Below are positions 1 to 64,000 of a stretch of 64,000 nucleotides of DNA, one piece after another; position 1 is the stretch's first letter, and the number at the start of each line of letters is the position of its first letter. The position numbers and the translations under genes are program-made. Where the stretch lies: assembly GCA_022821495.1 (NCBI GenBank), contig JAJEDN010000078.1:30612-94611 (forward strand). The letters run 5' to 3'. This stretch comes from Candidatus Poribacteria bacterium (GTDB lineage: Bacteria; Poribacteria; WGA-4E; WGA-3G). The notes beneath the pieces are model-generated. The model made no database searches. It saw only the letters and a list, made by a program, of their open reading frames with translations, and was not told where the DNA came from.

Positions 1-40
1 CGTATTCCCCCCTGATAAGGGGGGGTAGGGGGGTTATCTT
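1..40. repeat. Partial/variant copy of dispersed R1 repeat (CCCCCTGATAAGGGGG...TAGGGGGTTATCTT)
   Basis: cgtattcccccctgataagggggggtaggggggttatctt matches the core and 3' flank of the repeats at 10423-10470 and 30231-30270; contains a C5/G5 hairpin. Confidence 0.6.
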
Positions 41-83
41 CGTAAAAGTGTTCATTTATTTTTCGATTTTACTATAACTTTCA

Positions 84-113
84 TTGGCAGCGTCATTGAG
101 AATGTGATATAAT
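84..113 (+). promoter_or_regulatory. Putative sigma70 promoter for tRNA-Gly (TTGGCA, 18 nt spacer, TGaTATAAT extended -10)
   Basis: -35 ttggca at 84-89 and -10 tataat at 108-113 with TG at 105-106, 12 nt upstream of the tRNA 5' end. Confidence 0.45.
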
Positions 114-125
114 AATATTAATAAT

Positions 126-197
126 GCGGGTGTAGCTCAGCGGTAGAGCGTCAGCTTCCCAAGCTGAGGGTCACGGGTTCAATTCCCGTCACCCGCT
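126..197 (+). tRNA. tRNA-Gly (anticodon CCC)
   Basis: Cloverleaf: acceptor GCGGGTG/CACCCGC, D-arm GCTC..GAGC, anticodon stem TCAGC/GCTGA with loop TTCCCAA (anticodon CCC), T-arm ACGGG TTCAATT CCCGT. Confidence 0.85.
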
Positions 198-235
198 TGT
201 GCATTGCTTTAAAATTGTGTGAAACTGAGGAAAAC

Positions 236-1795
236 ATGGCACGAAACAAACGACTAACAAAAGAAGAGATCCAAGAAGATAAATTTATTGAAGGGCTTCT
301 GAAAGCCTATGCGTTTTTGAAGGCAAACCTTCAAACGATTATCGTTGCAGCGGTCGTCGTCCTGGTCGCTGTGGGTGGGTATGCCGCGTATTATCAGCAT
401 CAAGCGTCACGTCGCGCGGAAGCTACCGTAACACTGCGCCAAGCCGCTGAGGCATACCAAGAAGCGGAAGAAAGCCTTTTCAACGCAGAAAAATTGGCGG
501 AAAGCGAAGCACTCCTTAAAACGGCACAGACCGAACTTAAAGAAGTCTTTGAGAAATATCCGAATACAACTTTTGCCGACAAAGCGCGTTATCAATACGC
601 CAATACCCTCTATTATCAAGGGAACTATGCCGAGGCGCGTTCGCAATTCCAACAAGTCATTGATGAACACCAACCCGAAAGTCAGATAGATAGCTTATAC
701 GCGCAAAAGGCGATCGGCAACACCTACGAACAGGAACGGAATTATGAAGCAGCTATCGCTGCTTATCAAGCTAAGGCTTTTCCGCCTACACCGCAACTCC
801 CACCAGAAATCCGAAAGTTCGTCCTCGCAGAAGCCAAATCTAACCAAGCACTTGTTTATGAAAAGTCGGGTGATACCGATGCCGCACGGGCTGTGTATAA
901 AGAGATTATAGATGAATTCCGAAGCGCGCTTGAAGTCGGAATCGCACAGAAAAGCCGTGAGCTCCTTGAAGAGGCGAAAGCCGTTATTGCCGCTATTGGC
1001 GAACCGCTGGATACCGATGTCTCAAATCCGCAGAAACTGGAGTTCGAGTTGGCGAAAACGAAATTGAATCAAGCACTCGCTTATGAAAAGGCAGGTGATA
1101 CCGAGTCCGCGCGGAGCTTTTATCAGCAGATCGCTGGTGGATTCGGGCACTCGCTGGAAGTGAAACTTTCAAGGAAAAATATCGAACAGGTTGAAGATGC
1201 GAGAGTGGTTATGACTGCTATTGGCGAACCGCTGGATACCGGTGTCTCAAATTCCCAGAAACTGGAGTTCGAGTTGGCGAAAACGAAATTGAACCAAGCA
1301 CTCGCTTATGAAAAGGCAGGTGATTTCAACGCCGTACATGGCGCGTATCACGAGATCGCTGACGGATTTGGGCGCACGCTGGAATCGGAACTTTCAAAGA
1401 AAAATATCGAACAAGTCAAAGATGCCAAAGTGGTTATTGCTGTTCTTGGTGAACCGTTCGATATTGACATTTCGAGTGCTGAAAAATTGGAAGGCGAAGA
1501 ACGCTACTATGAAGCTTACGTCGCGTATACCCACGCGATTCGGACCTATAAGGTGAAAAAAGATATTCAAGGCGGGCTTTCCTCGGAACTCCGAAAGCAG
1601 CTCGGTAGTTTTGAAAAAGGAGCGGTGCAAGTCATAAACAGTATTCAGAACGCACGGCGCGCTGAAAATGAGGGGAGAGAAAGCTCGGCACTGTTGGGGT
1701 ACGATGCAGTTGTTGAACTTGACACATTGGGGTTAAATCGCAAACTCTACGAGAACGCGATTTTCCACCGTAAAAGGCTTGAATCTATTCAATAA
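236..1795 (+). CDS. YfgM-like membrane-anchored TPR/repeat protein (N-terminal TM helix, periplasmic TPR-like region with 3 internal ~80-aa repeats)
   Basis: ATG at 236 (MARNKRLTKEEIQEDKF) preferred over the TTG at 197 that overlaps the tRNA. TM segment IIVAAVVVLVAVGGYAAYY. Tandem repeats of AIGEPLDT.VSN.QKLEFELAKTKLNQALAYEKAGD. Confidence 0.7.
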   Translation: MARNKRLTKEEIQEDKFIEGLLKAYAFLKANLQTIIVAAVVVLVAVGGYAAYYQHQASRRAEATVTLRQAAEAYQEAEESLFNAEKLAESEALLKTAQTELKEVFEKYPNTTFADKARYQYANTLYYQGNYAEARSQFQQVIDEHQPESQIDSLYAQKAIGNTYEQERNYEAAIAAYQAKAFPPTPQLPPEIRKFVLAEAKSNQALVYEKSGDTDAARAVYKEIIDEFRSALEVGIAQKSRELLEEAKAVIAAIGEPLDTDVSNPQKLEFELAKTKLNQALAYEKAGDTESARSFYQQIAGGFGHSLEVKLSRKNIEQVEDARVVMTAIGEPLDTGVSNSQKLEFELAKTKLNQALAYEKAGDFNAVHGAYHEIADGFGRTLESELSKKNIEQVKDAKVVIAVLGEPFDIDISSAEKLEGEERYYEAYVAYTHAIRTYKVKKDIQGGLSSELRKQLGSFEKGAVQVINSIQNARRAENEGRESSALLGYDAVVELDTLGLNRKLYENAIFHRKRLESIQ

Positions 1796-1816
1796 CTTTA
1801 TTTCTAAGGAGTTGTA

Positions 1817-2842
1817 ATGGAAGATAAATATAGTGTTATATGCCTTTATACCACTAAAGTCGGTAGGATCGCTTTTTGCTGCGCGCTGATCTTAACCCTT
1901 TTCTCACGCTCCTTGATTAGTGAAGCCGCACCGAGTGGACAACTCGCTTACGCCGTCAACGGGTTCGACGAGAATTTAGGACGTTTCGATTGGAATCTCT
2001 ATACCACCGCGATTAGAGGCACTAAGGATTTAAAAGCGATACCTTTGAACCATAAAGGTGTGTATCCAGCGTGGGGACGGGAAGGCGAATTACTTTATTT
2101 TATACAATGGCATGGCGGGCAAGCGGACGTCTACTCCATTGACCCCGAAAGCCCTAAAAATAAGAAGCGGGTTACACAGATCTCTGGCACATATCGGTTT
2201 CTCGCTGTTTCTCCGAATGGCAAAAAACTCGCTTTCAACGGTTGGACAATGGAACAACTCCCGCAAGACAATCAGATATGGTTGCTGGATACCGAAACTG
2301 GGGAAATGGAGGCTATGACCCAGATCCCGCATTTCGGATGGCCCTACTCTTTCTGGGGGATTTCTTGGGCACCTAATGGAAAGAAACTCGTCTTTTCTCT
2401 CTCCAGACCTGGCTGGTTAGAACACCTCTACATTTTGGACATTGAAACAAAAGAGATAGAAATCTTAACCGAACTCAATAAAGATTTTTATCCTGTCTGG
2501 TCACCTGATGGACAACGCATCCTCTTCTTCAGGTGGAATAGAGAATTTGATACCTTCTGTACGATTGATATTGAAACTAAGGCGATTACTACCTTATTTG
2601 ATGTTGACAAAGCAACAGGATATTGGGCGGATTGGTCCCCTGAAGGAGACTATATGATCTATTCTCGGTGGGGTACGGTCTACCTATATGATTTCGAGAG
2701 TGAAGACACCGAAGAACTCGTCGAAATTGAGGGCAGTGTCTTTGTCATATCGTGGTTACGCGATATTCGGATACTACCTGTTGAACCGCGCAAAAAATTG
2801 GTCACAACTTGGGGCGATATTAAACAGGGAAGCACGCAGTAA
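1817..2842 (+). CDS. TolB-like PD40 beta-propeller repeat protein with signal peptide
   Basis: Repeated SPNGKKLAF / WAPNGKKLVF / WSPDGQRILF / WSPEGDYMIY blades. Hydrophobic N-terminus. Confidence 0.7.
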   Translation: MEDKYSVICLYTTKVGRIAFCCALILTLFSRSLISEAAPSGQLAYAVNGFDENLGRFDWNLYTTAIRGTKDLKAIPLNHKGVYPAWGREGELLYFIQWHGGQADVYSIDPESPKNKKRVTQISGTYRFLAVSPNGKKLAFNGWTMEQLPQDNQIWLLDTETGEMEAMTQIPHFGWPYSFWGISWAPNGKKLVFSLSRPGWLEHLYILDIETKEIEILTELNKDFYPVWSPDGQRILFFRWNREFDTFCTIDIETKAITTLFDVDKATGYWADWSPEGDYMIYSRWGTVYLYDFESEDTEELVEIEGSVFVISWLRDIRILPVEPRKKLVTTWGDIKQGSTQ

Positions 2843-2911
2843 TAGTATTTGCCATCTTACTATTTCACTGTATCTGCTTAAATTCCAAGCGTACCTGAAA
2901 AGGACGAACCT

Positions 2912-5338
2912 GTGTTATCCAACGTTGAAAAAGCGTTAGAATACGATAAAATCAAAGCACTTCTAAAAAATTACACCGCTTCTCAACTCGGGACAGCGAG
3001 GGTCGACACCCTTACGCCGTTTTATGACGTTGATAAGGTTCGCTACTTACAAGCGTTGTGTAGTGAAACGAAGTGTTTTCATCAACTCTACGGCGGGATC
3101 CCGTTAAATGGATTAAGAGACATCCGCGGTTCGCTAAAGCGTGCTGCCAAAACCGGTTCAATTTTGGACGCTGAGGAACTCCTTGAAGTCCGAAAAGTCG
3201 CGAAAATTCCGAGCGACATTCACCGCACCTTTGAAAAACGCGAGCGCGAGGAATTTCCGAACCTCTTTTCCATTGTGGACGTACTGCCCGATTTTCCTGA
3301 ATTAGTTGAGGCAATTGATTATTGCATCAATCCTGAAGGGGTCCTACTGGACAGGGCAAGCCCCGAATTGCGTAATATCCGGCGCAAGTTGTCGCGGCTC
3401 CGTGAAAATATACAACAAAAACTCGAAGCCACCCTCCGATCACCAGAACATCAAAAAGCGATTCAAGAATCCGTCATCACCTCGCGAAATAACCGGTACG
3501 TCATCCCAATTAAACAGGAAGCGCGGTCATTTTTTCCGGGCGTCGTTCAAGGACAATCCACAAGCGGGGCAACCTTCTTCGTCGAACCTTTGGGCGTTGT
3601 GCAGATGAACAATGAACTGCACGAAACCGCTGAAGCCGAACACCGCGAAATTCAACGCATCCTCCTTGACCTCACCGACCGCGTCCGTGCCTATCTGTCA
3701 GCGCTGGAATTGTCCCTTGATTTGTTAGCTGAACTCGATTTTCTGAACGCAAAGGCACGTTTCAGCCTCGAATTGAGTGCTGTTGAACCGAAACTGAATA
3801 CCCGGGGTATCATCAAATTGATTGACGCACGGCATCCGTTGTTGGAATTCCATCTTCGGCATGCACAGAAGGCTGATACAGATCCTGAAGAGGACGCGAA
3901 CCTACCAGACCAGATCGTACCGACAAATGTTCATATCGGTAAAGACTTCAAGACGTTGGTCATCACCGGGCCGAATACTGGCGGCAAAACAGTCGTCCTT
4001 AAAACAGTCGGACTATTGGTGCTGATGGCGCAGTCCGGTCTACATATCCCGGCGGAACACGGGAGTAAAATCGGTATCTTTGAACATGTGTTTGCTGACA
4101 TTGGAGACGACCAAGGCATAGAACAGAATCTGAGTACTTTCTCTTCACACATTACTAAAATCGCGGAGATGCTTAAAACGATTGAGACTTCCGATTATTC
4201 GTTAATTCTATTAGATGAGATTGGTGCTGGTACGGATCCCAGCGAAGGAACAGCACTCGGTATGGCACTCCTCGATTGGCTCGGAAGCCGGCAGGTGAAT
4301 ACCATTGTCACAACACACTATGGAGCTCTTAAAGCGTACGCGCATACCCAGCAATCTATGGAAAATGCCTCAATGGAGTTTGACTGGACGACCCTACGAC
4401 CCACATACCGGTTACAGGTTGGCGTGCCGGGGAGTAGTAACGCATTGAAGATTGCAGCGCAATTAGGGATTCCATCCGAAATCCTTGATGAAGCAGAGAC
4501 GCATATCGGAAACAACAACGTCGCTGTCGAAGATTTACTTGTGCGCTTACAGGAAACGCAAAGCGAATTGGATACCGAACGTGAACGCCTTGAAGATAAA
4601 ATTCGAGAAGCTGACACAGCGTACCAGAAACATACAGAACTCCTTCAGACCTTGGAAGCTGACCAGCAGACGCTGAAACAGCAGGCGGAGAACGAAGCAC
4701 GGAACATCGTTGCGGGTGCAAGGCGCACCGTAGAGAACCTCGTTGCTGATATACGTAAAGAGCAAGCCTCTAAACCGAGCATCCGAAACGCTTTCTCAAA
4801 AATAGAAACCGCCAAAAAATCACTGCAACAAGAAAAGCCTAAGAAACAACCCGAACCATCAAAGAAGGTCAAGATCGAGGTCGGTATTGGTGATAAGGTG
4901 CGAGTCAAGAGACTGAACCGATTCGGGGAGGTTATCGCTATTAAGACCAGCGGAAAAGTGCCACTACAAGTGCTTATGGGGGACATGAAAATGCAAGTCG
5001 CCTACGACGACATTGATTCAGTTCACCCGAAACAGAAAAGCGCGCACCTTTCGACTTCTGTGCTTGATATTCAGTATAACAAAGCCAGTGCCATTAGTGA
5101 TGAACTTGATATGCATGGGATGAGAGCGCAAGAGGCATCGGAGCGCATTAATAAGTACCTTGATGACGCAATCCTCGCGGGATTTCCATCGGTGCGTATT
5201 CTCCACGGGAAAGGAACCGGTGCCTTGCGCCAAGTGGTTCATGCGGCTTTAAAAGAATATCCATACGTCGCTAATTATAAACCTGCGTCCTTTGATGAGG
5301 GCGGCGAAGGTGTAACCGTCGCTACATTCAAAGAGTAA
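2912..5338 (+). CDS. mutS2: Endonuclease MutS2 (MutS domain ATPase + C-terminal Smr)
   Basis: GTG start with aaaagga RBS. Walker A GPNTGGKTVVLKT, LLDEIGAGTDPSEG, C-terminal Smr motif LDMHGMRAQEA...ILHGKGTGALR. Confidence 0.9.
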   Translation: MLSNVEKALEYDKIKALLKNYTASQLGTARVDTLTPFYDVDKVRYLQALCSETKCFHQLYGGIPLNGLRDIRGSLKRAAKTGSILDAEELLEVRKVAKIPSDIHRTFEKREREEFPNLFSIVDVLPDFPELVEAIDYCINPEGVLLDRASPELRNIRRKLSRLRENIQQKLEATLRSPEHQKAIQESVITSRNNRYVIPIKQEARSFFPGVVQGQSTSGATFFVEPLGVVQMNNELHETAEAEHREIQRILLDLTDRVRAYLSALELSLDLLAELDFLNAKARFSLELSAVEPKLNTRGIIKLIDARHPLLEFHLRHAQKADTDPEEDANLPDQIVPTNVHIGKDFKTLVITGPNTGGKTVVLKTVGLLVLMAQSGLHIPAEHGSKIGIFEHVFADIGDDQGIEQNLSTFSSHITKIAEMLKTIETSDYSLILLDEIGAGTDPSEGTALGMALLDWLGSRQVNTIVTTHYGALKAYAHTQQSMENASMEFDWTTLRPTYRLQVGVPGSSNALKIAAQLGIPSEILDEAETHIGNNNVAVEDLLVRLQETQSELDTERERLEDKIREADTAYQKHTELLQTLEADQQTLKQQAENEARNIVAGARRTVENLVADIRKEQASKPSIRNAFSKIETAKKSLQQEKPKKQPEPSKKVKIEVGIGDKVRVKRLNRFGEVIAIKTSGKVPLQVLMGDMKMQVAYDDIDSVHPKQKSAHLSTSVLDIQYNKASAISDELDMHGMRAQEASERINKYLDDAILAGFPSVRILHGKGTGALRQVVHAALKEYPYVANYKPASFDEGGEGVTVATFKE

Positions 5339-5385
5339 CATCGTCAAGACTTACGTATTTTTCCATGATAACTACGTATTATGCA

Positions 5386-5412
5386 CTGCAGGCGGGGTTT
5401 GAAACCCTGCAG
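5386..5412. repeat. Hairpin element ctgcaggcggggtttgaaaccctgcag downstream of mutS2 (member of GGGGTTTG[AT]AACCCC hairpin family)
   Basis: Inverted repeat CTGCAGG...CCTGCAG around GGGGTTTGAAACCC. No U-tract follows, so REP-like rather than a classic terminator. Confidence 0.5.
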
Positions 5413-5494
5413 AAATACCCAAGCAAAAACCCTGCGAGGGGGCTGCGTAAGTCCTAACAGTTAGAGAACTTTGACACAAAGAGGTAGATCCATT

Positions 5495-7342
5495 GTGAAC
5501 CGTTCTCCTAAAAGAAACCACGTGCCACGCGAAACGATCGACGAAATTCGGAGTCGAAGCGATATTGTTGAAGTGATCTCCGAATGCGGTATCGCGCTGC
5601 GTCCTGCTGGTCGCGATTACAAAGCGCTGTGTCCGTTTCATAATGAGAAAACACCTTCTTTTACCGTCTCGATCGAAAAGCAGATTTTTTACTGTTTCGG
5701 GTGCCAAACGGGTGGCAATGTTATCTCGTTTGTACAAAAGCATGAGGGTAAATCGTTCATAGAGACAATAGAGTGGTTAGCGGAACGCCAGAATATCATA
5801 CTCCCGACGCAGGACGGCCGCGAAAGTGCTGCACGCAAACGGTTCACAACTCTGGAAGAACTCAATCGCTTTGCAGTAGAACACTATCACCGTCAACTTC
5901 TCACCGAACGCGCGAGCGTACCTGCGATGCAATATCTCAAACGGCGCGGTGTCCAGCCGAAAACACTGCGATCCTTCCAACTCGGATATGCAACGTCTGG
6001 ACGACGGGAATTTGTGAAAATTGCGACGGCGAAAGGTTTTACGATCCAACAGTTGGTGGATGCCGGTTTAATTAAGGACGAGGACAAGGGACCTCAGGAT
6101 CGGTTTTGGAATAGAATCCTTTTTCCTATTCAGAATGAACGGGGTGTACCCGTCGGCTTTGGTGGACGTGCACTCTCTGAAGATCATCAACCTAAATACT
6201 TAAATTCGCCCGCAACGGACCTTTATGATAAAAGCAATATCCTTTACAATCTCGACAAAGCACGTCAATCCGTTTACAAACAACAGCGTGTATTGCTCGT
6301 AGAAGGTTATATGGATGTTTTGATGCTTTATCAGTCTGGGATTGAGAATGTTATAGCATCTTCAGGGACTTCTCTGAGTGAGAACCATGCGCGTTTATTA
6401 AAACGGTTTGTTCCGGAAGTCGTCATCGTTTATGATGGCGATGCTTCTGGTTTTCACGCAGCGCAACGTGGGTTACATCAACTCCTTTCCGAAGATTTAC
6501 GGGTGCGTGTCGCACTGCTGCCGTCAGGCGAAGACCCCGACTCGTTTACACGGCAACACGGGGTTGATGCGTTCACAGAACTCACGGACAAAGCAATAAA
6601 TCTCATAGAATTTCAGATTCAAGCTGCTATTCAAAATCAGGACCTTCACAAGGTTGAGGTAAAAGCGCAAATTGTTAAAGAGGTTACCGAGACACTCTTG
6701 AATCTCAAAAGTCGGGTTGAACGCAGCGAATACATCAAATATGCAGCGAAGGAACTCCATATTGATGAAACCGTCCTTTGGGATCAATTGAAAGACGCAG
6801 GATTCAAAGGGACATCAGTACCTCGTCAAACCAGTCGAGGCAAGGTCGCACCTCAGAAATTGTCCATACGCGCCCAAATTGAACGTCAACTTATTGAAGC
6901 CTTAATTCAGGATCCAACGTTACTTTCGTACGTCAAATCTCAATTTGACTATCAACATTTCACGGAACCACGCTTCGCCAAAATATCGAAATTGCTCTGG
7001 GAGGCGGATATGGATGATGAACGTATGGATATTCAAGCCGTGATCAATGATGACGGTGATGAGGCGTTAAATGCTTTCGTTTCAAGTGTGCTGCTGGGGA
7101 GAAAACCGCCCCCAAACTTACAAGCACGGGTTAATGGATGCCTGAAGAAATTGCGTAACTTCCATTTACAAGATCTTGAGCAGCGCGTCCGATCACACGC
7201 AGTCGCCGAAGGTGCCGATGACAGGGAAACCCTTAAACAGTTAGTGAAACTTTCAAATGAAAGACGTGCCTTACCGAGGCGCGAGGCAGAACGCACTCAC
7301 GATGAAAATTTAAACGAGGAAGGAGTTGATAATGGATTTTAA
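5495..7342 (+). CDS. dnaG: DNA primase DnaG
   Basis: GTG at 5495 with aagaggtag RBS (ORF is open from 5471). CHC2 zinc finger [11 protein letters not shown]...YCFGCQTGG. Toprim [10 protein letters not shown]...VYDGD. The stop overlaps the rpoD start. Confidence 0.85.
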
Positions 7343-8870
7343 AGACCATCCTGCACTTGATTATCTTGACACCGAGGGTACTGATGAACTCGGATATGAC
7401 GATGAATTGGCTGAGATAGCCGCAGTCAGCACCGGTTATACTGATGATTCAGTGAAAGTGTACATGCGCGAGATGGGAAAATTTCAGCTACTCGATAAGA
7501 CGCAAGAGGTTGAACTCGCTAAACGGATTGAGGCGGGGCATCGCACTGCCCATGAAGCCACTTTCAGCACTGCACTCGCAATTACCGAGATTCGGAAGCT
7601 GCTCTATAAAATCGCTACGGCTAAAAAGCGGGCTTCTGATATTATTGATATGCACGTTTCCAGCACTTCGACGCAGAATAAAGAAAAGAAACTCCGTGAG
7701 CAAGTCAAGAAGGCGTTGGGTGTTCTTGAAAACCTTGAGATGGAGCGTCTCTCTACCGACACGCCTGCATCCACTAAAAATGGGAAACGGTCTCCGAAGA
7801 AATCGAAGAACCGCGTGAATCTTATTAAGACCCTTGAAGCCCTTAAAATTGATCGGGAAGAGATTAGTAAAATCTCTGACCTCGTTAAACAGGCAGAGTA
7901 CCAGATCAGTACCTGGGAAATTGAAATCCAGCAGCTACAGCAGAAATATGATATTCCGGATGAGTGGCTTAACGGAAGTAACGGCACGGAGCGGAAGTTT
8001 GAAACGGATGCCGTGAGAGAGGCTTATGTAAATATTGTCCGCTTACAGCGCAGCATCCGCCAACACATGAACGAAATTGGTATCCCTCGCGACCAACTCA
8101 AATCTCTCACCCAGCAAATTGATAAAGGCGAATCCGAAGCGCAAGACGCGAAGATGGCTATCGTTGAAGCCAATCTCCGACTCGTCGTGAGTATCGCTAA
8201 AAGGCACAAAAACCGCGCATCAGGACTCGAATTCCTTGATTTGATTCAGGAAGGGAATATCGGATTAATGCGGGCGGTTGACAAGTTTGATTACCAACGC
8301 GGGTATAAGTTTAGCACCTATGCAACATGGTGGATTCGACAGGGGATCACACGCGCGATTGCCGACCAAGGACGAACCATTCGCATACCTGTACACATGC
8401 ATGAGCGAATTAACAAAATTCGGCGCGTGCAGCGTTCGCTGCTACAAGAATTGGGGAACGAACCGACGGCTGAGCAGATTGCTGAAGATCTTAAAATCTC
8501 AACGAACAAAGTCAACGAGGCTTTAGCGGTCGCACCTGAAACCGCCTCCTTAGACACGCCGATCGGTGAAGAGGATGAGAATCCGCTCGGTGCTTTTATT
8601 ATGGATATTGACTCTCCTTCCCCAGTACAAGAGGCAGAATTGAATATCCTCAAAGAGCAGATTCAAGAGGTCCTTTCCGATTTAAACGAACGCGAAAGAA
8701 GAGTGATTTCTCTCCGTTTCGGGATTGAGGATGGTTACCCAAGGACACTTGAAGAAGTTGGTAATATCTTCGATGTCACACGCGAACGGATCCGCCAAAT
8801 TGAAGCGAAAGCGCTCCGTAAATTACGGCACCCCAGACGGAGTCGTAAACTACGAGACTTCGTCCACTAA
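7332..8870 (+). CDS. rpoD: RNA polymerase primary-type sigma factor (RpoD / sigma-70 group 1)
   Basis: ATG at 7332 after gaggaaggag RBS. Region 2 [35 protein letters not shown]. Region 4 and C-terminal [15 protein letters not shown]. Confidence 0.9.
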
Positions 8871-8902
8871 TGTGCTGTCACCTTTCAAATGAATGGTAAA
8901 GT

Positions 8903-8930
8903 GTCCGTAGGGGCGTGGTTTCCCCGCCCG
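8903..8930 (+). terminator. Weak hairpin downstream of rpoD (gtccgtaggggcgtggtttccccgcccg), related to the CCGTAGGGGCG motif of the R4 repeats
   Basis: GGGCG...CGCCC stem. Shares ccgtaggggcg with the repeats at 25897-25915 and 59943-59963. Confidence 0.3.
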
Positions 8931-8980
8931 ATATCCCCATCAGTTTAGATGTGACAGACTACTAACCTATCATAAAAAAT

Positions 8981-9009
8981 TTGATTTTAAATCCCAAATA
9001 TAGTATAAT
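8981..9009 (+). promoter_or_regulatory. Near-consensus sigma70 promoter for the tRNA pair (TTGATT, 17 nt spacer, TATAAT)
   Basis: ttgatt 8981-8986, tataat 9004-9009, tRNA begins 9029. Confidence 0.6.
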
Positions 9010-9028
9010 TCCTATATCAAAACACGAA

Positions 9029-9101
9029 GGGCCCATAGCTCAGTGGTCAGAGCCACCGGCTCATAACCGGTTGGTCCTAGGTTCGAGTCCTAGTGGGCCC
9101 A
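9029..9101 (+). tRNA. tRNA with anticodon CAT (elongator Met or Ile2/lysidine type. G1-C72 pair argues against initiator)
   Basis: Acceptor GGGCCCA/TGGGCCC, anticodon arm ACCGG CTCATAA CCGGT, T-arm CTAGG TTCGAGT CCTAG. Confidence 0.85.
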
Positions 9102-9112
9102 TATCCCTACGT

Positions 9113-9185
9113 GGGGCGTTAGCTCAGGGGTACGAGCGCTACCTTCACACGGTAGAAGTCACTGGTTCAAATCCAGTACGCCCCA
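9113..9185 (+). tRNA. tRNA-Val (anticodon CAC)
   Basis: Acceptor GGGGCGT/ACGCCCC, anticodon arm CTACC TTCACAC GGTAG, T-arm ACTGG TTCAAAT CCAGT. Confidence 0.8.
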
Positions 9186-9211
9186 TCGGTTGCTGAATCA
9201 AGGAGACCGAG

Positions 9212-10333
9212 ATGGAAAGTTGGGAAACCCCGCATTTCGTAGAGGCTGGGGTGAAAGCTATAGACTGCGACATCCATAACGAAGTCCCAACCTTGCAGAC
9301 ACTCTATCCATACATGTCTGATTTCTGGTGCGACTATTGTCAGAACTCAGGATTTAGAGGACCTGATGCCAACGATTATCCGAGAGGCGCGCCGCTGACG
9401 ACGCATCCAGACGCAATTTCCCCTTGGGACATCGATCTCGCACATATACGTGAACGGCTCCTTGAGGGATGGAACCTTGAATACGGTGTTCTCAATTGTT
9501 CCTATCGGGTCCAAAGCATTCACAACCCAGACCTTGCCGCCGCAATCGCGCAAGCCGTAAACGACTGGCAGATAGAACACTGGCTCGACCCAGAACCTCG
9601 ACTCCGTGCTTCTCTTGTGATACCCAGCCAGATGCCAGACCTCGCTGCAAAGGAAATAGAGCGGGTCGGCGCGCATCCAGGGTTCGTCCAAGTTGTCCTA
9701 CCTGTTAGGTCTCGGACACCTTATGGGAATCGATGCCACCATCCGATTTATGAGGCAGCAGTCCGGCATAATCTCGCTATAGGTATCCAGTACGGTGGCG
9801 CGCCCGGTACCCAACCTTCACCAACAGGTTGGCCATCGACGTTTTTAGAGGAGTATAGCGGCATGACGCAGGTCTTCCAAGCACAGGTGATTAGCCTCGT
9901 CGCGGAAGGGATTTTCGACCAGTTTCCTGAGCTTCGGGTTGTGCTCATTGAGAGTGGATTTACATGGCTGCCCGCAATGATGTGGCGAATTGACAAAGAG
10001 TGGCGCGGCCTCCGAAACAATACGCCGTGGGTCAAACGTCCGCCATCTGAGTACATGCGAGAACATATCCGGTTTACCTTACAACCGATTGATGCACCGC
10101 CGACACGCGAGCAGCTCCTTCAGATCATCGGGCAATTGGAATCCGATGAAATGTTAATGTTTTCAACGGATTACCCACATTGGCAGTTCAACACGCCGAA
10201 TGAGGCACTACCATCAGAGTTACCGGGTGCACTCGCCCGTAAAATTCTGCACGAGAACGCAAGTAACTTCTATCAGTTGGAACCTACGCATCCGACTTCA
10301 AAGTCCCCTGATAAGGGGGATTTAGGGGGTTAG
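9212..10333 (+). CDS. Amidohydrolase-2 family metal-dependent hydrolase (TIM barrel, ACMSD-like), paralog 1. Last ~11 codons lie inside an R1 repeat
   Basis: aaggagacc RBS. CDIHNEVP N-terminal metal-binding motif, HPGFVQVVLP, STDYPHWQF C-terminal motif. The stop codon falls inside repeat copy 10299-10333. Confidence 0.75.
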   Translation: MESWETPHFVEAGVKAIDCDIHNEVPTLQTLYPYMSDFWCDYCQNSGFRGPDANDYPRGAPLTTHPDAISPWDIDLAHIRERLLEGWNLEYGVLNCSYRVQSIHNPDLAAAIAQAVNDWQIEHWLDPEPRLRASLVIPSQMPDLAAKEIERVGAHPGFVQVVLPVRSRTPYGNRCHHPIYEAAVRHNLAIGIQYGGAPGTQPSPTGWPSTFLEEYSGMTQVFQAQVISLVAEGIFDQFPELRVVLIESGFTWLPAMMWRIDKEWRGLRNNTPWVKRPPSEYMREHIRFTLQPIDAPPTREQLLQIIGQLESDEMLMFSTDYPHWQFNTPNEALPSELPGALARKILHENASNFYQLEPTHPTSKSPDKGDLGG

Positions 10334-10555
10334 GGATTTAGGCTCAAAGTCCCCCTGATAAGGGGGATTTAGGGGGTTAGATTTTATAGCGTTCAGAAAA
10401 GTCCTCTGATGAGGTTCCACTTCAAAGTCCCCCTGATAAGGGGGATTTAGGGGGTTATCTTCAGGACTTAGGCCTCCGACTTCAAAGTCCCCCTGATAAG
10501 GGGGATTTAGGGGGTTAGATTTTATAGCGTTCAGAGATGCTATGGATTTCACAAG
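10299..10555. repeat. R1 repeat array: 4 copies of CAAAGTCCCCCTGATAAGGGGGATTTAGGGGGTTAG with interspersed attttatagcgttcaga units
   Basis: Copies at 10299-10333, 10345-10380, 10423-10458, 10483-10518. Spacing 46/78/60 bp is irregular and the spacers resemble each other. Confidence 0.85.
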
Positions 10556-10580
10556 AAAACGGTCTACCACAAGATATTAA

Positions 10581-10616
10581 CTGACAACTGACAACTGACA
10601 ACTTATAACTGATAAC
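10581..10616. repeat. Heptamer tandem repeat (CTGAYAA)x5 just upstream of amidohydrolase paralog 2
   Basis: ctgacaa ctgacaa ctgacaa cttataa ctgataa. Confidence 0.8.
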
Positions 10617-10633
10617 CCATAGGGATCAACGCC

Positions 10634-11710
10634 ATGGAAAACACAAAAACGAAACGTTTGAAATATCCAGTAATTGATTGCGATATCCATAACTCTGTTC
10701 CACCCGGCGGGTTGTCCCCTTATCTATCCCAGCGGTGGCAGGATCATCACACGACTTTCGGTCTCCGTGGTCAAATCGGCGGATACTATCCGCGAGCACT
10801 CCTGAATGCTGCACGCCACGACGCATGGCCCCCCTCAGGTCTCTCTCCCGGTGCAGATTTGGGGTTCATGCAGGAGCAACTACTGGATGCGTGGGATATT
10901 GAATACGGTGTGCTTAACCCGTTAATCCCTGTCGGTGAACAGCTGAATCTTGAGTATAGTGATGCGCTCGCAAGTGCCGTCAACGACTGGCAGGTTGCCG
11001 ATTGGGTAGAACCTGAACCCCGTCTACGCGCCTCCATTGTCCTTCCGTATGAAAACGGGGATCTCGCCGCTGCGGAAATCCATCGGTGCGGTCCAAATCC
11101 AGCGTTTGTTCAGATCTTGCTCCTCGCGCGCACGCGGGAACCCCTTGGCAACCGAAAATATTGGAAAATCTACGAGGCAGCCGTTGAATACGATCTACCC
11201 ATCGGTATCCATTTCGGCGGCAATCAGGGACCCATTACAGGTGCCGGGTGGCCCTCCTACTACATAGAGGACCACGGCGGTATGCCGCAAGCCTTCCACA
11301 CCCAAGTTATTAGTTATGTGTGTGAAGGGATATTTGACCGTTTTCCGACGCTCAAGGTTGTGCTAATTGAGGGCGGCTTTGCATGGCTCCCACCGCTCAT
11401 CTGGCGACTGGATGCCACTTGGGAAAAACTCCGATCCGAAATCCCGGACCTCAAACGGAAACCCTCGGAATACATCCGCGACCATTTCTGGCTCAGCACA
11501 CAACCGATGGAAGAACCACCGAAACGTGAGTATTTCGAGCAGCTGCTTGAACAGATGGACATGAACGACAAACTCATGTTCGCAACGGATTACCCACACT
11601 GGGATTTTGATGCCCCTGACCGTGCGCTTCCGAGTTTCCTCGCACCCGATCTGCGTAAAAAAATCTTATCAGAAAACGCCCGTGAACTTTACGCATTCGA
11701 TAAACTGTAG
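10634..11710 (+). CDS. Amidohydrolase-2 family metal-dependent hydrolase, paralog 2
   Basis: VIDCDIHNSVP, ATDYPHWDFD. Clearly paralogous to 9212..10333. Confidence 0.75.
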   Translation: MENTKTKRLKYPVIDCDIHNSVPPGGLSPYLSQRWQDHHTTFGLRGQIGGYYPRALLNAARHDAWPPSGLSPGADLGFMQEQLLDAWDIEYGVLNPLIPVGEQLNLEYSDALASAVNDWQVADWVEPEPRLRASIVLPYENGDLAAAEIHRCGPNPAFVQILLLARTREPLGNRKYWKIYEAAVEYDLPIGIHFGGNQGPITGAGWPSYYIEDHGGMPQAFHTQVISYVCEGIFDRFPTLKVVLIEGGFAWLPPLIWRLDATWEKLRSEIPDLKRKPSEYIRDHFWLSTQPMEEPPKREYFEQLLEQMDMNDKLMFATDYPHWDFDAPDRALPSFLAPDLRKKILSENARELYAFDKL

Positions 11711-11724
11711 TAGCGATTTCCCTT

Positions 11725-11760
11725 GTAGCATAGTTTCCTGTTAGGCTGTGCCTACTATCA
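11725..11760. repeat. R5 dispersed element (ttgtagcatag...ctgttaggctgtgcct), second copy at 36547-36590
   Basis: Shared ttgtagcatag and ctgttag[gc]ctgtgcct strings. Both copies lie downstream of genes and contain a GGCTGT..AGCC-type hairpin. Confidence 0.5.
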
Positions 11761-11791
11761 ACCAATAACCAACAACCAATAACCAATAACC
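11761..11791. repeat. Heptamer tandem repeat (CCAAYAA)x4 upstream of the Rieske gene
   Basis: accaataaccaacaaccaataaccaataacc. Confidence 0.8.
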
Positions 11792-11794
11792 TAA

Positions 11795-12232
11795 ATGCCC
11801 AAATACGTTGTAGCAACCCCAGACGAAATACCTCCCGGTGAACGCAAGATCGTCGAAATCGGCGGACGTTCCATCGGTATCTTCAACATTGACGGTGAAT
11901 ACTTTGCCATCCGTAACAGTTGTCCGCACCAAGGCGGACCGCTCTGCAAAGGCATCGTCACCGGATTCTTAGCGTCACCGACACCAGGCACCTATCACTA
12001 CACCCGCAAAGGCGAAATCCTCCGATGCCCGTGGCACAGTTGGGAATTCGACATCAAAACCGGGCAATCGTGGTGGAGTCCTGCCCAACGTCGCGTCAGA
12101 AAATACGAAGTCCAAGTCGAAAGCGGCGAGGAGATTGAAGCATCCAGTGCCGAACGCGAAAAAGGACCCTACGTCGCCGACACCTTCCCAGTCACCATCG
12201 AACAACAATACGTCGTCATCGAAGTCGATTAG
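11795..12232 (+). CDS. Rieske [2Fe-2S] domain protein
   Basis: CPHQGGPL (CxH) and CPWHSWEF (CxxH) boxes ~20 aa apart. Confidence 0.8.
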   Translation: MPKYVVATPDEIPPGERKIVEIGGRSIGIFNIDGEYFAIRNSCPHQGGPLCKGIVTGFLASPTPGTYHYTRKGEILRCPWHSWEFDIKTGQSWWSPAQRRVRKYEVQVESGEEIEASSAEREKGPYVADTFPVTIEQQYVVIEVD

Positions 12233-12269
12233 CACATAGTTCTCAGAACTTATGCACAACGCACCCATA

Positions 12270-12322
12270 CTTCCAATCCTCCAATCTTCCAGTCTTCCAC
12301 CCTTCCAATCTCTAATCCTCCG
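12270..12322. repeat. Degenerate 7-8 bp tandem repeat (CTTCCAAT-like) in convergent spacer, overlapping the PhyH stop
   Basis: cttccaatcctccaatcttccagtcttccacccttccaatctctaatcc. Confidence 0.6.
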
Positions 12323-13112
12323 CTTCGCCACCAATTAATTTCTCCTGATCCCCCGGAGAATAAAAATACGACCCCGGTTTCCAATCCCCGATATCCCCGA
12401 TCAATCGCCGTTGCCGCGGCGTACACCGCGCCATAAGTTCAGGCGAAGCCTTCTCATAATCAAACGGACGAAAACACTGATGGCTATAGCAATAGATAAG
12501 CGTCTTCCGAGCCTGTTCCGAACGATTCGCGACAACACCGTGCCAGAGTGCATGCGGAAAAACAGCAGCATCCCCCGCCTTCACGCACAACTGCACCGCT
12601 TCCGGGATATAGGGACCGTCCTTAACACCCGTCTCAGGAAAAGTACGGTTATGACTCCCTGGCACAATCGTGAAGTTACCGCTATCGGGTTTCTCAAGAT
12701 CCGTCAAAAAATAATGGATTTTCACTTGCAAAGGCGAACTTGATCGACTGACTCGAATCGTCCGCATTGCCTGCCCACCATCCGTATGCAGATACCCTTG
12801 ATCTTTCGGATTCGGCGGACGGACAATCACCTCCGACATACTCAGTTGGATAAAGTCCCCAATCAACTCACGCACAATCGGGAACGTCACCGGATGATCC
12901 ATCAGGTCGACGAAAATATCGTTATCTTCCATCACATTCCGCCGATCTAAAACAGAATCCGCAGTGACATTCTCACCTGTCCGAAACTCAGCATCCATCT
13001 CATCAACTGTCGCCGTCAGTGTTTCCACCTCTTCAGGAGAAAGCACCCCTCTCAGCACAATGTACCCCTCCGTCTTCCACTGCTTACGCTGCTCCTTCGT
13101 TAAGATTCCCAT
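12312..13112 (-). CDS. Phytanoyl-CoA dioxygenase (PhyH) family Fe(II)/2-oxoglutarate oxygenase
   Basis: N-terminal EGYIVLRGVLSPEEV, HTDGGQ (HxD), C-terminal HALWHGVVANRS. Confidence 0.8.
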   Translation of the reverse strand: MGILTKEQRKQWKTEGYIVLRGVLSPEEVETLTATVDEMDAEFRTGENVTADSVLDRRNVMEDNDIFVDLMDHPVTFPIVRELIGDFIQLSMSEVIVRPPNPKDQGYLHTDGGQAMRTIRVSRSSSPLQVKIHYFLTDLEKPDSGNFTIVPGSHNRTFPETGVKDGPYIPEAVQLCVKAGDAAVFPHALWHGVVANRSEQARKTLIYCYSHQCFRPFDYEKASPELMARCTPRQRRLIGDIGDWKPGSYFYSPGDQEKLIGGEAED

Positions 13113-13411
13113 CTGTACATCACCTCGCGCATCTGGGCATGTTTATTGGTGAAGTTTTACCTCCGATTTTATTACACACTAAATTAAATCAGAAATCAAT
13201 TCGTGTCAAGGAAAATAGCTGCTGGTCTCTATTTTTACCTTGGCTTTTTTCTGCCAATATTGCTATACTATTCTCAGTATTGTTGGGTAGTGATTGTTAG
13301 TTGTCTCACTTGAGGGAGTTCCTACCATCGCCTAACATCGGAAAGCAATGCTTATGAACAATGCAAATCCATAAGGAGAAAACAATGTTTATCCGATTAA
13401 GGAGTAAATCC

Positions 13412-13786
13412 ATGCGTTTAATAATGTTGATTTTAATAGTCGGAGTTATATTTAGCAGTTGTGATGATGCCGATATAGCCAATAGGAACTTGTCAAAAGC
13501 CGCCGACAATTTTGAAGTCGTCCGTCGCATAGTTTTTTATAATGGCATAACTGACACCTATATCTTAACGATAGAGGGACGGTGCAGTATACATGATGAC
13601 GGACTTGGGCAATTAGAGGTTGTCTGTAAAACAGGCGATAACACTTACAAAAAACACTTTCTCGGCTTATCAGACAACGTTACTTACTTTGCCGAGCAGT
13701 TGGAAAGTAAGAACGTAAGTGTGAATCATTATCGTGTTACGTTCAAACCCCGTGCTATCCTTCCCGATATTGATGTTCGCAACTAA
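13412..13786 (+). CDS. Small lipoprotein of unknown function
   Basis: aaggag RBS 7 nt before the ATG at 13412. Signal peptide plus lipobox LIVGVIFSSC. ORF is open from 13361. Confidence 0.55.
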   Translation: MRLIMLILIVGVIFSSCDDADIANRNLSKAADNFEVVRRIVFYNGITDTYILTIEGRCSIHDDGLGQLEVVCKTGDNTYKKHFLGLSDNVTYFAEQLESKNVSVNHYRVTFKPRAILPDIDVRN

Positions 13787-14001
13787 CTTTGGATACACTT
13801 TCCCGTTTGAAGGGAATGTAACGGTTGTCAGTCGTCAGTGCGGTTTTTCTGCGAAAAACCTTTCAGTTATCAGTTAAAGAGAGATGTTGTGGAGGGGCTA
13901 TAAAGTAACTGCCACAAAAAATTAACTGAAAACCGATAACTGATAACTCATCCCGGACACCTTCAACAATTGAAAGCCTCTGAGATAATCCCAAAAAAAG
14001 A

Positions 14002-14031
14002 TTGACATCCCCCTCCCTACAAAGGTATAAT
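14002..14031 (+). promoter_or_regulatory. Consensus-like sigma70 promoter (TTGACA, 18 nt spacer, TATAAT) for the Uma2 gene
   Basis: ttgacatccccctccctacaaaggtataat. aaggagaaa RBS before the ATG at 14087. Confidence 0.55.
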
Positions 14032-14086
14032 CTTACCAAGACCTTAATCTTGTTTTTCACGCATCACACGGCAAGGAGAAACACCG

Positions 14087-14833
14087 ATGGATACATACAA
14101 GAATGGGACCAACATACCTTACGCACCCACAGATACCGCAGACCTCTACCCCGAAACGGACGGTAAACCTATGGCAGCAAGCGACCTCCACCTCGAAATC
14201 CTTATTTGGCTTTTGCAAACGCTGAAGGCACATTTCGCACAAATGCCTGAGGTCTATGTCTCCGGGGATATTCTCACATATTACACCGAGGGCGACCCGC
14301 GCGCAGTCGTCGCACCGGATGTCCTCGTCGCTTTCGGTATCGCCCGAAAGAGACGACATACTTACAAGGTATGGGAAGAGGGGAAGGTTCCAGATTTTGT
14401 GATGGAGTTCTCAAGCAAAACCACCTATCAAAACGACCTAACAGACAAGATGGCACTTTACGCTGCACTCGGCATATCGAACTATCTCCTCTATGATGCC
14501 GAGGCACTTTATCTGCCTTCGCCCCTGATGGGATTTCAGTTGGTAAAGGGTGTTTATGTCTCTGTCCCGCCAGGCGTTGATGGCGGTATTCATTCAGATG
14601 TTCTTGGCTTAGATTTCCATATACGGGAGAGGCGTTTAGCGGTTTACGATCCGGTTACCGAGCAATGGCTCCAAACCCCCGCGGAGCAGCACGCCGCACG
14701 CGCCGAAAATGCCGAGACACGCGCCGAAAATGCCGAGACACGCGCGGCACAAGAAACCATTGCCCGACAGAAAGTTGAAGAAGAACTCAAACGCCTTCAA
14801 GAACAACTTGCACATTTACAAGCACGCACTTAA
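14087..14833 (+). CDS. Uma2-family (DUF820) putative restriction-endonuclease-like protein with C-terminal coiled-coil tail
   Basis: PETDGKPMAASDLH, VAPDVLVAFG, WEEGKVPDFVMEFSS, YAALGISNYLLYD are hallmark Uma2 motifs. The tail contains a perfect 21-bp tandem duplication (14700-14741) encoding RAENAET twice. Confidence 0.8.
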   Translation: MDTYKNGTNIPYAPTDTADLYPETDGKPMAASDLHLEILIWLLQTLKAHFAQMPEVYVSGDILTYYTEGDPRAVVAPDVLVAFGIARKRRHTYKVWEEGKVPDFVMEFSSKTTYQNDLTDKMALYAALGISNYLLYDAEALYLPSPLMGFQLVKGVYVSVPPGVDGGIHSDVLGLDFHIRERRLAVYDPVTEQWLQTPAEQHAARAENAETRAENAETRAAQETIARQKVEEELKRLQEQLAHLQART

Positions 14834-14853
14834 ATATGCTAATGTCCTGATTG

Positions 14854-14892
14854 CTGACGGAAACCGATGGCTGAAAACTGATAACTGACAAC
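14854..14892. repeat. Heptamer tandem repeat (CTGAYAA-like) upstream of the PhyH-HEAT gene
   Basis: ctgacgg aaaccga tgg ctgaaaa ctgataa ctgacaa. Confidence 0.7.
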
Positions 14893-14913
14893 CCCTAAAA
14901 GGGAGATTTAAGC

Positions 14914-16422
14914 ATGCAACCCAATTCACAACTAAAGGAAAGCCATAAACTCACCGACGCGCAGATGCGTGATTTTATTGTGAATGGATATATCACGATA
15001 AAAACGGAGCTGCCGCGCAGTGTTCATGAGACGATCTATCGCAAAACGCAGGAACTCACGGCAAAAGAAGGAAATTTAGGGAACAACATCTTGCCGCGTG
15101 TCCCCGAACTGCAAGCCGTTTTTGAGGATCCCACTGTCCGTGGCGCGTTCACGAGCATTTTGGGCGAGAATTACGTCATGCATTCGCATCGACATCCGCA
15201 TCAAAACCGTCCACACAGTGATGGACAGGGATTCCATAAGGATAGTTACTGGGGCTATCAGAAGGTGCGTCACCATTGCCCGCGCTGGGCGATGGCGTTC
15301 TACTACCCACAAGATTCGCCGCTCGAAATCGGTCCCTCAGCAGTCTTACCGGGCACGCAGTACTACAACACCCGAATCACCGAAGGGAACGATGGCGAAT
15401 TGGCACTCAGCGGCGAGGCTGGCACGATAGCTGTCATTCACTTCGACCTCTGGCACCGCGCCATGGCAAACCTGACCGATAAGACACGCTACATGATGAA
15501 GTTCCAATTCATCCGATTGGACGCACCAGAAGCGCCGGAGTGGAATGTGACGGATCCGCATTGGCAATCTGAAGACATCAATCCAGCAACACCCGCGCAT
15601 CAGGGAACCTGGCGACACGTCTGGAACTGGATGGCAGGTGAATCTAACGGGCGTTCGACATCGCCGACCAACGGAAACCTGACGAAGCACATTGAATCAT
15701 TAAGTGACCATGATCCATCTATCCGTTCCCACGCCGCTGATGAACTCGGCACGTTAGGTGAATCCGCTGCAGAGGCGGTGCCGCATCTCATCAAAGCGTT
15801 GCATGATGATTATGAACCCGTCTGTTTGAACGCCGCGTACGCACTCGGCGCAATTGGCGAACCGTCTGTTTCGCAACTGATTGAGGTGCTGAGTGATGAA
15901 AACGGAGCGACGCGACGGATGGCTGCCTACGCACTCGCTGCAGTCGGTACGCCAGCAGTCTCTGCTTTGAGTGAAGCGTTACAGCACACAGTGGATGCTG
16001 TGCGTGTTGAAGCCGCTTACGCTTTGGCACAAATAGGGGAGGCAGCGGAGCCTGCCATTCCAGCGTTGATGGAACGGACGAAAGATGATAATGTAGAAGT
16101 CCGCCGTTATCTGCCTGAAGCTTTTGGCAGCATCGGTCCCGCTGCAGCGCCCGCTGTGCCTGATCTAATTGATAGCATCGAGAACGACGATGATAAACAA
16201 GTGCGCTTTGAATCCGCATTGGCATTAGCACAAATTGGACCCGCTGCAAATGATGCTGTTCCGGTTCTGGCGAACGCGCTGAGAGATGAAGATCGTTATG
16301 TCCGGGATAATTCGATCCATGCACTAAAACGCATTGGCACCCGCGAAGCGGAATCGGCACTTTTTGATTATCTGCTCATGGCACGCTGGTGCCCGATCAC
16401 CCATCGCGAAAGCACACATTAA
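14914..16422 (+). CDS. PhyH-family dioxygenase domain fused to C-terminal PBS-lyase-type HEAT repeats
   Basis: N-terminal half with HRHPHQNRPHSDGQGFHKD and WHRAMAN (oxygenase-like). C-terminal half has ~7 repeats of the AA.ALG.IG pattern (E-Z type HEAT). Confidence 0.7.
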   Translation: MQPNSQLKESHKLTDAQMRDFIVNGYITIKTELPRSVHETIYRKTQELTAKEGNLGNNILPRVPELQAVFEDPTVRGAFTSILGENYVMHSHRHPHQNRPHSDGQGFHKDSYWGYQKVRHHCPRWAMAFYYPQDSPLEIGPSAVLPGTQYYNTRITEGNDGELALSGEAGTIAVIHFDLWHRAMANLTDKTRYMMKFQFIRLDAPEAPEWNVTDPHWQSEDINPATPAHQGTWRHVWNWMAGESNGRSTSPTNGNLTKHIESLSDHDPSIRSHAADELGTLGESAAEAVPHLIKALHDDYEPVCLNAAYALGAIGEPSVSQLIEVLSDENGATRRMAAYALAAVGTPAVSALSEALQHTVDAVRVEAAYALAQIGEAAEPAIPALMERTKDDNVEVRRYLPEAFGSIGPAAAPAVPDLIDSIENDDDKQVRFESALALAQIGPAANDAVPVLANALRDEDRYVRDNSIHALKRIGTREAESALFDYLLMARWCPITHRESTH

Positions 16423-16450
16423 CAAACTCGCATATTCGCCACCATTGTTG

Positions 16451-16475
16451 CAGGCGGGGTTTGTAACCCCGCCTG
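16451..16475 (+). terminator. Perfect hairpin caggcggggtttgtaaccccgcctg downstream of the PhyH-HEAT gene
   Basis: 11-bp stem with tgt loop, followed by tatcaatatttcat. Same GGGGTTTGTAACCCC core as 5386, 23323 and 30185. Confidence 0.5.
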
Positions 16476-16512
16476 TATCAATATTTCATAAGACATCACA
16501 TTAGGACCCAAT

Positions 16513-17664
16513 ATGAACTATCAACTTCTCATTAAAAACGGAACCGTCATCGATCCCGCACAGGGCATCCATGCCCGCAAAGATGTGGCATTCGCGAACG
16601 GACGCGTCTCAGCAATCAGTGATGAGATACCGACATCCGATGCGCGCGAAGTGCTAAATGCTGAAGGGTGTTTCGTTACACCGGGACTAATTGACTTACA
16701 CGTCCATGTTTTCTACGGCGTAAGCCACTTTGGGATTGAACCCGATCCTACCTGCTTGGCACGTGGCGCGACGACGGTCGTGGATGCCGGGTCAGCAGGC
16801 GCGGACACGTTCCCGGGGTTCCGTAAATACGTCATTGATGTCAGCGATACGCGCATCCTCGCACAATTAAATATCTCGTCGCAAGGTATGCTGACACAGG
16901 AGATCGGGGAGTTGGAAAATCCTGACTATGCAGACATCGGGAAGGCGTGTCAGATGATAGAGCAACATCGCGATATCATCTTGGGAGTCAAGGTACGATT
17001 GACGCGTGAGAGCATTGTTGGTGAGAGGGCACAGATGTTGCCGTTGCACAGCGCGCGTGAAGCCGCCGATGCTGCCGGACTCCCCATAATGGTGCATCCA
17101 CAAGACGCTTGGTGTGAATCTATTGACGATATATTGGCATTTATGGGTGAACGCGATATTTTAACCCACTGCTTCCACGATATGGAATGCGGCATCTTAG
17201 ATGAGCACGGCAAAGTTCGGGATGCTGTCCACGCAGCGATTGAACGCGGTGTTATCTTCGATGTAGGACACGGCGCGGGTTCCTTCAGCTGGGATGTCGT
17301 CCAGAAAGCGATGGTGCAAGGCGTTGAACCGACGACAATCTCTTCTGATCTGCATGTCTACAACGTTAACGGTCCCGTCTACGATCTCGTGAATGTCGTC
17401 AACAAATTCCTATATCTTGGTATGTCGCTTGACGATGCGCTTGCTAAGGTCACAAGTATCCCTGCCGAAACTATATTAATGCCCGGACAGGTCGGGACAT
17501 TAGCAGTTGATGCGTGGGGGGATGCAGTGATTTTTGAACTTCGCGAAGGTGAATTCCCGTTGATAGATGCGCGGGATCAAGTGAGGGTAGGCAAACAGAA
17601 ATTGGAACCGATTGCCGTTGTAAAAGGTGGACAAGTCTATCGCCAACACCACACACACGGCTAA
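16513..17664 (+). CDS. Amidohydrolase-1 superfamily protein (dihydroorotase / D-aminoacylase-like)
   Basis: VTPGLIDLHVHVF metal-binding motif, VVDAGSAG, IMVHPQD, FDVGHGAG. Confidence 0.75.
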   Translation: MNYQLLIKNGTVIDPAQGIHARKDVAFANGRVSAISDEIPTSDAREVLNAEGCFVTPGLIDLHVHVFYGVSHFGIEPDPTCLARGATTVVDAGSAGADTFPGFRKYVIDVSDTRILAQLNISSQGMLTQEIGELENPDYADIGKACQMIEQHRDIILGVKVRLTRESIVGERAQMLPLHSAREAADAAGLPIMVHPQDAWCESIDDILAFMGERDILTHCFHDMECGILDEHGKVRDAVHAAIERGVIFDVGHGAGSFSWDVVQKAMVQGVEPTTISSDLHVYNVNGPVYDLVNVVNKFLYLGMSLDDALAKVTSIPAETILMPGQVGTLAVDAWGDAVIFELREGEFPLIDARDQVRVGKQKLEPIAVVKGGQVYRQHHTHG

Positions 17665-17724
17665 AATTTCACTGGTGCGGTTTCTATTCTTGCACAAGGT
17701 TAATTTGCGAACGTGCGATGAATC

Positions 17725-17758
17725 GCCCTACTACAAACACACGCGTTCGTAGTAGGGC
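17725..17758. terminator. 10-bp stem hairpin (gccctactac...gtagtagggc) between convergent genes
   Basis: Perfect inverted repeat with a 14-nt loop. No clear U-tract. Confidence 0.4.
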
Positions 17759-17776
17759 AATTCTGCGGCGTACTCG

Positions 17777-17818
17777 CCCCGGGGAATGCCATAAGGCATT
17801 CATACCGTTGATTCATGC
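17777..17818. repeat. R3 dispersed element (CCCCGGGGAATGCCATAAGGCATTCATACCGTTGATTCATGC), second copy at 25677-25722
   Basis: Shares ataccgttgattcat 15-mer plus cc[ac]gggaatg[ct]cata[ac]gg with 25677-25722. Contains the GAATGCC/GGCATTC hairpin. Confidence 0.55.
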
Positions 17819-17875
17819 GAAGTGCATTATTGCCCGTCAATTGCCCAATTATTTTTCTCAGCCTCACTTTTCTCA

Positions 17876-19507
17876 TTACGGATGTTGTTCTCCCGCCTTC
17901 GGTTTCGCCTTTGGCGCGTTGGCATCCGCCCCGAAACGGATGTGAAGTGCCGCACCGCCGGCATGTTCTTTTCCGTAGAGTAGGTGCTTAATACCCCAGA
18001 AAAGGACAGTCGTCCCTACCAGCGTGACGATACCCCAGATGGATGTCTGCCAAATCCAGTCATTGAAATTAAAGAGACTGCCGGTCTGTTTCGGTACCAT
18101 CTGTGGACCCAATGCCATCAGTACGGTACAAATAATCGCATTGAGCGTAATCATACCTTCTGTCGTCAGACGATGTGGACTGAAACCGACCAAAGCACGT
18201 TCAAAGTTGAAAATAACCATCCACCAGATAAATACAAAAAAGAGCAGTTGTCCCTTCCCTAACCAGCTCGTTGGAATGAAAGCGAGAGGTTCGCGGAAAT
18301 GTGCTGACAAAAGCCAGACACAGGCGATACCAATGCCGATATAGAAAAGCTCAAACCACCCGATCCATCCCCTTGAGTTTCGGAGCCAACCGACGACGGG
18401 CAACCCAAAAAACCGCTCCGGTAAACCTTCAACCAGATCCACCCACGTCCCCGCTGCCTTCCGATAATTGACATAAGTCAGGAGGATTAGCACAGTGAAC
18501 ACAGCGAATATCTCTGTCCATTGCGGGAAATTTGGACTTGTTTCTAAAAGTGGTGTTTTATTTAAAAGGAGACCGAAAGGGATTGCAATCCCAATACCGA
18601 ATAAAAAACCTTGGGTTTGCTCCATGACACTGTGCCAATTCGTGTGCAAATTTGTTCGGTTCCCGATCCAGATGAAGACAATCTTCAGTAGTTGTCCAAA
18701 TGAAAACGCAACGCCACCGCCGAAGCCTGTCATCAGCGTAGCGAAAGCGACACCACTGAGGTCATAACGCCAGCAGTATACCAAAATGCCAATAACCATA
18801 CCGACACAGCCTGACCAGTTATCGCCACGCGGCGGGGTCATTCGCAACCTACAGACGTTTACCAACAACAGGAATCCAACGAACCAACCGGCACCCATGT
18901 AAAGAACGAGCGAGGTACCTATGTCCAAACCACCTCGGAAGAGCACGACAATCAGAGCTGCGACGATCGCTACCAATGCTGCGACCCAATCTGTATCGTA
19001 CCAATAGAGCGGACTTTCGTGCCGTTGCATCCGTTTCGGTGCCAGCACCCAATCAATGATCGCTGCTTGGAGCGACCAACCGATGAACACAGCAGCGATA
19101 GGCACAAACAATAAAGAGAGTTGCGTATGCGTCAGAAACATAGGGAGCGCAGTGCCCGCACCACCCAAGGCTGCCCATAAGAAACCGATGGCGAATAGAT
19201 TCGCGAATCCATAAAATACGGTCAGCGATTGCGGCGAATGGCTGTACCCGACAACCATCATATAGGACATACTCCCACCGAACGACCAACCAATCGCGCC
19301 AAACAACGCAAAGTAGTGGACATGCCGCCACCAGTCTTCTCGTCCTGAAAGTAGGACGATTGCCATTGCAGCGAGTCCACCTGCGAGTGCTGCACCATAT
19401 TCATGCCCGAAGTTTCCACGTATTCCCCATCCGACACATACAGATAACCCACACAGAAGTACCATTTCCCACGGAATAATTGCCAGATCCATATCTATAG
19501 CCTCCAT
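17876..19507 (-). CDS. Large polytopic integral membrane protein of unknown function (>=12 predicted TM segments, Trp/Gly-rich)
   Basis: Long ORF with alternating hydrophobic stretches. No motif recognised. Confidence 0.6.
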   Translation of the reverse strand: MEAIDMDLAIIPWEMVLLCGLSVCVGWGIRGNFGHEYGAALAGGLAAMAIVLLSGREDWWRHVHYFALFGAIGWSFGGSMSYMMVVGYSHSPQSLTVFYGFANLFAIGFLWAALGGAGTALPMFLTHTQLSLLFVPIAAVFIGWSLQAAIIDWVLAPKRMQRHESPLYWYDTDWVAALVAIVAALIVVLFRGGLDIGTSLVLYMGAGWFVGFLLLVNVCRLRMTPPRGDNWSGCVGMVIGILVYCWRYDLSGVAFATLMTGFGGGVAFSFGQLLKIVFIWIGNRTNLHTNWHSVMEQTQGFLFGIGIAIPFGLLLNKTPLLETSPNFPQWTEIFAVFTVLILLTYVNYRKAAGTWVDLVEGLPERFFGLPVVGWLRNSRGWIGWFELFYIGIGIACVWLLSAHFREPLAFIPTSWLGKGQLLFFVFIWWMVIFNFERALVGFSPHRLTTEGMITLNAIICTVLMALGPQMVPKQTGSLFNFNDWIWQTSIWGIVTLVGTTVLFWGIKHLLYGKEHAGGAALHIRFGADANAPKAKPKAGEQHP

Positions 19508-19588
19508 CTTACCGCTGATTTTGTTGCCCTATTATGTAGGTTTTCGCGTTTATTGTCAAATTCTCCATAACACAAACCGCTACACCGA

Positions 19589-19640
19589 CCTTCCACCCTT
19601 CCCCTCTTCCACCCTTCCACCCTTCCCCTCCTACCCTTCC
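19589..19640. repeat. Octamer-like tandem repeat (CCCTTCCA)n in divergent promoter region
   Basis: ccttccacccttcccctcttccacccttccacccttcccctcctacccttcc. Confidence 0.75.
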
Positions 19641-19671
19641 TGTACGCACGATCTTCCGAGCGCGACGCTTA

Positions 19672-19700
19672 CTGACAACCGATAACTGAAAACTAAAAAT
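19672..19700. repeat. Heptamer repeat (CTGAYAA-like) upstream of the Gfo/Idh/MocA gene
   Basis: ctgacaa ccgataa ctgaaaa ctaaaaa. Confidence 0.65.
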
Positions 19701-19768
19701 TGCATCTATTTCGTGTCCGTGATACGATAATATATATAGAAAGCGTTAGCTATTGGAGGTTAGAATTT

Positions 19769-20893
19769 ATGAGCCGTGTACGAATAGGTGTTATCGGGTG
19801 TGGCGCGATTGCGCAGGTACATCATCTCCCCAATCTTACCGCACTTCATCGAGAATTTGAAGTGCCGATTGTCTGTGATCTTTCTCAGGGTGCTGCACAA
19901 GCCGTCGCAAAGCGTTTCCATGTCCCACAATTCGTAACAGATTATACTGAATTGTTAGCGTCAGATGTGGATGCTGTGCTATTGTGTCACGGTGACCCCA
20001 AAACAGAAGTTGCACTCGCCGCTTTTGAAGCCGAGAAGCACGTCTTTATTGAGAAACCGGTCTGCTTTTCACGCCAAGAAATGGATGCGATGCTCGCAGC
20101 GCAACGTGAGGCTGGCACCGTCGCGCAAGCCGGTTATATGAAGGTGCATGACCCTGCTTTCCAACTCGCCAAACGCGAAGTGGACACAATGGAAAGTTAC
20201 CGATTCGTCCAGATTAACCATCTCCATCCAAATAATAGTCTACACCTCAGCCAATTCGATGTCCAACGGTTCAACGATGTTCCGCCGGACGCGTTTAAGC
20301 CCGCCAGTGCAGCCCGTGAAAAAGCACAGGCAGAAGCCATCGGTGATGTCCTATCACAAGTGAGCCGCGAAAGTGATATCTACGGCAAAGCAGCGCGGGT
20401 GTTCTATCTGCTCGCTGGCAGCATGATTCACGACATCTACACGCTGCGCGTGATGCTCGGTTCGCCGAGTGAGGTGATAAGCGCGGAGGTCTGGTCCGAA
20501 GGACGCGGCGTGACGATTGTGTTCGGCTATCCGAATGGCGCGCGCTGTGTCGCGACTTGGGTAGACTTACCCGATCTGTGGGACTTTAAAGAGACTTTGG
20601 AGATCTACGGTGATAACAAACGGGTACTCGTCTCCTATCCTACCGGCTTTTCACGCGGTATCCTGTCAGAGGTAACGATACACGGGATAGATGCCGATGG
20701 CACGACCTATAGCAAAACCCCTGCTGTCGAATGGGAAAGCGCGTTTGTTCGGGAGTTACGTCATTTCCATGCATGTATCACGGAAGATGAAACGTGCTAC
20801 ACGTCACTCGCATCTGCCAGAGATGATATTGCCCTGATTATTGATATAGTGCGGTGTTATGTGCAACGGGAAACGGTTATATGTGAAAAGTGA
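19769..20893 (+). CDS. Gfo/Idh/MocA family NAD(P)-dependent oxidoreductase
   Basis: ATG at 19769 after ggagg RBS. Rossmann motif RIGVIGCGAIAQ. EKP motif FIEKPV. Confidence 0.8.
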   Translation: MSRVRIGVIGCGAIAQVHHLPNLTALHREFEVPIVCDLSQGAAQAVAKRFHVPQFVTDYTELLASDVDAVLLCHGDPKTEVALAAFEAEKHVFIEKPVCFSRQEMDAMLAAQREAGTVAQAGYMKVHDPAFQLAKREVDTMESYRFVQINHLHPNNSLHLSQFDVQRFNDVPPDAFKPASAAREKAQAEAIGDVLSQVSRESDIYGKAARVFYLLAGSMIHDIYTLRVMLGSPSEVISAEVWSEGRGVTIVFGYPNGARCVATWVDLPDLWDFKETLEIYGDNKRVLVSYPTGFSRGILSEVTIHGIDADGTTYSKTPAVEWESAFVRELRHFHACITEDETCYTSLASARDDIALIIDIVRCYVQRETVICEK

Positions 20894-20897
20894 GAAG

Positions 20898-20956
20898 TCT
20901 GGGCAGGCATGTAGACCTGCCCAGATGAATTGAAATAAGACAGGCACTGGGGCCTG
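20898..20956. terminator. Bidirectional terminator region between convergent genes
   Basis: tctgggcaggcatgtagacctgcccaga has a 10-bp perfect stem at 20898-20926. caggcactggggcctg at 20941-20956 is followed on the minus strand by ttatttcaatt. Confidence 0.55.
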
Positions 20957-20977
20957 CCTTTACAGTCGGATTCGGAA

Positions 20978-23227
20978 TTATTCCTCTTCCGCGGGTTCTT
21001 CAGGTTCTGCGGGTTCTACCGGTTCCACGGGTTCCCCAATATCTTCTGGCAGCATACCATCAACCATATCTTCTGGCAGCATACCATCAGCCATTTCTGG
21101 CGGTGTGAACAAAAGAACGGCATCTTTGAGACCTACCACAATAAACCCGTCAATGTTAATTGTGATTTCGACAGTCGGTGGGGGTCCGAAATCCGGTGGG
21201 AATGGTAATTCATCTAATGGTGGAAAACCTTCAGGAAGTAGTAAATCTGGTGGCATCTCGCCATCTTCAGGCATTTCACCGTCTTCAGGCATCTCACCAT
21301 CTTCGGGCATTTCGCCGTCTTCAGGTGCTTCATCGCCTTCAGGTATCTCACCGTCTTCAGGCATTTCGCCGTCTTCAGGTGCTTCATCGCCTTCAGGCAT
21401 CTCACCGTCTTCAGGCATCTCACCGTCTTCAGGTAGTGGGAAGCCTTCTGGTGGTAGAAGTGCGTCTGGAGGGAGGAATGCATCTGGCGGTAATGCATCT
21501 GGCGGAAATGCGCCTGGCGGAGGTCCTAACGACTCAAGCGTTATTGTAATCAAACTTGGGTCAATCTGCTCATCTTCCATCTTTTTGATGAGTTCGTCCA
21601 GATTCTCAGGCAACGGTTTTGGCTCTTCGTTGGGGCCACCAAAAAAGAAAACGTCCCCAAAGAATGGATCAGGAGGACCGAATGGGTTCTCAGAAGCAAC
21701 GCTGAGAAGCGCAGGACCAACAGGGAAATCCTCAGGGACCTCAAGCGTAACGTCTCTCTGAATCGTCCGCTCGTCTCCAGCTGCGCTCCAGTGTGGAAGT
21801 AACACGACTGAAACCGTGATATCTTCACCCGGCGTGATTCCCTCTTCAGGGACAATAACCTCATGCAGCTCCGCTAACATAATTTGCGGTTTGTCCTGGA
21901 TGGAAATTGACACATCTGATAGTGTGGCTTGCCCGGCACTGTTTGAGAGTATGTCCGCAAAAGAGTGCACAATCCGATCGACGTTTAGCAGCACATCGAA
22001 AAACGGATCTGGAGACGCGCTCTGAAATGATTCTGTATAAACAGTTTCAGTTTCTTTGAATTGGAGCGTGATAGTCCCGTCTACTGTTGCTGAACTTATT
22101 TCTTGTCGGATTGAATCTATCGTAACAGCTGCAACGATCGGCAAGAACGATTCCAGACCGTAGGCTACTTTGTGATTCTTTTCCACTACAGGACCATTAC
22201 CTGCTTGATAAGCGACTTTCACCGGAATCATTGACGGTACTTCACCAAGCACTCCCACAACTGCGGGTCTGAGATCCTTGGTGATTGTCCCAATTGGATT
22301 CCCGTAGGCTGATGAAGATTTATAAGGTATCTGTAAGTTGGCAACAATACCATTGGTAACGGCTCTATAGACCGGTAATGCCGATTTGCCAGCACCAACC
22401 ATCGGATGTCCAAACGCTACAAATGTGCCATCATCGTAGACCTGTGTCACCGTTCCGAAACCGATAGAATTGACGACATCGCCTGTTGATACAGCGACAC
22501 CAATCATATCCCCAGCGGAAAGTCTGGTTGTTGTCGTTGGGGGTGCTGCCGGTGCATCACCAATGTCGGCAAACAATTGGACAAAGTCGAAGTGAGAATC
22601 TGCCAAATGTGATGAGAGTTGTTCAAGCCTATGCGGTTGTATACCCGAAATCGTTAGCGGGGTTTTTACCGGCGTATATGCCGCTTGGATACCACCCGGG
22701 GCTGCGGCGGCACGTTCTGCTTCAAGCATCTCCCCAAATGTTTGGTGGTGAATTGCGTTTTCCATCGCATCAATCGATGTTGCCCAGAACCGACTCGGTG
22801 CTCTCGCAAAGGCGTCGCCATAAGCGAGCGCGCCCATAATACGTCCCGGAGGACCGACTGGACTGCCCGACATACCTTGTGCGATGCCACCCATCGCCTC
22901 AGCCATTTCATCCGTGAGTTCAAATTCGTAGAGCGGAAACCCAAATCCGAAGTCTCGAACGCCACGGAATTGAGCCTCAAGTATAACTCTGTTTGTGCCT
23001 TCAAGCACAGTAACGAGTTGAACGGGTGTCTTATCCACCAGTTGTCGCGCTTCGTCCTCATACATGTTTTCGAGAACTACATCGCCTAAGAGCGGCGCGC
23101 CACTAAATGCGGATGCTTCGTCTATTGCCGTAGGGTTCTCAAGTTGGGTCTGCTCTTCATCAGAAGAACACCCCCATTGACTGAGAACCACAACAGCGAT
23201 ACCTATTAGCACAAAAAATTTTTTCAT
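20978..23227 (-). CDS. Secreted lipoprotein, SpoIVB/peptidase-S55-like domain with acidic Pro/Glu/Asp-rich C-terminal tandem repeats
   Basis: GGAGG RBS. Signal peptide with lipobox LSQWGCSS. FGTVTQVYDDGTFVAFGHPMVG resembles the SpoIVB GT(L/V)T..DP..G.F.ALGH motif. C-terminus is (PEDGEM)n. Confidence 0.6.
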   Translation of the reverse strand: MKKFFVLIGIAVVVLSQWGCSSDEEQTQLENPTAIDEASAFSGAPLLGDVVLENMYEDEARQLVDKTPVQLVTVLEGTNRVILEAQFRGVRDFGFGFPLYEFELTDEMAEAMGGIAQGMSGSPVGPPGRIMGALAYGDAFARAPSRFWATSIDAMENAIHHQTFGEMLEAERAAAAPGGIQAAYTPVKTPLTISGIQPHRLEQLSSHLADSHFDFVQLFADIGDAPAAPPTTTTRLSAGDMIGVAVSTGDVVNSIGFGTVTQVYDDGTFVAFGHPMVGAGKSALPVYRAVTNGIVANLQIPYKSSSAYGNPIGTITKDLRPAVVGVLGEVPSMIPVKVAYQAGNGPVVEKNHKVAYGLESFLPIVAAVTIDSIRQEISSATVDGTITLQFKETETVYTESFQSASPDPFFDVLLNVDRIVHSFADILSNSAGQATLSDVSISIQDKPQIMLAELHEVIVPEEGITPGEDITVSVVLLPHWSAAGDERTIQRDVTLEVPEDFPVGPALLSVASENPFGPPDPFFGDVFFFGGPNEEPKPLPENLDELIKKMEDEQIDPSLITITLESLGPPPGAFPPDALPPDAFLPPDALLPPEGFPLPEDGEMPEDGEMPEGDEAPEDGEMPEDGEIPEGDEAPEDGEMPEDGEMPEDGEMPEDGEMPPDLLLPEGFPPLDELPFPPDFGPPPTVEITINIDGFIVVGLKDAVLLFTPPEMADGMLPEDMVDGMLPEDIGEPVEPVEPAEPEEPAEEE
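21252..21433. repeat. 18-bp tandem repeat (GGCATCTCACCGTCTTCA, ~10 units) encoding the PEDGEM hexapeptide on the minus strand
   Basis: Near-perfect head-to-tail copies with A/G and C/T third-position variants. Confidence 0.85.
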
Positions 23228-23628
23228 TTATTCCTCCAGAATAGAGTCGCCTCTATCTGTTTCGGTTGGTTTATCGTGAATTCTAAAATAATTTACAATA
23301 AACTGTTAGTTTGGACTGTGGGAGGGGTTTGTAACCCCGATTGAACACTTTCAGAAAAGTTGTACATGCAATATTGACTTTCTGATATTAGATTAGTATG
23401 CTCTAACGCAGCTTCTCTTTGAAAAAAGTTGAGATTGCTTATTGCGATCAAGATGTGTCACCTTGTCGTCAAAAGTGTGCGCTTCATTTTCGAGACACTT
23501 GTGGTAACGCTCTGTAAAAGCAGAAAGATTACACAAAACCATAGAACATCGTACGATATAAGTTTTGCACAAAAGCGGCGCGGTCAGAAACCCGCGCCTA
23601 CAGTTCAGGGTGAGAAAGGTTCAGTCAG

Positions 23629-24393
23629 TTACCACGCAACCCAGCCACCATCAACTGCAATCGTTTGCCCTGTCACCCAGTTCGCGGCATCTGATGCTAA
23701 AAACAGCACCGCGCCGACGACTTCGTCCACTTCACCGACACGTCCCATCGGAATACGGCGGACAACATCTTCATAAAACTCTTTACGTTGCAAGAGGACA
23801 TCTGCAAGAGGGGTCCGGGTAAACGCAGGCGCCACAGCATTTACCGTAACGTTATGGGGTGCCCATTCAACAGCGAGTCCTTTGGTTAACAACACAACGC
23901 CTCCCTTGCTCCCGGAATAGGCTGTACGTAGCGGACCACCGACCAACCCCATCGTCGAAGAGATGTTGATAATCTTACCACTTTCTCTTTCGATCATCGG
24001 TTTCACAAGCGTCTGTGTTAAAAAGAACAGACCTTTGAGATTAAGATCATAGATCGCGTCCCAATCCTCTTCGGTTAACTCAAGTGCAGGTTTCGGACGG
24101 TTCGTACCTGCATTATTAACGAGTACATCCACCCTACCCCAGATATCAATCGCTTCTTGCGCGCCTTTGGCAACCGCTGCCATATCGCTAACGTCAAATA
24201 CAACCGATGCCGCTTCACCGCCATTGTCGCGAATCTCGTTTGCGACTTCCTCAAGGTCAGACGGTGTACGGCTATTCAAAATAACCTTGGCACCCATCTG
24301 CGATGCGGCGAGAGCTATGCCTCTACCGATACCTTTGCCGGAACCCGTAATTAACATGACTTTGTCATTCAACTCAAATCCTGGAAATGCCAT
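23629..24393 (-). CDS. SDR family oxidoreductase (FabG-like)
   Basis: GGAGG RBS. TGSGKGIGRGIA glycine motif, NNAG, catalytic YSGSKGGV. Confidence 0.85.
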   Translation of the reverse strand: MAFPGFELNDKVMLITGSGKGIGRGIALAASQMGAKVILNSRTPSDLEEVANEIRDNGGEAASVVFDVSDMAAVAKGAQEAIDIWGRVDVLVNNAGTNRPKPALELTEEDWDAIYDLNLKGLFFLTQTLVKPMIERESGKIINISSTMGLVGGPLRTAYSGSKGGVVLLTKGLAVEWAPHNVTVNAVAPAFTRTPLADVLLQRKEFYEDVVRRIPMGRVGEVDEVVGAVLFLASDAANWVTGQTIAVDGGWVAW

Positions 24394-24396
24394 ACT

Positions 24397-25230
24397 TTAG
24401 CCTCCAATCGCTAATTTCAAGGTATTTTCTAACAACATTGCGCGCGTCATAGGACCTACGCCACCCGGAACCGGCGTGATAAACCCCGCTACCTCTTTAA
24501 CTTCCTCAAATTTTACATCTCCCACGGCACGTCCATCTATGTGATTAATGCCGACATCAATGACTGTTGCCCCAGGTTTCACCATATCCGCAGTGATAAA
24601 CTCAGATCTGCCGATTGCGACGACAAGAATATCGGCTTTTCGGGCTTCTGCTTTCAGATCAGCAGTGCGGGAATGGCAATAGGTTACGGTGGCATTCCGG
24701 TTTAAGAGCATCAATCCAACCGGTTTACCGACAAGCGGACTCCTACCAATACAAACCGCATGTTTCCCCGCTATTGTTTCTTCTGTCAGTTCAATAAGGC
24801 GGATTATGCCTGTCGGTGTACAAGGTGTCACACCTTCTCGGTTGATCAGAAGATTTCCTAAATTAACAGGATTTAACCCGTCTGCATCTTTATGCGGAGC
24901 GATCGTATCAATAACCGCCTCTTTATCTATATGATCCGGCAACGGCATTTGAACCAACATCCCGTGGATATCTGATCGGGTGTTCAGGGTTTCAATCTGC
25001 TGGATAAGAGATGCTTGGCTGATGTCTGCAGGTAGGCGATGGACTTCGGAATGAAAATGTACCTTCTCACAATCACGTTGTTTATGTTTGATGTAGAGCG
25101 TCGATGCAGGGTCTTCGCCGACTTGAACAACTGCGAGGCCAGGGGTGAACGTAAGTTTCTTTAACTTTCGCCGGATCTGGCTCCGGACACGCTGCGCAAG
25201 GCGGCTACCATTAAGGAGTTCGGCTGACAA
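24397..25230 (-). CDS. folD: Bifunctional methylenetetrahydrofolate dehydrogenase / cyclohydrolase FolD
   Basis: TTG start with ggaggaaaagg RBS. GRSPLVGKPVGLML and cyclohydrolase region. 3 nt gap to the downstream SDR gene. Confidence 0.85.
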   Translation of the reverse strand: MSAELLNGSRLAQRVRSQIRRKLKKLTFTPGLAVVQVGEDPASTLYIKHKQRDCEKVHFHSEVHRLPADISQASLIQQIETLNTRSDIHGMLVQMPLPDHIDKEAVIDTIAPHKDADGLNPVNLGNLLINREGVTPCTPTGIIRLIELTEETIAGKHAVCIGRSPLVGKPVGLMLLNRNATVTYCHSRTADLKAEARKADILVVAIGRSEFITADMVKPGATVIDVGINHIDGRAVGDVKFEEVKEVAGFITPVPGGVGPMTRAMLLENTLKLAIGG

Positions 25231-25649
25231 ATTCCTTTTCCTCCAGATTACGCTTCTTTTAACTTAAATAGATTCAGCATAGTACAATATGCCACGTGAT
25301 GATTAGTATACCATACATTCCTGATTTCACGCACTATTTTTTCAATTTTGCGTGAGTCGGTCGCTTGGATGCTAATATAACTTAAATTCGAGTGAGGTTC
25401 CAGCGCGCAAACGTTGGCAGCTTGGAGACCATTAAAATCGGATGAAATTACTTTTCTCGGCAAATTTTGTGCCGATTTATCTAATAAGGTGCTGCTAAGA
25501 CAGAACAATATCAGATAAATCATATAAATTCAATAAATTATTAATAAATCCAACGTTTTTAATGTATTAATTATGACTATATTAACATAATTCCAAAATA
25601 AATTCCAATATATAGTGAATCGGGAAAATAAAGAGACACTTTCATCTCC

Positions 25650-26035
25650 CGATAGGTTCGGTTTTGCGGTGTACACACCCCAGGGAATGTCATACGGAAA
25701 CCTTTATACCGTTGATTCATACAATCTGTATTCCCAACCAAACCAGATACGACGTGGAAACCTTGAAGACTTCAAAAACCTCCTGAATCCGGTAGGGTTT
25801 ATTTTCTTGGGTGTTTCTTCAGTATCTCTGTAGAGTTCAACCTCCTGAATCCCGTAGGGATGGTATCTCTGTAGAAAAACGCGCCGTCACCGACCTAAGC
25901 CCCGTAGGGGCGATATCTATAGAGGTCTACAGCGAAAAATTAACAGAACGGGACTGAAGACGGGACCTCCACCTTATAGTGTGATGTTTTTCAAACCTCT
26001 CTTGAATCCCGTAGGGATGGTATCTCTGTAAAGAA
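25650..26035. repeat. Composite R3/R4 repeat cluster
   Basis: taggttcggtttt at 25653. R3 copy at 25677-25722. ggaaaccttgaaga at 25757. Copies of CCTCCTGAATCCCGTAGGGATGGTATCTCTGTAGA at 25777, 25841 and 25995, plus the variant AAGCCCCGTAGGGGCGATATCTATAGAGG at 25897. Confidence 0.75.
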
Positions 26036-26057
26036 ACTTGGGTTAAAATATAAGAGG

Positions 26058-26086
26058 TTGACGTTTTCTGATAGATGCGGTATCAT
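26058..26086 (+). promoter_or_regulatory. Putative sigma70 promoter (TTGACG, 17 nt spacer, TATCAT) for the FIST gene
   Basis: ttgacgttttctgatagatgcggtatcat, 27 nt upstream of the ATG at 26113. Confidence 0.45.
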
Positions 26087-26112
26087 AAAAAATAAAAAGG
26101 CGGGAAGAAGAA

Positions 26113-27285
26113 ATGATTCGTGTAGGTGTAGGACATTCACAGGACCTTTCTACCGCTGATGCAGCGGAACGGGCGACACTCACGGCAATGGGAAACGCCG
26201 GAATTGCCAAAGCGGACCTCGCCATCGTATTTGCAACCATTAACTATCAAATGGAATATGAGCAGTTATACCAAGCAGTTCAAGCCAATTCCAGTTGTGA
26301 CGCGCTTATCGGGTGTAGTGGAATGACCATCTTGACCTCAGGCGGTGAGTTTGAAGAAGAACCTGCGATTGCCGTGATGGTGCTCCGAAGTGAACAACTT
26401 TCTGCCGTCCCTTTTAGCACACAAGGCACGGAAGTCGAGATTAGTGAACAGATACAGGACAGCATTCAATCCGCATTGCGAGATGACTCACTCCTCATAA
26501 TTTTCCCTGATATTCGGACTGTGAATCCGGCTGAACTTGTGAAACAGATTGGTGGTGATGGTACGACCCTGCCTATTGTGGGAGCTGCTGTCTCTGGGGA
26601 TGCGACTGGCGCGCAAATGTACCACTGGAAAGACGCTCAGGCGACAGAGGGCGGTGCTGCAGGTGTACTCTTGAGTGGAAACTTCAACACGGAGATCGGT
26701 GTCGCACAAGGGTGCCAACCTATTGGTAAGCCGCGTGAGGTCACAAAAGCGGATGGCCAGATTATTTTTGAATTAGATGGTGAGCCTGCATTGGAGAACT
26801 TTAAAGGGACATTGCAATTGCTAACGCAAGATGATATTCGACGGTCAGGTGGCACGGTCTTCGTCGGAATTGCGATGGACGATACGAATAAAAATCCGAC
26901 CCGCGGTGATTTCCTCATTCGCAATCTCGTCGGAATTAATGAGGAACACGCTGCGCTGGCTATATCCGAAGAGGTGGAAGTGGGACAGTTGGTGCAGTTT
27001 CATCTACGGAACCCTGCTGCAGCCGCTGCGGAAATTCAGGCGATTGTAGCACAGTTGGCTGAAAAAACACGGGAACAAGTGCCCGCATTCGGGCTCTATT
27101 TCAACTGCTTGGGGCGTGGTAAGGGACTCTACGGTGTGACAAATCACGATATCAACATCATTCAAGAACAGTTTCCAGGTTTACCTGTAATTGGGTTCTT
27201 TGGGAATTCGGAGTTCGCACCGATTGGGGGGCGGAACTTCGCACATGCTTATACCGGGGTGTTTGTACTTTGCACCGAGAACTAA
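26113..27285 (+). CDS. FIST (N + C) domain-containing sensor-like protein
   Basis: N-terminal DLAIVFATINY / GCSGMTIL pattern. C-terminal FGLYFNCLGRGKGLYG...PVIGFFGNSEFAPIGGRNFAHAYTGVFVLC is typical of FIST_C. Confidence 0.7.
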   Translation: MIRVGVGHSQDLSTADAAERATLTAMGNAGIAKADLAIVFATINYQMEYEQLYQAVQANSSCDALIGCSGMTILTSGGEFEEEPAIAVMVLRSEQLSAVPFSTQGTEVEISEQIQDSIQSALRDDSLLIIFPDIRTVNPAELVKQIGGDGTTLPIVGAAVSGDATGAQMYHWKDAQATEGGAAGVLLSGNFNTEIGVAQGCQPIGKPREVTKADGQIIFELDGEPALENFKGTLQLLTQDDIRRSGGTVFVGIAMDDTNKNPTRGDFLIRNLVGINEEHAALAISEEVEVGQLVQFHLRNPAAAAAEIQAIVAQLAEKTREQVPAFGLYFNCLGRGKGLYGVTNHDINIIQEQFPGLPVIGFFGNSEFAPIGGRNFAHAYTGVFVLCTEN

Positions 27286-27296
27286 AGGAGTAAAAA

Positions 27297-28133
27297 ATGA
27301 ACGAAGAACTATTTGTCGCACAAGAATTTACACCTGTCGACGGGTTTACTTCCGGAATTGAGGGACCCGCTTGTGATGCAGATGGCAATCTATATGCTGT
27401 CAATTACGAGCGGCAACACACTATTGGGAAAGTGACACCGGATGGTACTGCGAGCGTTTTCGTTGAACTACCGACAGGAAGCATCGGCAACGGCATCCGT
27501 TTTAATAGCGAAGGCTTCATGTTCATCGCAGACTATACGAATCACAATGTCCTCAAGGTTGACATGGACACACGAGAAATCAGCGTCCATGCACACGAAC
27601 CGACAATGAACCAACCTAATGATATTGCTATCGGTGCGAACGATATCCTCTACGCCAGTGATCCAAATTGGAACGCATCAACCGGGCAAATCTGGCGCGT
27701 GGATACCGATGGCAAGGTGACCCGCCTGGAAGCGGACATGGGGACTACGAACGGTATTGAAGTGAGTCCTGATGAAAAGGTTTTGTATGTCAATGAATCA
27801 GCACAGCGCAACGTCTGGGCTTACGATTTGTCGCCTGACGGAGTGATTAGCAACAAACGGCTGCTCATCCAATTCGCTGATTTCAATATGGACGGGATGC
27901 GGTGCGATGTTGAAGGCAATCTTTACATTACTCGGCACGGCAAAGGTACCGTCGCGAAACTTTCTCCTGCCGGCGAAGTGTTGCTGGAAGTGGCATTAAC
28001 AGGTAAGCTTTGCTCCAATATCGCTTTTGGTGGACCTGATGGATGTACCTGCTACGTTACAATGGCTGACCGTGGAAATGTAGAGGTATTTCGTGTCGAT
28101 ATTCCCGGTAGAAGTTGGCAGCTATTTCAATAG
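27297..28133 (+). CDS. SMP-30 / gluconolactonase / LRE-like (SGL) beta-propeller protein
   Basis: EGPACDADGNLYAV, NDIAIGANDILYASD, GMRCDVEGNLYIT repeat signatures. Confidence 0.7.
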   Translation: MNEELFVAQEFTPVDGFTSGIEGPACDADGNLYAVNYERQHTIGKVTPDGTASVFVELPTGSIGNGIRFNSEGFMFIADYTNHNVLKVDMDTREISVHAHEPTMNQPNDIAIGANDILYASDPNWNASTGQIWRVDTDGKVTRLEADMGTTNGIEVSPDEKVLYVNESAQRNVWAYDLSPDGVISNKRLLIQFADFNMDGMRCDVEGNLYITRHGKGTVAKLSPAGEVLLEVALTGKLCSNIAFGGPDGCTCYVTMADRGNVEVFRVDIPGRSWQLFQ

Positions 28134-28159
28134 GGACGCTTCTACTATAAGTGAACCTC

Positions 28160-28188
28160 TTGACAACTCGCTTGATTTGTGATAATAT
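28160..28188 (+). promoter_or_regulatory. Strong sigma70-like promoter (TTGACA, 17 nt spacer, TAATAT) with downstream GGAGG RBS
   Basis: ttgacaactcgcttgatttgtgataatat. GGAGG at 28215-28219. GTG at 28227. Confidence 0.5.
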
Positions 28189-28226
28189 TGTACATACATT
28201 AATAACTATCTATATGGAGGCAACTT

Positions 28227-28517
28227 GTGAAACAACTGTTTCTTATCTTATTCCTCGTGTCGGTATGTACGACTTTTGCCGCTGCCGATCTGTTAGAGGG
28301 GCTTGTTTTATACATGCCGCTTGACGAAGGTAACGGTAATAAGACCGAGTCGCCTCTCTTTATTCCAAGCCATCAGAATATTGCGCCCTATGGAACAATA
28401 CCAACCCATTTTAAAACGACTCGAAAAAACAGCGAAACACTATACCAATATCGCACCAGAGAACGGGCAGTTTCTCGCTATCCTGATCCGCTCTATTCGA
28501 GCACAAAACGTTCTTGA
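28227..28517 (+). pseudogene. Probable remnant of a secreted LamG/ConA-like protein gene: signal peptide plus GLVLYMPLDEGNGN then unrelated sequence
   Basis: MKQLFLILFLVSVCTTFAAADLLEGLVLYMPLDEGNGNKTE resembles the N-terminus of secreted LamG-jellyroll proteins. The rest of the 96-aa ORF has no features and overlaps the OMT gene in another frame. Confidence 0.35.
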
Positions 28518-28941
28518 AGTCGGAACGAGCAACGGTTATTCCGCAATTTGGATCGCTGCAGCCTTGAAGGAGACAGGCGGTAGACTCATTTCGTTGGAGT
28601 TTGATCCTGCACGCGCCGCTGAAGCACAAACACATCTTCAGGAAGTTGGATTAGACGACATCGTTGAAGTCCGTGTCGGAAATGCTCTCGACGAGATACC
28701 GAAATGTGATGCCACATTTGACCTTGTATTCCTTGACGCACAGAAAGACGAATACCGACGCTATCTGGAGTTGGTATTGCCGAACATCCGTCTGGGAGGT
28801 TTAATCGTTGCTGATGATACTGTAACGATGCGGGACGAAATGCCCGACTATATTGAATTTGTTTTTAACACGCCCATGCTAAACTCTGTTGATATTCCCT
28901 TGGACGATGGTATCATTTTGAGTTATAAAACTGGAGATTAG
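28390..28941 (+). CDS. Class I SAM-dependent O-methyltransferase (family 3, caffeoyl-CoA OMT-like)
   Basis: VLEVGTSNGYSAIWIA SAM motif I, LISLEFDP, FDLVFLDAQKDEY, GGLIVADD. Start placed at the ATG 28390 (ORF open from 28303). No obvious RBS. Confidence 0.7.
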   Translation: MEQYQPILKRLEKTAKHYTNIAPENGQFLAILIRSIRAQNVLEVGTSNGYSAIWIAAALKETGGRLISLEFDPARAAEAQTHLQEVGLDDIVEVRVGNALDEIPKCDATFDLVFLDAQKDEYRRYLELVLPNIRLGGLIVADDTVTMRDEMPDYIEFVFNTPMLNSVDIPLDDGIILSYKTGD

Positions 28942-29042
28942 CGTATTATTTTGACATTGATATAACGAGGATATTCAAAATTTCGCTCCAATCTAAACTC
29001 TCAGAAAAATCCACTCGCTTCAGTGAATCCGTCATTCGTGGC

Positions 29043-30173
29043 ATGACGCAGCTCTGTCTACGCCATAATGCGATTAACCTCTCCCAAGGCACGCCAGCAT
29101 ACCAACCACCCCCTGAAGTCAAAGCTGCTGCAATTGAAGCAATCCAAGAGGGATATAATCAGTATAGCATCACGTGGGGGGCACCGTCGTTTCGCGAAGC
29201 AATCGCCCAGAAAATGACGACATTTAACGACATCCCTACAGACCCCAACAGAAACGTCACTGTAACCTGTGGTTCAACCGAAGGCATGCTCTCCGCACTC
29301 CTCGCGATTATCAACCCGGGCGACGAGATTATCATCTTTGAACCCTTTTATGAAAACTATGGACCCGATACGATCATCTCTGGCGCGAAACCTGTCTATG
29401 TCGCGTTACAAGAGACACCGGGGGCCGATGGCACTATCCACTTTACCTACGATACGACTGAACTCCGAGAGGCTTTCTCTGCCAACACAAAGGCGATTGT
29501 CATAAATACCCCGAACAACCCGCTCGGTAAGGTGTTTACGCACAATGAACTGCAAGAAATTGCCGATCTCTGTTGTGAATACGACTGCCTCGCAATCACG
29601 GATGAAATCTACGAGCACATGATCTACGATGAAAAATCGCATATCAGCATCGGCGCGTTACCGCAGATGCGGGATCGGACGATTACCGTGTCAGGGTTGA
29701 GCAAAGCCTATTCTATGACAGGATGGCGGCTCGGTTATGTTGTCGCACCGGAAACACTCACCAATGCGATCCGAAAAATGCACGACTTTCTCACAGTCGG
29801 CGCACCACATCCCTTGCAACGTGCTGGAGTTGTCGCACTTAATTTGCCATCAAGTTATCATAAGGCGTTGGTCGCGAAGTATGATAAGAATCGCAAGTTT
29901 CTTGTAAATAACCTCACAAAAGCCGGGTTCCATTGCCATGAGCCGGAGGGCGCGTATTACATCATGACAGACATCACCGATTTCGGATTTCCTGATGATA
30001 CCGCTTTTGCGCACTGGTTAGTAAAGGAGATTGGTGTAGGCGGTGTACCGGGATCCAGTTTCTACAGTCGCTCACAGCTCGGTAAGACAAAATTCAGATT
30101 TATGTTCAGCATGGCGGATGACATCCTCGCTGAAGCCAGTGAACGATTAATGCAAATCAAATCCAAGATTTAA
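29043..30173 (+). CDS. Class I/II PLP-dependent aminotransferase (aromatic/aspartate aminotransferase-like)
   Basis: AINLSQGTPAYQPP, PLP-lysine region LSKAYSMTGWRLGY. The conserved N-terminal LSEKSTRFSESVIRGM motif is encoded in-frame upstream of the first ATG (frame open from 28929), so a non-canonical start (e.g. ATT 28980 after gagg) is possible. Confidence 0.8.
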   Translation: MTQLCLRHNAINLSQGTPAYQPPPEVKAAAIEAIQEGYNQYSITWGAPSFREAIAQKMTTFNDIPTDPNRNVTVTCGSTEGMLSALLAIINPGDEIIIFEPFYENYGPDTIISGAKPVYVALQETPGADGTIHFTYDTTELREAFSANTKAIVINTPNNPLGKVFTHNELQEIADLCCEYDCLAITDEIYEHMIYDEKSHISIGALPQMRDRTITVSGLSKAYSMTGWRLGYVVAPETLTNAIRKMHDFLTVGAPHPLQRAGVVALNLPSSYHKALVAKYDKNRKFLVNNLTKAGFHCHEPEGAYYIMTDITDFGFPDDTAFAHWLVKEIGVGGVPGSSFYSRSQLGKTKFRFMFSMADDILAEASERLMQIKSKI

Positions 30174-30184
30174 CTGTAGGAAGG

Positions 30185-30200
30185 GTTTCTAACCCCGATG
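30185..30200. repeat. Degenerate copy of the GGGGTTT[GC]TAACCCC hairpin core, downstream of the aminotransferase gene
   Basis: ggaagggtttctaaccccg. Confidence 0.3.
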
Positions 30201-30210
30201 CTAAATTGGA

Positions 30211-30410
30211 TAGGACTTACGCCCGGTCTCTTAAAGTCCCCCTGATAAGGGGGATTTAGGGGGTTTCTTACATGCGATCTTAGGACTTACGCATGGTCTC
30301 TTAAAGTCCCCCGGATAAGGGGGATTTAGGGGGTTTCTTACATACGACGACTTACGCCCGGTCTCTTAAAGTCCCCCTGATAAGGGGGATTTAGGGGGTT
30401 TCTTACATGC
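30211..30410. repeat. R1 tandem array: 3 units (~66-70 bp) of taggacttacgcccggtctcttaaaGTCCCCCTGATAAGGGGGATTTAGGGGGtttcttacatgc
   Basis: Units at 30211-30280, 30281-30346, 30347-30410. The core is identical to the R1 copies at 10345 etc. Confidence 0.85.
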
Positions 30411-30443
30411 AACATTTTATTCCACAATACTGTCAAACTATTT

Positions 30444-30677
30444 ATGAGACGCGCTATTGGAGACACCAACATGGACATTTCCCTCGAAAACGAAACACTG
30501 AATATCTATAGAAGAGAAATTGAGACACTTATTCAGCGCGATGAGAAGTATAAAGACTTAGGTCCCGCTGAACTTGAGGCAATTGTGCGCGCCTTTGAAT
30601 TTACTTTAACAAACGGTCGTGAGCAAGTCAGAGCGCAAATGCTTTACGACCTCGTTCATGAGAAAAGGGACGGCTAA
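30444..30677 (+). CDS. Small hypothetical protein (77 aa, or 68 aa from the ATG at 30471), translationally coupled to the downstream ATPase
   Basis: The TAA stop overlaps the downstream ATG in TAATATG. No recognisable domain. Confidence 0.45.
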   Translation: MRRAIGDTNMDISLENETLNIYRREIETLIQRDEKYKDLGPAELEAIVRAFEFTLTNGREQVRAQMLYDLVHEKRDG

Positions 30678-30678
30678 T

Positions 30679-32553
30679 ATGCTGCTTGAGCAGATCCGCC
30701 TGAGGGATTTCGGCTGTTTCCAACAGCAAAATTTTGATCTTCATGACGGGATCAACCTCATTTTCGGTCCCAATTTCAGTGGAAAAAGCACGCTTGTCAA
30801 CGCCATCTTCTTTACACTCACTGGGAAACCGATCGTCCCCCGCGTAGATCCTTCTGCCATAAAAAACGCTAAAGCCTATACCGGTACTGCTGGACTCCAA
30901 TTTCTTGTAGATGACGAGCGTTATCAGCTCCACCGAGCCACAGGAAAACGGATCCAACTCCGCACTGAAAAGAACGCTACGTGGCAGGTACTTTTCGATG
31001 AAAAGCGTGTCAAAGTAACAGAGTCGCTGTTGCAAGAACGATTTGGCGTTATGCACGAGCAACTCGCCCTCACGACATTCCTCCGCGAAGGTGAGATTTT
31101 TGAATTTCTCGCGCGTCAATCTGCCACTCGACGTGATATTCTCCATACGCTCCTCGGTATTGATAGATTAATAGAGGTCCGACAACGGTTCATTGAAGCG
31201 CGGCGTATCGCTAAACGTGAACAGGGCAGATTACGCTCTCACCAGAACAGTCTCCGGTTCAATGCACAGAATGTAAACGAAGCCGAGATCTCGCGAATTG
31301 AAGCGAAGTTGAAAGACTTGGAAGCCGCTTACGGTGCCCAAACAGGTGATACAGCACTCATCGCAGAGTGGGTGCAGCACCAGAACCGCTTACAAAAACA
31401 GTTGACTTCCCTCACGCAACAACAAGATGACGCCTTAAGCGGTTTCAACGATATTGCACATCTACGAGAGATGATCGCTACAATCGAAACGGCGATTCAA
31501 GAAGCCGCTGGATTAGAAGGCAAACGCGAGAAACTCATACAACAGATCGGTCGTTTGGAGTCTGAAATCGAAGCATTGACGAAGGTCTGTACCACCCTCC
31601 AAACACTGCTTGAGAGCGGCGAACAGCACTGTCCAACCTGTTCCCAAGAAGTTGAACGAGAGGTGGTGCAAAAGATTGTTGACGAGAAAGCGGAAGAGAA
31701 ATCACAGCGATGCACCGAACTTGATACCCATAAACAGTCGTTAGAGACAGAAACGACTAATTTAAAAAATCGGCAAGCACTTGAACAACGTCTCCAGACG
31801 TTGCAAACACTCTCAACACAGTATCAGCAGCGCGCCCAAGACCTTGACAAAACGCAAACTGAACTCGACGCACTCGCATCTCGGTTAAGTGAGAGAGGCA
31901 TCCAACAGAACGAACAGGTGCCTTCGGATACGCTCGCGACCTTGGACAAACCGAAGTTAAAAGCCCAAATTGATAGCGAGCGTGAGCGACTTGGCAAACT
32001 CAAGCAGGAAGAAGCCGTCCGTCTGGATAGACTCGGCGCGCTCCAACGCGTAAACAGAGACGCAGCGAAAGTTGAAAAGACACTCCTAAGTATAGAACTC
32101 GCCTGTGCTGGGATTGACAGAACCATTGAAGCACTCCAACGGCAAATCCTCAAGCCCGCTGAAGGGGAACTGCATCACTGGCTCGACAAGATGCAACTCT
32201 TTTCTACTTCTCGCGGGAGCGGGGCACAAACGCGCGTTGACTTACAACGCGAACACCTGCTCCCTTCCTTGAACATAGATGGTGCAGATCGGAGCCTGAT
32301 GTTACTCAGCGGTAGTGAAAAAATGTTCTTATATCTCTGCTTCAAAGTTGCCCTCGCCAAAGTTTTAGGCAACCCCGGCTTCTTTGTATTCGATGACCCG
32401 ACGCTCCATTTAGATGGCGAGCGAAAGGCGTTGATGGTAGATTTTATCCGTGAAGTCGCCGAAGAACACCAAGTCATCGTAACAAGTTATGATGAGGATG
32501 TGCGCGCGGGGCTCGAAAGCGCGCATCTCATTGAAATGACCAGAGAAGCATAG
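30679..32553 (+). CDS. Rad50/SbcC-like SMC-family ATPase with central CxxC zinc hook (624 aa)
   Basis: Walker A GPNFSGKSTLVNAIFFTLTG. Long coiled coil with HCPTCSQEV hook near the middle. ABC signature LSGSEKMFLYL and Walker B FFVFDDPTLHLD plus D-loop at the C-terminus. aaaaggga RBS. Confidence 0.8.
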   Translation: MLLEQIRLRDFGCFQQQNFDLHDGINLIFGPNFSGKSTLVNAIFFTLTGKPIVPRVDPSAIKNAKAYTGTAGLQFLVDDERYQLHRATGKRIQLRTEKNATWQVLFDEKRVKVTESLLQERFGVMHEQLALTTFLREGEIFEFLARQSATRRDILHTLLGIDRLIEVRQRFIEARRIAKREQGRLRSHQNSLRFNAQNVNEAEISRIEAKLKDLEAAYGAQTGDTALIAEWVQHQNRLQKQLTSLTQQQDDALSGFNDIAHLREMIATIETAIQEAAGLEGKREKLIQQIGRLESEIEALTKVCTTLQTLLESGEQHCPTCSQEVEREVVQKIVDEKAEEKSQRCTELDTHKQSLETETTNLKNRQALEQRLQTLQTLSTQYQQRAQDLDKTQTELDALASRLSERGIQQNEQVPSDTLATLDKPKLKAQIDSERERLGKLKQEEAVRLDRLGALQRVNRDAAKVEKTLLSIELACAGIDRTIEALQRQILKPAEGELHHWLDKMQLFSTSRGSGAQTRVDLQREHLLPSLNIDGADRSLMLLSGSEKMFLYLCFKVALAKVLGNPGFFVFDDPTLHLDGERKALMVDFIREVAEEHQVIVTSYDEDVRAGLESAHLIEMTREA

Positions 32554-32663
32554 AGAGATGGGAAGTTGACTTTCTGTGTCTTAATAGGACACGTTATTGG
32601 GCGCGGCAGGATGGGTCTGCTTATTCTTCACAACGCCCGTAAGTATGTGGTTGAAACGAAAAT

Positions 32664-32876
32664 TTGGAAGGCGATCTGCTTTACGAAGCCGGTAAAGAGC
32701 AACTCGCGAAGTATCTCAGCATAGAAAATGCGAACGAAGGCTATTACGTAGTCTTCGATCATCACAAAAATCCCGAACCTCAAGTAGAAACACAAACCTT
32801 ACAGGATTTAACGATTCGGAGCTACGTCATCCCCGTCCTACAAGAACGTCCTTCCACTTCTGCTCTTCAAGCTTAA
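32664..32876 (+). CDS. Orphan 70-aa ORF (TTG start), unknown. Possibly a gene fragment
   Basis: Preceded by an in-frame stop. No RBS or domain seen. Reported with low confidence. Confidence 0.2.
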   Translation: MEGDLLYEAGKEQLAKYLSIENANEGYYVVFDHHKNPEPQVETQTLQDLTIRSYVIPVLQERPSTSALQA

Positions 32877-32905
32877 ACACAACCTAAAAATCCAAAAGGA
32901 GAAAA

Positions 32906-35428
32906 ATGAAAACACTATATCTTACGATTACACTATTCATTTTTTTTACACTCGTTTTTTTACCATGCAGTTTCGCACAAGAACCAACATTTCTTGATCA
33001 TGGAGGTGGTGTGCGAGCGGTGGAATTTTCTCCTGTAGATGCATCACTTGTTGTGAGTGCTGGTGAGAGCAGTATTATCAAACTATGGAATCTGCAGACC
33101 AATACCGTGAAAACACTCGTCGGGCATACTGGTAGGGTCAATTCCGTTGCCTTTTCTCCTGATGGAGAGTTGCTTGCAAGTGTGAGCGATGATAAGACAA
33201 TCAAACTGTGGAATGTTCATGATCAACAAAACGTCATAACACTTCAAGATGAAACGAGGTTTCGCTCTGTTGACTTTTCTGCCAATGGACAACTCCTTGC
33301 CACAGGTGGTGGGATGCATGTAAAATTATGGGATGTTCCTAATCGGGTGGAGATTGCGCCACTTCAACACGACAAAGATGTAAGGGCAGTAGTTTTTTCA
33401 CCTGATGGTCAATTCCTTGCCGCTGGAGATGGTTCCGGAGATGGTCCCGGCACTGTGAAAGTCTGGAATGTTCAGGAACGGCAAGTTATCACTACACTAA
33501 GAGGGGATCCGAAAAATATCAAGACTGTCACATTTTCGCAGGATAACCGCTACTTGGCGAGTTCTGGGTGGGATGGACAACTCAAAGTGTGGAATGTCTC
33601 TGATTGGACGCTCTTTCGCACGATTCCGCATACAGGTTACTATGATATTTCATTTGCACCTGATGGGAAAATGCTCGTCAGTACAAATAACGGGTACGTG
33701 AGCCTTTGGTGGGTTGAGGATGGATCCAGGATTGTTCGGTTGAATGGACCTACCAATTGGATTCATCCTGTTGATTTTTCGCATGACGGCACCTCGCTTG
33801 CTGTTGGTGGTGAAGATGGGTTAGTGCGGATATGGCGTATTGATACGGGTAATGGTAATCAAAAGGGCGCTGTCCGTATTTTACATGTCAGCAATTATTT
33901 GGCACAGCTCCCCGATGTGAATACGGAGAACGGCATCCATATTCCTGATCCTGTTTCACCGCCACGTATTGTTAGCGACTATTTTCAACTTGATCCGTTT
34001 TATGAACAGTGGATTGATGTAGAAGGGTTGCCTGTCTTGGCATCGGTGAAGGTTAATCCGTATGCGCTAAAGGAAGCAGCATGGCTTATCAGGAAGATGG
34101 TCGGACATCGACCAGAAATACTGCAAGCAATGGCAGGGAAAAAGGCGAAATTATCTGTAATCGCACATAACGAGATTATAACAGAAATACCTGAGTATCG
34201 CAACGATGCACCTCCTGATTTTCTTATTTCCCGAGAACGTGGATGGGGCGGTAGTCGACAAGCAACAGTCAGTTCTTCTGAAGAAAACATCTTGAGTTAT
34301 GAAGGACCTCATAGCAGAAACTATAATGTGCTGATTCATGAATTTGCACATGGTATACACAGGTTTGGAGCGGATGCTGTCAATCCTTCGTTTGATGACG
34401 ATCTTCGCATTGTATATGAAGATGCAATGAGAAAAGGTTTATGGAAGGGAACTTATGCTTCTTCAGACAGAAAAGAATATTGGGCGGAAGGGACGCAAGC
34501 ATGGTTTAATCCAAAAGGGGATGGCAGCTTCAGGCATTTTGGCGATACGCGAAAAGCATTGAAAAATTATGATCCAGGACTTGCTGCGTTGCTTGCCGAA
34601 ATCTATGGCGATAACGCATGGCGGTATACGTCACCGCTCACACGAACCGATCAACCGCATCTTCAAGGTTATAATCCGCAAGAGTCACCTGTCTTTGAAG
34701 GGTGGAATGAGTTAGAAGCCTTATATCACCAACTCCGTGATCCCAACAGCGATGGGGGCGGTGAGTGGGTTAACTTAAAATCCTTTAATCCGAATCAGCT
34801 TTCAAGGTTGGTTGAGTCAAGTGTCGGTGGCAACAGGACTACAATGATTTTCGTCAATCTCAGTCAAGATGATGTTTTGACATACCGGGTTTCTTCTAAT
34901 GATGCGGAGGCACTTTGGACAAGAATTTATCCAGGACGTGCTCGCTGGACACATACTTCAGCGAATCAAATATGGCTTATTAAGGACACGCGTGGGAAAA
35001 ATATCGCGGTATTCAAAGCGAGTGAAAAAACAGGACGCGCCGTAATTGGCGTTAAAGATGGGCAGGTATTGCCTGTTACCCTGTCCCGTTTCCGTGCCGA
35101 ACTCACCGATGCAGGTGTTATTCTTAGATGGATAACCGAATCAGAATTGAACAACGCGGGCTTCAATATCCTCCGCAGTGAAGCAAAGAATGGTGAGTTC
35201 AAGGTCGTTAATCCCCAACTCATCCAAGGCGCAGGCACAACAAGTGAACGGCACACTTACACATGGAAAGATACCACTGCCAAACCCAATGTCGTCTATT
35301 ACTATCGGATAGAGGACATCTCACATGCCGGTATTTGCAAGCAGTTAGCAACCGTCCGACTGAGAGGATATGTCTCCGCAGCGGGTAAACTTACGACGAA
35401 GTGGGGCGATTTGAAAAGGCAAGAGTAA
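32906..35428 (+). CDS. Secreted WD40 beta-propeller fused to a putative HExxH zinc-metallopeptidase-like domain and a C-terminal beta-rich domain
   Basis: Signal peptide LYLTITLFIFFTLVFLPCSFA. Seven WD40-like blades (VKLWNV, WD motifs). NVLIHEFAHGIH HExxH motif. C-terminal GTTSE...YYYRIEDISHAG domain. Confidence 0.75.
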   Translation: MKTLYLTITLFIFFTLVFLPCSFAQEPTFLDHGGGVRAVEFSPVDASLVVSAGESSIIKLWNLQTNTVKTLVGHTGRVNSVAFSPDGELLASVSDDKTIKLWNVHDQQNVITLQDETRFRSVDFSANGQLLATGGGMHVKLWDVPNRVEIAPLQHDKDVRAVVFSPDGQFLAAGDGSGDGPGTVKVWNVQERQVITTLRGDPKNIKTVTFSQDNRYLASSGWDGQLKVWNVSDWTLFRTIPHTGYYDISFAPDGKMLVSTNNGYVSLWWVEDGSRIVRLNGPTNWIHPVDFSHDGTSLAVGGEDGLVRIWRIDTGNGNQKGAVRILHVSNYLAQLPDVNTENGIHIPDPVSPPRIVSDYFQLDPFYEQWIDVEGLPVLASVKVNPYALKEAAWLIRKMVGHRPEILQAMAGKKAKLSVIAHNEIITEIPEYRNDAPPDFLISRERGWGGSRQATVSSSEENILSYEGPHSRNYNVLIHEFAHGIHRFGADAVNPSFDDDLRIVYEDAMRKGLWKGTYASSDRKEYWAEGTQAWFNPKGDGSFRHFGDTRKALKNYDPGLAALLAEIYGDNAWRYTSPLTRTDQPHLQGYNPQESPVFEGWNELEALYHQLRDPNSDGGGEWVNLKSFNPNQLSRLVESSVGGNRTTMIFVNLSQDDVLTYRVSSNDAEALWTRIYPGRARWTHTSANQIWLIKDTRGKNIAVFKASEKTGRAVIGVKDGQVLPVTLSRFRAELTDAGVILRWITESELNNAGFNILRSEAKNGEFKVVNPQLIQGAGTTSERHTYTWKDTTAKPNVVYYYRIEDISHAGICKQLATVRLRGYVSAAGKLTTKWGDLKRQE
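35363..35428. repeat. Left copy of a ~66-bp direct repeat flanking the Rpn gene (3' end of the WD40 gene)
   Basis: gagaggatatgtctccgcagcgggtaaacttacgacgaagtggggcgatttgaaaaggcaagagtaa vs 36414-36480, ~85% identical. Confidence 0.8.
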
Positions 35429-35532
35429 GTATCGCCAACCAAGCATTTTCTGTGCCTCTCCGTTTTCTTTAAAATTGGGTATAGACTCAAAAAATCTTGA
35501 CTTTTCTCCATAAAGGCAGATATAATACTTAC

Positions 35533-36408
35533 ATGCCATACTACGATGAAATCTTCAAGCATGTTACCGGGGAGTTCCCGCATGCGTTGGCAGTGTTAGC
35601 ACTCAAAGCACCAGAGGTGGAAGTCGGAGATCGTCTGGCGACAGAACACACCACGGTTCGGATACACCACAGCGATATGACGTTTCATATCCGATTGCCC
35701 GACGAGGAAGCGATCCTACATATAGAGGCACAAACCGACGATAGCACCTATAAACCGATGTCGCTACGAATGCTGGCATATTCGAGTTTCCTATCTCTTG
35801 AGCATGAGAAAAACGTCTATTCAACGGTGTTGTATTTCCGCCCCCCGGCGGGACAAAACGACCCCGGTTTCTATAGGTATGGCAACGAGCAACGTGGTGG
35901 CGGGTGGTTTCAGTATAATGTCGTCCGGATATATGAGTTGGAGGGTGAAGCGTTTTTGGATCCTAAAGCCGTTGGTTTACTGCCATTCACAGCTTTGATG
36001 AAACATCCGCCGGACATGACACCTCAAGCCTGGATTGAGAAGTGTATAGAGACGACCCAGGCAACCGATGTTGACAGAGAGATGCGGGCAACGCTTTTAT
36101 TTGCGCTTTCGCTTTTCGGAAGTTTAGCACATCCGTCTGAGTTTTTTCAGGACCCTATATTGGAGGGAATCATGCAAGAATCTCCTTTTTACGAACGCGT
36201 GATCCAGCGCGGCATAGAACAAGGGGCACGCCAAATGAGTATTGAAAGCACCTTGGCTACTCTTAACCAGCGCTTTCCAAACGCCGATGTCAATGCCCTC
36301 AAGCCGATCCTTGAAGCTGTTGACGATCTCAACAGGCTCCGGGAGTTGAACCTAAACGCTTCCGTAGCAGAAAGTTTCAACGTTTTCCGAGAAGACTTAG
36401 ACGCGTAA
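35533..36408 (+). mobile_element. Rpn-family (YhgA-like, PD-(D/E)XK) recombination-promoting nuclease / putative transposase gene
   Basis: N-terminal DEIFKHVTGEFPHALAVLAL, core HIEAQTDD...RMLAY, C-terminal SPFYERVIQRGIEQGARQ half-repeat typical of the family. ATG at 35533 (ORF open from the TTG at 35497). Flanked by a 66-bp direct repeat. Confidence 0.7.
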
Positions 36409-36413
36409 TCTAT

Positions 36414-36480
36414 GAGAGGTTATGTGTCCATAGCTGGTAAACTTACGACGAAGTGGGGCGATTTGAAACTGCAGGAGTAA
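36414..36480. repeat. Right copy of the direct repeat. Encodes an alternative WD40-protein tail (RGYVSIAGKLTTKWGDLKLQE-stop)
   Basis: gagaggttatgtgtccatagctggtaaacttacgacgaagtggggcgatttgaaactgcaggagtaa. Confidence 0.8.
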
Positions 36481-36546
36481 TGGGAGTGTTTCATTATTCA
36501 TGGTGGAAACTTCGTATCGTCGAAAATTCAGTTGCCGGAAACGCTG

Positions 36547-36590
36547 CATTGTAGCATAGGCTGTTAGCCTGTGCCTCCGTGGGCATAGGA
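36547..36590. repeat. R5 dispersed element, copy 2
   Basis: gcattgtagcataggctgttagcctgtgcctccgtgggcatagg. See 11725-11760. Confidence 0.5.
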
Positions 36591-36619
36591 AACCGTTGGT
36601 CTCCTGTGCCTCTAATTAC

Positions 36620-38002
36620 CTAAAACCGCTTAAGATAAATATCGCCGTTGTCTTCCTGTGTGTTACTCCAAACAACCACCCACCCCCCTTGCCCGACAGA
36701 TACCACAAACGGTGGATAGTGCTCACCTTGGCTCGTAGAGATAGCCACCCCGTCTTTATCCCACAACAGTTTACCTTCTAAATCAATAAGCTGCCCATAG
36801 ATAGCATCGCTGCTCTCCTCACCGAAGTCTTCTCGGTAATCCAACCACGCTACAAAAAATTGACTGTTCTCGGTTTTAACGATAAACGGCTTATCCTGAT
36901 GTCCGCCTGCTGTACAAAGCGGGATACCATCCTGTTCCCAGACCGGCGTACCATCTGCACCGATGTGCTGCATATACAGGTCAGAATAGATATCGCGTTC
37001 ATCTCGCCACACTGCGATGAATCCACCGTTGCCGTCCCCGGTGACCGAGGCGTGCTTCTGAATACCTGAAGCCGTACAGATTGGAACACCCGTCCCTTCC
37101 CATAACTTGCTACCGTCCGCGGCGATCCGTTGTGCATAGAGTTGATCGTTAATAAAATTTTCATAAACCTGCCATAGGACAATAATGCCACCTTCACCAT
37201 CAACAATCACGCGAGGTTCACCTTGCATGCCATTTGCTGGGGAGATGAGAAGCGGTGTATCCCACAACGGTTTCGCGTCTAAACGCAACCGATACGCCAT
37301 GATATGCCACGCATCATAGCCGATAACATCCCACCAAACCACATAGAACCCGCCCAAGCCATCGGCGACCAGAATCGGATCGCTCTGTAGCGATTCCGAT
37401 GGGAAAACAGGAATACCGTTGGATTCCCACATCGGTTCACCTTCCGCAGTAATCCGTTGGATATAGAGGTCTTGGAATTCAGAACTCCGGCGTTCATCTT
37501 CCCAGACGCAGATAGCACCCCCTTCGCCATCGCTCATAAGTGCCTGTGTGGACTGATCTGCTGTATTTATACAAACCGGAATACCATCTGTTTGCCATAG
37601 AATTTTACCATCAAGATCTACTGCTTGAGCATAGATGTCCCAATTGCTTCTGTCGCGTCTGTCGTTCCATACAACAATCGCGTGCTTATCGTGTCGAACC
37701 ATCCGTAAACGGCGTTGATTTCTATCTGCTTGGCATATGACTACACCATTCTCTTCCCAACGTGCTTTTCCAGTGCTATCAACGCGCTGCGCGTAAACGT
37801 CCCAATCTTTCCCGGTACGGTAATCCTCCCACATAATGACAACACCTGCCTCACCATCGTTGACCACCCATGGCAGGAATTGCCCATCTATAGCCGTCGA
37901 AACAGGGATTTCAGATGCTGCGGTACTATAGAACGTGCAGAAAGATACAAGCAAGAGCGCGAACCGGTTGATTAATCTGTGAAAAGTGTTTTTGGCGTCC
38001 AT
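36620..38002 (-). CDS. Secreted tandem-repeat (beta-propeller-like) protein, ~8 repeats of a ~55-aa unit with a W..DG.P.C signature
   Basis: Signal peptide LLLVSFCTFYSTAASE. Repeats such as LWQTDGIPVC, MWESNGIPVF, LWEGTGVPIC, VWEQDGIPLC. Start at 38002 (ORF open to 38047). Confidence 0.6.
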   Translation of the reverse strand: MDAKNTFHRLINRFALLLVSFCTFYSTAASEIPVSTAIDGQFLPWVVNDGEAGVVIMWEDYRTGKDWDVYAQRVDSTGKARWEENGVVICQADRNQRRLRMVRHDKHAIVVWNDRRDRSNWDIYAQAVDLDGKILWQTDGIPVCINTADQSTQALMSDGEGGAICVWEDERRSSEFQDLYIQRITAEGEPMWESNGIPVFPSESLQSDPILVADGLGGFYVVWWDVIGYDAWHIMAYRLRLDAKPLWDTPLLISPANGMQGEPRVIVDGEGGIIVLWQVYENFINDQLYAQRIAADGSKLWEGTGVPICTASGIQKHASVTGDGNGGFIAVWRDERDIYSDLYMQHIGADGTPVWEQDGIPLCTAGGHQDKPFIVKTENSQFFVAWLDYREDFGEESSDAIYGQLIDLEGKLLWDKDGVAISTSQGEHYPPFVVSVGQGGWVVVWSNTQEDNGDIYLKRF

Positions 38003-38469
38003 AAATTGACTAAAGTTCCTTTTGTATACAGATCGAGAGCGTCCCACTGTTGAATCGGAAGTTCAATCTGCGCCAGTGCCGCTGTCGGCATCTGTTCTAT
38101 TTCTCCCGTCAAATGATTCACGAGTTGTTCCATCGTTGGATTGTGCCCAACGACCATGACGCGTTGATATTTATCCGACAGTGCTTGTAATGTTTTGAAA
38201 AAGACACCGGGGACGGTATCATAAAACGCCTCTAACTTTTTCACTTTTCCGGTATAACCGCAGGATTTTGCCACTTTATTCGCTGTTTTCCGAGCACGTT
38301 TTGCCGACGAGGTAAGAATCCGGTCAGGGATCAACCCTTCTTGGCGTAGATGTTTCCCCATCCGTGGCGCATCCCGTTTACCTCGCGAATTGAGCGGACG
38401 ATCATAATCAGAGAGTTCGGGGTGATTCCAACTGGATTTCGCGTGTCGTAGAATAAGAACGGTTTTCAT
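37972..38469 (-). CDS. sixA: Phosphohistidine phosphatase SixA (histidine phosphatase family)
   Basis: VLILRHAKS catalytic RHG-type motif, VMVVGHNPT. Confidence 0.75.
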   Translation of the reverse strand: MKTVLILRHAKSSWNHPELSDYDRPLNSRGKRDAPRMGKHLRQEGLIPDRILTSSAKRARKTANKVAKSCGYTGKVKKLEAFYDTVPGVFFKTLQALSDKYQRVMVVGHNPTMEQLVNHLTGEIEQMPTAALAQIELPIQQWDALDLYTKGTLVNLWTPKTLFTD

Positions 38470-38814
38470 AGTGCCTCCGGCTGTGTTCCTTGTTCTTTCT
38501 CATATCCTATCACAATAGCGTTGGGATGTCAATTCAGGACTATCTAATTTTTCATCCCGATTTGATCATATATCACGCCCGCAGTCAATGTTGACTTCAC
38601 AACAAGCCCCAAATCCGCGCAATCCGTGTGATCCGTGATTCAGAAAAAAGGAACAACCCATCATAGAACACGCCTCAATTCAAACTTTTGAAAAATTTTG
38701 TCTTGCATTCTCAAGGCTTTTGTGATAATATTTTAACGAAGGGTTTGTCAACGCTTTTGGCGATGTATCCGTTACAGAGTCTAAATGCAATTTAAACTCT
38801 GGAGGGCCAGATAC

Positions 38815-39609
38815 ATGTTATCCAAAATTGACAAAATTCTCGCTATACTCTTAGCTGCACTGTTATTCGGTGGGATCAGCGGGTGTTATATTGATGGTGA
38901 TGATACCGATGAAGAGCCACCTGCCGTGCCTCGCGGGGTCAGAACAATTACAGGTGATGAGCAGGTTATTATTGAATGGTATCCTAACGGTGAATACGAC
39001 TTAGCAGGTTATCAGGTGTGGCGCGGACAAGATGACACCAATTTTGACCTGCTGGCAGAGATATCAGAAAACACAACCCGCTATGTAGATAAAACTGTCC
39101 GAAACGGTGAAACCTACTATTACGCCGTTTCCGCGTATGACGTTGACGGAAATGAAAGCGAACTGAGTCCCGAAGACGCTTGGGATACGCCGCGACCAGA
39201 AGGACGGAATATTACCCTTGATGACTACGCACTTGCGCCGGGAAGAAGCGGGTTTGATTTTTCGAGACCCGAAAAGGGCAGTGTCCCCTGGGACAGTCCG
39301 GCAACTGATATCTATTTTGGGCTTGATACTGAAATCGGCGTTACCTATCTTTATTCCGATAACGAAACGTTCATGCAGGATTTAGGGTATCACGAGCATT
39401 TCGATGCCGTTGATGTTGTGCCAGATATGGGGTATACAACGCTGTTTGTTGAACTCCTTGAAGGGCATGTCTATGCCATCAATACACCCGATAACAACTA
39501 CGCAAAGATTCATGTGCGCGAACTTTATGATGATGCTGTTGTTTTCGATTGGGCATATCAGACCGATCCCGAAAACGTACAATTAGCACCATCGCTCAAG
39601 CGTCCTTGA
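38815..39609 (+). CDS. Lipoprotein with fibronectin type III domain
   Basis: ggaggg RBS. Lipobox LFGGISGC. FN3-like EWYPNGEYDLAGYQVWRG...YYYAVSAYDVDGNES. Confidence 0.65.
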   Translation: MLSKIDKILAILLAALLFGGISGCYIDGDDTDEEPPAVPRGVRTITGDEQVIIEWYPNGEYDLAGYQVWRGQDDTNFDLLAEISENTTRYVDKTVRNGETYYYAVSAYDVDGNESELSPEDAWDTPRPEGRNITLDDYALAPGRSGFDFSRPEKGSVPWDSPATDIYFGLDTEIGVTYLYSDNETFMQDLGYHEHFDAVDVVPDMGYTTLFVELLEGHVYAINTPDNNYAKIHVRELYDDAVVFDWAYQTDPENVQLAPSLKRP

Positions 39610-39626
39610 TCACAGGAGTGAACTTC

Positions 39627-40343
39627 ATGAAAAAAAATAATGAGGCACCACAGATGTCGCCTCTGTTTTACATGCTTCTTACGTTTATACTCTTTCTCAG
39701 CATTGGGTTCGTTGGCGTAACCGCCGAAACCACAACGGAGGAGACGCATACGGCTACTGAGACGGAATCTGATACTGCGAATCAGAAACCTCAGCCACTT
39801 GCTTCCCGTTATACGGAACCTAATGCTGCGAATCAGAACGCCCGACTATTTGTTCCCGGTTATATAGATGAACCTGAGATAGAACCTAATTACCCACTAT
39901 ATCGATCGCATCCAGAGCGGTACTACCCGGAACTTGATAGCCAAAAAGCACAGCGTCTATCGACTTTTATGCCCGGATTAGGACAGGCTTACGCTGGTAA
40001 TTACACAAAGGCAACCGTCTTCCTCACCGTTGAATTGGGCACTTTCGCGCTCGCTGGATATAATATCGCGCGCGCACTGCATTACAACGAACAAAGCGTG
40101 TTTGAGACGGGATTCCAAGATGCCCGAACTGGTGAATTCTTGACATACGACCAAGGGCGAACCCGCATGAAAAATCATGTCTTCTTTAGTGGTCTTTTCC
40201 TCGCAACAGGCATCGGGATCCATATCTGGAATATCCTTGACGCACCTAAGACCGCCGAAGCGTATAATAATCGAAGATTCTCGCTGCAGGTGCAACAAAC
40301 AGATAGTGGCTTTCAATCTCTGGTTTTCACGCATAGATTTTAA
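39627..40343 (+). CDS. Secreted/membrane protein of unknown function (possible DUF5683-like)
   Basis: caggag RBS. N-terminal hydrophobic segment. MPGLGQAYAGNYTKATVFL motif. Confidence 0.5.
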   Translation: MKKNNEAPQMSPLFYMLLTFILFLSIGFVGVTAETTTEETHTATETESDTANQKPQPLASRYTEPNAANQNARLFVPGYIDEPEIEPNYPLYRSHPERYYPELDSQKAQRLSTFMPGLGQAYAGNYTKATVFLTVELGTFALAGYNIARALHYNEQSVFETGFQDARTGEFLTYDQGRTRMKNHVFFSGLFLATGIGIHIWNILDAPKTAEAYNNRRFSLQVQQTDSGFQSLVFTHRF

Positions 40344-40393
40344 AACGGTTGTGGAAAATTTTTCATATCAACGCCAATTGCGAGGACAAAAGC

Positions 40394-41161
40394 GTGCGTT
40401 ATGCAAAATACCTGATTTTTACACTGCTCTTAGTTGGGAACATTGCTTTCAGCGATGATTCCATATCTCTTGTCGATGTAGAGGATATCGTTCCGAACCC
40501 CCTCCGAGTTGGTGAAAAATTAACCTATGATATTCGTTGGAAAAAATTGCCCGCAGGGAAACGAACAGACTCGATTCTAAAAAAAGAAGTCGTGAACGGA
40601 AAGGATGTTTATCATATCCAATCTGAAATGAAAACCCGATCGCTTTTCAGAGTCTATAGCTTCCGAAATCAGCAAGAAATGTATTTTGATCCAATGACGC
40701 TTTCGCCTGTCCGTTTTGAGAACCATGTGCAGGATCGAAAATATCGAGCTACCGTCAAAATTGATTTCCGTGAAGGTGAAGCGGGATATGAAAAAATCTC
40801 TCGTTTGAAACCCAAATCGCCGCAGAAGCGTGAAGCAAAAGTGATAGAGATACCTGTTGGCACACAGGATGAGTTATCAACGATCTACTTTCTACGTTCT
40901 AAGCAACTTACACTTGGTGGAATTTATTTTTTTCCCGTACTTGCGAAGGGAAAAGTGCATAAGGCGACGTTAACTGTTGAACGGATGGAGTTCGTTAAGA
41001 ATAAGGTATTGGGTCGTGTTAAGACGCTTGTATTGAGATCCTCAAGAGGGGGTCGTTTCTGGATCACAGACGATGCACGGCGGTTACCCGTTAAACTTGA
41101 GTTTGACAGCAAAATGGGAACAGTAAAAGCCACTTTATCAGAGATTGAACCTGAAAATTAA
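40394..41161 (+). CDS. DUF3108-like secreted protein
   Basis: GTG start after gagga. GEKLTYDIRWKKLPAG start of the conserved region. Signal peptide. Confidence 0.5.
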   Translation: MRYAKYLIFTLLLVGNIAFSDDSISLVDVEDIVPNPLRVGEKLTYDIRWKKLPAGKRTDSILKKEVVNGKDVYHIQSEMKTRSLFRVYSFRNQQEMYFDPMTLSPVRFENHVQDRKYRATVKIDFREGEAGYEKISRLKPKSPQKREAKVIEIPVGTQDELSTIYFLRSKQLTLGGIYFFPVLAKGKVHKATLTVERMEFVKNKVLGRVKTLVLRSSRGGRFWITDDARRLPVKLEFDSKMGTVKATLSEIEPEN

Positions 41162-41219
41162 AACAATAATAAACATTTTGTGGTCTTAGAACCCCCAGTA
41201 ATAGGTCAAGGAAGAAGTA

Positions 41220-44200
41220 GTGATAGAGCTTTTACGTAAAACGGAAAATTATCAAACACTCGTGGCGCGCCTCAAAGACGGCAAGAAGCTTCCTTGGATC
41301 AGAGGATTGGCAAACGCATCGACTGCGTATTTTTTGGCGACCCTGATTGATGACTTCCCGAAAAAATCCTTTCTAATTGTCCTACCCTCACAGCGTGAAG
41401 CCGAACAGGTGATGGCGGAAATCTGTACATATCGCGCCTACCCGACTTTAGAAACGGCACCCACTACTGACGCACAGTCAGAAATTAATCTGTTTCCCGG
41501 TTGGAACCGAAAAATTTTCGATGGCATTGCGCCACTCAAGAGCACGGTCGTGGATCGGATTCGGTGTCTGGAGCACCTAATCCAAGGAGAACGAAGTGTC
41601 GTTGTAACCACAAGCCAGGCGATGCTTTACAAGCTGCCGCGACCGCAGCGTTTTGCCGCCGCTTGTTGTCAACTTAATCTTGGCGGTGAGGCGGACCCAG
41701 ACGATGTCGCTGCGATGCTGATCCGTGGCGGGTACCAGAGCGTCGAATTAGTAGAGGTTAAAGGTGAGTTCGCACGTCGAGGGGACATCCTTGATGTCTA
41801 TCCACTCACAGCTGAGGTCCCCGTGCGAATTGAATTTTTCGGAGATGAAATCGATACAATCCGCACTTTTGATCCAATATCACAACGCTCAACAAAATCG
41901 CTTGAATCCGTCACTTTTACACCCCTGCGAGAAATCCTTTTCGATGACATATCAGTTGAGCATTGGCAGGCCCAGGTAGATACACTTACGCAGGCACACG
42001 CAACGCCACAACTCGTAAATGCTGTTCGGAAAATAACGGATAGTTTGACAAAAGCAGCAACCTCCCAATACCCGCTTCAAGAATCTCCGATTAATGATGC
42101 AATAAAGGCATTCTTTCCAATGCTTGTTCCGGAAACCGGGACGCTTACTGATTATCTATCGGAAGATACACTTGTCTGTTTAATAGAGCCGCAATGGCAA
42201 AAACGAGAAGCGTCACAGATGTACGAACAGATGCAAGAGTTACATGAAAAAAAGCTCACAGAATCAACGCTGATGGTGCCACCAGAGCAGCTCTTAACAC
42301 CCTATGAGACGCTTAGCACCGAGTTAGAGAGGTATCCTGTTGTATCATTGTCTTTGGCACCCCCGCGTGAGGTCGTAGACAGTAAATTGACGCTATTGGA
42401 TTTCGGGATGAAACCGCTCGCACTGCCAGCAGGGAACTATCAAACTGTCATTGATCAGGTTAAAACATGGGCAGAGAAAGGAAATCAAGTTCATCTCTTC
42501 TGTGAAACACCACAGCAATCGAAGCGAGTGACTGAAATTTTAACCGAGCGCGAATTGTCGCCCACAGATATTGACATCAGTGTCGGCGCAATCAGTAGTG
42601 GATTTCACAACGAAGCACTAAATCTCATTGTTATTTCTGAGGATGAACTCTTCGGGAACCGCCAGCACCGCCCAACCCGACGCCGTCCACCTGCAGACGG
42701 GACACCCATCCTAAGCCTGATTGATCTGAAAGCTGGGGACTATGTCGTCCATGTTTCTCACGGTATCGCTGTTTATGAAGGGATACGTCGGTTGGATCTT
42801 GATGGCAAATCTCAGGATTTTCTTGTGCTCAAATACAGTCATGATAATACCCTCTACGTACCGACGTATCAAGTAGATCTCGTTCAGAAATACGTGGGGA
42901 GCAAAGACAACGCATATAAACCTCGCGTGGACCGGCTCGGTGGCGCATCCTGGCAACGACGAAAGGAACGGGCCAAGCAGTCGGTTGAACAGATGGCAGA
43001 TGAACTCCTCAATTTATACGCGCTTCGGCAGGCGCGAAAAGGATACGGTTTTCCGTCGGAGGTGCCGTGGCAAACTGAATTTGAAGCACTCTTCCCTTAT
43101 CAGGAGACCGATGACCAACTCCAAGCAATTGAGGACGTTAAAGCGGATATGGAAAATGAACGTCCAATGGATAGACTTATCTGTGGAGATGTCGGGTACG
43201 GCAAAACAGAGGTCGCTTTGCGGGCTACCTTCAAAGCCGTTATGTCCGAAAAACAGGTAGCAGTGCTTGTCCCTACAACGATTCTCGCACTCCAGCACTA
43301 TGACACCTTTGAAAAACGGTTTCAGTCTTTCCCAGTCCATGTTGAGATGTTGAACCGATTCCGTACACCGAAAGAAATAAAACAGATTAAAGAAGGATTG
43401 GCGGATGGGACGGTTGATGTCGTTATAGGGACGCATAGCCTACTTTCTAAGACTGTGAAATTTGACAATCTGGGGCTTTTGGTCGTTGATGAAGAGCATC
43501 GCTTCGGCGTTAAGCATAAGGAGAAGATTAAACAGTTCAAAGAGACTATTGACGTGCTTACATTGACGGCTACACCGATTCCTCGGACACTCCACATGTC
43601 GCTTGTCGGTATCCGAGATTTTAGTATTATCAATACACCACCAGCAGATCGATTGCCGATTCAGACGCATGTTATGCCTTATGATAGTGATGTCGTCCGG
43701 GAAGCGATCACAACAGAATTAGCCCGCGATGGACAGATCTTTTTCGTTCATAACCGCGTTGAAAATATCCAGAATATTGCGTTAACGCTTCAACAACTCC
43801 TACCGGATGCGCGAATTGCTGTCGCACATGGGCAGATGCCGGAACGCGAATTAGAGACCGTTATGTTGGAGTTCGTCCGCCATAAACACGACATCCTCGT
43901 TTGTACGATGATTATTGAATCAGGTCTGGATATCCCGAACGTTAATACGATCCTGATTAATCGAGCGGATGCGCTCGGTTTAGCGCAACTTTATCAGTTG
44001 CGCGGGCGCGTCGGACGCGCGACTACGCAAGCTTACGGTTATCTATTCTATCCGCAAGACCGAGCGATTACTGAAGGTGCTCAAAAACGGCTGCGGGTCA
44101 TCGAGGAATTCACAGATCTCGGTTCAGGTTTTAAAATAGCACTCCGGGATTTGGAAATTCGCGGGACAGGGAACATACTCGGCGCGGAACAGCATGGACA

Positions 44201-44729
44201 TATTGTTACTGTCGGTTATGAACTTTACTGCCAACTCCTTGAGGAAGCAGTGATGGCACTGAAAGGCGAGAAAATTGAGGAAACCTTTGAAACACGGATC
44301 AGTCTACCTGTTGAAGCCTATTTGCCAGACGACTATGTTCCAGATAGCCGTCAGAAAGTTTCCATCTATAAAAAAATTGCCGGTTTGAAGAACAACGAGG
44401 CACTGAAGGAACTCCGTGAAGAACTTCGGGACCGGTACGGTACGATTCCAGAACCTGCTGAGATGTTACTTGAGATTGCCAATGTGAAGCAACTCAGCCA
44501 AAACCTCGGCATAACTGCTATTGTCGCCGGGAAGGAACAGGTAAAGGTTACCTTTAATGAGCAGAAACCTCGAATTAATGTGAAGAAATTCATTGATATA
44601 ATCCACCAAAACGATAACCTCCAGCTCCAACCACCGGCGCAACTTAAAATTCAGATGCCCGGAATAACGGGGGTAAATGTATTAACCGAATTACAACGGA
44701 CCCTTAAATTGTTTGTTGCCTCATCGTAA
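41220..44729 (+). CDS. mfd: Transcription-repair coupling factor Mfd
   Basis: 1169 aa. UvrB-homology N-terminus. RID region. DEAD/DEAH helicase motifs GDVGYGKTEVALRA, DEEHRFGV, TATPIPRT. TRG motif. C-terminal D7 domain. Confidence 0.9.
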   Translation: MIELLRKTENYQTLVARLKDGKKLPWIRGLANASTAYFLATLIDDFPKKSFLIVLPSQREAEQVMAEICTYRAYPTLETAPTTDAQSEINLFPGWNRKIFDGIAPLKSTVVDRIRCLEHLIQGERSVVVTTSQAMLYKLPRPQRFAAACCQLNLGGEADPDDVAAMLIRGGYQSVELVEVKGEFARRGDILDVYPLTAEVPVRIEFFGDEIDTIRTFDPISQRSTKSLESVTFTPLREILFDDISVEHWQAQVDTLTQAHATPQLVNAVRKITDSLTKAATSQYPLQESPINDAIKAFFPMLVPETGTLTDYLSEDTLVCLIEPQWQKREASQMYEQMQELHEKKLTESTLMVPPEQLLTPYETLSTELERYPVVSLSLAPPREVVDSKLTLLDFGMKPLALPAGNYQTVIDQVKTWAEKGNQVHLFCETPQQSKRVTEILTERELSPTDIDISVGAISSGFHNEALNLIVISEDELFGNRQHRPTRRRPPADGTPILSLIDLKAGDYVVHVSHGIAVYEGIRRLDLDGKSQDFLVLKYSHDNTLYVPTYQVDLVQKYVGSKDNAYKPRVDRLGGASWQRRKERAKQSVEQMADELLNLYALRQARKGYGFPSEVPWQTEFEALFPYQETDDQLQAIEDVKADMENERPMDRLICGDVGYGKTEVALRATFKAVMSEKQVAVLVPTTILALQHYDTFEKRFQSFPVHVEMLNRFRTPKEIKQIKEGLADGTVDVVIGTHSLLSKTVKFDNLGLLVVDEEHRFGVKHKEKIKQFKETIDVLTLTATPIPRTLHMSLVGIRDFSIINTPPADRLPIQTHVMPYDSDVVREAITTELARDGQIFFVHNRVENIQNIALTLQQLLPDARIAVAHGQMPERELETVMLEFVRHKHDILVCTMIIESGLDIPNVNTILINRADALGLAQLYQLRGRVGRATTQAYGYLFYPQDRAITEGAQKRLRVIEEFTDLGSGFKIALRDLEIRGTGNILGAEQHGHIVTVGYELYCQLLEEAVMALKGEKIEETFETRISLPVEAYLPDDYVPDSRQKVSIYKKIAGLKNNEALKELREELRDRYGTIPEPAEMLLEIANVKQLSQNLGITAIVAGKEQVKVTFNEQKPRINVKKFIDIIHQNDNLQLQPPAQLKIQMPGITGVNVLTELQRTLKLFVASS

Positions 44730-44751
44730 AAAACGAAAGGCCAACTCAAAA

Positions 44752-44985
44752 AGACGTGCTACGCGCGTTGTCTAAAGCGCGTAAGCCCAACCAACGGGCG
44801 GGCTGGATATACGGAGATGCACTTTATTTCCGAAACCGTCCTGACTGAACCGCAAGGAACATTAAAAGTATGCTGCGCGCGTTGTCCAAAGCGCGTAAGC
44901 CCAACCAACGGGCGGGCTGGATATACGGAGATGCACTTTATTTCCGAAACCGACCTGACCGAACCGCAAGGAACATTAAAAGTAT
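44752..44985. repeat. 117-bp near-perfect tandem duplication (2 units) covering the RBS and start codon of the first SurA-like gene
   Basis: Units 44752-44868 and 44869-44985 differ at ~5 positions. Each contains GCGCGCGTTGTC[CT]AAAGCGCG and GCCCAACCAACGGGCGGGC hairpins and ends with aaggaacattaaaagtATG. Confidence 0.85.
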
Positions 44986-45952
44986 GAAAAAAGCGATTAC
45001 TCTTTTTTTAATTGTCGCTGTGACTTGCCTATTAACTTGGAAATTCGTTCAATCTGATAGCCACGAGCAGCCCGCGCCTGCTATGGACGAAAGCCAGGTA
45101 ATTTTAGCCGAGTATAAATGGAACGGCGAGTCACATCAAATCTCGTTGGCGGACCTGAACGCCGCAATCGCAGAATTACCTGTTTACCGCCAGCAGAATT
45201 ATGAAGCACGCGCCGACAAAGCCGAGTATCTTGAAGAATTGATAGACGAACGGCTCAAACTGCTTCGCGCAACTGACGATGGGTTTGATAAATCCCTTGA
45301 GCACCTCAAGAAACTTGAAGACTATACGCACCAGCTCATGGTTGAAAAATTAACTGAAGCAGAAGTTGATGCCAAGGTCGTCTACACAGATGAGGATCTT
45401 ATGGCACATTATCAGGCGAACCTGAGTGAATACATTGAGGACGCAAAAGTCCGAGCGATCTGTATCACGCTTGATGATGAAGACCTCGCTAACGAAACAC
45501 TTGATGCTATTAAAGCAGGGAAAGACATTGTTGAGATGGCGAAGGAACTCTCTGAAGCAGGGAAACTCGCTAACGGACCCGGCACTAACCAAGATGATCC
45601 AGGCAATACCTACCTCTTCACAAAAGCCGCCTCTGCACGCTGGACGGAATTCATTGAAACTGTTTTTGACCAAGAAGTCGGCGAAATGACGGATGCTGTC
45701 TTTGAAACCGATGTCAACGACGAAACCTTCTATCTCATCTTCCGTAAGGAGGAGCATCAACCCGAACGACAGCAGGAATTCGATGAAGTTAAAGACGATA
45801 TTCAAAGAACCGTTGAACGCGCAAAGAAACGTGAGCGCATCAATGAATGGGTTACCGAAATCACTGAAAAAGGCAAACTGAAAACCTATCCTGAGAATAT
45901 TCCGGAGCCGCCGAAACCCGAAGAAGCGGAGACCGAAGAATCAGAACAGTAG
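44984..45952 (+). CDS. SurA-N-domain / degenerate parvulin chaperone-like protein (paralog A)
   Basis: Signal/TM ITLFLIVAVTCLLTW. SurA-like N-terminal helical region. Weak PPIase-like C-terminus. Acidic tail. Confidence 0.55.
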   Translation: MKKAITLFLIVAVTCLLTWKFVQSDSHEQPAPAMDESQVILAEYKWNGESHQISLADLNAAIAELPVYRQQNYEARADKAEYLEELIDERLKLLRATDDGFDKSLEHLKKLEDYTHQLMVEKLTEAEVDAKVVYTDEDLMAHYQANLSEYIEDAKVRAICITLDDEDLANETLDAIKAGKDIVEMAKELSEAGKLANGPGTNQDDPGNTYLFTKAASARWTEFIETVFDQEVGEMTDAVFETDVNDETFYLIFRKEEHQPERQQEFDEVKDDIQRTVERAKKRERINEWVTEITEKGKLKTYPENIPEPPKPEEAETEESEQ

Positions 45953-46022
45953 CCTATTCCGATTTTTGGAAGCAACATCTGTGACCATAACGATAGGTCG
46001 AGAAAAGGAGTTAGAATTGAAA

Positions 46023-47033
46023 ATGTTTAAAAGAATTGCCTTATTCATGCATAGAATGGATAGCAAGTCCCGAATTCCAGTGATCTCTTTACTTTTAATC
46101 GGGGTTCTCGCCACACATCCCGTCTTTTATAGCTGCAGCGACAAAGCAATCGGTGCTGATGGAACAGTTATCGCTGAATTTGAATGGAACGGTAAACACC
46201 ACATCACTCTTGAAGAGATGATGCAAGAGATTAGCGAACTCCCGGAATACAAGCAACGGCAATATCAGGACAAGTCAGGGCTCGAAACCTACATGCTCCT
46301 TATGGCTGAGAGTCGCTTAATTCTCAATCTCGCGCGCGAGCAGAAGCTCAACGAAGATGCCGAAATCCTCAAGAAAGTTCAGGACTATCTTCATGAGTTG
46401 ATGGTTAAGAAAATTACCACCCAAGAAGTTGATGACAAACTCTCCTTGAGTGAAGATGACTATATGGCACACTATGAAGCACACAAGGAGGACTACGTCC
46501 GCCCGGCACAAGTGCGACTTTTATGTATTACCTTGATCAACAAAGAACGTGCCTATGAAGTTTCCGCAGAGATTAAAGCCGGTAAAGACATCGCTGATGC
46601 TGCCCAAGAACTTTCTGATCGTGGTGAACTCGTCGGTCCTGGCGCAAATGCAGCCTCTCCTGGCGACACCGACTATTTCAGCCGGGATTCCTATCCAGCC
46701 GGAACGGAACCGTTCTTAGATGCAGCATTTACTGCTGAAATAGGGACACTTCACGATGATGTTATCGAAGTTGATGTCCAAGGACAGAAATACTACATGA
46801 TGTTCCGTAAGGACGAAGCACGCGATGAATATCAAAAACCCTTTGAGGACGAAGATGTTCGTAAGAGTGTGGAGCGGAAGGCTGAACGTGAAAAGCGGGA
46901 AGCCCTTATGATGGAATGGATTAAGCAGCTCCGCGAGCGCGCCGAAGTCAAAACCTATATTGATCGGATTCCAGAGGCGGAACCCGAAGAACCAGCGGAA
47001 GAGGCGACGGAAGAACCGGAGCCAGAGGAATAG
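46023..47033 (+). CDS. SurA-N-domain / degenerate parvulin chaperone-like protein (paralog B)
   Basis: Same architecture, with sequence similarity to paralog A (EFEWNGKHHITLEEMMQEISELPEYKQRQYQDK vs EYKWNGESHQISLADLNAAIAELPVYRQQNYEAR). Confidence 0.55.
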   Translation: MFKRIALFMHRMDSKSRIPVISLLLIGVLATHPVFYSCSDKAIGADGTVIAEFEWNGKHHITLEEMMQEISELPEYKQRQYQDKSGLETYMLLMAESRLILNLAREQKLNEDAEILKKVQDYLHELMVKKITTQEVDDKLSLSEDDYMAHYEAHKEDYVRPAQVRLLCITLINKERAYEVSAEIKAGKDIADAAQELSDRGELVGPGANAASPGDTDYFSRDSYPAGTEPFLDAAFTAEIGTLHDDVIEVDVQGQKYYMMFRKDEARDEYQKPFEDEDVRKSVERKAEREKREALMMEWIKQLRERAEVKTYIDRIPEAEPEEPAEEATEEPEPEE

Positions 47034-47091
47034 CCTTATATCCGTAAGTGTGGCGCGGTTACGGATCGCGCCACATCCTCCATAAAGGAAC

Positions 47092-48390
47092 ATGCGCATG
47101 ACTTACAAAAAAACGGTCTATCTCACGTTGATTGCCCTACTTATCGGTGGTGGATTCTCAAGCGTTTCTGCTCGCACTTTTGATAGAATCATTGCTTATG
47201 TCAACGATGACGTTGTTACCAAGCGTGAACTTGATGTCTTGGTAAAGCAGCGCGCCATGGAGCTCCAGCAGGTCTATCGCTTTAGCGAGCGTGAGGCGCT
47301 CAACGAGGCTGAACGACAGCGGCGCGAACTCTTGGACAGACTGATCCGACAAATGTTGCTTTTGGAAGCGGCGTTAACTTTAAAAGTCACCGTCACTGAG
47401 GCAGAGATCGAGCAGTACGTAAAAGACTTCAAAGACAGATACCAGATGGAGACCGATGAGGAATTTAAGAAACAGTTGAATCGTGAAGGCATGACACTCG
47501 TAGCATTTCGGGAGCAGTCGGAGCGGAATCTTAAAACCGAAAAACTTGTCATGGGCAGAATCGTTCCAAGATTGCAGGTCCGGGACAGTGAAATCCAAAA
47601 ATTTTTTGATGAGAATCGGGACCAATTGTCAACAAAAGTGGATAAAGTACATTTACGACACATTTTTATCGCCTTTAAACCCAACCAAGCCGATCGCGAT
47701 GCCGCTCATGAAAATGTCAGAAAAGCGCGTGATGAGATTCAGGCTGATGGCGCGAAATTTGAAGAATTCGCACGGCGTTACGATACTTCTAAACAGGCAG
47801 GCGTTCTCGTAGAGGCTTCCACCGAAGAATTTAGTAAATTCCCGAAACTCTTTCAGGATGCACTCGCAGATCTAACGATAGGTACACTCAGTGAACCGGT
47901 TGAAGCTGACAAAGGACTCTATGTCTTCAGAATCGAAAAGAAGACCGATGAGATGGTCGCATTCCGATATTTCATCGTTCCGCTGACTCCGAGCCCAGCG
48001 GCGATACAGGAAGCGCGCGAACAGGCTACCGATGTTTTTACAAAATTAGAAGCAGGCGAGGATTTTAGTAAACTCGCATTACTACATTCTGATGATACTG
48101 AGACGCAAGAAAATGGCGGGGACCTCGGAATCCGTTCTTTATCGGAACTCAATCCTAAAACGCGAGCAGTTGTTGAACCTTTGGCGCCGAATGCCTACAG
48201 TCAACCCTATGAAACTGAATCTGGACTCCACATCTTTAGAGTGGACGAACGAGATAGCCCAGGTTTGACTGAAGCCGAGAAGGCACAGATTACATCAATA
48301 CTTCGTCAACAGCGGTTCCAAGAAGAATGGGATGCATACACCAATAAACTTCTTGAAAACGCTTATGTTAAAATTAATCTGAAAGAGTAA
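47092..48390 (+). CDS. surA: Peptidyl-prolyl cis-trans isomerase / chaperone SurA
   Basis: RIIAYVNDDVVTKRELD SurA N-domain. Two parvulin modules, the second with GGDLGIRSLSELNPKTRAVVEPLAPNAYSQPYETESGLHIFRV. Confidence 0.8.
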   Translation: MRMTYKKTVYLTLIALLIGGGFSSVSARTFDRIIAYVNDDVVTKRELDVLVKQRAMELQQVYRFSEREALNEAERQRRELLDRLIRQMLLLEAALTLKVTVTEAEIEQYVKDFKDRYQMETDEEFKKQLNREGMTLVAFREQSERNLKTEKLVMGRIVPRLQVRDSEIQKFFDENRDQLSTKVDKVHLRHIFIAFKPNQADRDAAHENVRKARDEIQADGAKFEEFARRYDTSKQAGVLVEASTEEFSKFPKLFQDALADLTIGTLSEPVEADKGLYVFRIEKKTDEMVAFRYFIVPLTPSPAAIQEAREQATDVFTKLEAGEDFSKLALLHSDDTETQENGGDLGIRSLSELNPKTRAVVEPLAPNAYSQPYETESGLHIFRVDERDSPGLTEAEKAQITSILRQQRFQEEWDAYTNKLLENAYVKINLKE

Positions 48391-48396
48391 AAATCT

Positions 48397-51300
48397 GTGA
48401 AGAAGCGCGCGTTCGATGTGCCTACCAATCATCTACATCAAGACTCCAATATAATGCGTCCTCATAAAACTGACCTTCCGTCGTTGTCATTCCTGTCGTT
48501 CGCATCAACGTTCAGGTATGCATGTATAGCGACAACGCTATTCGTCGTTTTATGCTTTCTGGGTCCAATCCAGATGGCTATCGCGCAAGATGCGCAACCT
48601 GCTGAACCGCCAACTGTTGAGACGGAGCCATCCGAGTCCACACCTACGGATCAGCCCCCAGAAGCAGAATCCACACCTGAACAGTTGACCCCAGAGACAG
48701 ATACGCCTGAAGAAGGTGAGGAAGAACCTACACCTGAACAGTTGACTCCAGAGACAGATACACCTGAAGAAGGCGAGGCGGAATCTGCACCTGAACGGTT
48801 GAACCCAGAGACGGATACACCTGAAGAAGGCATGGTCATTGGCGATGGCGATGATATGTCTATTGTCGATAATTTCGTTCAAATCCACGGCAATGCCCTC
48901 ATCAAGTTTGAAGATGTTATTTTGCGAGCAGACCATGTCTGGGCTGACTTTGATGACAATTTGATGCGCGCAACAGGCAACGTCCATCTCATAGTCGGTA
49001 ACGAGGAAACCTATTCTGATGAGCTGATCTTCAATCTCGAAAATAAGAAAGGGATTGCACGCAACGGGTTCACATACAGCGATCCATGGTACTTCGGCGG
49101 TAGTGAAATCTTTAAAATAGAGGAGGATCGTTCCTATATCCGAGGCGCGACACTCACCACCTGTTCACTAAAACACCCACACTACTATTTCAGTGTCACT
49201 GAAGTTATCGTCCGAATGAATCAGGAGTTGATCGCCAAGAACATCGTTTTGCGTATCGGTGGATTTCCGCTCTTCTATTTTCCTGCTATGCGGCGGGATC
49301 TCCGTAAAGGGAAGGTCGCAAAGATAATCGTCAAACTTGGAACGGATAGTTACCAGGGACCCTACATTAGTATCATTCAACCGCTTGTCCGTAAACGCCG
49401 CTACGACGCTGCACTGCTCTATGATAGAAGCGCGCGGCGCGGGCAAGGCTACGGTTTTGAAGGGAAATATAGATTTTCAGATACGAAATTCCAAGAAATT
49501 TATCTCCCGATTCCGCCGGATGCAACACCAAATCAGCGCACTAAGTTAAAAGAGAAAGCCGAGGAATTACAAGAGCGACTTGAGGGTGAATACGATCGCT
49601 ATTGGTTAGAGCAGATTTTTCTGGAATATAAAATTACCGATGAGGATGTTGCGCGTGCTAAAGAGGAAGCAGAAGAACTCTTCGAGCAACTCCAAGAGGA
49701 GGACGCGGACTTTGCTGCACTCGCTCAGCAGAATTCTGATCACTCGGATACCCGTTATGACGGCGGTGATCTCGGATTCCTCGCGCGCGGTGAAACCGAT
49801 GAGGAAGGGAACCCTAAACTTGATCCCGTTCTGGAAGAAGCTGTTTTCGCACTCAATGAAGGTGAGATTACCCCTGTCGTCCAAACCGAATCCGCATTCC
49901 ATATTCTTAAAGCCGATCAGATCGTTGACGTCTATGGCGAGCGCGAGATTAAACTCCGCCGCATTGATATTGCTATTACGCCGAGTGATGACTCAAAGGA
50001 TGCACTCCGCGTATTAGCGGATGACATACTCCAACGCGCCCAGCAAGGAGAACCCTTTGAGCAACTCATTCAACTGCCCGATGGATTTACTGGGACAGCG
50101 CAGCCTGTCCTGTCCGAAATCAATGAGGGGGAAGGCTTGCCATTAAATGAGATGCAGTCTTCATGGCAATCTGCTGTTAGACGCTTGGAAGTACCAGGGG
50201 ATGTCATTGAACGCCGACCGATTACGACACCTGAGGGACTCTATATTTTTAAGTTAATCGAAAAAGAGGAAACACCCTCTTTTGAAACGATCGCGGCGCA
50301 ATTTGAGGCGGAATGGGACACATTTTTTGAGGATTTAATGAATCCTGCCCCTGAAGAAACCGAGGAAGGGGCAAATGGAACGAAACCAGGCACAACCGAT
50401 GCCACGCAATCGCAAAAGATCGATACCGCGCCAGTTGTAGAAAAGCCTATGTCAGCGTCTGAGACGACTGATACTGATGATACGCAGAGCACCGAGCAGA
50501 ATGAAAGCGAAACGGTGGAAGATGAACAGCAGAGCGTTACGCCTAATCAGACCGAAGACGTTGAAAAACTTGACCCGGAGCCTGATGCTGATGATACACA
50601 GAACGCCGAGCAGAACGAACGGGAAGAGGATAAACAAGACGACGCAGTGCCGAATCCAAACGAAGCCGATGCGCAAGACTTAGCCGCCGAAGAGAACCCT
50701 GAAGGCGGGGTGGTAGGTGAGGCAACAGCGGAAGACGAAGAAGAACTTGAAATCTATCGGAGACACGGATTTCGTGGACGCTGGGAAGATCCGAGTCCCG
50801 TCGCATCGGAGGCACAAAGTTTATATGCCGGGGATTTAGGGAGACGCCCCATTCAAACGAAAAAATCTTTTCGTCTCATCAAAGTTGATAAAAAACGGAC
50901 CTATCGGGGTGAACTCTATATCTACGGCAACGATGTGTATTCCGCCCAGCGACAGAGTGCGATCCGAACAGGAAACCGTTGGATGATGCGATGGGCGCAC
51001 ACACATTCCATCTATACACCTTGGGATAACCGCCAAGAAGGGAGACGTCCCATCAGCTTCACTGGCAGGAGCGAGCTTCGCTCCGAAAGTTATAAAGAGG
51101 AATACCAACTCCCCAATAAAGCCTCGCTCTACTCTTTCGCAATCCTTACTTATGGGACAGGTTTATCAACCTTTGATCTCGAAGATCTTGATGAAAATGG
51201 GAACCTGAAGTTTTCACGAGAGACGATTGGAGACATCACAGGTAGACTTGAGGTGCGGCACATCCACGATTTTACTGATGAAGGGTCGAGATCTCTACAG

Positions 51301-52578
51301 AAACTGCCACAATTAACGCTGAACTTTTCACGGATGCGGCTCAGCGCGTTCCCTCTTTTTGATGCCCTCAACGATAGGATGCTAACGGTTGCCGAAACAC
51401 TCGGAACGGAGACGCCTTTCCTCTCGATGTTCACATTTCCAACGCTCGAAAGCACAAGTGTTGACCTTGATATTGAGCTCGGCAACTTCTTTAGAGAAGT
51501 TTTTCGCGGTAAAGCGGGTGAGGAGCGAGATGTTTATCTCAAGACGATGGACTTGGGTTTTGATGTCCGAAAACAATCCACGCTTCTAATTACACCCTTG
51601 CGAGAACTGCAACTTAGCCTTAACCTCAACTCAAATACGATTTGGCATGACCGAGACCAGGATCAAAACAAAAACATTTTTCGCGGCGTTTTCAGTTTTA
51701 ACGGATCTGCCACAAATACGCTCTTCCGTATCTACAATGTCAGTTATATCCCTGGGCTACGGAAATTGCGCCACGAAATTCAATCCTCACTCCGATATGA
51801 TTATCAACCTGCTGTTGATAGAGATGATAACCTGTATCCGTTCGGTCCGAGTACCTATTTCTATGAACGGAAGCGGCTCACCTATAGTTTCAACACGGCT
51901 TTTGAGATTAAAACGCGACGGAGCCAGTCACCGCACCGTATCATGTATTTTGATACACGTCTCACTGCCGATTTTACAGAGTTCGACCCTTTATATGAGC
52001 GTCAGTTCGAGCCTATTGAAAGTGATTTTACAATCGTCCCGCTTCCGAGCCGAAACCTTAACATGACCTTTCGCGTCACGCATGACCCGAATCCGCATCC
52101 CGATAGTGGAGAGCAATTCAAGGTGGTCGGATTCCGTTCCAACATCCGCTACACACGAAAGGCTTGGAACGTCAGCGTCGGAAGTTCCTTTAGCAAGAGA
52201 CACACCGCGCGGCGTGCCTCCCGTTCTATTACCGCTACGGGACGTTACCGCGTGAGTCGAAATCTGGAGTTTAACGCCAGTGTTATCTACTATCCGATTG
52301 ATGGGCAGTTTTATCAACAACGTTTAAGTATGACGCGGAACCTACACGATTGGAATCTTCGGATTTCTTGGAGTCGGATCGGTATTAAACGTGAACCGCC
52401 TTACGACAATGTGCGTCAGGACTTCACGTTCCAAGTGAATCTCATCCAAGAACCGGCAGTTTCAATGGGGGTCGGCTATGACGCAACAACTGAAACGTGG
52501 GGGATCCGGACTGTACCCGCAGGCGTGCCATATAACGCATTCGGAGCCGGTAACTCACTCCGTAGGTCTTACTTCTAA
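48397..52578 (+). CDS. lptD: LPS-assembly protein LptD (OstA family) with unusual insertions: acidic PE-rich tandem repeats and two embedded parvulin-like PPIase modules
   Basis: GTG start. OstA N-domain (ADHVWADFDDNLMRATGNVHL) and TTCSLKHPHYYF LptD motif. Parvulin signature DGGDLGFLARGE...TESAFHILKA at aa ~460-520. Long C-terminal beta-barrel-like region. 57-bp x3 repeat at 48672-48838. Confidence 0.75.
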   Translation: MKKRAFDVPTNHLHQDSNIMRPHKTDLPSLSFLSFASTFRYACIATTLFVVLCFLGPIQMAIAQDAQPAEPPTVETEPSESTPTDQPPEAESTPEQLTPETDTPEEGEEEPTPEQLTPETDTPEEGEAESAPERLNPETDTPEEGMVIGDGDDMSIVDNFVQIHGNALIKFEDVILRADHVWADFDDNLMRATGNVHLIVGNEETYSDELIFNLENKKGIARNGFTYSDPWYFGGSEIFKIEEDRSYIRGATLTTCSLKHPHYYFSVTEVIVRMNQELIAKNIVLRIGGFPLFYFPAMRRDLRKGKVAKIIVKLGTDSYQGPYISIIQPLVRKRRYDAALLYDRSARRGQGYGFEGKYRFSDTKFQEIYLPIPPDATPNQRTKLKEKAEELQERLEGEYDRYWLEQIFLEYKITDEDVARAKEEAEELFEQLQEEDADFAALAQQNSDHSDTRYDGGDLGFLARGETDEEGNPKLDPVLEEAVFALNEGEITPVVQTESAFHILKADQIVDVYGEREIKLRRIDIAITPSDDSKDALRVLADDILQRAQQGEPFEQLIQLPDGFTGTAQPVLSEINEGEGLPLNEMQSSWQSAVRRLEVPGDVIERRPITTPEGLYIFKLIEKEETPSFETIAAQFEAEWDTFFEDLMNPAPEETEEGANGTKPGTTDATQSQKIDTAPVVEKPMSASETTDTDDTQSTEQNESETVEDEQQSVTPNQTEDVEKLDPEPDADDTQNAEQNEREEDKQDDAVPNPNEADAQDLAAEENPEGGVVGEATAEDEEELEIYRRHGFRGRWEDPSPVASEAQSLYAGDLGRRPIQTKKSFRLIKVDKKRTYRGELYIYGNDVYSAQRQSAIRTGNRWMMRWAHTHSIYTPWDNRQEGRRPISFTGRSELRSESYKEEYQLPNKASLYSFAILTYGTGLSTFDLEDLDENGNLKFSRETIGDITGRLEVRHIHDFTDEGSRSLQKLPQLTLNFSRMRLSAFPLFDALNDRMLTVAETLGTETPFLSMFTFPTLESTSVDLDIELGNFFREVFRGKAGEERDVYLKTMDLGFDVRKQSTLLITPLRELQLSLNLNSNTIWHDRDQDQNKNIFRGVFSFNGSATNTLFRIYNVSYIPGLRKLRHEIQSSLRYDYQPAVDRDDNLYPFGPSTYFYERKRLTYSFNTAFEIKTRRSQSPHRIMYFDTRLTADFTEFDPLYERQFEPIESDFTIVPLPSRNLNMTFRVTHDPNPHPDSGEQFKVVGFRSNIRYTRKAWNVSVGSSFSKRHTARRASRSITATGRYRVSRNLEFNASVIYYPIDGQFYQQRLSMTRNLHDWNLRISWSRIGIKREPPYDNVRQDFTFQVNLIQEPAVSMGVGYDATTETWGIRTVPAGVPYNAFGAGNSLRRSYF

Positions 52579-52784
52579 TATCCCTTTGTTCTTATCGAAC
52601 CCACCACTGAAAATGTTGCAAGGATTTGGGAAGATACGGTATAATGTCAAAGAGGTAGAAGTTTGAAAATAGCGCGAGAGATGGAGGCAAAAGTTGAAAT
52701 TCATATTAAGCCTTCGGACAAAACAGTCAATCACCAGCGAGTTTTTGTTACGTAACGATGTTTGTTTTCCGGAGAAAGACGCTA

Positions 52785-53558
52785 ATGCTACTCAAGGATC
52801 GTGTTTGCATTGTAACCGGTGGAAGTTCCGGTATCGGACGTGGCATAGCACTTGAATTCGCCCGTGAGGGCGCGTGTGTTGCTGTCGTAGATAAACGAGA
52901 AACACCCCTTCGCGGTAGATATCACGAAACCGAGGTCACAACCCCAACCGTTGTAGAGATCAAAAAACTTGGCGCGCAGGGTATATTCCTTCAAACCGAT
53001 GTCGCCGATGACTCTCAGATTGCGAACGCAATTCAGCAAACCGTCGAACACTTCGGTGGACTTGATATTCTCGTCAATAACGCCGGTATCCACATCCCTG
53101 GGGGTTCGCAAGAAATCTCGATTGCCGATTGGGATAGTGTCGTTGGCGTTAACCTCCGCGGCGTTTTCGTCGCTACGAAACTCGCAATCCCACATCTAAA
53201 GCAGTCAAAATTTGGACGAATTATCCAAATTGCCTCTGTTCACGCCTATGGCGGCGGAGCAGGACCTGCGTATGCACCCGCGAAAGCTGCTGTCGTTAAC
53301 ATGGTACGAGATACTGCCTTAGAAATCGGTCAATTCGGCATAACCGTCAACGCCATTTGCCCGGGTTATATTGAAACGGCAATTCAAGACTACCTCACCC
53401 CCGAACAGATTGAAGAAGCATTGGAAAAAACCGCCCTACCGCGTTTCGGTCTACCGAGAGACATCGGACGTGCCGCTGTTTTCCTCGCTTCCGACGACGC
53501 AGAGTGGGTCACCGGTGCGTCCCTACTCGTTGACGGTGGCTTCGCCGCAGGCGTATAG
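52785..53558 (+). CDS. SDR family oxidoreductase
   Basis: TGGSSGIGRGIA, NNAG, Y..AK catalytic pair (YAPAKAA). Confidence 0.85.
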   Translation: MLLKDRVCIVTGGSSGIGRGIALEFAREGACVAVVDKRETPLRGRYHETEVTTPTVVEIKKLGAQGIFLQTDVADDSQIANAIQQTVEHFGGLDILVNNAGIHIPGGSQEISIADWDSVVGVNLRGVFVATKLAIPHLKQSKFGRIIQIASVHAYGGGAGPAYAPAKAAVVNMVRDTALEIGQFGITVNAICPGYIETAIQDYLTPEQIEEALEKTALPRFGLPRDIGRAAVFLASDDAEWVTGASLLVDGGFAAGV

Positions 53559-53600
53559 TAGTAGGCACGTTCCGCGTGCCGTCCACAAGGGAAACAACAC

Positions 53601-54398
53601 ATGCAAACAAATCCATGGGGAACAATCCGTTTTACAGATAAAGTCGCGTTAATAACAGGAGGTGCCTCTGGCATCGGTAGAGCAACAGCGAACCGCCTCG
53701 CAGCCGAAGGCGCGCATGTTATCATCGCCGACAACAACGCCGAAATGGCGCGCACGACAGTCGCTAAAATCGAGGAGACAGGCGGTAAAGCGACCTACAT
53801 AGAAGTGGATCTTGCTGATGACGAAAGCGTCACCACCGCCGCGCAAACTGTCGCCGAAAAGTTTTCTGCACTCCACGTGCTCGTCAATAACGCTGCTATC
53901 TTGAGAAGCGGTAAAATTGAAGACGGCGCGTGGATACCCAATTGGGAACCCGAAACCGCAATCGGGCTCCGAGGTTGGGTCCTGATTACGCAGCATCTTT
54001 TACCGCTTATGAAAAAAGAGGGTGCCGCGATTGTTAACCTCTCATCGGAAGGCGGGTTTCTCGGTAGACCCGGACAGTGGATCTACGATGCCATTAAAGC
54101 CGGACTCGTCTCTCTCACCAAAACGATGGCGCAGGAATTTGTCGAATACGGTATTCGGGTTAACGCCATTGCACCGGGTTGGATCGTTACAGAGATGCAC
54201 TTCGGTAAAGCAACCGACCCTGAGGCTCAGAAGAAGGCGTTAGAGGAATTAACGATCTCCTCGTGTATCATGAAACGTCTTGCCAAACCTGAAGAGGTCG
54301 CCGCCGCTATCGCTTTTCTCCTCAGTGACGATGCCTCCTACATTACAGGTCAGACTTTACACGTTGATGGTGGTCGTTGGGGAATGTCTGTCGGTTGA
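53601..54398 (+). CDS. SDR family oxidoreductase
   Basis: TGGASGIGRATA, NNAA, Y..IK (YDAIKAG). Confidence 0.85.
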   Translation: MQTNPWGTIRFTDKVALITGGASGIGRATANRLAAEGAHVIIADNNAEMARTTVAKIEETGGKATYIEVDLADDESVTTAAQTVAEKFSALHVLVNNAAILRSGKIEDGAWIPNWEPETAIGLRGWVLITQHLLPLMKKEGAAIVNLSSEGGFLGRPGQWIYDAIKAGLVSLTKTMAQEFVEYGIRVNAIAPGWIVTEMHFGKATDPEAQKKALEELTISSCIMKRLAKPEEVAAAIAFLLSDDASYITGQTLHVDGGRWGMSVG

Positions 54399-54426
54399 TT
54401 TTCCTTTAATCTCGTCTATTTACACT

Positions 54427-54972
54427 ATGCCAAACAAAACCCACACCACAGCGGTTGTTCTGATCCCGCCAGAAAACGTACAACCCCCCATCCAAGCCAT
54501 CCGCCGGATTCATGATCGCAACTTCGAGCGTTGGATGCCCCATATAACGCTGCTCTACCCATTCGCAGCGCGTCGTGATTTCACAGAGATTACGCCCGCG
54601 CTCACAAAAGCCGCACAACAGATAACATCCTTTTCCATTGAACTCACACGTTTTAACGCTTTCAAACATCGCAAATCTTGTACGATGTTTCTTGTTCCAG
54701 AACCCGAAGACGAAATCGGTCAGTTACACAGCACGCTATTACAACACCTTCCAGACTACGACGACACCGCACAATTTGCCGGTGGGTTCCATCCTCACCT
54801 CTCCGTCGGACAATTCCAGCATCGATCTCTGCAGACCGAGCAGCAGCGTCTCCAAACCGAATGGCAGCCGATAGCGTGTGAAATGAAATCGCTCAGTCTT
54901 ATCTACCGCTCACCTCAAACAGATGACAGGTTCGTCATAGCGGAACAATTTCCGTTTCAGAAAAGGAACTAA
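54427..54972 (+). CDS. 2H phosphoesterase superfamily protein (LigT / 2'-5' RNA ligase-like)
   Basis: Two HxT/Sx motifs: HITLLYPF and HLSVGQF. Confidence 0.65.
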   Translation: MPNKTHTTAVVLIPPENVQPPIQAIRRIHDRNFERWMPHITLLYPFAARRDFTEITPALTKAAQQITSFSIELTRFNAFKHRKSCTMFLVPEPEDEIGQLHSTLLQHLPDYDDTAQFAGGFHPHLSVGQFQHRSLQTEQQRLQTEWQPIACEMKSLSLIYRSPQTDDRFVIAEQFPFQKRN

Positions 54973-54974
54973 CA

Positions 54975-56147
54975 ATGAAAACAAATATTTTCCTAACCCT
55001 AATCGCAATCTTAATTATATCTCTTGCAGGATGCGAACGCATACAACAAATCGTTGCCCGTGATGCACCCACATCGGACACGACATCTACCATCAAAATC
55101 GGCGTGATCCAACCCTCGGGACTTGCCCCCAACTTCACCAGAGGCGCGGAACTCGCCAGAACCCAAATTAACGATGCTGGCGGTCTACTCGGCATGCAAG
55201 TCGAATTTATTGTCATGGACAATCAAGGCGATCGCGAATTCCCAAACGCAGCCGAAAGCGTCCGTATTGCTAAAGTTCTCATTGAAAAGATAAACGTTGT
55301 CGCAATCTTAGGTCCCCTACTCTCAACGAATTCCATGCAAGTTGGACCCGTTGTTTCTGAGCTTCGGCGACCCATAATTACCGGTTCGTCCGGTGAGAAG
55401 GTAACCTCGACAGGCGAATTCGTCTTTATTACGGTTGTTCCGTCCTCAGTTCAAGGTATGACAACGGCACAATTCGCATTAGATCCCACCGAACTGAACG
55501 CCAAAACCGCCGCGACAATCCGTCAAGCTGGAGATGTGTACTCCGGTGCTGTCGCTGACGCTTTTGAGGCGAATTTTCAGGAACTCGGTGGAAAACTCGT
55601 CGCAAGTGAAGTCTATCAACACGGCGATAGAGATTTTGCCGCGCAGTTGACAAAAATTAAAGCCGCAGCCCCGGATGTTTTCTTAATAGCCGGTTTTAAC
55701 CCAGAGATCCCTTTATTGGCAGCACAGGCGAGGGATATAGGGATTACGGCAACCTTTATCGGTACCAATGGTTGGGATGAGTCTGACAAACTTCTTGGCA
55801 CTTTAGATGACAACGCACCTCTCGAAGGAGCTTACTTCACCAGAGGTTTCAATGTCGAGTCCGTCAGTGCTCCTGCCTTTGTTGCGGCGTACACAGCGAT
55901 GTATATCGAACCGCCGGATGGTCCCGCCGCATGGGGCTACGATGCGATGTCGCTACTCGCACTCGCCATCAAAAACGCTGGAACGCTTGATCCTGATGCC
56001 ATTCGCGATACCTTGGCAAACACAACCGACTACCAAGGCGCGACCGCTATCTCCCATTTTGATGAGAATCGCCATCCCATCAAATACCATGAACTTTACA
56101 CAATCCGCAACGGGCAGATAGAACTCTACAAGGTTGTAAGTCCATAA
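54975..56147 (+). CDS. ABC-transporter substrate-binding lipoprotein (LivJ/K branched-chain amino-acid-binding family), paralog 1
   Basis: Lipobox LAGCE. Type-I periplasmic binding fold signatures. Confidence 0.75.
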   Translation: MKTNIFLTLIAILIISLAGCERIQQIVARDAPTSDTTSTIKIGVIQPSGLAPNFTRGAELARTQINDAGGLLGMQVEFIVMDNQGDREFPNAAESVRIAKVLIEKINVVAILGPLLSTNSMQVGPVVSELRRPIITGSSGEKVTSTGEFVFITVVPSSVQGMTTAQFALDPTELNAKTAATIRQAGDVYSGAVADAFEANFQELGGKLVASEVYQHGDRDFAAQLTKIKAAAPDVFLIAGFNPEIPLLAAQARDIGITATFIGTNGWDESDKLLGTLDDNAPLEGAYFTRGFNVESVSAPAFVAAYTAMYIEPPDGPAAWGYDAMSLLALAIKNAGTLDPDAIRDTLANTTDYQGATAISHFDENRHPIKYHELYTIRNGQIELYKVVSP

Positions 56148-56173
56148 GCAATCCGCCAGACAAGGAGGTAACA

Positions 56174-57346
56174 GTGAAACTAAAAATTTTCTTAACCCTC
56201 ATTACAATTATAGTTATATCCTTTACCGGATGCGAACGCGTAAAACAGGTGATTGCACCTGATGCTCCCGCTCCCGATGCCGTTTCTACTGTTAAAATCG
56301 GTGTGATTCAACCCTCGGGATACTACACCGGGTTTGCCCAAGGTGCCGAACTCGCTCGCACCCAAATCAATGCGCGCGGTGGTGTGCTCGGCAAGCAAAT
56401 TGAATTTATCGTCAGGGATAACCAAGGAACGCGTTCCGTCCCGGATGCAGCCGAAAGTGTTCGTATTGCAAAAACACTCATTGAGCAGGAGGAGGTTGTT
56501 GCAATTCTCGGTCCCATTTTCTCTAACAATTCCATAGAGGTCGGACCTGTTGTTCAGCAACTTCAGCGTCCGATCATTCCCGGCTCCGCTGGCGATCATG
56601 TGACCGCTGCAGGGGATTTTGTCTTTCTCGTCGTCCCTACGACATCAGCCCATGGCGCGGTAATAGCACAATTCGCAAGCGATCCGTCCGAACTCGGCGC
56701 AACAACCGCCGCGACGATCCGTCAAACTGAGAGTGCTTACACAGAGAGCCTAACCCAAGCGTTTGAAGAGAATTTTCGGGAACTCGGTGGCAAAATCGTT
56801 GCCAGTGAAGTTTATCAAGTTGGCGATAACACCTTTGATGCACAACTGACAAACATCAAAGCCGCAGCACCCGATGTGATATATATTGCAGGTATTATTC
56901 CAGATATTCACTTCGTGATGGCGCGAGCCAGAGAAATCGGTATTCAAGCCACTTTTCTTGGGCCCGGAAGTTGGGATGAGGTTCAGAAGCTTTTCAGTAC
57001 CTTAAATGATAACGCACCGTTAGAGGGGGCTTATTTTACCGCAGATTTTAGTCCAGAGGTACCGAGTGCCGAACCCTTTGTTCAAGCTTATACGGCGCTG
57101 TCTATGACACCGCCAGATAGCGCAGCTGCTTCAGGTTATGATGCCATGTTACTCTTAGCGACTGCAATTGAAGAGGCGCAGACGCTCAATCCTGCTGCCG
57201 TTCGCGATGCCCTTTCAAATATCACCAACCACAAAGGCGCGACGTTTATTTCCCATTACAGTGTCAATCGCCACCCGATTAAAAGCGTTGTCATTAACAC
57301 AATCCGCAATGGGCAGATCGAACTCTACAAGGTTGTGAACCCATAA
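56174..57346 (+). CDS. ABC-transporter substrate-binding lipoprotein (LivJ/K family), paralog 2
   Basis: aggagg RBS then GTG. Lipobox FTGCE. ~55% identical to paralog 1 by eye. Confidence 0.75.
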
Positions 57347-57392
57347 GCAACCGAATATCGGAAGTATCGTTTACCTCAGGAAAACAGACATT

Positions 57393-58958
57393 ATGAATAC
57401 CAATCTCGCCGATATCGAAAATAGGCTCTGGAGTGCCGCCGATGAACTCAGAGCCAATTCACGCCTTAAGGCGTCCGAATACTCAACACCTGTCCTCGGG
57501 CTTATCTTTTTACGATACGCCGATCACAAGTTTACACAGGCTGAACAAGACATCAGCAGCGAAGCCGATCCAAACAGCCGCAGGCAGCCCGACCTGAGAA
57601 TGGAATGTCAAGCCCGCGGTGTACTTTATCTGCCAGCGCATTCGCGGTTTCAATACATACTCAGTTTGCCAGAAGGTGAAAATATCGGGCAAGCTATCAC
57701 TGATGCTATGAAGGCAATAGAGGCGGAAAACTCACAAATAGAGGGTGTCCTTCCCAAAACTTACAATCGACTTGAAAAGAACACGCTCCTCGAACTCCTC
57801 CGTATCATGGAACAGATCCCTATGGACATTGAAGGAGATGCTTTCGGGAAGGTTTATGAGTACTTCCTCGGCAATTTCGCCATGAGCGAGGGGCAACGCG
57901 GCGGTGAATTCTTCACACCAACCTCGCTCGTGAAACTCATCGTTGAGATTATCCAACCCTTTCACGGACGCATCCTTGATCCTGCCTGCGGATCCGGTGG
58001 AATGTTTGTCCAGAGTGCAGCGTTCATTAGCAACCACAAGAAAAATGGCAACCCCGGAGACATCAGCATTTACGGCGTTGAACGCGTCGTTGAAACGATC
58101 AGGCTGTGCAAAATGAATCTCGCCGTTCATGCCCTTGAAGGCGATATTAAACAAGCCAGCAGTTACTACGAGGATCCGCACAACTGCCTCGACAGATTTG
58201 ATTTCGTCATGGCAAATCCACCTTTCAACGTCGATCGCGTGGACAGAGAACGGATCAAAGACGATCCGCGATTCCCGTTCGGCATGCCCCGTGTCGATAA
58301 TGCCAACTACCTTTGGATACAATTGTTCTATAGTTCGCTTTCCGAATCCGGGCGTGCAGGTTTCGTCATGGCGAACTCCGCCGCCGATGCCCGTGCCTCT
58401 GAACTCGACATCCGCCGCCAGATTATCGAATCCGGCGCAGTCGATGTCATCGTCAGCATCGCCTCGAATTTCTTTTATACCGTTACCTTACCCTGTACCC
58501 TCTGGTTCTTCGATAAGCCCAAACGGAACAGCGATAGACACGATAAAGTCTTGTTCATTGACGCACGCCATCTCTATCAACAGGTGAGCCGCGCCCATCG
58601 GGAATTCACACCCGGACAACTTGAATTCCTTGCAAACATCGTCAGACTTTATCGCGGAGAAGCACCAGAGAACCAACACGACAGTGCAGATTTCCTCACC
58701 TCAAAATTCCCCGATACAGAATACATTGATGTCCCTGGACTTTGCAAGGTCGCCACGATTGCCGAGATTGAGACACAAGGCTGGAGTCTGAACCCCGGAC
58801 GCTATGTCGGCGTTGACGAACAGACAACCGACGATTTCGACTTCACCGAACGATTTACGCAGCTCAACGAGGAGTTAGCAGTCCTAAACGCCGAAGCACA
58901 TCAACTCGAAGAACGCATCGCCGAGAACGTTGCAAAGATTTTGGAGGATACGGTATAA
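57393..58958 (+). CDS. hsdM: Type I restriction-modification system methyltransferase subunit HsdM (N6-adenine)
   Basis: N-terminal HsdM_N (LWSAADELR). Motif [12 protein letters not shown]. Motif IV ANPPFN. Confidence 0.9.
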
Positions 58959-58976
58959 TGTTGATGGAGGGAAAAA

Positions 58977-59303
58977 ATGAGTGAAGAAGTCAAAATTGAG
59001 GAAAGTTCTGGAAATGTGTTTCTGGACATCGGTTTCTCCAAAGAAGAGGCGGAATATCACCAGTTAAGGGTAGACTTGGCGATTAAAATTTATCGACTTT
59101 TTGAGGAACTAAAACTGACTCCGGCGAAAGCAAAGGCAGACTTTGGAATCAATCCATCTGATGTGTCCCGAATACAGAACGGAGATTTTAGTTTTACTAT
59201 GGACAAACTCTTTACAATCCTGAGCCAGTTGAACTGCAATGTTGAAATCCGCATTACACTTTCGGAAGATACCCAGGGGCACCTGCGACTCGTTACAACT
59301 TAG
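58977..59303 (+). CDS. XRE-family HTH protein (HigA-antitoxin-like / possible controller) inserted in the R-M operon
   Basis: SGNVFLDIGF..EEAEYHQLRVDLAIKIYRLFEELKLTPAKAKADFGINPSDVSRIQNG...FTMDKLFTILSQLNCNVEIRI matches the HigA/XRE antitoxin pattern. No upstream toxin ORF. Confidence 0.65.
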   Translation: MSEEVKIEESSGNVFLDIGFSKEEAEYHQLRVDLAIKIYRLFEELKLTPAKAKADFGINPSDVSRIQNGDFSFTMDKLFTILSQLNCNVEIRITLSEDTQGHLRLVTT

Positions 59304-59336
59304 TTATTGTTTTCCGTAGAGATGGCATCCGTATAA

Positions 59337-59392
59337 GAACAAAAAATCTGGTAACACTCTGAAGAATGTGGCATAATATTACAGAGGCAGGT
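59337..59392 (+). promoter_or_regulatory. Promoter-like 50-bp repeat copy 1 (extended -10 TGGCATAAT), oriented antisense to the HNH gene
   Basis: aaaaaatctggtaacactctgaagaatgtggcataatattacagag is ~80% identical to 60159-60212. Confidence 0.4.
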
Positions 59393-59450
59393 TTTGAATA
59401 ATAAGATAAAAGGACGAAGGCTATTTTCCGTCGCCCATTTGTGTAAGCGT

Positions 59451-59711
59451 TTACCTTTTTTTGTACGGATATTTCGTCCCTTTACGGCGGTTCTCCTTCG
59501 TTTGAAGTGCCTGAAGGTTGCGAGGATTGTCGGTTCCCCCCTTTGACTTAGGGCGTTTATGATCTACTTGCCAACTTTGTTTGCCCTCTTTACCATACGC
59601 AGGCTTGTAGATTTTATTGCCGCTTGAGTCACGTCGCCAGAGATTCGGGTTTTTACCTCGAATTGGTTTGGCTTTTTTCCAAGCGATTTCTTTTTGTTTT
59701 CGCGTTGCCAT
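59451..59711 (-). CDS. Small basic HNH nuclease-domain protein (86 aa)
   Basis: WQVDHKRPKSKGGTDNPRNLQALQTKENRRKG HNH motif. aagaggtg RBS. Own TTGACA, 17 nt spacer, TAATAT promoter. Confidence 0.7.
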   Translation of the reverse strand: MATRKQKEIAWKKAKPIRGKNPNLWRRDSSGNKIYKPAYGKEGKQSWQVDHKRPKSKGGTDNPRNLQALQTKENRRKGTKYPYKKR

Positions 59712-59747
59712 TTTTATTTCACCTCTTTTCTTTCGGTTATAGTTTAT

Positions 59748-59776
59748 ATATTAACATGTGTTGCGATATTTGTCAA
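59748..59776 (-). promoter_or_regulatory. Consensus sigma70 promoter of the HNH gene (minus strand)
   Basis: Reverse complement of 59748-59776 reads ttgacaaatatcgcaacacatgttaatat. Confidence 0.55.
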
Positions 59777-59820
59777 CCATAAGCGTCAATTTTAGAAACA
59801 ATAACCGCCTCCGCCCCAGA

Positions 59821-60100
59821 CCCGGTAGGTTCGGTTTCCTAACCGAACCGGATACTACGCGGAAACCTTGGATATGCCAGAACCCCTCTTTAGCCCCGTA
59901 GAGGCGGCATCTGTGTAGAACGCGTTCACCCCTAAAAAATCAAGCCCCGTAGGGGCGGCATCTATTAAGTAAGGCCCTACAAAATACCGTGAAAAAAATC
60001 TAAATCGACCCTTATGGGGCGGCATCTACAAAGACCTGTCAAAAATGTCGTGGAAAATCGCTAAATTGACACCTATGGTTCGGTTTCCTAACCGCACCGG
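59821..60100. repeat. Composite R4 repeat cluster
   Basis: Bracketed by direct copies of ggttcggtttcctaaccg[ac]accgg (59829-59851, 60077-60100). Contains ggaaaccttggata and 3 units of AGCCCCGTAGGGGCGGCATCT + ...gtgaaaaaatc (59892, 59943, 60007). Homologous to 25650-26035. Confidence 0.75.
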
Positions 60101-60158
60101 ATTGTCGAAAAGCGGCGTGAAATTCAAGATTTTCTTAAAACTAAATGGTCCTGATATC

Positions 60159-60212
60159 ACACTAAAAAATCTGGCAATTCTCTGATGCGTATGCTATAAT
60201 ATCGTAGAGAAA
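60159..60212 (+). promoter_or_regulatory. Promoter-like 50-bp repeat copy 2 (extended -10 TGCTATAAT) upstream of the 380-aa unknown gene
   Basis: aaaaaatctggcaattctctgatgcgtatgctataatatcgtagag. Gene start at 60281 with aaaagga RBS. Confidence 0.5.
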
Positions 60213-60280
60213 ACAACCGGAAAAATAGGGTGCTCACTTACCATCCAGCCCGAACAACAGTTGATCAAAAGGATTCCATA

Positions 60281-61423
60281 ATGTCTGACGAAACGAAACC
60301 GGATCTACCCACGACAACTGAAGATGAAACAAACACAGATCTTGATGTTGTTCCCAAGGATACAGCGGGAAACATGCTTGATGCTGTCACCGATTTTATA
60401 TCAAAATTGGATCTTTCTACTTGGTTAGGGCGAAACGCGTCTAAGGCTTTTGGCAAATTATGTTCTGCGCCAAGTAAGTGGTATAACGCGTATTTTGAAG
60501 GGAAAGCTGCTGAAACTCGTGCAGAATCAGAGGCACGAGTCAAAATTATAGAGGTAGGGACTGATCAAATTATCCAACAAATGAAAGTCCCTCCAGAATA
60601 TGCTCAGATAGCACTAAACAAGAACATGGAAAAGATAATTGGAGAGCAAATCAACCTTGATAAAATCTCCGCTATTGCTGCAAGTGAACTTAATAACGGC
60701 GAATCGGATAACCCAGCAAATCAAGGCACAAATCAACCTAATGAAGCACAATCTGATAATTCGACAAATCAGGATGCAAACGGTGGTGAGGAAAAGACGA
60801 TAAGTGATGTCTGGCTTAACATTTTTGAGACGGAAGCGCGCCCACAGAGTACTGAGGAGGGGCAGATCCTTTTCGGTCGCATCTTGGCTGGAGAAATTAA
60901 AAATCCAGGATCGTATTCAACGCGAACATTAAAAACCCTCGGTGAATTGGATCAAAATATTGCAGCCTTGTTTAAAAAATTGTGTTCGGTATGCATAGTT
61001 CTTAATAATCCGATTGATGACGCCCTTATTGATATTAGGATTCCCTCACTAGGTGGCAATCCCGGAAGGAATGTCCTCAGAAAATACGGTTTGCCTTTTA
61101 GTAAACTCAATACATTAAATGAATATGGGCTTGTTATTTCAGATTATAATTCTGGTGTTGATTATCAAGTGTCTATAGTGGATAAAAATCATCGAGTCCT
61201 TGCTCCATTTCTGCACCAAGGACAATATTGGGCTTTACAGTCTACATTAGAGCGAGAGCACGATGAAGAGTTTAGAATATGGGGAGTCGCACTTTCTCAG
61301 GTTGGCCGCGAATTGTTTCAAATAGTCGAGCAAGATTCCATACCGGAATACACTGAAGATCTAAAGAAATTCCTTATGGGGCAGAACCTACAAATGATTG
61401 AAGTTCAATCTCAATCATTCTAA
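60281..61423 (+). CDS. Hypothetical protein, possibly DUF2806-like, inserted between hsdM and hsdS
   Basis: 380 aa. Two alpha-rich halves separated by a low-complexity linker (NQGTNQPNEAQSDNSTNQDANGGEE). Motif ILAGEIKNPGSYSTRTL recalls the DUF2806 signature (from memory, unverified). Confidence 0.6.
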   Translation: MSDETKPDLPTTTEDETNTDLDVVPKDTAGNMLDAVTDFISKLDLSTWLGRNASKAFGKLCSAPSKWYNAYFEGKAAETRAESEARVKIIEVGTDQIIQQMKVPPEYAQIALNKNMEKIIGEQINLDKISAIAASELNNGESDNPANQGTNQPNEAQSDNSTNQDANGGEEKTISDVWLNIFETEARPQSTEEGQILFGRILAGEIKNPGSYSTRTLKTLGELDQNIAALFKKLCSVCIVLNNPIDDALIDIRIPSLGGNPGRNVLRKYGLPFSKLNTLNEYGLVISDYNSGVDYQVSIVDKNHRVLAPFLHQGQYWALQSTLEREHDEEFRIWGVALSQVGRELFQIVEQDSIPEYTEDLKKFLMGQNLQMIEVQSQSF

Positions 61424-61449
61424 AAAGAGATAGTGGAATAGAAAGTTCT

Positions 61450-62619
61450 ATGCCAAACAGCGAAGTTCTAATTGGGGATTACATTCAAACCCTAAGAAAA
61501 AAACATAAAATAAAAAAATCTGAGTATTTATCCAGCGGTAATATTCCCGTGGTTGACCAAGGTCAAGACTTTATTGCTGGTTACATAGATGATACCAAGC
61601 GAGCTTATGATGGGCAACTTCCTGTCATTGTCTTCGGCGACCACACCTGCACTTTGAAATATGTAGATTTCCCCTTTGCAGTAGGCGCAGATGGTACACA
61701 GCTGATACATCCTACAAAGGACTTTGACATCCGTTACTTCTATTATGCATTACAAAATTTGCCTTTGGAACATTTCGGCTATCAAAGGCATTTTAAGTAT
61801 CTAAAAACGTCAAAAGTTTTTTGCCCACCGATGCACATCCAGCGCAAAATCGCCGCCATCCTCTCCACCTACGATAACCTCATTGAAAACAACACCCGCC
61901 GCATCAAAATCCTTGAAGACATGGCACAAACCCTCTACCAAGAATGGTTCGTCCATTTCCGCTTCCCCGGACATGAGAACGTCCAGATGGTAGAATCGGA
62001 ATTAGGACTGATACCACAGGAATGGAAGGTAGTTCCTGCAAGTGAAGCCATGTTTGTAAATCCAAAAACTTCTGTTCCACGCGATACCATAAAACCATTT
62101 GTCCCAATGAAGTCAGCGACAGAAAATTCAATGCTAATCACCGAAATCGAAGAAAGAACGGGAAATAGTGGGGCGAAGTTTAAAAATGGAGACACGCTAT
62201 TTGCGCGTATCACACCATGTCTTGAAAACGGTAGAACGGGTTTTGTTCAGTTTCTGTCTAATAATGATGAGATCGCTTTTGGATCTACCGAATTTATCGT
62301 CCTCAGGTCCAAAACGTTGAATCCATATTTTGTCTATCTTTTGGCACAGACTCGCGATTTTAGGGAGAATGCTATCAAGAGTATGACAGGTGCAACAGGC
62401 AGACAGCGTGTTCTCAATGAATGTTTCGATGATTATTTTTTACCAAATCCTGATCAAGATGTACTTTGTCAATTTGAATCTACCATTGCCCCTCTGTTCA
62501 GGAAAGTTCAGAGTCTTTCGGAAAGAAATGAGAATCTCCGCCAAACCCGAGACTTCCTTCTCCCTAAACTCATCTCCGGCGAGACTGATGTATCTAAACT
62601 TGACATTAACACCAATTGA
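61450..62619 (+). CDS. hsdS: Type I restriction-modification system specificity subunit HsdS (two TRDs)
   Basis: N-terminal LIGDYIQTLRKKHKIK...IPVVDQGQDFIAGYIDD. Central conserved repeat ILEDMAQTLYQEWFVHFRFPGHE. C-terminal RQTRDFLLPKLISGE. Confidence 0.85.
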   Translation: MPNSEVLIGDYIQTLRKKHKIKKSEYLSSGNIPVVDQGQDFIAGYIDDTKRAYDGQLPVIVFGDHTCTLKYVDFPFAVGADGTQLIHPTKDFDIRYFYYALQNLPLEHFGYQRHFKYLKTSKVFCPPMHIQRKIAAILSTYDNLIENNTRRIKILEDMAQTLYQEWFVHFRFPGHENVQMVESELGLIPQEWKVVPASEAMFVNPKTSVPRDTIKPFVPMKSATENSMLITEIEERTGNSGAKFKNGDTLFARITPCLENGRTGFVQFLSNNDEIAFGSTEFIVLRSKTLNPYFVYLLAQTRDFRENAIKSMTGATGRQRVLNECFDDYFLPNPDQDVLCQFESTIAPLFRKVQSLSERNENLRQTRDFLLPKLISGETDVSKLDINTN

Positions 62620-62633
62620 AACATAGAGGTAAA

Positions 62634-64000
62634 TGATGCTTTCAGGAGTTCTAACAGAAGTTTACAAAGACATTCGTGGAGCAATTAAGAAGAAACGCGA
62701 AGAGTCAGAGGCAGAAAAGGCAGAAATTGAAAATGCCGCCCACCAGTATGAGAAGAAATACAGAGAACACCACGGCCAAGTCAAAGTCTTCTGTGTAGGT
62801 ATGCGTGAACCGATCCCTCTTGATGATGTCTATGTCGCCGTTCAATTCTTAGACAATCAAAGCACATCAAAGTACGGAACCCCTGAAGATGTTGAAAAGG
62901 CATTCCGACAAAGATCTCCAAACCGCTTTATTTCAAGTGCCGATGAGCGAAAAGATGGAACGGTGGTTGCTAACGAAAAACAGTATCTGATGGTACTCGG
63001 CGGGCCCGGTGTCGGTAAATCAACCTTCCTTCGTAAGGTTGGACTTGAAGCATTAAAAGGGGAGAACGGAAACTTTGAACACGCATGTATCCCTGTCTTC
63101 CTTGAACTAAACAGGTTTACTGAAACTCAGATTGAGATTGAAACCGTAATTGCTGACAAATTTAAGACCTACCACTATCCATACCTGGATAAAATGGTTA
63201 GAAGTGCATTAGATTCGGGGAAATTCCTGATACTTTTCGACGGACTTGACGAAGTCCCTGCTGCGAATGTTGACAATGTAGTGCGTAAAATTGGAGATTT
63301 CGTCGATCGATATAGCCAAAACCGCTTTATCGCTTCATGTCGGATAGCGGCATATAAAGGAGGGTTCACGCGGTTTACAGAAGTCGAGATGGCGGAATTT
63401 GACGATGCACAGATTAAGGTGTATATCAAAAATTGGTTTGATTCAACACCTCACCAATACCGGTATCAACTTGACAAGGATATGAAAACTGCCCAAAATT
63501 GCTGGCAGGCGTTAAACTCAATAGGACATCACGCGACCAAGGAGTTGGCGCGGAATCCGTTATTACTCACGCTTCTATGTCTGGTTTACGACAACTCGCA
63601 AAACTTCCCGCGAAATCGGGCAGATCTCTATGAAAAAGCACTCAGCATATTTCTTGAGGAATGGGCGGCTGAAAAGCGGATCAGCCGAGAAGAATCAATC
63701 AGTCAGTACTTGGACATTGCGGCTGAAAAACGGATGCTTTCTGAAATCGCAGCGAAGAATTTCGAGGAAAACCGCCTCTTTTTCAGTAAGGATGAACTCA
63801 TCGATCAGATTCAAAAATTCGGTGACGGGAATGCCAATACACCACCAGAGTTCAATGCCCCCAAGATCTTAGAAACAATTCTTGTTGATCAGGGACTTTT
63901 CATTGAGCAAGTTAGCGGCTCCTACTCTTTCTCTCATTTGACCTTTCAAGAGTATTTGACAGCGAATTATATCGTAAGGGATACGAGGTCAATTCAAGGG
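62634..64000 (+). CDS. NACHT-domain STAND NTPase (partial, continues beyond window end). This ORF is absent from the supplied ORF track
   Basis: agagg RBS then ATGATG. Walker A LMVLGGPGVGKSTFLRKV. Walker B FLILFDGLDEV. NACHT-type NPLLLTLLCLVY. No stop before 64000. Confidence 0.75.

Follow-up and report, generated by a model that had tools for sequence, protein, structure and literature searches.

A probable MITE family of Candidatus Poribacteria with the stem-loop module R1, and an insertion that altered a gene end

The R1 module and its carrier element

The hairpin repeat R1, present in a 64,000-nt stretch of a Candidatus Poribacteria genome (the window), is very probably the stem-loop module conserved in the interior of a MITE family of Candidatus Poribacteria. 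Loci gathered by exact match to its 28-nt core, GTCCCCCTGATAAGGGGGATTTAGGGGG, placed it in at least 113 genomic stretches, nearly all of them Poribacteria MAGs and belonging to many species; because of this mode of collection its apparent conservation is inflated. The repeat family proposed in the earlier note thus recurs well beyond the window, and the Poribacteria bearing its elements are sponge-associated. Every one of the 160 scored copies is intergenic, with intergenic sequence amounting to 19% overall. The 33-nt module AAAGTCCCCCTGATAAGGGGGATTTAGGGGGTT is preceded in 52 of these 160 copies by a left TIR, YAGGACTTACGCA, at exactly -22, and a right TIR lies at +57 to +99 from R1 in discrete size classes. 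Among 64 left/right TIR pairs, 40 show identical 5-bp flanks, for which the chance expectation is about 1 in 1,024 per pair. The resulting elements fall into classes of 91, 101, 111, 122 and 133 bp and have no coding capacity. The main carrier (91-133 bp) comprises the 13-bp left TIR YAGGACTTACGCA, a 9-nt linker, the 33-nt R1, a variable segment of 25-65 nt and the right TIR TGCGTAAGTCCTR; its targets are AT-rich intergenic DNA, of which it duplicates 5 bp. The earlier suggestion of a "REP/MITE-like element" holds in its MITE half, given the TIRs, the 5-bp duplications and an autonomous IS701-family partner; R1 is probably not a free-standing REP.

The IS701-type repeat is missing from 54 of 151 Poribacteria copies, many of which belong to short tandem arrays or to another MITE scaffold, "family X", and 21 of the 64 TIR pairs enclose a cargo other than R1. 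The boundaries of the module stay sharp whichever of at least four kinds of sequence surround it, and the exact 33-mer is also found, lacking these repeats, in MAGs of 52-59% GC from Chloroflexota and other non-Poribacteria. A phage origin was rejected, as the core occurs in only one viral contig.

R1 copies in the window

The window holds seven copies of the core, all on the + strand and five of them exact, and none were matched in 100 shuffled sequences. These copies, along with a further variant at 7-33 (C6-TGATAA-G7-TA-G6), uphold the earlier claim of R1 at three loci. The core matches, the variant and the other elements outside the first array are as follows:

1..40, + strand: type-B R1 copy, C6 TGATAA G7 TA G6 TT at 7-35; the window edge cuts the element
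5345..5456, + strand: 112-bp MITE with TIRs CAAGACTTACGTA ... TGCGTAAGTCCTA and a different cargo hairpin, GCAGGCGGGGTTTGAAACCCTGC
10302, + strand: core GTCCCCCTGATAAGGGGGATTTAGGGGG with a one-base deletion, C5 to C4 (sequence match)
10349, 10427, 10487, 30236 and 30371, + strand: exact core GTCCCCCTGATAAGGGGGATTTAGGGGG (sequence match)
30306, + strand: core GTCCCCCTGATAAGGGGGATTTAGGGGG with T>G in the loop (sequence match)
30211..30412, + strand: three tandem left-half MITE units, starting at 30211, 30281 and 30346
30233-30265, 30303-30335 and 30368-30400, + strand: R1 cores of this second array

The hairpin consists of five C:G pairs, lengthened by T:A pairs and TAAA/TTTA, with one G bulged, and has a DNA free energy of -8.1 kcal/mol (z = -2.1). 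The second G5 run had been taken for an alternative pairing partner; it is better read as belonging to an inverted doublet, where it forms the outer arm and pairs with the C-run of the partner copy. Start-to-start spacings are 47, 78 and 60 in the first array and 70 and 65 in the array at 30211-30412, so that of the values first given 78 and 60 stand, 46 becomes 47, and the units of 66-70 bp become 70 and 65. The type-B copy at the window edge is preceded by "cgtatt", which fits the final bases of the left TIR (...TTACGCATT), and its layout is that of the type-B arm adjoining the repeat in another locus, L013.

Each unit of the second array is made up of a left TIR (TAGGACTTACGCC/A at -22, with 1, 0 and 2 mismatches, respectively), a linker, the R1 core and about 15 nt, and no right TIR was found in this array. 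The units are 94-96% identical over 67 nt. The spacer holding them measures 55-138 nt in relatives, whose sequences are too diverged in alignment to fix the insertion boundaries; in locus L118 an IS701-family element sits in the equivalent spacer. The MITE at 5345..5456 has the same TIRs and another hairpin, which shows that these ends carry several cargoes besides R1 or including it, R1 being just one. Left TIRs alone occur in the window at 10278, 10462, 30211, 30281 and 30346, and none of the window R1 copies forms an intact MITE with both TIRs and a target duplication. The window copies are rearranged derivatives: left-half units multiplied into a tandem of three at 30211-30412, four or five R1 units combined in an inserted composite at ~10278-10624, and the truncated type-B arm at position 1. 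Both arrays are missing from the syntenic loci of relatives, a presence/absence polymorphism.

Short hairpin repeats in direct orientation at 47-78-nt spacing could also recall degenerate CRISPR-like arrays. This reading can practically be dismissed: the "spacers" are themselves repeated, as seen from the near-identity of the 67-nt units at 30211-30412, and this rules out a CRISPR array; moreover, the spacing is irregular, there are only 3-4 units, no cas genes are adjacent among the scanned proteins, and single dispersed copies carry TIRs and target duplications.

Remodelling of an amidohydrolase C-terminus

The first array lies at the end of an amidohydrolase gene, with the following layout:

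9212..10333, + strand: amidohydrolase gene (Pfam Amidohydro_2); its orthologues P0001-P0021 end in FYQL or FYQLF
10278..10624, + strand: composite insertion of MITE-derived units and a heptamer repeat tract, missing in relatives
10278..10290, + strand: degenerate left TIR TGGAACCTACGCA, a 10/13 match to TAGGACTTACGCA, placed at -22 from copy 1, the usual offset
10300..10331, + strand: R1 copy 1, with C4 rather than C5 (sequence match)
10346..10378, + strand: R1 copy 2, exact core (sequence match)
10398..10414, + strand: possible fifth R1 copy, decayed and truncated (AAAGTCCTCTGATGAGG), tentatively recognized by eye
10424..10456, + strand: R1 copy 3, exact core (sequence match)
10462..10516, + strand: left TIR-like CAGGACTTAGGCC (10462-10474, offset -22), linker and R1 copy 4 (10484-10516)

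The amidohydrolase reading frame (9212-10333) ends in the tail ...EPTHPTSKSPDKGDLGG, and its TAG stop at 10331-10333 falls inside or just after R1 copy 1. Ten orthologues terminate in ...FYQL or ...FYQLF, none of them with the same C-terminal tail, and the window gene is 17 residues longer; this comparison confirms the earlier proposal that a repeat has remodelled the C-terminus. The last 17 codons (10280-10330) and the TAG stop are inserted DNA, with approximately the last 11 codons coming from the R1 repeat. As copy 1 has C4, the reading frame traverses the hairpin to reach the TAG. A look-up of the exact window protein gave no record.

The composite insertion is about 335 nt long, whereas the spacer between the two amidohydrolase genes in relatives is only 16-38 nt, and no R1 copy was found within 9 kb of this gene pair in relatives. 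The view that the arrays sit at operon boundaries hence needs correction, since the first array comes between two genes that are tightly packed in relatives. Two readings of the insertion edge at the amidohydrolase stop can be offered: the left TIR may begin at 10278, or native sequence ("cagttggaa", matching the spacer in locus L115) may extend to 10282, the stop having been lost in a 12-nt deletion. The left TIR at 10278 may also lack its 5' part, in which case the element would account for CCTACGCA (10283-10290) alone. Further downstream, the tail TTAGATTTTATAGCGTTCAGA behind copy 2 recurs behind copy 4. The insertion at 10278-10624 entered the very short spacer of the gene pair, and with the native stop lost, translation runs on through the element end and the R1 hairpin to the TAG, adding 17 residues.

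Comparable effects are known from the Correia elements (NEMIS) of Neisseria, 100-150-bp MITEs with TIRs that lie at or in gene ends and alter termini and operon spacing; these generate a TA duplication, harbor promoters as well as IHF sites, and undergo RNase III processing. The R1 MITEs resemble them in size, TIRs and effects on gene ends but differ in the duplication, which is 5 bp rather than TA.

The position of many R1 copies 13-170 nt past a stop codon, and the strong folding of the region as RNA (-130 kcal/mol, z = -4.95), might alternatively point to a functional RNA element, such as an intrinsic terminator or attenuator, an mRNA-stabilizing 3' hairpin or a small RNA family. We consider this very improbable. 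Between co-directional genes there are 59 sense and 32 antisense copies, and a further 17 lie between divergent genes; in the window, the first array sits inside the gene pair that is tightly packed in relatives. Neither window array contains a terminator-like site (a G+C-rich hairpin with a T-run) or a promoter-like site. An Rfam scan of the whole window at gathering thresholds returned three tRNAs only, and a permissive scan of 10200-10700 gave nothing meaningful, the best score being 19.8 bits against a threshold of 34. With mixed orientations, copies between divergent genes and no terminator, promoter or Rfam match, the attenuator, terminator or sRNA family considered in the earlier note is not borne out.

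A candidate IS701-family partner and the distribution of its ends

A 1,090-bp IS at 4548-5637 of locus L118 is bounded by 14-bp inverted repeats that match perfectly, TAGGACTTACGCAA, and by a duplicated TTCTT. Its transposase scores 373 bits against NCBIfam NF049921 (IS701 family), for which the cutoff is 250. IS elements that share their ends, and their host genomes, with the R1 MITEs were found in L118/L119, L103, L243 and L244, and many metagenome contigs of ~1,090 bp encode close homologs of the L118 transposase. From these shared ends we infer that the R1 MITEs are probably mobilized in trans by an IS701-family transposase. The IS itself contains no R1, and this, together with the 21 of 64 TIR pairs that hold other cargo, argues against the IS as the source of R1.

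When metagenomes were scanned without bias for the two TIRs, at least 120 stretches came up, and 118 elements could be read from them. Perfect 5-bp duplications flank 72 of the 118, and 9 of the 118 contain R1-like doublets whose loops differ. Our literature search recovered no paper on Poribacteria REPs or MITEs and none containing the R1 core strings, the sole relevant match to the searched strings being the terminal repeat of ISPlag1. This IS701-group element of Planktothrix has the repeat CAGGACTTACGCAAGC... (PMC2464740). The IS701-group MITEs and remnants with CAGGACTTACGCA ends, of which ISPlag1 is an example, are identical in their terminal 13 nt to the Poribacteria ends, and they are also alike in having an IS701-family DDE transposase of ~340 aa as partner and short non-coding derivatives with the same inverted repeats. 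The two differ in that ISPlag1 is 1,306 bp long with 29-bp repeats (PMC2464740), as opposed to 1,090 bp and 14 bp in the Poribacteria IS; furthermore, the Poribacteria MITEs contain R1 as their cargo hairpin and occur phylum-wide at a high copy number that is unreported in the literature searched.

Origin of the module

Short, sharp-edged modules of this kind have a parallel in the small dispersed repeats (SDR) of heterocystous cyanobacteria, which Elhai and colleagues reportedly described in 2008 as very short hairpin modules with sharp edges nested in larger MITE-like repeats, in genomes that also have tandem heptamer repeats. R1 is similar in its short, sharp-edged hairpin nested in MITEs and in the heptamer repeats, although sequence and phylum differ.

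R1 copies are of two types, type A with TTAG before the second G-run and type B with GTAG or CTAG. Close pairs of copies in Poribacteria are direct in 21 cases and inverted in one, and the window has no doublets. We infer that the inverted doublet is the ancestral form of R1: a single R1 would be one half of an older doublet of type A and type B, in which the whole module, including the second G-run, would pair with its partner, and in most Poribacteria copies the A arm alone would have survived.

A history of this sort raises the question of whether R1 is a REP/REPIN-type element moved as single-stranded DNA by a RAYT and captured by MITE scaffolds. R1 shares with REPs and REPINs (Bertels & Rainey 2011, PMC3116915) the form of a short, imperfect, extragenic palindrome, here with a conserved tail, as well as inverted doublets in some genomes, tandem clusters and the presence of RAYT-like genes in the same genomes. 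Both L013 and L082 have inverted A+B doublets, as do Chloroflexota MAGs and metagenome MITEs; the module edges are sharp in its several contexts; bona fide GTAG-tagged REPs fill the same central slot in family X; Y1_Tnp genes are encoded by Poribacteria; and R1 orientation follows strand composition in every context, as insertion of single strands coupled to replication predicts. We nevertheless regard this reading as unlikely. When all loci were searched by tblastn with an approximate IS200 TnpA sequence and a RAYT from the loci, the three RAYT-like genes (L061, L019 and L070) were each flanked by another REP family and never by R1, and the sample of 0.9 Mb of loci yielded no R1-flanked Y1_Tnp gene. 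Unlike REPs, type A lacks the GTAG tag, and most R1 copies have the DDE-type TIRs and 5-bp duplications that are absent in REPINs (PMC3116915); most dated copies moved as MITEs, as shown by the constant -22 offset and the duplicated target sites. The origin of the module itself could still have been REPIN-like even if its present spread is by MITEs. An inverted R1 pair in locus L057 was also considered as a transposase carrier and rejected, as it encloses a DUF559 gene and two ORFs of unknown function and no transposase.

Orientation and strand composition

The MITE reading leaves one feature to be accounted for: R1 orientation is independent of gene direction and follows GC/AT skew. In R1-strand coordinates the orientation-independent component of GC3 skew is -0.055 +/- 0.006, and the R1 strand has t = -5.1 when regressed on locus skew. 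The bias is present in all carrier contexts, and R1 neighbors more than 500 nt apart share the same orientation in 19 of 21 cases. The association is a statistical one, holding for 79 of 112 loci, and the few copies mapped on complete chromosomes gave no clean two-block replichore pattern. An asymmetric target motif was rejected as its cause, the targets being simply AT-rich. Such a bias is not expected of a simple DDE-type (cut-and-paste, double-stranded) MITE.

One explanation would be that R1 is a strand-oriented motif selected by the host, for instance a protein-binding, architectural or fork-read site, which the MITEs merely spread. The skew component, the regression, the persistence of the bias across contexts and the common orientation of distant neighbors are all compatible with this, as is the identical 33-mer in several phyla; yet exact-match ascertainment inflates that conservation, the association is statistical, the few points on complete chromosomes show no clean pattern of two replichores, no candidate binding protein is at hand, and the copies are often tandemly amplified or decayed in the manner of selfish DNA, so that we hold it to be decidedly improbable. 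It is likewise quite unlikely, though slightly easier to entertain, that R1 is a discrete 33-nt hairpin module, once a REPIN-like doublet, that entered several unrelated MITE scaffolds and phyla, with its orientation set or filtered by the replication fork through insertion or recognition of R1 as single-stranded DNA by an enzyme or host factor. If true, R1 would be a single-strand-acting element hitch-hiking on double-strand (DDE) transposons.

Conclusions

This one strand bias aside, the R1 element is of an ordinary kind. Should whole chromosomes bear out the link between orientation and strand composition, the behavior would be unusual for a DDE-type MITE and merit a mechanistic look. MITEs with the IS701-type ends AGGACTTACGCA make up a cosmopolitan superfamily in which the hairpin cargo is interchangeable; they occur in metagenome contigs of 31-63% GC. 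For the Poribacteria themselves, whose chromosomes carry many R1 elements, spurious small ORFs (...PLIRGI or ...KGDLGG) and altered gene ends are to be expected, and the window offers a concrete case of a MITE insertion in which a stop codon was removed, an enzyme gained 17 residues and a tight gene pair was parted by ~300 nt.

R1 copies in the window and the module consensus

The 28-nt core of R1, a 33-nt hairpin module, occurs seven times in the window, always on the plus strand (at 10302, 10349, 10427, 10487, 30236, 30306 and 30371), and has zero matches in dinucleotide-preserving shuffles of the same sequence. The copies form two arrays with start-to-start spacings of 47/78/60 and 70/65 respectively; the one at 10302 has C4 in place of C5, and none belongs to an intact MITE. 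The relevant features are:

1-40: arm of the type-B variant of R1, preceded by bases fitting a terminal-repeat end and cut by the window edge
7-33: the type-B variant itself, C6-TGATAA-G7-TA-G6, with longer runs than the core
5345-5456: 112-bp MITE with IS701-type ends and a different cargo hairpin, GCAGGCGGGGTTTGAAACCCTGC
about 10278-10624: composite insertion with a heptamer tract, a 67-nt duplication inside it and four R1 copies, plus what is probably a fifth in decayed form
10278-10290 and 10462-10474: two degenerate left terminal repeats within the composite insertion
30211-30412: three tandem units, each starting with a left terminal repeat at the -22 offset (1, 0 and 2 mismatches)

Alignment of 165 copies yielded a sharp-edged consensus, (TCTT)AAAGT-CCCCC-TGATAA-GGGGG-ATTTA-GGGGG-TT, with information of nearly zero beyond the edges, its conservation being inflated by the gathering of the underlying loci by exact match. 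The three runs vary in length together: 145 copies have 5/5/5 and around ten have about 6/6/6. An exact scan with one genome per species, using 26 nt of the core, gave at least 113 matching stretches; among the matches listed, nearly all come from Candidatus Poribacteria MAGs of many species and a few from Chloroflexota, Troglogloeales, Ignavibacteria and deltaproteobacterial MAGs. The closest relatives of the window's proteins are likewise from Poribacteria assemblies (86-91% identity).

Identification of R1-bearing MITEs with IS701-type ends

A weaker signal 5' of R1 in the alignment, aggacttacgca, led to the terminal repeats and hence to the identification of MITEs. The motif YAGGACTTACGCA begins exactly 22 nt 5' of AAAGT in 52 of 160 copies, and the reverse complement of the motif is found downstream, at 57-99 nt in discrete classes, giving elements of about 91, 101, 111, 122 and 133 bp. 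Identical 5-bp direct repeats flank 40 of the 64 left/right pairs, and the target sites are about 70% A+T. With paired terminal repeats, discrete sizes and 5-bp direct repeats, the R1-bearing elements have the anatomy of MITEs, as the earlier note had surmised in calling them MITE-like.

A relative (loci L118/L119) carries a 1,090-bp element between the aminotransferase gene and the 68-aa gene, the same spacer that houses the window's second array. Its inverted repeats, TAGGACTTACGCAA, are perfect over 14 bp, it comes with a TTCTT duplication, and its 346-aa product scores 373 bits (cutoff 250) with the NCBIfam model 'IS701 family transposase' (NF049921). It appears to be the autonomous partner of the R1-bearing MITEs. 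Additional copies sharing these ends occur in L103, L243 and L244, and close homologs of the transposase are encoded on numerous assembled contigs roughly 1,090 bp long, as expected if a multicopy IS had collapsed in assembly. The terminal repeats of the IS701-group ISPlag1 of Planktothrix start with CAGGACTTACGCA (PMC2464740).

The tandem units at 30211-30412 are not followed by a right terminal repeat, and their spacer measures 298 nt in the window against 55 or 138 nt in relatives. Insertions have landed repeatedly in the spacer 3' of the aminotransferase gene: it holds the R1 array in the window (30174-30471), and in L118 (4204-4560) the IS701 element together with a GTAG REP and the end of a different repeat (ACGTGAGTTTGATAAAT...). 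In L244 an IS701 copy is closely followed by two additional right terminal inverted repeats (1644-1705), which stand alone in tandem at distances of 33 and 28 nt. They parallel the tandem left-end units of the window, hinting at a common end-amplifying mechanism.

R1 as cargo

R1 is cargo of these elements rather than a transposon end. The IS itself lacks it, and among the 64 pairs of repeats from genome loci 21 enclose other hairpins, as does the window's MITE at 5345-5456; a sister of its GCAGGCGGGGTTTGAAACCCTGC hairpin stands alone at 16454-16475. A metagenome scan for the two terminal repeats alone recovered at least 120 stretches on contigs of 31-63% GC; the 118 elements read from these include 72 with perfect 5-bp duplications and are highly diverse in cargo, with R1-like modules bearing other loops (AGAATT, TTGAGAA) in nine, mostly as inverted doublets. 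R1 also occupies the center of a second MITE scaffold, 'family X', of about 150 bp with approximately 30-bp inverted repeats (TATGGTGAATTAGAG... / TATGGTGAATTAGAGAAATAAGTAGACA), found at L012 3184, L074 1737, L002 3741 and about 35 other sites. R1 is central in 27 of 38 copies, the remaining slots being filled by other REP hairpins, in some cases the GTAG-tagged REP of the RAYT in L019. R1 is further found as short tandem arrays.

Chloroflexota contigs (59% GC) carry R1 as an inverted doublet that lacks IS701-type ends: type A, the usual form, stands 24 nt from a type B with runs of C6/G6/G6 and CTA or TA as spacer. The same doublet fills two Poribacteria MITEs (L013, L082). Folded as single-stranded DNA, the doublet gives a single extended hairpin (-23 kcal/mol, z = -3.4), with C-runs of the partner taking up both G-runs; the singlet reaches -8.1 kcal/mol (z = -2.1), its stem of about 11 bp being interrupted by one bulge. 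Given the doublets, these folds and the co-varying run lengths, we read the second G-run as the vestige of a doublet arm, in place of the alternative pairing partner within one copy proposed earlier.

Several R1 copies are split by nested small palindromes (L094 3268-3393, L090 2763-2923, L105 ~6794, L002 ~7413, L016 ~4419); one, GGTGAATGCCCATAAGGCATTCATACC, is placed between the first G-run and TTTAGGGGG, and another lies in the loop. Such insertions make R1 itself a target or recombination partner. We place the R1-bearing elements in a cosmopolitan superfamily of IS701-type MITEs, as a lineage within Poribacteria whose cargo is a REPIN-like hairpin. Elements of this kind are already well known; no description of these ones in Poribacteria turned up in the literature searched.

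Remodeling of an amidohydrolase C-terminus

The ORF at 9212-10333 encodes an Amidohydro_2 protein ending in ...FYQLEPTHPTSKSPDKGDLGG, its TAG (10331-10333) directly following the first R1 copy. Three syntenic relatives have only 16, 18 or 38 nt in the spacer filled here by the composite insertion and no R1 anywhere in 9 kb. Ten orthologs terminate at FYQL or FYQLF, and the window protein runs on for 17 residues, with the additional codons supplied by the junction, the left end of the element and the hairpin, bearing out the earlier proposal that a repeat insertion had remodeled this C-terminus. The C4 deletion in the first R1 copy places translation in the sole stop-free frame of R1; a canonical copy here would impose a stop at the loop TGA.

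The loss of the native stop is ambiguous. The left repeat may begin at 10278; alternatively, native sequence may extend to 10282, the stop having been lost in a 12-nt deletion that preceded or accompanied the insertion. The deletion is suggested by the segment cagttggaa (10274-10282), which supplies the Gln-Leu-Glu codons ending the conserved part and is identical to the nine bases after the stop in L115 (5078-5086). In L114 (2393-3427 and 8313-9071), the closest syntenic relative, an inserted Transposase_31 (PD-(D/E)XK-type) gene separates the sigma-70 gene from the amidohydrolase gene, and a Cas_APE2256 gene lies downstream.

Other repeats in the window

Heptamer tandem repeats, AACYRAN, lie just 5' of start codons at 10579-10620 (14 nt before the ATG at 10634), 11760-11794 (directly before the ATG at 11795), 13924-13951, 14869-14896 and 19670-19697. 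Across all loci 43% have a start codon on the same strand no more than 60 nt away, and the tract before 10634 is missing from the orthologous spacer of relatives; such tracts may represent a feature of the 5' UTR or of translation initiation. Octamer repeats (CTTCCANY) occupy two intergenic regions (12262-12322, 19574-19634), and in-frame coding repeats occur within the minus-strand gene 20978-23227 (18-nt period, 21216-21470) and the TPR protein gene 236-1795 (three 225-nt units, 816-1490). Another small hairpin family (25842-26037, 59886-59965) reads GCCCCGTAGGGGC and then GATATCTAT, or CCCGTAGGG and then ATGGTATCTCTGTAG; its similarity to REPs around a RAYT-like Y1_Tnp gene (L061 7228-7701, region 6900-8000) makes a genuine REP/RAYT system probable.

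Functional readings and strand bias of R1

All 160 scored R1 copies are intergenic. Their orientation to genes is mixed, with 59 sense and 32 antisense copies between co-directional genes, and others between convergent (24) or divergent (17) genes. Site scans of both window arrays detected no terminator-like or promoter-like sites, and R1 matches no Rfam family. Together with the mixed orientation to genes, this speaks against the attenuator or sRNA family suggested earlier. A CRISPR array was ruled out, the inter-repeat sequence being itself repeated. Classical REP/RAYT systems do exist in Poribacteria: each of three Y1_Tnp genes in the loci has its own GTAG-type REPs alongside, and R1 never flanks any of them. 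Textbook units are seen at L019 6851-7743 and L070 6775-7692, with Y1_Tnp genes between inverted GTAG-tagged REPs (CCGGTAGGTGCGGTTTGGAACCGCACC, GTAGTAGGGCAATTCATTGCCC).

R1 orientation tracks strand composition. Locus GC skew regressed on R1 strand gives t = -5.1 with gene strand controlled, and the G-rich strand of R1 is the negative-skew strand in 79 of 112 loci, with AT skew concordant. In R1-strand coordinates third-codon-position skew is -0.076 for co-oriented and -0.034 for anti-oriented genes, with an orientation-independent component of -0.055 +/- 0.006. The bias is present in every carrier context, and 19 of 21 R1 neighbors more than 500 nt apart share the same orientation. The leading strand is usually G+T-rich, a rule that would put R1, in its written orientation, on the lagging strand. 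The few R1 points mapped on complete chromosomes show no clean two-replichore pattern, and the gene-strand proxy leans slightly opposite to such a placement. The strand bias is the main reason for still considering that the hairpin may have a role based on single strands or on selection. This bias and the modular, nested, cross-phylum nature of the cargo are the parts worth following.

What the first reader, a model, noticed from the sequence alone, without database searches (positions are those of the whole stretch)
30444..32553. Solitary Rad50/SbcC-like zinc-hook ATPase translationally coupled to a 77-aa ORF, with no Mre11/SbcD partner nearby
The 624-aa protein has the N-terminal Walker A, a long coiled coil with a central CPTC hook, and the C-terminal ABC signature, Walker B and D-loop of SbcC/Rad50, but is about half the usual SbcC length. 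The upstream 77-aa ORF ends with TAA overlapping the ATG (TAATATG). No nuclease gene is adjacent. Flanking DNA is an R1 repeat array on one side and an orphan ORF plus a WD40 gene on the other. SMC-like ATPases without their canonical partners occur in several defence systems (Lamassu, Septu, Wadjet-like). This small-ORF+hook-ATPase pair is not one I can place.
Basis: partly seen in the sequence, partly recalled or inferred. Interest (0 to 1): 0.55.

Follow-up and report, generated by a model that had tools for sequence, protein, structure and literature searches.

The report
Mini-Rad50 ATPase with conserved small partner
A Poribacteria genome carries a half-length Rad50-like zinc-hook ATPase that is always encoded just after a 68-residue helical protein instead of an Mre11 nuclease. 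This two-gene unit recurs in several bacterial lineages and belongs to no described family, so it is probably an uncharacterised DNA-sensing complex.

Summary

**What is there**
- The ATPase (30679-32553, 624 aa) has Walker A, a CPTC zinc hook, an LSGSEK signature, Walker B and a D-loop.
- The upstream gene is real but is 68 aa (start 30471), not 77.
- Its TAA and the ATPase ATG are one base apart (TAA-T-ATG). They do not overlap.

**How widely the pair is conserved**
- A small-protein relative lies directly upstream of the ATPase in 32 of 35 related loci, usually with an ATGA overlap. These come from Poribacteria, Desulfobacterota and unnamed metagenomic lineages.
- The small protein is under strong purifying selection (dN/dS 0.01-0.16).
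- It matches no Pfam, NCBIfam, PADLOC or PDB entry.

**Where the ATPase fits**
- It scores about equally, and below every curated cut-off, against Rad50, archaeal ASRP and Lamassu LmuB models.
- Three catalytic residues are non-canonical: Q-loop Glu, Walker B Asp-Asp, and no H-loop His.

**Context**
- No Mre11/SbcD or LmuA gene is adjacent in any locus.
- In Poribacteria the pair sits at a syntenic core position and evolves like its housekeeping neighbours.
- In one sister clade it is fused into an operon with a RecQ-family helicase carrying PsyrTA-like or PDC-M45-like modules.

**Verdict:** a new variant of the Rad50/SMC-like kind. It is most likely an ATP-gated DNA sensor or tether with a small adaptor subunit. 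Genome maintenance is favoured over defence for this locus, but defence is not excluded.

The parts
30471..30677 (+). Gene for a 68-aa, three-helix, acidic protein, the small partner. An in-frame ATG at 30444 would give the 77-aa reading.
   Evidence: Most listed homologues are 68 aa. GGAG lies 9 nt upstream of 30471. dN/dS is 0.01-0.16. A relative was found upstream of the ATPase in 32 of 35 loci, HMM E 1e-32 to 5e-4 in 31 and by tblastn in L025. AF2 gives helices 3-23, 32-48 and 50-67 at pLDDT 74. No known family matches.
30675..30681 (+). Gene junction TAA-T-ATG, a 1-nt spacer, with AAGGGA 8-9 nt upstream of the ATG.
   Evidence: Direct reading. Relatives have a 4-nt ATGA overlap or a 0-2 nt gap in 15 of 19 loci.
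30679..32553 (+). Gene for a 624-aa short Rad50-like zinc-hook ABC ATPase.
   Evidence: Pfam SMC_N and AAA_23. Family profile against PDB: archaeal Rad50 heads score best at 165 bits, and the Rad50 hook 1l8d also matches. AF2 model. Foldseek top hit is Rad50 7zr1.
30766..30792 (+). Walker A, GPNFSGKST (Lys36).
   Evidence: Lys is invariant in 82 of 82 relatives of about 600 aa.
31078..31098 (+). Q-loop position, FLREGEI. Glu137 replaces the canonical Gln.
   Evidence: Aligned to Rad50 'IKQGEI' and 'IRQGQI'. Glu in 71 and Gln in 11 of 82 relatives.
31627..31647 (+). Zinc hook, HCPTCSQ (Cys318, Cys321).
   Evidence: CxxC is invariant in 82 of 82 relatives. It sits at the apex of the predicted coiled coil.
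32305..32322 (+). ABC signature motif, LSGSEK.
32380..32415 (+). Walker B plus D-loop, FFVFDDPTLHLD. Asp573 occupies the position of the catalytic Glu.
   Evidence: Aligned to Rad50 'LILDEPTVYLD'. The position after Walker B is Asp in groups A and C, Asn in group B and Glu in the Asgard cluster.
32470..32496 (+). H-loop position, QVIVTSYDE. Tyr604 replaces the canonical His.
   Evidence: Aligned to Rad50 'QVILVSHDEE'. Across relatives the counts are Asn 32, Phe 19, His 11 and Tyr 9.
32566..32876 (+). Context, not part of the module: a frameshifted 3' remnant of an AAA_35/DUF8371 gene. It marks a variable insertion slot downstream of the pair.
   Evidence: tblastn of the L001 535-aa protein gives 88-89% identity in two frames. 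The slot is empty in L003 and holds different genes in L001, L009 and the window.

Best explanation
The two genes encode a two-subunit, Mre11-less, Rad50-type complex.

**Proposed mechanism**
- The 624-aa subunit dimerises in two ways: through its CPTC zinc hook, and through its ABC heads when ATP is bound. This forms a short clamp or tether, with coiled-coil arms of roughly 20 nm, that binds DNA ends or unusual DNA structures.
- The Q-loop Gln, the Walker B Glu and the H-loop His are all replaced, while Walker A, the signature motif and the D-loop are kept. It is therefore probably a slow ATPase that acts as an ATP-bound switch rather than a motor.
- The 68-aa acidic three-helix protein is made in stoichiometric amounts by translational coupling. 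It probably binds the ATPase, at the heads or the base of the coiled coil. That is the role of the Mre11/SbcD C-terminal domain on Rad50/SbcC and of LmuC on LmuB, both of which are also encoded immediately upstream of their ATPase.
- Output goes to partner enzymes rather than a built-in nuclease. In the sister clade that partner is a RecQ-family helicase encoded in cis.

**Likely role:** in Poribacteria, chromosome maintenance (recognition, tethering or processing of DNA breaks or structures).

**Shown:** the gene pair, its conservation, the motifs, the predicted fold and the contexts.

**Inferred:** the physical complex, DNA binding, slow hydrolysis and the biological role.
For: **Fold and relatedness**
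- Sequence and fold are Rad50-like.
- The hook and Walker A are invariant, while the catalytic positions are replaced.

**The pair behaves as a unit**
- A small-ORF relative was found upstream in 32 of 35 loci. Start and stop overlap or are separated by at most 2 nt in 15 of 19 loci.
- The small protein is under purifying selection and co-diverges with the ATPase (r = 0.94; r = 0.73 for pairs below 50% identity).
- The pair moved together to a different genomic site in the divergent Poribacteria locus L004.

**Core-gene behaviour**
- Position is syntenic in the window, L001, L003 and L009.
- ATPase identity between the window and L001/L003 is 79-80%, against 63-96% for eleven neighbouring genes, including Mfd at 83%.
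- Neighbours are housekeeping genes in L004, L015 and L038-L040.
- No relative was found on plasmids, phages or viral contigs.

**Link to DNA metabolism**
- In group B the ATPase stop overlaps the start of a RecQ-family helicase in L013, L018, L024, L025 and L027.
- DinG-like, DprA-like and MutL genes lie nearby.

**Precedent:** the SbcD C-terminal domain lies before SbcC and LmuC lies before LmuB (PMC12663957).
Against: - No experiment and no complex prediction was possible, so the subunit interaction is inferred.
- The small protein has no detectable sequence or fold similarity to the Mre11/SbcD C-terminal domain or to LmuC.
- The RecQ partner in group B carries PsyrT/ShosT-like PRTase or PDC-M45A-like DuOB domains. 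It is followed by PsyrA/ShosA-like or PDC-M45C-like genes. Those are known or candidate toxin-antitoxin or defence modules, so that clade may be immune rather than housekeeping.
- The slot immediately downstream in Poribacteria is variable, as seen near defence loci.
- Whether Poribacteria also carry canonical SbcCD or RecQ elsewhere could not be checked.
Confidence: 0.45

Rival explanations
1. The pair is the sensor core of a Lamassu-like or otherwise SMC-based immune system, an LmuC-like adaptor plus an LmuB-like ATPase. Its effector is encoded in trans, has been lost, or is supplied by the variable gene downstream. It would detect foreign DNA ends or replication intermediates and trigger a toxic response.
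For: - The best PADLOC hit is LmuB PDLC03859: 120 bits, full length, residues 3-608 on model positions 5-588 of 611.
- The Walker B hhhhDD with a single CxxC matches what is reported for long LmuB. Effector-less Lamassu clades are also reported (PMC12663957).
- A small gene directly before the ATPase mirrors the LmuC-LmuB order.
- In group B the pair is operonic with PsyrT-like RecQ-PRTase (483-531 bits) plus PsyrA/ShosA-like DprA (153-161 bits). Alternatively it is operonic with RecQ-DuOB (PDC-M45A, 214 bits) plus DUF488 (PDC-M45C, 228 bits). PsyrTA is a validated defence system.
- A variable slot holding an AAA_35/DUF8371 gene or its remnant lies next to the pair in Poribacteria.
Against: - No LmuA-like effector was found in any of the 35 loci.
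- The small protein matches no LmuC model.
- All family members, including Asgard ones, score about the same against the LmuB, ASRP and Rad50 models, so the LmuB hit is generic.
- The family profile finds archaeal Rad50 first in the PDB. No chain named Lamassu or LmuB appears among the best 60, although such structures are in the PDB copy.
- In Poribacteria the pair is syntenic, vertically inherited and evolves at core-gene rate.
- In clade C it sits among housekeeping genes.
- No relative was found on plasmids, phages or viral contigs.
- The RecQ core gives high scores to the PsyrT and DpdF models regardless of role. The match covers only model positions 5-407 of 689.
Confidence: 0.28
2. It is the bacterial counterpart of the archaeal ASRP proteins (coalescin ClsN, Sph1/2). 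It would be a zinc-hook SMC-related protein that organises or compacts the chromosome, or serves a structural role, rather than repairing it. The small protein would act as a loader or regulator.
For: - The full-length match to NCBIfam ASRP NF045487 covers residues 11-606 on model positions 2-593 of 593 at 113 bits. Close relatives reach 127-150 bits.
- Size (about 600 aa), the short coiled coil and the zinc hook match ASRP as described (PMC9389158).
- The Q-loop Glu and the missing H-loop His are shared with the cluster that contains the Asgard sequences.
- Core, syntenic conservation suits a chromosome-architecture role.
Against: - The score is far below the ASRP cut-off of 300 bits, and the Asgard relative tested (P0272) is also below it.
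- ASRPs were reported as essentially archaea-specific, with no conserved neighbour.
- The Asgard locus has no detectable homologue of the small protein (hhalign probability 2.5%).
- The group B linkage to RecQ, DinG-like and DprA-like genes points to DNA processing rather than compaction.
Confidence: 0.17
3. It is an inactive or decaying relic of an SbcCD operon: a truncated SbcC plus a leftover fragment of SbcD, with no present function.
For: - The catalytic residues are non-canonical.
- A pseudogene remnant lies next door.
- The small gene occupies the position of the SbcD C-terminus.
Against: - Both genes are intact and under strong purifying selection (small gene dN/dS 0.01-0.16; ATPase 79-95% identity across many Poribacteria clusters).
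- The replaced residues are themselves conserved within clades.
- The module persists across Poribacteria, Desulfobacterota and unnamed metagenomic lineages.
Confidence: 0.03

Closest known systems
Rad50-Mre11 / SbcC-SbcD DNA-repair complex
   Same: - ABC head, antiparallel coiled coil and a single CxxC zinc hook.
- It is the best sequence match (archaeal Rad50 heads, 165 bits; Rad50 hook 1l8d) and the best fold match (7zr1).
- A partner gene lies immediately upstream and is translationally coupled.
   Different: - It is about 0.6 of the length of SbcC.
- It is far below the curated cut-offs (NF003034 114 bits against 700; TIGR00618 40 bits against 478.5).
- No Mre11/SbcD nuclease is present in any locus. 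A 68-aa helical protein with no detectable similarity takes that position.
- Q-loop Gln is replaced by Glu, Walker B Glu by Asp, and H-loop His by Tyr or Asn.
Lamassu (ABC-3C / DdmABC): LmuB with LmuC and LmuA
   Same: - A Rad50-derived ATPase of about 600 aa, with a small protein encoded directly before it.
- The Walker B DD and single CxxC match what is reported for long LmuB.
- Full-length hit to PADLOC LmuB PDLC03859 at 120 bits.
   Different: - No LmuA effector is present in any locus.
- The small protein (60-69 aa across the related loci) matches no LmuC model.
- Long LmuB is about 800 aa.
- The locus is core and syntenic rather than a defence island, and no relative was found on mobile elements.
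Archaea-specific SMC-related proteins (ASRP: ClsN/coalescin, Sph1/2)
   Same: - The same size and architecture, including the hook.
- End-to-end alignment to the ASRP model.
- The Q-loop Glu and the lack of an H-loop His are shared with the Asgard-containing cluster.
   Different: - It is bacterial.
- The score is 113 bits against a cut-off of 300.
- Walker B is DD or DN rather than DE.
- It has a conserved small partner, whereas ASRPs were reported to have no consistent neighbour.
PsyrTA (RqlHI) and ShosTA toxin-antitoxin / defence pairs; PADLOC candidate system PDC-M45
   Same: - In sister clade B, the genes after the ATPase are a RecQ-PRTase and a DprA-like protein. These hit PsyrT at 483-531 bits and PsyrA/ShosA at 153-161 bits.
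- In the other sub-variant they are RecQ-DuOB and DUF488, which hit PDC-M45A and PDC-M45C.
   Different: - None of these genes is in the window or near the pair in clades A and C.
- Described PsyrTA is a two-gene system without an SMC-like component.

Membership tests
Rad50/SbcC (canonical) | Score at or above the curated family cut-off. | tested here: not met
   NF003034 114.7 bits against 700. TIGR00618 40.1 against 478.5. NF041751 25 against 920.
Rad50/SbcC (canonical) | ABC head plus coiled coil with a CxxC zinc hook. | tested here: met
   Motifs and alignment to the Rad50 heads and to the hook 1l8d. AF2 model.
Rad50/SbcC (canonical) | Canonical catalytic set: Q-loop Gln, Walker B Asp-Glu, H-loop His. 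| tested here: not met
   Glu137, Asp572-Asp573 and Tyr604, aligned against Rad50 Gln, Asp-Glu and His.
Rad50/SbcC (canonical) | Co-encoded Mre11/SbcD phosphoesterase. | tested here: not met
   None adjacent in the window or in the bacterial loci, and none in the 64-kb window by tblastn. The rest of the genome could not be searched.
Lamassu LmuB | Similarity to LmuB profiles. | tested here: inconclusive
   PDLC03859 scores 120 bits over the full length. The ASRP and Rad50 models score the same, and Asgard relatives also hit it. No chain named Lamassu or LmuB is among the best 60 PDB sequence hits.
Lamassu LmuB | Adjacent LmuA effector (effector domain plus C-terminal domain). | tested here: not met
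   Absent in all 35 loci examined.
Lamassu LmuB | LmuC middle component encoded before LmuB. | tested here: inconclusive
   A small gene occupies that position. It has no hit to any PADLOC LmuC model and no fold match. LmuC families are very diverse.
Lamassu LmuB | Patchy, defence-island or mobile-element distribution. | tested here: not met
   The locus is syntenic and core in Poribacteria. Neighbours elsewhere are housekeeping genes. No plasmid, phage or viral-contig relatives.
ASRP (NF045487) | Score at or above the cut-off of 300 bits. | tested here: not met
   113.5 bits for the window protein and 59-150 bits for relatives.
ASRP (NF045487) | About 600 aa, short coiled coil, zinc hook. | tested here: met
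   Description in PMC9389158.
ASRP (NF045487) | Archaeal lineage, monophyletic with ClsN and Sph. | not testable with these tools
   No ClsN or Sph sequences and no tree-building tool beyond a rough NJ tree. That tree puts clades A-C apart from the Asgard-containing cluster.
SMC / MukB / Wadjet JetC | Hinge dimerisation domain with kleisin and KITE or HAWK partners. | tested here: not met
   A hook replaces the hinge. SMC models score 22-38 bits against cut-offs of 567-729. No kleisin-like neighbour was found.
PsyrTA / PDC-M45 (as an extended system) | RecQ-PRTase plus DprA-like genes, or DuOB plus DUF488 genes, next to the pair. | tested here: not met
   Present only in clade B loci and absent from the window.

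The most novel reading that the evidence does not exclude
The small protein plus short hook ATPase would be a previously unrecognised, ancient bacterial branch of the Rad50/ASRP lineage, with two defining changes:
- A 7-kDa adaptor has replaced Mre11.
- The ATPase has become a slow ATP switch.

The same sensor core would then serve two purposes. It would be housekeeping in Poribacteria and Desulfobacterota. In a sister clade it would act as the upstream DNA sensor that controls a RecQ-type toxin (PsyrT-like) and its DprA-like antitoxin.

That would give a living intermediate between DNA repair and SMC-based immunity, and a missing trigger mechanism for PsyrTA-type systems.
Probability: 0.25. 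Interest if true: 0.72.

Novelty: new variant of a known kind. Interest (0 to 1): 0.55.

Why it matters
Rad50-type zinc-hook ATPases are understood almost entirely through their Mre11/SbcD nuclease partner or, in Lamassu, through an effector.

This family keeps the hook and the ATP-binding site but differs in three ways:
- It has lost the nuclease.
- It has replaced three catalytic residues.
- It has acquired a dedicated 60-70-residue partner, conserved from Poribacteria to Desulfobacterota.

That points to a minimal DNA-sensing or tethering unit that signals through other proteins. It also extends ASRP-like proteins, described as archaea-specific, towards bacteria. It offers a natural comparison between a solitary, apparently housekeeping form and a form wired to RecQ/PsyrTA-like modules. 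Such a comparison bears on how repair machines become immune sensors. The small-protein family itself has no annotation anywhere and would be a new family entry.

Tried and rejected
**Searches that were limited or failed**
- The single genome-contig scan was saturated by the Walker A pattern. It gave only two true relatives (L003, L004) plus three irrelevant N-terminal matches (L005-L007). A census across Poribacteria species, and a search for sbcD or recQ elsewhere in those genomes, was therefore not possible.
- The third homologous-protein search, with distant seeds, returned mostly Poribacteria and generic SbcC.
- The ABC-ATPase classification paper (NAR 2020) is not held. Whether it lists this clade is unknown.
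- Taxon names for the remaining clusters could not be obtained.

**Searches that found nothing**
- Foldseek on the small-protein model gave nothing below E = 3.9. A PDB sequence search with its profile gave nothing below E = 0.15.
- Rfam found nothing above noise in 29900-33000. Promoter and terminator scans were no better than shuffles.
- The Asgard upstream 85-aa ORF and the 127-aa retropepsin-like ORF before P0258 are not related to the small protein.

**Leads considered and set aside**
- PADLOC mad3 (69.6 bits on the ATPase) and mad2 (61.9 bits on the O-methyltransferase at 28390-28941). I take these as generic P-loop and SAM-domain similarity, because the genes are separated by an aminotransferase and no other mad genes were seen.
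- The Halobacterium plasmid hits turned out to be a metallophosphoesterase plus a 398-aa (1197-nt CDS) ATPase pair, not Sph or ASRP.
- A helix-turn-helix DNA-binding role for the small protein is unlikely. Its pI is 4.4-6.3 in 18 of 19 members, its helices are 17-21 residues long, and it has no HTH family hit.
Full report
**Observation**

The region holds two co-directional genes. The larger (30679-32553, 624 aa from the ATG) carries these motifs:
- Walker A, GPNFSGKST
- a central CPTC
- an LSGSEK signature
- Walker B plus D-loop, FFVFDDPTLHLD

AlphaFold2, run on a 28-sequence alignment, gives mean pLDDT 79. It shows an ABC head, an antiparallel coiled coil (residues 161-313 up, 327-505 down) and the CxxC at the apex.

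The upstream ORF is real, but its likely start is the ATG at 30471, giving 68 aa. A GGAG lies 9 nt upstream. Most listed homologues are 68 aa, and the longer database versions have unrelated N-terminal extensions. Its TAA (30675-30677) is followed by one base and then the ATG, so there is no overlap.

The organism is a member of Candidatus Poribacteria, judging by the names attached to near-identical proteins.

**Surroundings**

- Upstream lie FIST, SGL, O-methyltransferase and aminotransferase genes. An array of three 67-nt hairpin repeats follows at 30211-30412. The same repeat also forms a second three-copy array at 10346-10514.
- Downstream, the 'orphan ORF' is the frameshifted 3' end of an AAA_35/DUF8371 gene. 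That gene is intact after the ATPase in L001/L002.
- This downstream slot is variable among Poribacteria. It is empty in L003, holds the AAA_35 gene in L001, and holds a 201-aa gene plus a WD40 gene in L009. The window has the remnant, a WD40 gene and a 303-aa gene.
- The pair and the outer flanks are syntenic, including the 475-aa gene, the histidine phosphatase and Mfd.
- Between the window and L001/L003 the ATPase is 79-80% identical and the small protein 87-88%. Eleven neighbouring genes range from 63% to 96%.
- In a divergent Poribacteria genome (L004, ATPase 46% identical) the pair sits at a different site, among tRNA-dihydrouridine synthase, RNase PH, EF-P and AccBC-like ORFs. It is still a pair, with a 2-nt gap.

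**The family**

An exhaustive representative search found 156 clusters at E < 1e-10. About 80 of the best 150 are proteins of about 600 aa that align end to end. I distinguish four groups:

| Group | Members | Signature | Residue after Walker B Asp |
|---|---|---|---|
| A | Poribacteria plus P0244 (39%) and P0247 (32%) | LSGSEK | Asp (DD) |
| B | P0251-P0260 (26-31%) | LSGSEK | Asn (DN) |
| C | P0259, P0263-P0287 (about 24-29%); includes Desulfococcaceae and Thermodesulfobacteriota | MSKSER | Asp (DD) |
| D | More distant cluster containing Asgard archaea | LSGAEK | Glu (DE) |

In a rough neighbour-joining tree of head domains, A, B and C cluster together. They stand apart from the Asgard-containing cluster and from a set of 650-700-aa proteins with fully canonical motifs.

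Every tested member scores similarly against NCBIfam ASRP (59-150 bits, cut-off 300), the Rad50 models (57-135 bits, cut-offs 700-1087) and PADLOC LmuB PDLC03859 (75-123 bits). None of these models discriminates between the groups.

Against the PDB, the family profile finds archaeal Rad50 heads first (165 bits) and also the Rad50 hook crystal structure. Foldseek ranks Rad50 first, followed by YydD, SMC and LmuB chains, at similar TM-scores.

**Catalytic site**

The HMMER alignments to Rad50 show three replacements:
- The Q-loop Gln is replaced by an invariant Glu.
- The Walker B Glu is replaced by Asp in this protein.
- The H-loop His is replaced by Tyr here and by Asn in most relatives.

Among 82 relatives the counts are as follows:
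- Walker A Lys and both hook cysteines: 100%.
- Q-loop: Glu 71, Gln 11.
- Position after Walker B: Glu 40, Asp 33, Asn 7.
- H-loop: Asn 32, Phe 19, His 11, Tyr 9.

ATP binding and head engagement are therefore probably retained. Fast hydrolysis is unlikely. That second point is an inference from established ABC-ATPase mechanism. A published survey reports Walker B hhhhDD with a single CxxC for long Lamassu LmuB.

**The small partner**

I built an HMM from eight small ORFs and searched all ORFs of all fetched loci.
- It hits the ORF immediately upstream of the ATPase in 31 of 35 loci that carry a family ATPase with upstream DNA. E-values run from 1e-32 to 5e-4, and loci not used for the model are included.
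- A 32nd locus (L025) has the homologous sequence with an in-frame TAG.
- The exceptions are P0258 (L010/L011, where a retropepsin-like gene lies upstream) and the Asgard locus L017.
- In 19 non-redundant pairs, 10 have a 4-nt ATGA overlap and 5 have a 1-nt overlap or a 0-2 nt gap. Two overlap by 26 nt as annotated, and L008 and L012 have gaps of 38 and 146 nt.

Properties of the protein:
- It is under strong purifying selection (dN/dS 0.01-0.16).
- Its divergence tracks that of the ATPase (r = 0.94; r = 0.73 for pairs below 50% identity).
- It is mildly acidic, pI 4.4-6.3 in 18 of 19 members.
- It is predicted to form three helices at pLDDT 74.
- It matches nothing in Pfam, NCBIfam, PADLOC, PDB sequences or PDB folds.

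**Neighbour genes across clades**

- Clade C pairs (L015, L038, L039, L040) stand alone among unrelated housekeeping genes such as RelA/SpoT, ribosomal protein L28, V-type ATPase, BipA and RecJ.
- Clade B pairs are followed by a RecQ-family helicase in seven loci. In five of them the ATPase stop overlaps the helicase start.
- Clade B has two sub-variants:
  1. RecQ core plus a C-terminal PRTase, followed by a DprA-like gene. PADLOC scores these as PsyrT (483-531 bits over the helicase core), ShosT (about 38 bits on the PRTase) and PsyrA/ShosA (153-161 bits).
  2. A full RecQ (RQC, HRDC) plus a DuOB domain (PDC-M45A, 214 bits), followed by DUF488 (PDC-M45C, 228 bits). A DinG-like helicase lies upstream.
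- PsyrTA/RqlHI is a toxin-antitoxin pair with validated anti-phage activity. Its toxin has a PRTase domain and its antitoxin is DprA-like.
- None of these genes occurs in the window.
- No family member was found on 72,556 plasmids, 50,697 phage records or in two pattern scans of IMG/VR contigs.

**Interpretation**

What is shown:
- A conserved, translationally coupled two-gene module.
- A Rad50-like hook ATPase with a modified catalytic site.
- A novel small partner.
- No nuclease or Lamassu effector in cis.
- Core-gene behaviour in Poribacteria.
- Physical operon linkage to RecQ-type genes in one sister clade.

What I infer: the two proteins form a complex. The small subunit would occupy the role that the SbcD/Mre11 C-terminal domain or LmuC plays for its ATPase, since both are also encoded just upstream. 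The complex would act as an ATP-gated DNA sensor or tether, with output through other enzymes.

For the Poribacteria locus I favour genome maintenance (0.45). The alternatives are a defence sensor (0.28) and an ASRP-like chromosome organiser (0.17). The clade B context is the main reason the defence reading stays alive. The RecQ/DprA/PRTase set can be read either as a break-processing and RecA-loading pathway or as PsyrTA.

**Comparison and novelty**

It works like a Rad50-family sensor, but it fails the membership tests for three families:
- Canonical Rad50/SbcC: cut-offs, catalytic residues and nuclease partner are all unmet.
- Lamassu: no LmuA, no recognisable LmuC, and not island-like.
- ASRP: the score cut-off is unmet and the organism is bacterial.

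I found no paper describing this pair in the searchable library.

I rate it a new variant of a known kind, with interest 0.55. It is a real, widespread, unannotated module with an unusual catalytic site and a suggestive link between repair and immunity. It belongs, however, to a very large and diverse superfamily in which uncharacterised clades are common.

Noticed in passing
window 30211-30412 and 10346-10514: Two arrays, each of three copies, of a hairpin-containing intergenic repeat of about 67 nt (core AAAGTCCCCCTGATAAGGGGGATTTAGGGGG). There are six core matches against zero expected by chance. The array before the small gene lengthens that intergenic region from about 190 nt in L001 to 297 nt here. 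No Rfam family matches, and folding is not better than shuffles (z = -1.5).
   Followed up: partly
window 32566-32876: The 'orphan ORF' is a frameshifted 3' remnant of an AAA_35/DUF8371 gene, which is 535 aa when intact in L001/L002. The conserved stretch GRGRMxLLILHxARKYVVETKIW looks like a D...ExK nuclease-type motif. This is my reading and was not tested.
   Followed up: partly
window 32554-36600; L001 11929-13536; L003 9902-9948; L009 12522-16459: The slot directly downstream of the ATPase is a variable insertion site among otherwise syntenic Poribacteria genomes. It is empty in L003, holds the AAA_35 gene in L001, and holds WD40 proteins plus unknown genes in L009 and the window.
   Followed up: partly
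L013 1749-7048; L018 5606-9941; L021 6417-11855; L024 3658-11142; L025 572-6284; L027 154-7269: Clade B operons join the small protein and the hook ATPase to a RecQ-family helicase. The helicase C-terminal domain co-varies with the next gene: PRTase with DprA-like (PsyrTA/ShosTA-like), or DuOB with DUF488 (PADLOC PDC-M45A/C). Some also have a DinG-like helicase upstream. This may be an unrecognised four- or five-gene system.
   Followed up: partly
L018 3262-5609 and 10419-11600; L022 473-2663; L028 791-2654; L029 3151-4677: Tandem runs of two to four paralogous genes sit immediately upstream of the small ORF in some clade B loci, with a MutL gene before them. They range from about 130 to 285 aa, most near 200 aa, and the one scanned matched Sigma70_r2. 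In L018 the last of them overlaps the small ORF start by 4 nt.
   Followed up: no
L025 572-769: The small-protein gene carries an in-frame TAG (CAG in the 94%-identical L026 copy). This could be a sequencing error or a natural nonsense mutation. These copies appear to start with TTG.
   Followed up: partly
L017 5784-9644 (Asgard archaeon): The Asgard relative is preceded by an unrelated 85-aa ORF. It is followed, after a 23-nt gap, by a 589-aa protein with a weak calcineurin-like phosphoesterase hit (E = 0.005). This may be a divergent Mre11-like partner.
   Followed up: no
window 28390-28941: The O-methyltransferase two genes upstream (Pfam Methyltransf_3 in the syntenic L001 gene) hits PADLOC mad2 at 61.9 bits, and the ATPase hits mad3 at 69.6 bits. 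I judged these generic domain similarities, not a MADS system.
   Followed up: partly
L041 (Halobacterium salinarum plasmid pHSAL2) 2015-4697: The weak plasmid hits to the ATPase N-terminus are a metallophosphoesterase plus a 398-aa AAA ATPase pair (1197-nt CDS). It is a coiled-coil-less, Mre11/Rad50-like pair next to IS elements and a MazF toxin.
   Followed up: no

Follow-up and report, generated by a model that had tools for sequence, protein, structure and literature searches.

In the 64-kb stretch of DNA analysed here (the window), the 3′ end of a gene for a secreted protein is present twice, as direct repeats on either side of a cassette that holds a single rpn-type gene. The same layout has arisen independently at other genes, so the repeat is probably the scar of an insertion of these genes. 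As it comes with no terminal inverted repeats, shared ends or fixed length, it is not a classical target-site duplication. We give about an even chance to the reading that it was left by break-and-repair insertion of a self-contained cassette beside the host 3′ end, a step that we infer from the anatomy of the locus.

A duplicated host gene end brackets a single ORF

A repeat search of the window returned a sole diverged direct repeat of 50–300 nt at 0.3–3 kb spacing: two copies of 68 nt, 88% identical, with a spacing of 1052 (Table 1). Both copies contain an exact 33-nt core, GGTAAACTTACGACGAAGTGGGGCGATTTGAAA, which occurs nowhere else in the window and for which 0 matches are expected by chance (100 shuffles). 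The sequence-only reading had described 66 bp at ~85% identity around a 985-bp segment with one Rpn-type gene. The duplication is real, and the 984 bp between the copies (35429–36412) hold a single ORF of 291 aa with its own promoter. That reading had also named the WD40 gene's 3′ end as the duplicated sequence, which stands in so far as copy 2 corresponds to the host's own end, but the WD40 body appears not to be the ancestral host (see below).

At its C terminus the host protein has a conserved domain followed by the tail ...RGYVSAAGKLTTKWGDLKRQE*, and every ortholog at about 70% ends RGxVSAxGKLTTxWADLKxQx. Copy 2 translates as MRGYVSIAGKLTTKWGDLKLQE-stop and is joined to no gene body. Both copies read KWGDLK, a derived state (RWADLK in orthologs), and the derivation of copy 2 from this host gene's own end is supported. 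The last 12 nt of copy 2 (CTGCAGGAGTAA) cluster by position in three lineages. The in-frame alternative tail first proposed for copy 2 does have an open frame up to its stop, but it is a decaying remnant: in the sister species (L006) a 1-nt deletion shifts the frame, and in a third species (L008) the copy is almost erased.

It is very improbable that copy 2 is kept for excision of the cassette or for a switch of the C-terminal tail (KRQE versus KLQE). Homologous recombination could act on an identical core of this length, the frame is still open in the window, and concerted evolution of the two copies implies that they do recombine. However, the frameshift and near-erasure mean that copy 2 is not conserved as coding sequence, and no excised allele with a hybrid tail was present among related contigs.

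Similarity between the copies probably runs on for ~44 nt beyond the stop codon, across a terminator-like hairpin. The window's positions 20–43 downstream of copy 1 align with the sister species' positions 21–44 downstream of copy 2, at a score reached by 0 of 500 shuffles, and because the aligned stretch spans the hairpin and its T-run, the original duplication would have measured ~112 nt. The spacer behind copy 1 aligns at equal offset from the stop with sequence 3′ of copy 2 in both L006 and L008, and also with an intact hairpin in L012. The figure of about 112 nt leans on sister loci, as the continuation after copy 2 is disrupted in the window itself, and the same type of terminator hairpin also stands at the upstream gene of L008. 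The elements downstream of copy 2 (36551–36612) appear to be leftovers of its terminator, together with additional sequence found only in the window lineage; in L006 and L008 the same hairpin is found at the other side of the island. The repeat ends where homology between cassettes begins on the left. An Rfam scan of 34500–37500 gave no matches.

Table 1 Features of the duplicated locus in window coordinates
Feature	Position	Strand	Remark
Island left border, C-terminal remnant of AAA_35 ATPase gene	32566..32876	+	gene intact in L086, L006
Host gene, 840-aa secreted WD40/metallopeptidase-like protein	32906..35428	+	ORF; WD40 Pfam matches
C-terminal domain module, common to LRR-bodied allele	35069..35428	+	homology to L006, L002
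Repeat copy 1	35361..35428	+	functional last 68 nt of host gene, including stop codon
Post-stop spacer with decayed terminator-like hairpin and T-run (CTGTGCCTCTCCGTTTTCTTTAAAA)	35429..35474	+	probably within duplicated unit
Minimal rpn-type cassette (promoter, ORF and 4 nt)	35475..36412	+	L008 homology starts ~35475
Sigma-70-type promoter, TTGACT-18-TATAAT	35497..35526	+	11/12 matches
RpnL-like ORF, 291 aa	35533..36408	+	predicted PD-(D/E)XK-type motif
D48 codon	35674-35676	+	RpnL-like ORF
E65 codon	35725-35727	+	RpnL-like ORF
Q67 codon	35731-35733	+	RpnL-like ORF
Candidate gene-within-gene, 78-aa RpnS-like C-terminal protein	36162..36408	+	internal SD and ATG
SD GGAGGG	36162-36167	+	ATG at 36172
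One RGIE/QGIE four-residue repeat unit	36208-36219	+	
Repeat copy 2	36413..36480	+	displaced, non-coding remnant of host gene 3′ end
Hairpin element GTAGCATAGGCTGTTAGCCTGTGCC and two more CTGTGCCTC motifs	36551..36612	+	
Island right border, conserved 475-aa gene	36620..38047	-	convergent with cassette

The locus lies in a variable island with recombined gene bodies

The locus is a variable island adjoining a Lamassu-like ATPase (LmuB-like match, E=1.5e-35). Cassette-free loci that still carried both copies had been singled out beforehand as implying a duplication unrelated to the insertion; the related cassette-free loci L086 and L087 carry neither copy.

Homology to L006 and to a contig of the window's own species (L002) begins at 35069, 5′ of which the match of L002 is to the LRR gene of L006 (91%). 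This 5′ edge of the C-terminal module appears to be a recombination junction for the exchange of WD40 and LRR gene bodies. The host body has apparently been exchanged repeatedly, with WD40 and LRR versions within one species, and the present WD40 body seems to have recombined onto an older structure of C-terminal domain, tail and rpn gene. Another contig (L001) departs from the window over its first 49 nt, as far as the TAA of copy 1; because this stretch is a contig end, the difference was left out of the evidence. The host has been called a surface-protein gene, and the organism, Candidatus Poribacteria, is a sponge symbiont.

The cassette encodes a predicted Rpn relative with a candidate internal gene

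Across the family, homology is restricted to the ORF and about 43–60 nt ahead of its ATG, and several different breakpoints occur between copies. Cassette edges have no terminal inverted repeats, and the copies have no ends in common. The promoter is kept in all positional orthologs; 6 nt separate its end from the ATG, which points to a probably leaderless mRNA. By ORF and Pfam searches, the insert encodes the Rpn-like ORF alone, with no recombinase gene.

The Rpn family is catalogued as TIGR01784, PF04754 (Transposase_31) and COG5464. Against TIGR01784 the 291-aa ORF scored E=0.017 (15 bits, below the cut-off of 52.1). A Pfam search returned nothing even at E≤10, searches of Pfam, NCBIfam and PDB sequences gave nothing significant, and PF04754 matched just 3 of 37 close homologs (E~0.01). 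As direct searches gave no significant match, the case for membership combines motifs, bridging through profiles and the C-terminal domain. A profile search gathered 2975 relatives; in an alignment of 40 sequences, which comprises nearly all distant full-length relatives, TIGR01784 matched 16 (best 5.5e-14) and PF04754 matched 2. In relatives down to ~25% identity D48 never varies and E65 and Q67 are at least 90% conserved, and the D..hhhExQ motif is present in 115/120 homologs. A PF04754 protein (104.6 bits) has a homologous C-terminal domain (blastp: 43% identity, E=1e-12; hhalign: 97.4%). Motif, intermediates and C-terminal domain together identify the ORF as a predicted Rpn relative, and its scores, far under the TIGR01784 and PF04754 cut-offs, would place it in a divergent subfamily expanded in Poribacteria. 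The original Rpn/YhgA-like call survives by this route, although direct HMM scores are sub-threshold.

An internal Shine–Dalgarno sequence and start codon recur at 69/69 family sites, with GGAGG 5–9 nt ahead of an invariant ATG. Glu211, whose codon supplies the SD, is encoded by GAG in all 69, versus 58.5% elsewhere in the same ORFs. Runs of RGIE/QGIE number 1–10 units among homologs and begin mostly 10–17 residues after the internal Met (mode 12–13). At the level of sequence, this is a candidate internal start for a small RpnS-like protein.

The bracketed layout recurs at unrelated genes

At locus L016, a family gene lies within a 1584-bp segment 3′ of the stop codon of DHDPS, and the final ~77 nt of DHDPS, including the stop, are repeated ahead of the native spacer and GFO gene. 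At the empty sites (L096–L098), DHDPS is followed by 60 nt and then GFO; checked against these, the independent origin of the bracketed architecture at DHDPS is verified. The two L016 copies have lineage-specific states in common, which indicates self-duplication.

The architecture probably also arose independently at an 851-aa gene, the end of which is duplicated over 178 nt in L004 and L005, with a remnant common to both loci. L003, where the 851-aa gene is single-copy, is their empty site. The insert of L004 is a bona fide PF04754 rpn gene. The filler of L005 (808 bp, 38% GC) has no similarity to Rpn proteins or Pfam, so the link of this third event to rpn is indirect. L003–L005 had been examined as WD40 orthologs, and the third case came from them by chance; as empty sites for the window they were rejected, their WD40 orthologs sitting in another genomic context.

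Flanking direct repeats of at least 80 bits occur at 7/44 single-copy family loci versus 1/44 and 0/44 at control positions, and two clean events and one probable event were found among about 45 distinct loci. The insertion footprint suggested by the sequence-only reading, which proposed looking for similar duplications around other Rpn copies, is partly supported, by recurrence at L016 and L004/L005, but most family loci have no such repeat and the duplication is not of a defined transposon type. L048 is one of the loci without it, although the gene there also follows a tail-bearing gene.

Many of the flanking repeats elsewhere, a point against break and repair, are hairpin/MITE-like elements, IS fragments or tandem-array remnants. 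The L027 repeat is an internal fragment of a paralogous gene, not a 3′ end, and was rejected as a clean case, as was L057 (242 nt), which is IS-related since its 'host gene' is a DDE transposase. Repeats at L079, L053, L044 and L072 (440–660 nt) are whole IS1595-like fragments and reflect segmental or tandem duplication, those at L018, L029, L041 and L082 are hairpin/MITE-like, and those at L045, L047 and L050 are remnants of the adjacent family copy's own 3′ end.

Alternative origins of the second copy

The cassette may instead have come on DNA already bearing a related gene's 3′ end, either through homologous recombination in the C-terminal domain or tail plus an illegitimate joint, or by single crossover of a circle. 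Donor and recipient tails would then make up the two copies, with no duplication in situ. We regard this as unlikely, with several observations in its favour: recombination in the C-terminal domain does reshuffle the locus, joining WD40 and LRR bodies at 35069 in one species; the tail motif is conserved family-wide; an identical core with diverged arms is the pattern expected from a crossover; and at L048 a family member lies 64 nt behind a different tail-bearing gene. Yet later gene conversion explains the central identity equally well, and the derived KWGDLK is common to both window copies. L016 also tells against a donor: the duplicated end there is that of a metabolic gene, and because no plausible paralogous donor exists, an in-situ duplication mechanism is required at least once.

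It is less probable still that copy 2 was left by a deleted downstream paralog, or by tandem duplication and deletion, so that the rpn gene merely lies between the copies and the repeat is uninformative on insertion. Tandem tail-bearing paralogs do exist (in L003 a WD40 gene is followed by an LRR gene), rpn arrays form by tandem duplication (also PMC10400941) and the island is highly dynamic. But the deletion would have to end 4 nt past the rpn stop and start exactly at the onset of copy-1 similarity, and the coincidence would be needed again at L016 and at the 851-aa gene. Filled and empty sites give one ancestral gene copy for both L016 and L003, and the terminator after copy 2 is the same as that after copy 1, at equal offset.

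Classical transposition, with the Rpn-like protein as transposase and the repeat as target-site duplication, is largely refuted and highly improbable. The family is multi-copy, with >25 copies at 97–99% identity in one genome, each a minimal conserved unit of promoter and ORF, and some have direct repeats beside them. Against this stand the lack of terminal inverted repeats, conserved ends limited to promoter and ORF, duplication lengths that vary between the three loci (68–112, ~77 and 178 nt), and the many copies without duplication, with growth largely through tandem arrays; no autonomous transposase with this fold is known, nor is there evidence of autonomous rpn transposition (PMC10400941). 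A homing endonuclease gene was rejected, as family members lie at many unrelated sites and the three duplicated targets are unrelated host sequences with no shared sequence.

A break-and-repair model

Under the break-and-repair reading, a cassette (35475–36412) with its own promoter, a predicted PD-(D/E)XK RpnL-like nuclease ORF and an RpnS-like protein start inside it would have been placed directly behind the terminator of the secreted-protein gene, in a variable island with a Lamassu-like ATPase block on one side and the conserved 475-aa gene on the other. The ~112 nt of host sequence directly upstream (last 68 nt, stop codon and terminator) would have been duplicated in the process, copy 1 preserving the host gene and copy 2, functionless behind the cassette, decaying. 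The most likely origin would be a break whose nicks lay far apart and which was then repaired, or else a replication template switch in which the cassette was copied in and synthesis resumed upstream of its departure point. Either route, neither of them canonical transposition, would produce no transposon ends and a target duplication that varies in length. Gene conversion between the copies probably followed, since they have the identical 33-nt core and species-specific states in common, and the upstream gene body may have been replaced repeatedly through recombination within the conserved C-terminal domain. That rpn-type cassettes as a class enter by break-and-fill or template switching, leaving variable duplications of ~70–180 bp, perhaps after widely offset nicks made by the Rpn nuclease itself, is a tentative extension.

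Genes of the rpn type occur in dozens of phyla, annotated as 'putative transposases' and lately shown to be toxin–antitoxin defence nucleases, and the published view grants them no inverted repeats, target duplications or autonomous mobility. Filled and empty site pairs with the host end duplicated around the cassette provide concrete junctions for analysis. If the break-and-fill reading is true, these would be the first recognisable rpn insertion footprints; it predicts insertion by offset breaks or template switching, with selection retaining only insertions that leave the host gene intact. The locus also shows the conserved C-terminal sorting-type domain acting as a recombination handle for swapping WD40 and LRR bodies, which are eukaryote-like repeat proteins in a sponge symbiont, beside a defence island.

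Comparison with known systems

Rpn (YhgA-like) proteins of E. coli are gene-within-gene RpnL/RpnS toxin–antitoxin antiphage nucleases (Kingston et al. 2017, PMC5350276; Zhong et al. 2023, PMC10400941). The cassette ORF resembles them in its D...ExQ motif, D48/E65/Q67 here against the catalytic residues D63, E82 and Q84 of RpnA (PMC5350276), and in a variable C-terminal helical domain with internal SD and ATG. Also alike are the four-residue repeats of variable number, which start mostly 10–17 residues after the Met here and 8–20 residues after the internal Met in published rpn genes (PMC10400941), stand-alone small homologs downstream of some copies, and the defence-island surroundings, here an LmuB-like ATPase. 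Published rpn genes likewise form tandem-duplicated arrays with variable region ends and no inverted repeats or shared ends; unlike in other phyla, for which a survey reports no target duplications (PMC10400941), two to three independent insertions here keep long duplications of a host 3′ end. Nuclease, toxicity and antiphage roles, known for E. coli Rpn, are candidate roles here.

Integrative elements enter the 3′ ends of tRNA, tmRNA and protein genes, bring a replacement end and are flanked by attL/attR direct repeats. The present host gene is similarly intact with its 3′ end present twice; gene-end repeats bracket the insert, and the displaced copy abuts native downstream DNA. Unlike such elements, the insert is a ~1-kb single-gene segment without integrase or other site-specific recombinase, and host genes and repeats differ per locus, with no common att site.

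Tn7, which inserts downstream of glmS, makes a 5-bp duplication and has defined ends and a multi-protein transposase. The cassette lacks all three attributes; it shares with Tn7 the insertion directly behind a gene's 3′ end or terminator, the gene remaining functional, and a PD-(D/E)XK nuclease, predicted here. In Tn7 it is the TnsA subunit that has this fold (PMC10400941).

The cassette has no reverse transcriptase, unlike LINE-type insertions, and its mechanism here is read from anatomy. Staggered breaks or template switching produce long, variable duplications in LINE-type retroelements and in FoSTeS/MMBIR-type rearrangements. To our knowledge, neither type of insertion has been described for bacterial rpn genes. 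The loci described here resemble both in their variable target duplication, variable insert boundaries and absence of defined element ends.

The host-gene end is duplicated around a single open reading frame

The sequence-only reading had placed an Rpn gene between two copies of the 3′ end of a WD40 gene. This bracketing was borne out and extended. The copies form a 68-nt direct repeat of 88% identity, with a 33-nt core that is exact in both and absent elsewhere in the window (0 expected, 100 shuffles), and no other diverged direct repeat of such size and spacing occurs within the 64 kb. They are separated by 984 bp that hold a single open reading frame (ORF). The in-frame tail proposed for copy 2 can be read, but it has no gene body attached and has lost one base in the related locus L006, where both tail copies are present; in the related locus L008, only ...GATTTGAAACTaCAGGtGTAA is left of the tail copy. 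Both window copies carry a derived KWGDLK, so copy 2 derives from its own host gene end and not from a distant paralogue.

Over the first ~50 nt, species-specific states match between copies within a species (GGT..ACG in the window, GGA..ACA in L006). Over the final 12 nt, states instead follow copy position, with AGGCAAGAGTAA in copy 1; copy 2 reads CTGCAGGAGTAA in the window, CTGCAGGAATAG in L006 and CTACAGGTGTAA in L008, the latter two with two substitutions each. This mosaic of states probably reflects gene conversion between copies that were already old.

Three occurrences of the motif CTGTGCCTC were counted across the window, always at the repeat locus (0.29 expected; three reached in 0 of 100 shuffles). 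In sister loci this motif makes up the 3′ half of a hairpin resembling a terminator, GGCGAGG-N8-CCTCGCC, with a T-run. Window positions 20–43 past the copy 1 stop align with L006 positions 21–44 past copy 2 (score reached in 0 of 500 shuffles), and the hairpin that is intact 3′ of the upstream gene in locus L012 aligns with the post-copy 2 hairpin (offsets 11–42 and 11–43). Alignment at equal offset past the stop indicates a duplicated unit of ~112 nt, comprising tail, stop codon and terminator. Its right end coincides with the start of cassette homology, at ~35475. Other repeats in the window are listed in the table.

Coordinates of features in the window and in loci of related genomes (L handles)
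Feature	Sequence	Position	Description
SMC-like ATPase gene	window	30619-32553 (+)	
AAA_35 remnant	window	32566-32876 (+)	includes small ORF 32664-32876, C-terminal remnant of the AAA_35 gene
SMC-like/AAA_35 region	L086	6495-8102	
Host gene	window	32906-35428	WD40 protein, 840 aa
Body-swap junction	window; L002; L006	35069; 1-266; 4296-4595	
Conserved tail domain	window	35387-35416; 2795-2824	proteins P0122-P0150
Repeat copy 1	window	35361-35428	last 68 nt of host gene, stop codon included
Cassette proper	window	35475-36412	
Promoter	window	35497-35526	near-consensus TTGACT-18-TATAAT, ends 6 nt before ATG
ORF	window	35533-36408	291 aa
Repeat copy 2	window	36413-36480	reads MRGYVSIAGKLTTKWGDLKLQE-stop, no attached gene body
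Hairpin GTAGCATAGGCTGTTAGCCTGTGCC	window	36551-36575	right island edge
Hairpin GTAGCATAGGCTGTTAGCCTGTGCC	L006; L008	2558-2590; 2230-2262	left island edge, just past AAA_35 gene
Upstream gene	window		WD40 + C-terminal domain + tail
Upstream gene	L006		LRR + C-terminal domain + tail
Upstream gene	L008, L011		WD40 + dockerin-like end, no tail
Upstream gene	L012		gene with T9SS-type tail
RpnS-like-only ORFs	L029; L034; L041; L082	5006-5787; 3312-5558; 5017-5310; 3592-3897 and 6223-6549	GGAGG and ATG on each; tandemly repeated downstream of some family genes, up to five in L034
Filler	L005	4933-5740	808 bp, AT-rich (38% GC), no recognisable gene, 178-bp duplication on flanks
Palindromic element	L018	2138-2213; 5131-5207	77 nt, MITE/REP-like, CTCTTGTGGGAGGGGTTT...AACCCCTCCCACAA, on both sides of a tandem family gene pair
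70-nt tandem repeat	window	30211-30410	three units (90% matches) containing hairpin CCCCCTGATAAGGGGG; REP-like intergenic repeat family
70-nt unit relatives	window; L006	10282-10535; 7893-7935	window relatives 20 kb away
116-nt tandem duplication	window	44757-44986	96.5% identity, start of Rotamase_2 gene region; copy arrangement differs in same-species contig L001
Tandem paralogous genes	window	54975-56147; 56174-57346	390 aa each, 69% nucleotide identity

The bracketed ORF resembles Rpn-family nucleases

The ORF scored 15 bits against TIGR01784, below the 52.1 cut-off, and searches of Pfam and PDB sequences gave no matches. An exhaustive profile search found 2,975 relatives. Of 40 sequences that were aligned, almost all of them distant full-length relatives, 16 matched TIGR01784 (best E = 5.5e-14) and two matched PF04754. 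A bona fide PF04754 protein at locus L004 has a homologous C-terminal domain (blastp 43% identity, E = 1e-12; hhalign 97.4%). In relatives down to ~25% identity, D48 never varies and conservation of E65 and Q67 is 90% or higher, with the motif D...hhhExQ in 115 of 120 homologues; this motif matches the D63/E82/Q84 catalytic set of RpnA (PMC5350276). The AF2 model is confident (pLDDT 85.7), and a fold search with it returned weak, non-significant matches, mostly PD-(D/E)XK restriction enzymes. Motif, profile and C-terminal domain evidence, joined by the internal start, four-residue repeats and stand-alone C-terminal copies described below, thus upholds the original Rpn assignment: judged by its sequence, the ORF is a divergent RpnL/RpnS-like member of the family that curated models fail to recognise.

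The WD40 gene arrived recently at an older structure

Named matches identify the source of the window as Candidatus Poribacteria, a sponge symbiont. The three relatives nearest to the ORF, at 93%, 89% and 88% identity, are positional orthologues that share its downstream genes (475-aa protein, His_Phos_1, DUF3108 and Mfd), and the gene upstream of the cassette differs in every lineage. A C-terminal domain with the tail RGxVSAxGKLTTxWADLKxQx ends all ~70% orthologues of the WD40 protein and also LRR-bodied paralogues; KLVTTWGDIK ends another window protein. No Pfam model covers this domain, which is a candidate sorting signal. Endings of the form GKLTTxW(A/G)xLK plus a few residues are found in WD40, LRR and other secreted Poribacteria proteins, and a second, T9SS-like tail type (…FTATRKMLIRK) occurs within the same gene families.

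Homology between the window and L006 begins at the start of the C-terminal domain. In L002, a contig of the window's own species (97% identity from the junction onwards), an LRR body lies upstream of this point, which indicates that the body swap is recent and that the conserved domain served as a recombination handle. The cassette-bearing structure is therefore the older part, which the WD40 gene joined recently. Within this one species, the C-terminal domain is found with either a WD40/metallopeptidase or an LRR body; recombination in the domain exchanges the bodies of eukaryote-like repeat proteins.

In the more distant, empty locus L086, an SMC-like gene is followed by an AAA_35 ATPase and a convergent 475-aa gene, with 54 bp between stop codons; in the equally empty L087, the SMC-like gene directly abuts the 475-aa gene. 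The AAA_35 ATPase has a D...ExK-like motif at its C-terminus and is intact in L086 and L006, the window holding its last ~70–100 codons. The SMC-like/AAA_35 region looks like a defence-island hot spot.

Duplications recur at independent loci

A scan of species-representative genomes identified 76 family loci, all in Poribacteria. One genome (OZ242325.1, L043–L081) has undergone a recent burst, with more than 25 copies at 97–99% nucleotide identity, many in tandem arrays. Its copies lie in arrays of ~1.3 kb period or are dispersed, often beside IS1595-like transposase fragments. Aligning other copies with their flanks, as first proposed, revealed direct repeats of at least 80 bits at 7 of 44 single-copy loci (1/44 and 0/44 at control positions). 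The repeats were of mixed kinds: IS fragments, hairpin elements, array remnants and host-gene ends.

Two further loci share the architecture of the window. In L016, a 1,584-bp segment with a family gene antisense to the host lies 3′ of the stop codon of a DHDPS-family gene; on its far side, ~77 nt from the DHDPS 3′ end are repeated, with the stop codon among them, and then come the native spacer and a GFO/IDH/MocA gene. In loci L096–L098, which are orthologous but lack the insert, 60 nt lie between DHDPS and GFO. The L016 copies share states missing from the empty site, indicating self-duplication. At the second locus, comparison of L005 with the empty L003 junction shows that 178 bp from the end of an 851-aa gene are duplicated on either side of 808 bp of filler. 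At this junction L004 carries a bona fide PF04754 gene, and on the right it retains the final ~20 nt of an L005-type remnant, including a derived 5-nt insertion common to both; the duplication is thereby tied indirectly to rpn.

Because L016 shows in-situ duplication at the end of a single-copy metabolic gene, copy 2 is unlikely to be what remains of a deleted paralogue, and a tail carried in from a donor cannot be the general explanation. Classical transposition is disfavoured by the variable lengths, variable ends and lack of inverted repeats. Insertion coupled to duplication of adjacent host sequence is the best-supported reading. Independent recurrence (L016, L004/L005) lends partial support to the idea of an insertion footprint, yet a defined target-site duplication is not what the repeat represents. 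The duplication might be made by offset nicks with fill-in or by a switch of template during replication, which are the candidate routes. Selection would leave as survivors only events that keep the host gene intact, and the displaced copy would decay after insertion, accounting for the absence of any trace at most old insertions.

Comparison with published rpn genes

Homology between family copies is confined to promoter and ORF, breakpoints vary, and comparison of the copies revealed no inverted repeats, as published for rpn genes (PMC10400941). Across the family, 6 nt separate the end of the −10 box from the ATG (window 35497–35535), a distance that suggests a leaderless RpnL mRNA. In contrast, the internal RpnS start (Met214, 36172) has a strong Shine–Dalgarno sequence: GGAGG precedes the ATG at 69 of 69 family sites, and the Glu codon forming it is GAG in all 69, against a GAG share of 58.5% elsewhere in the same ORFs. 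Four-residue repeats (RGIE/QGIE, 1 to 10 copies) start mostly 10–17 residues past the internal Met, compared with 8–20 in published RpnS (PMC10400941). The C-terminal domain alone also forms stand-alone copies behind family genes at four loci, and small downstream homologues are likewise on record for rpn genes (PMC10400941). The full length of the SMC-like protein matches Lamassu LmuB (E = 1.5e-35), and such a neighbour of the cassette fits the published enrichment of rpn genes in defence islands (PMC10400941).
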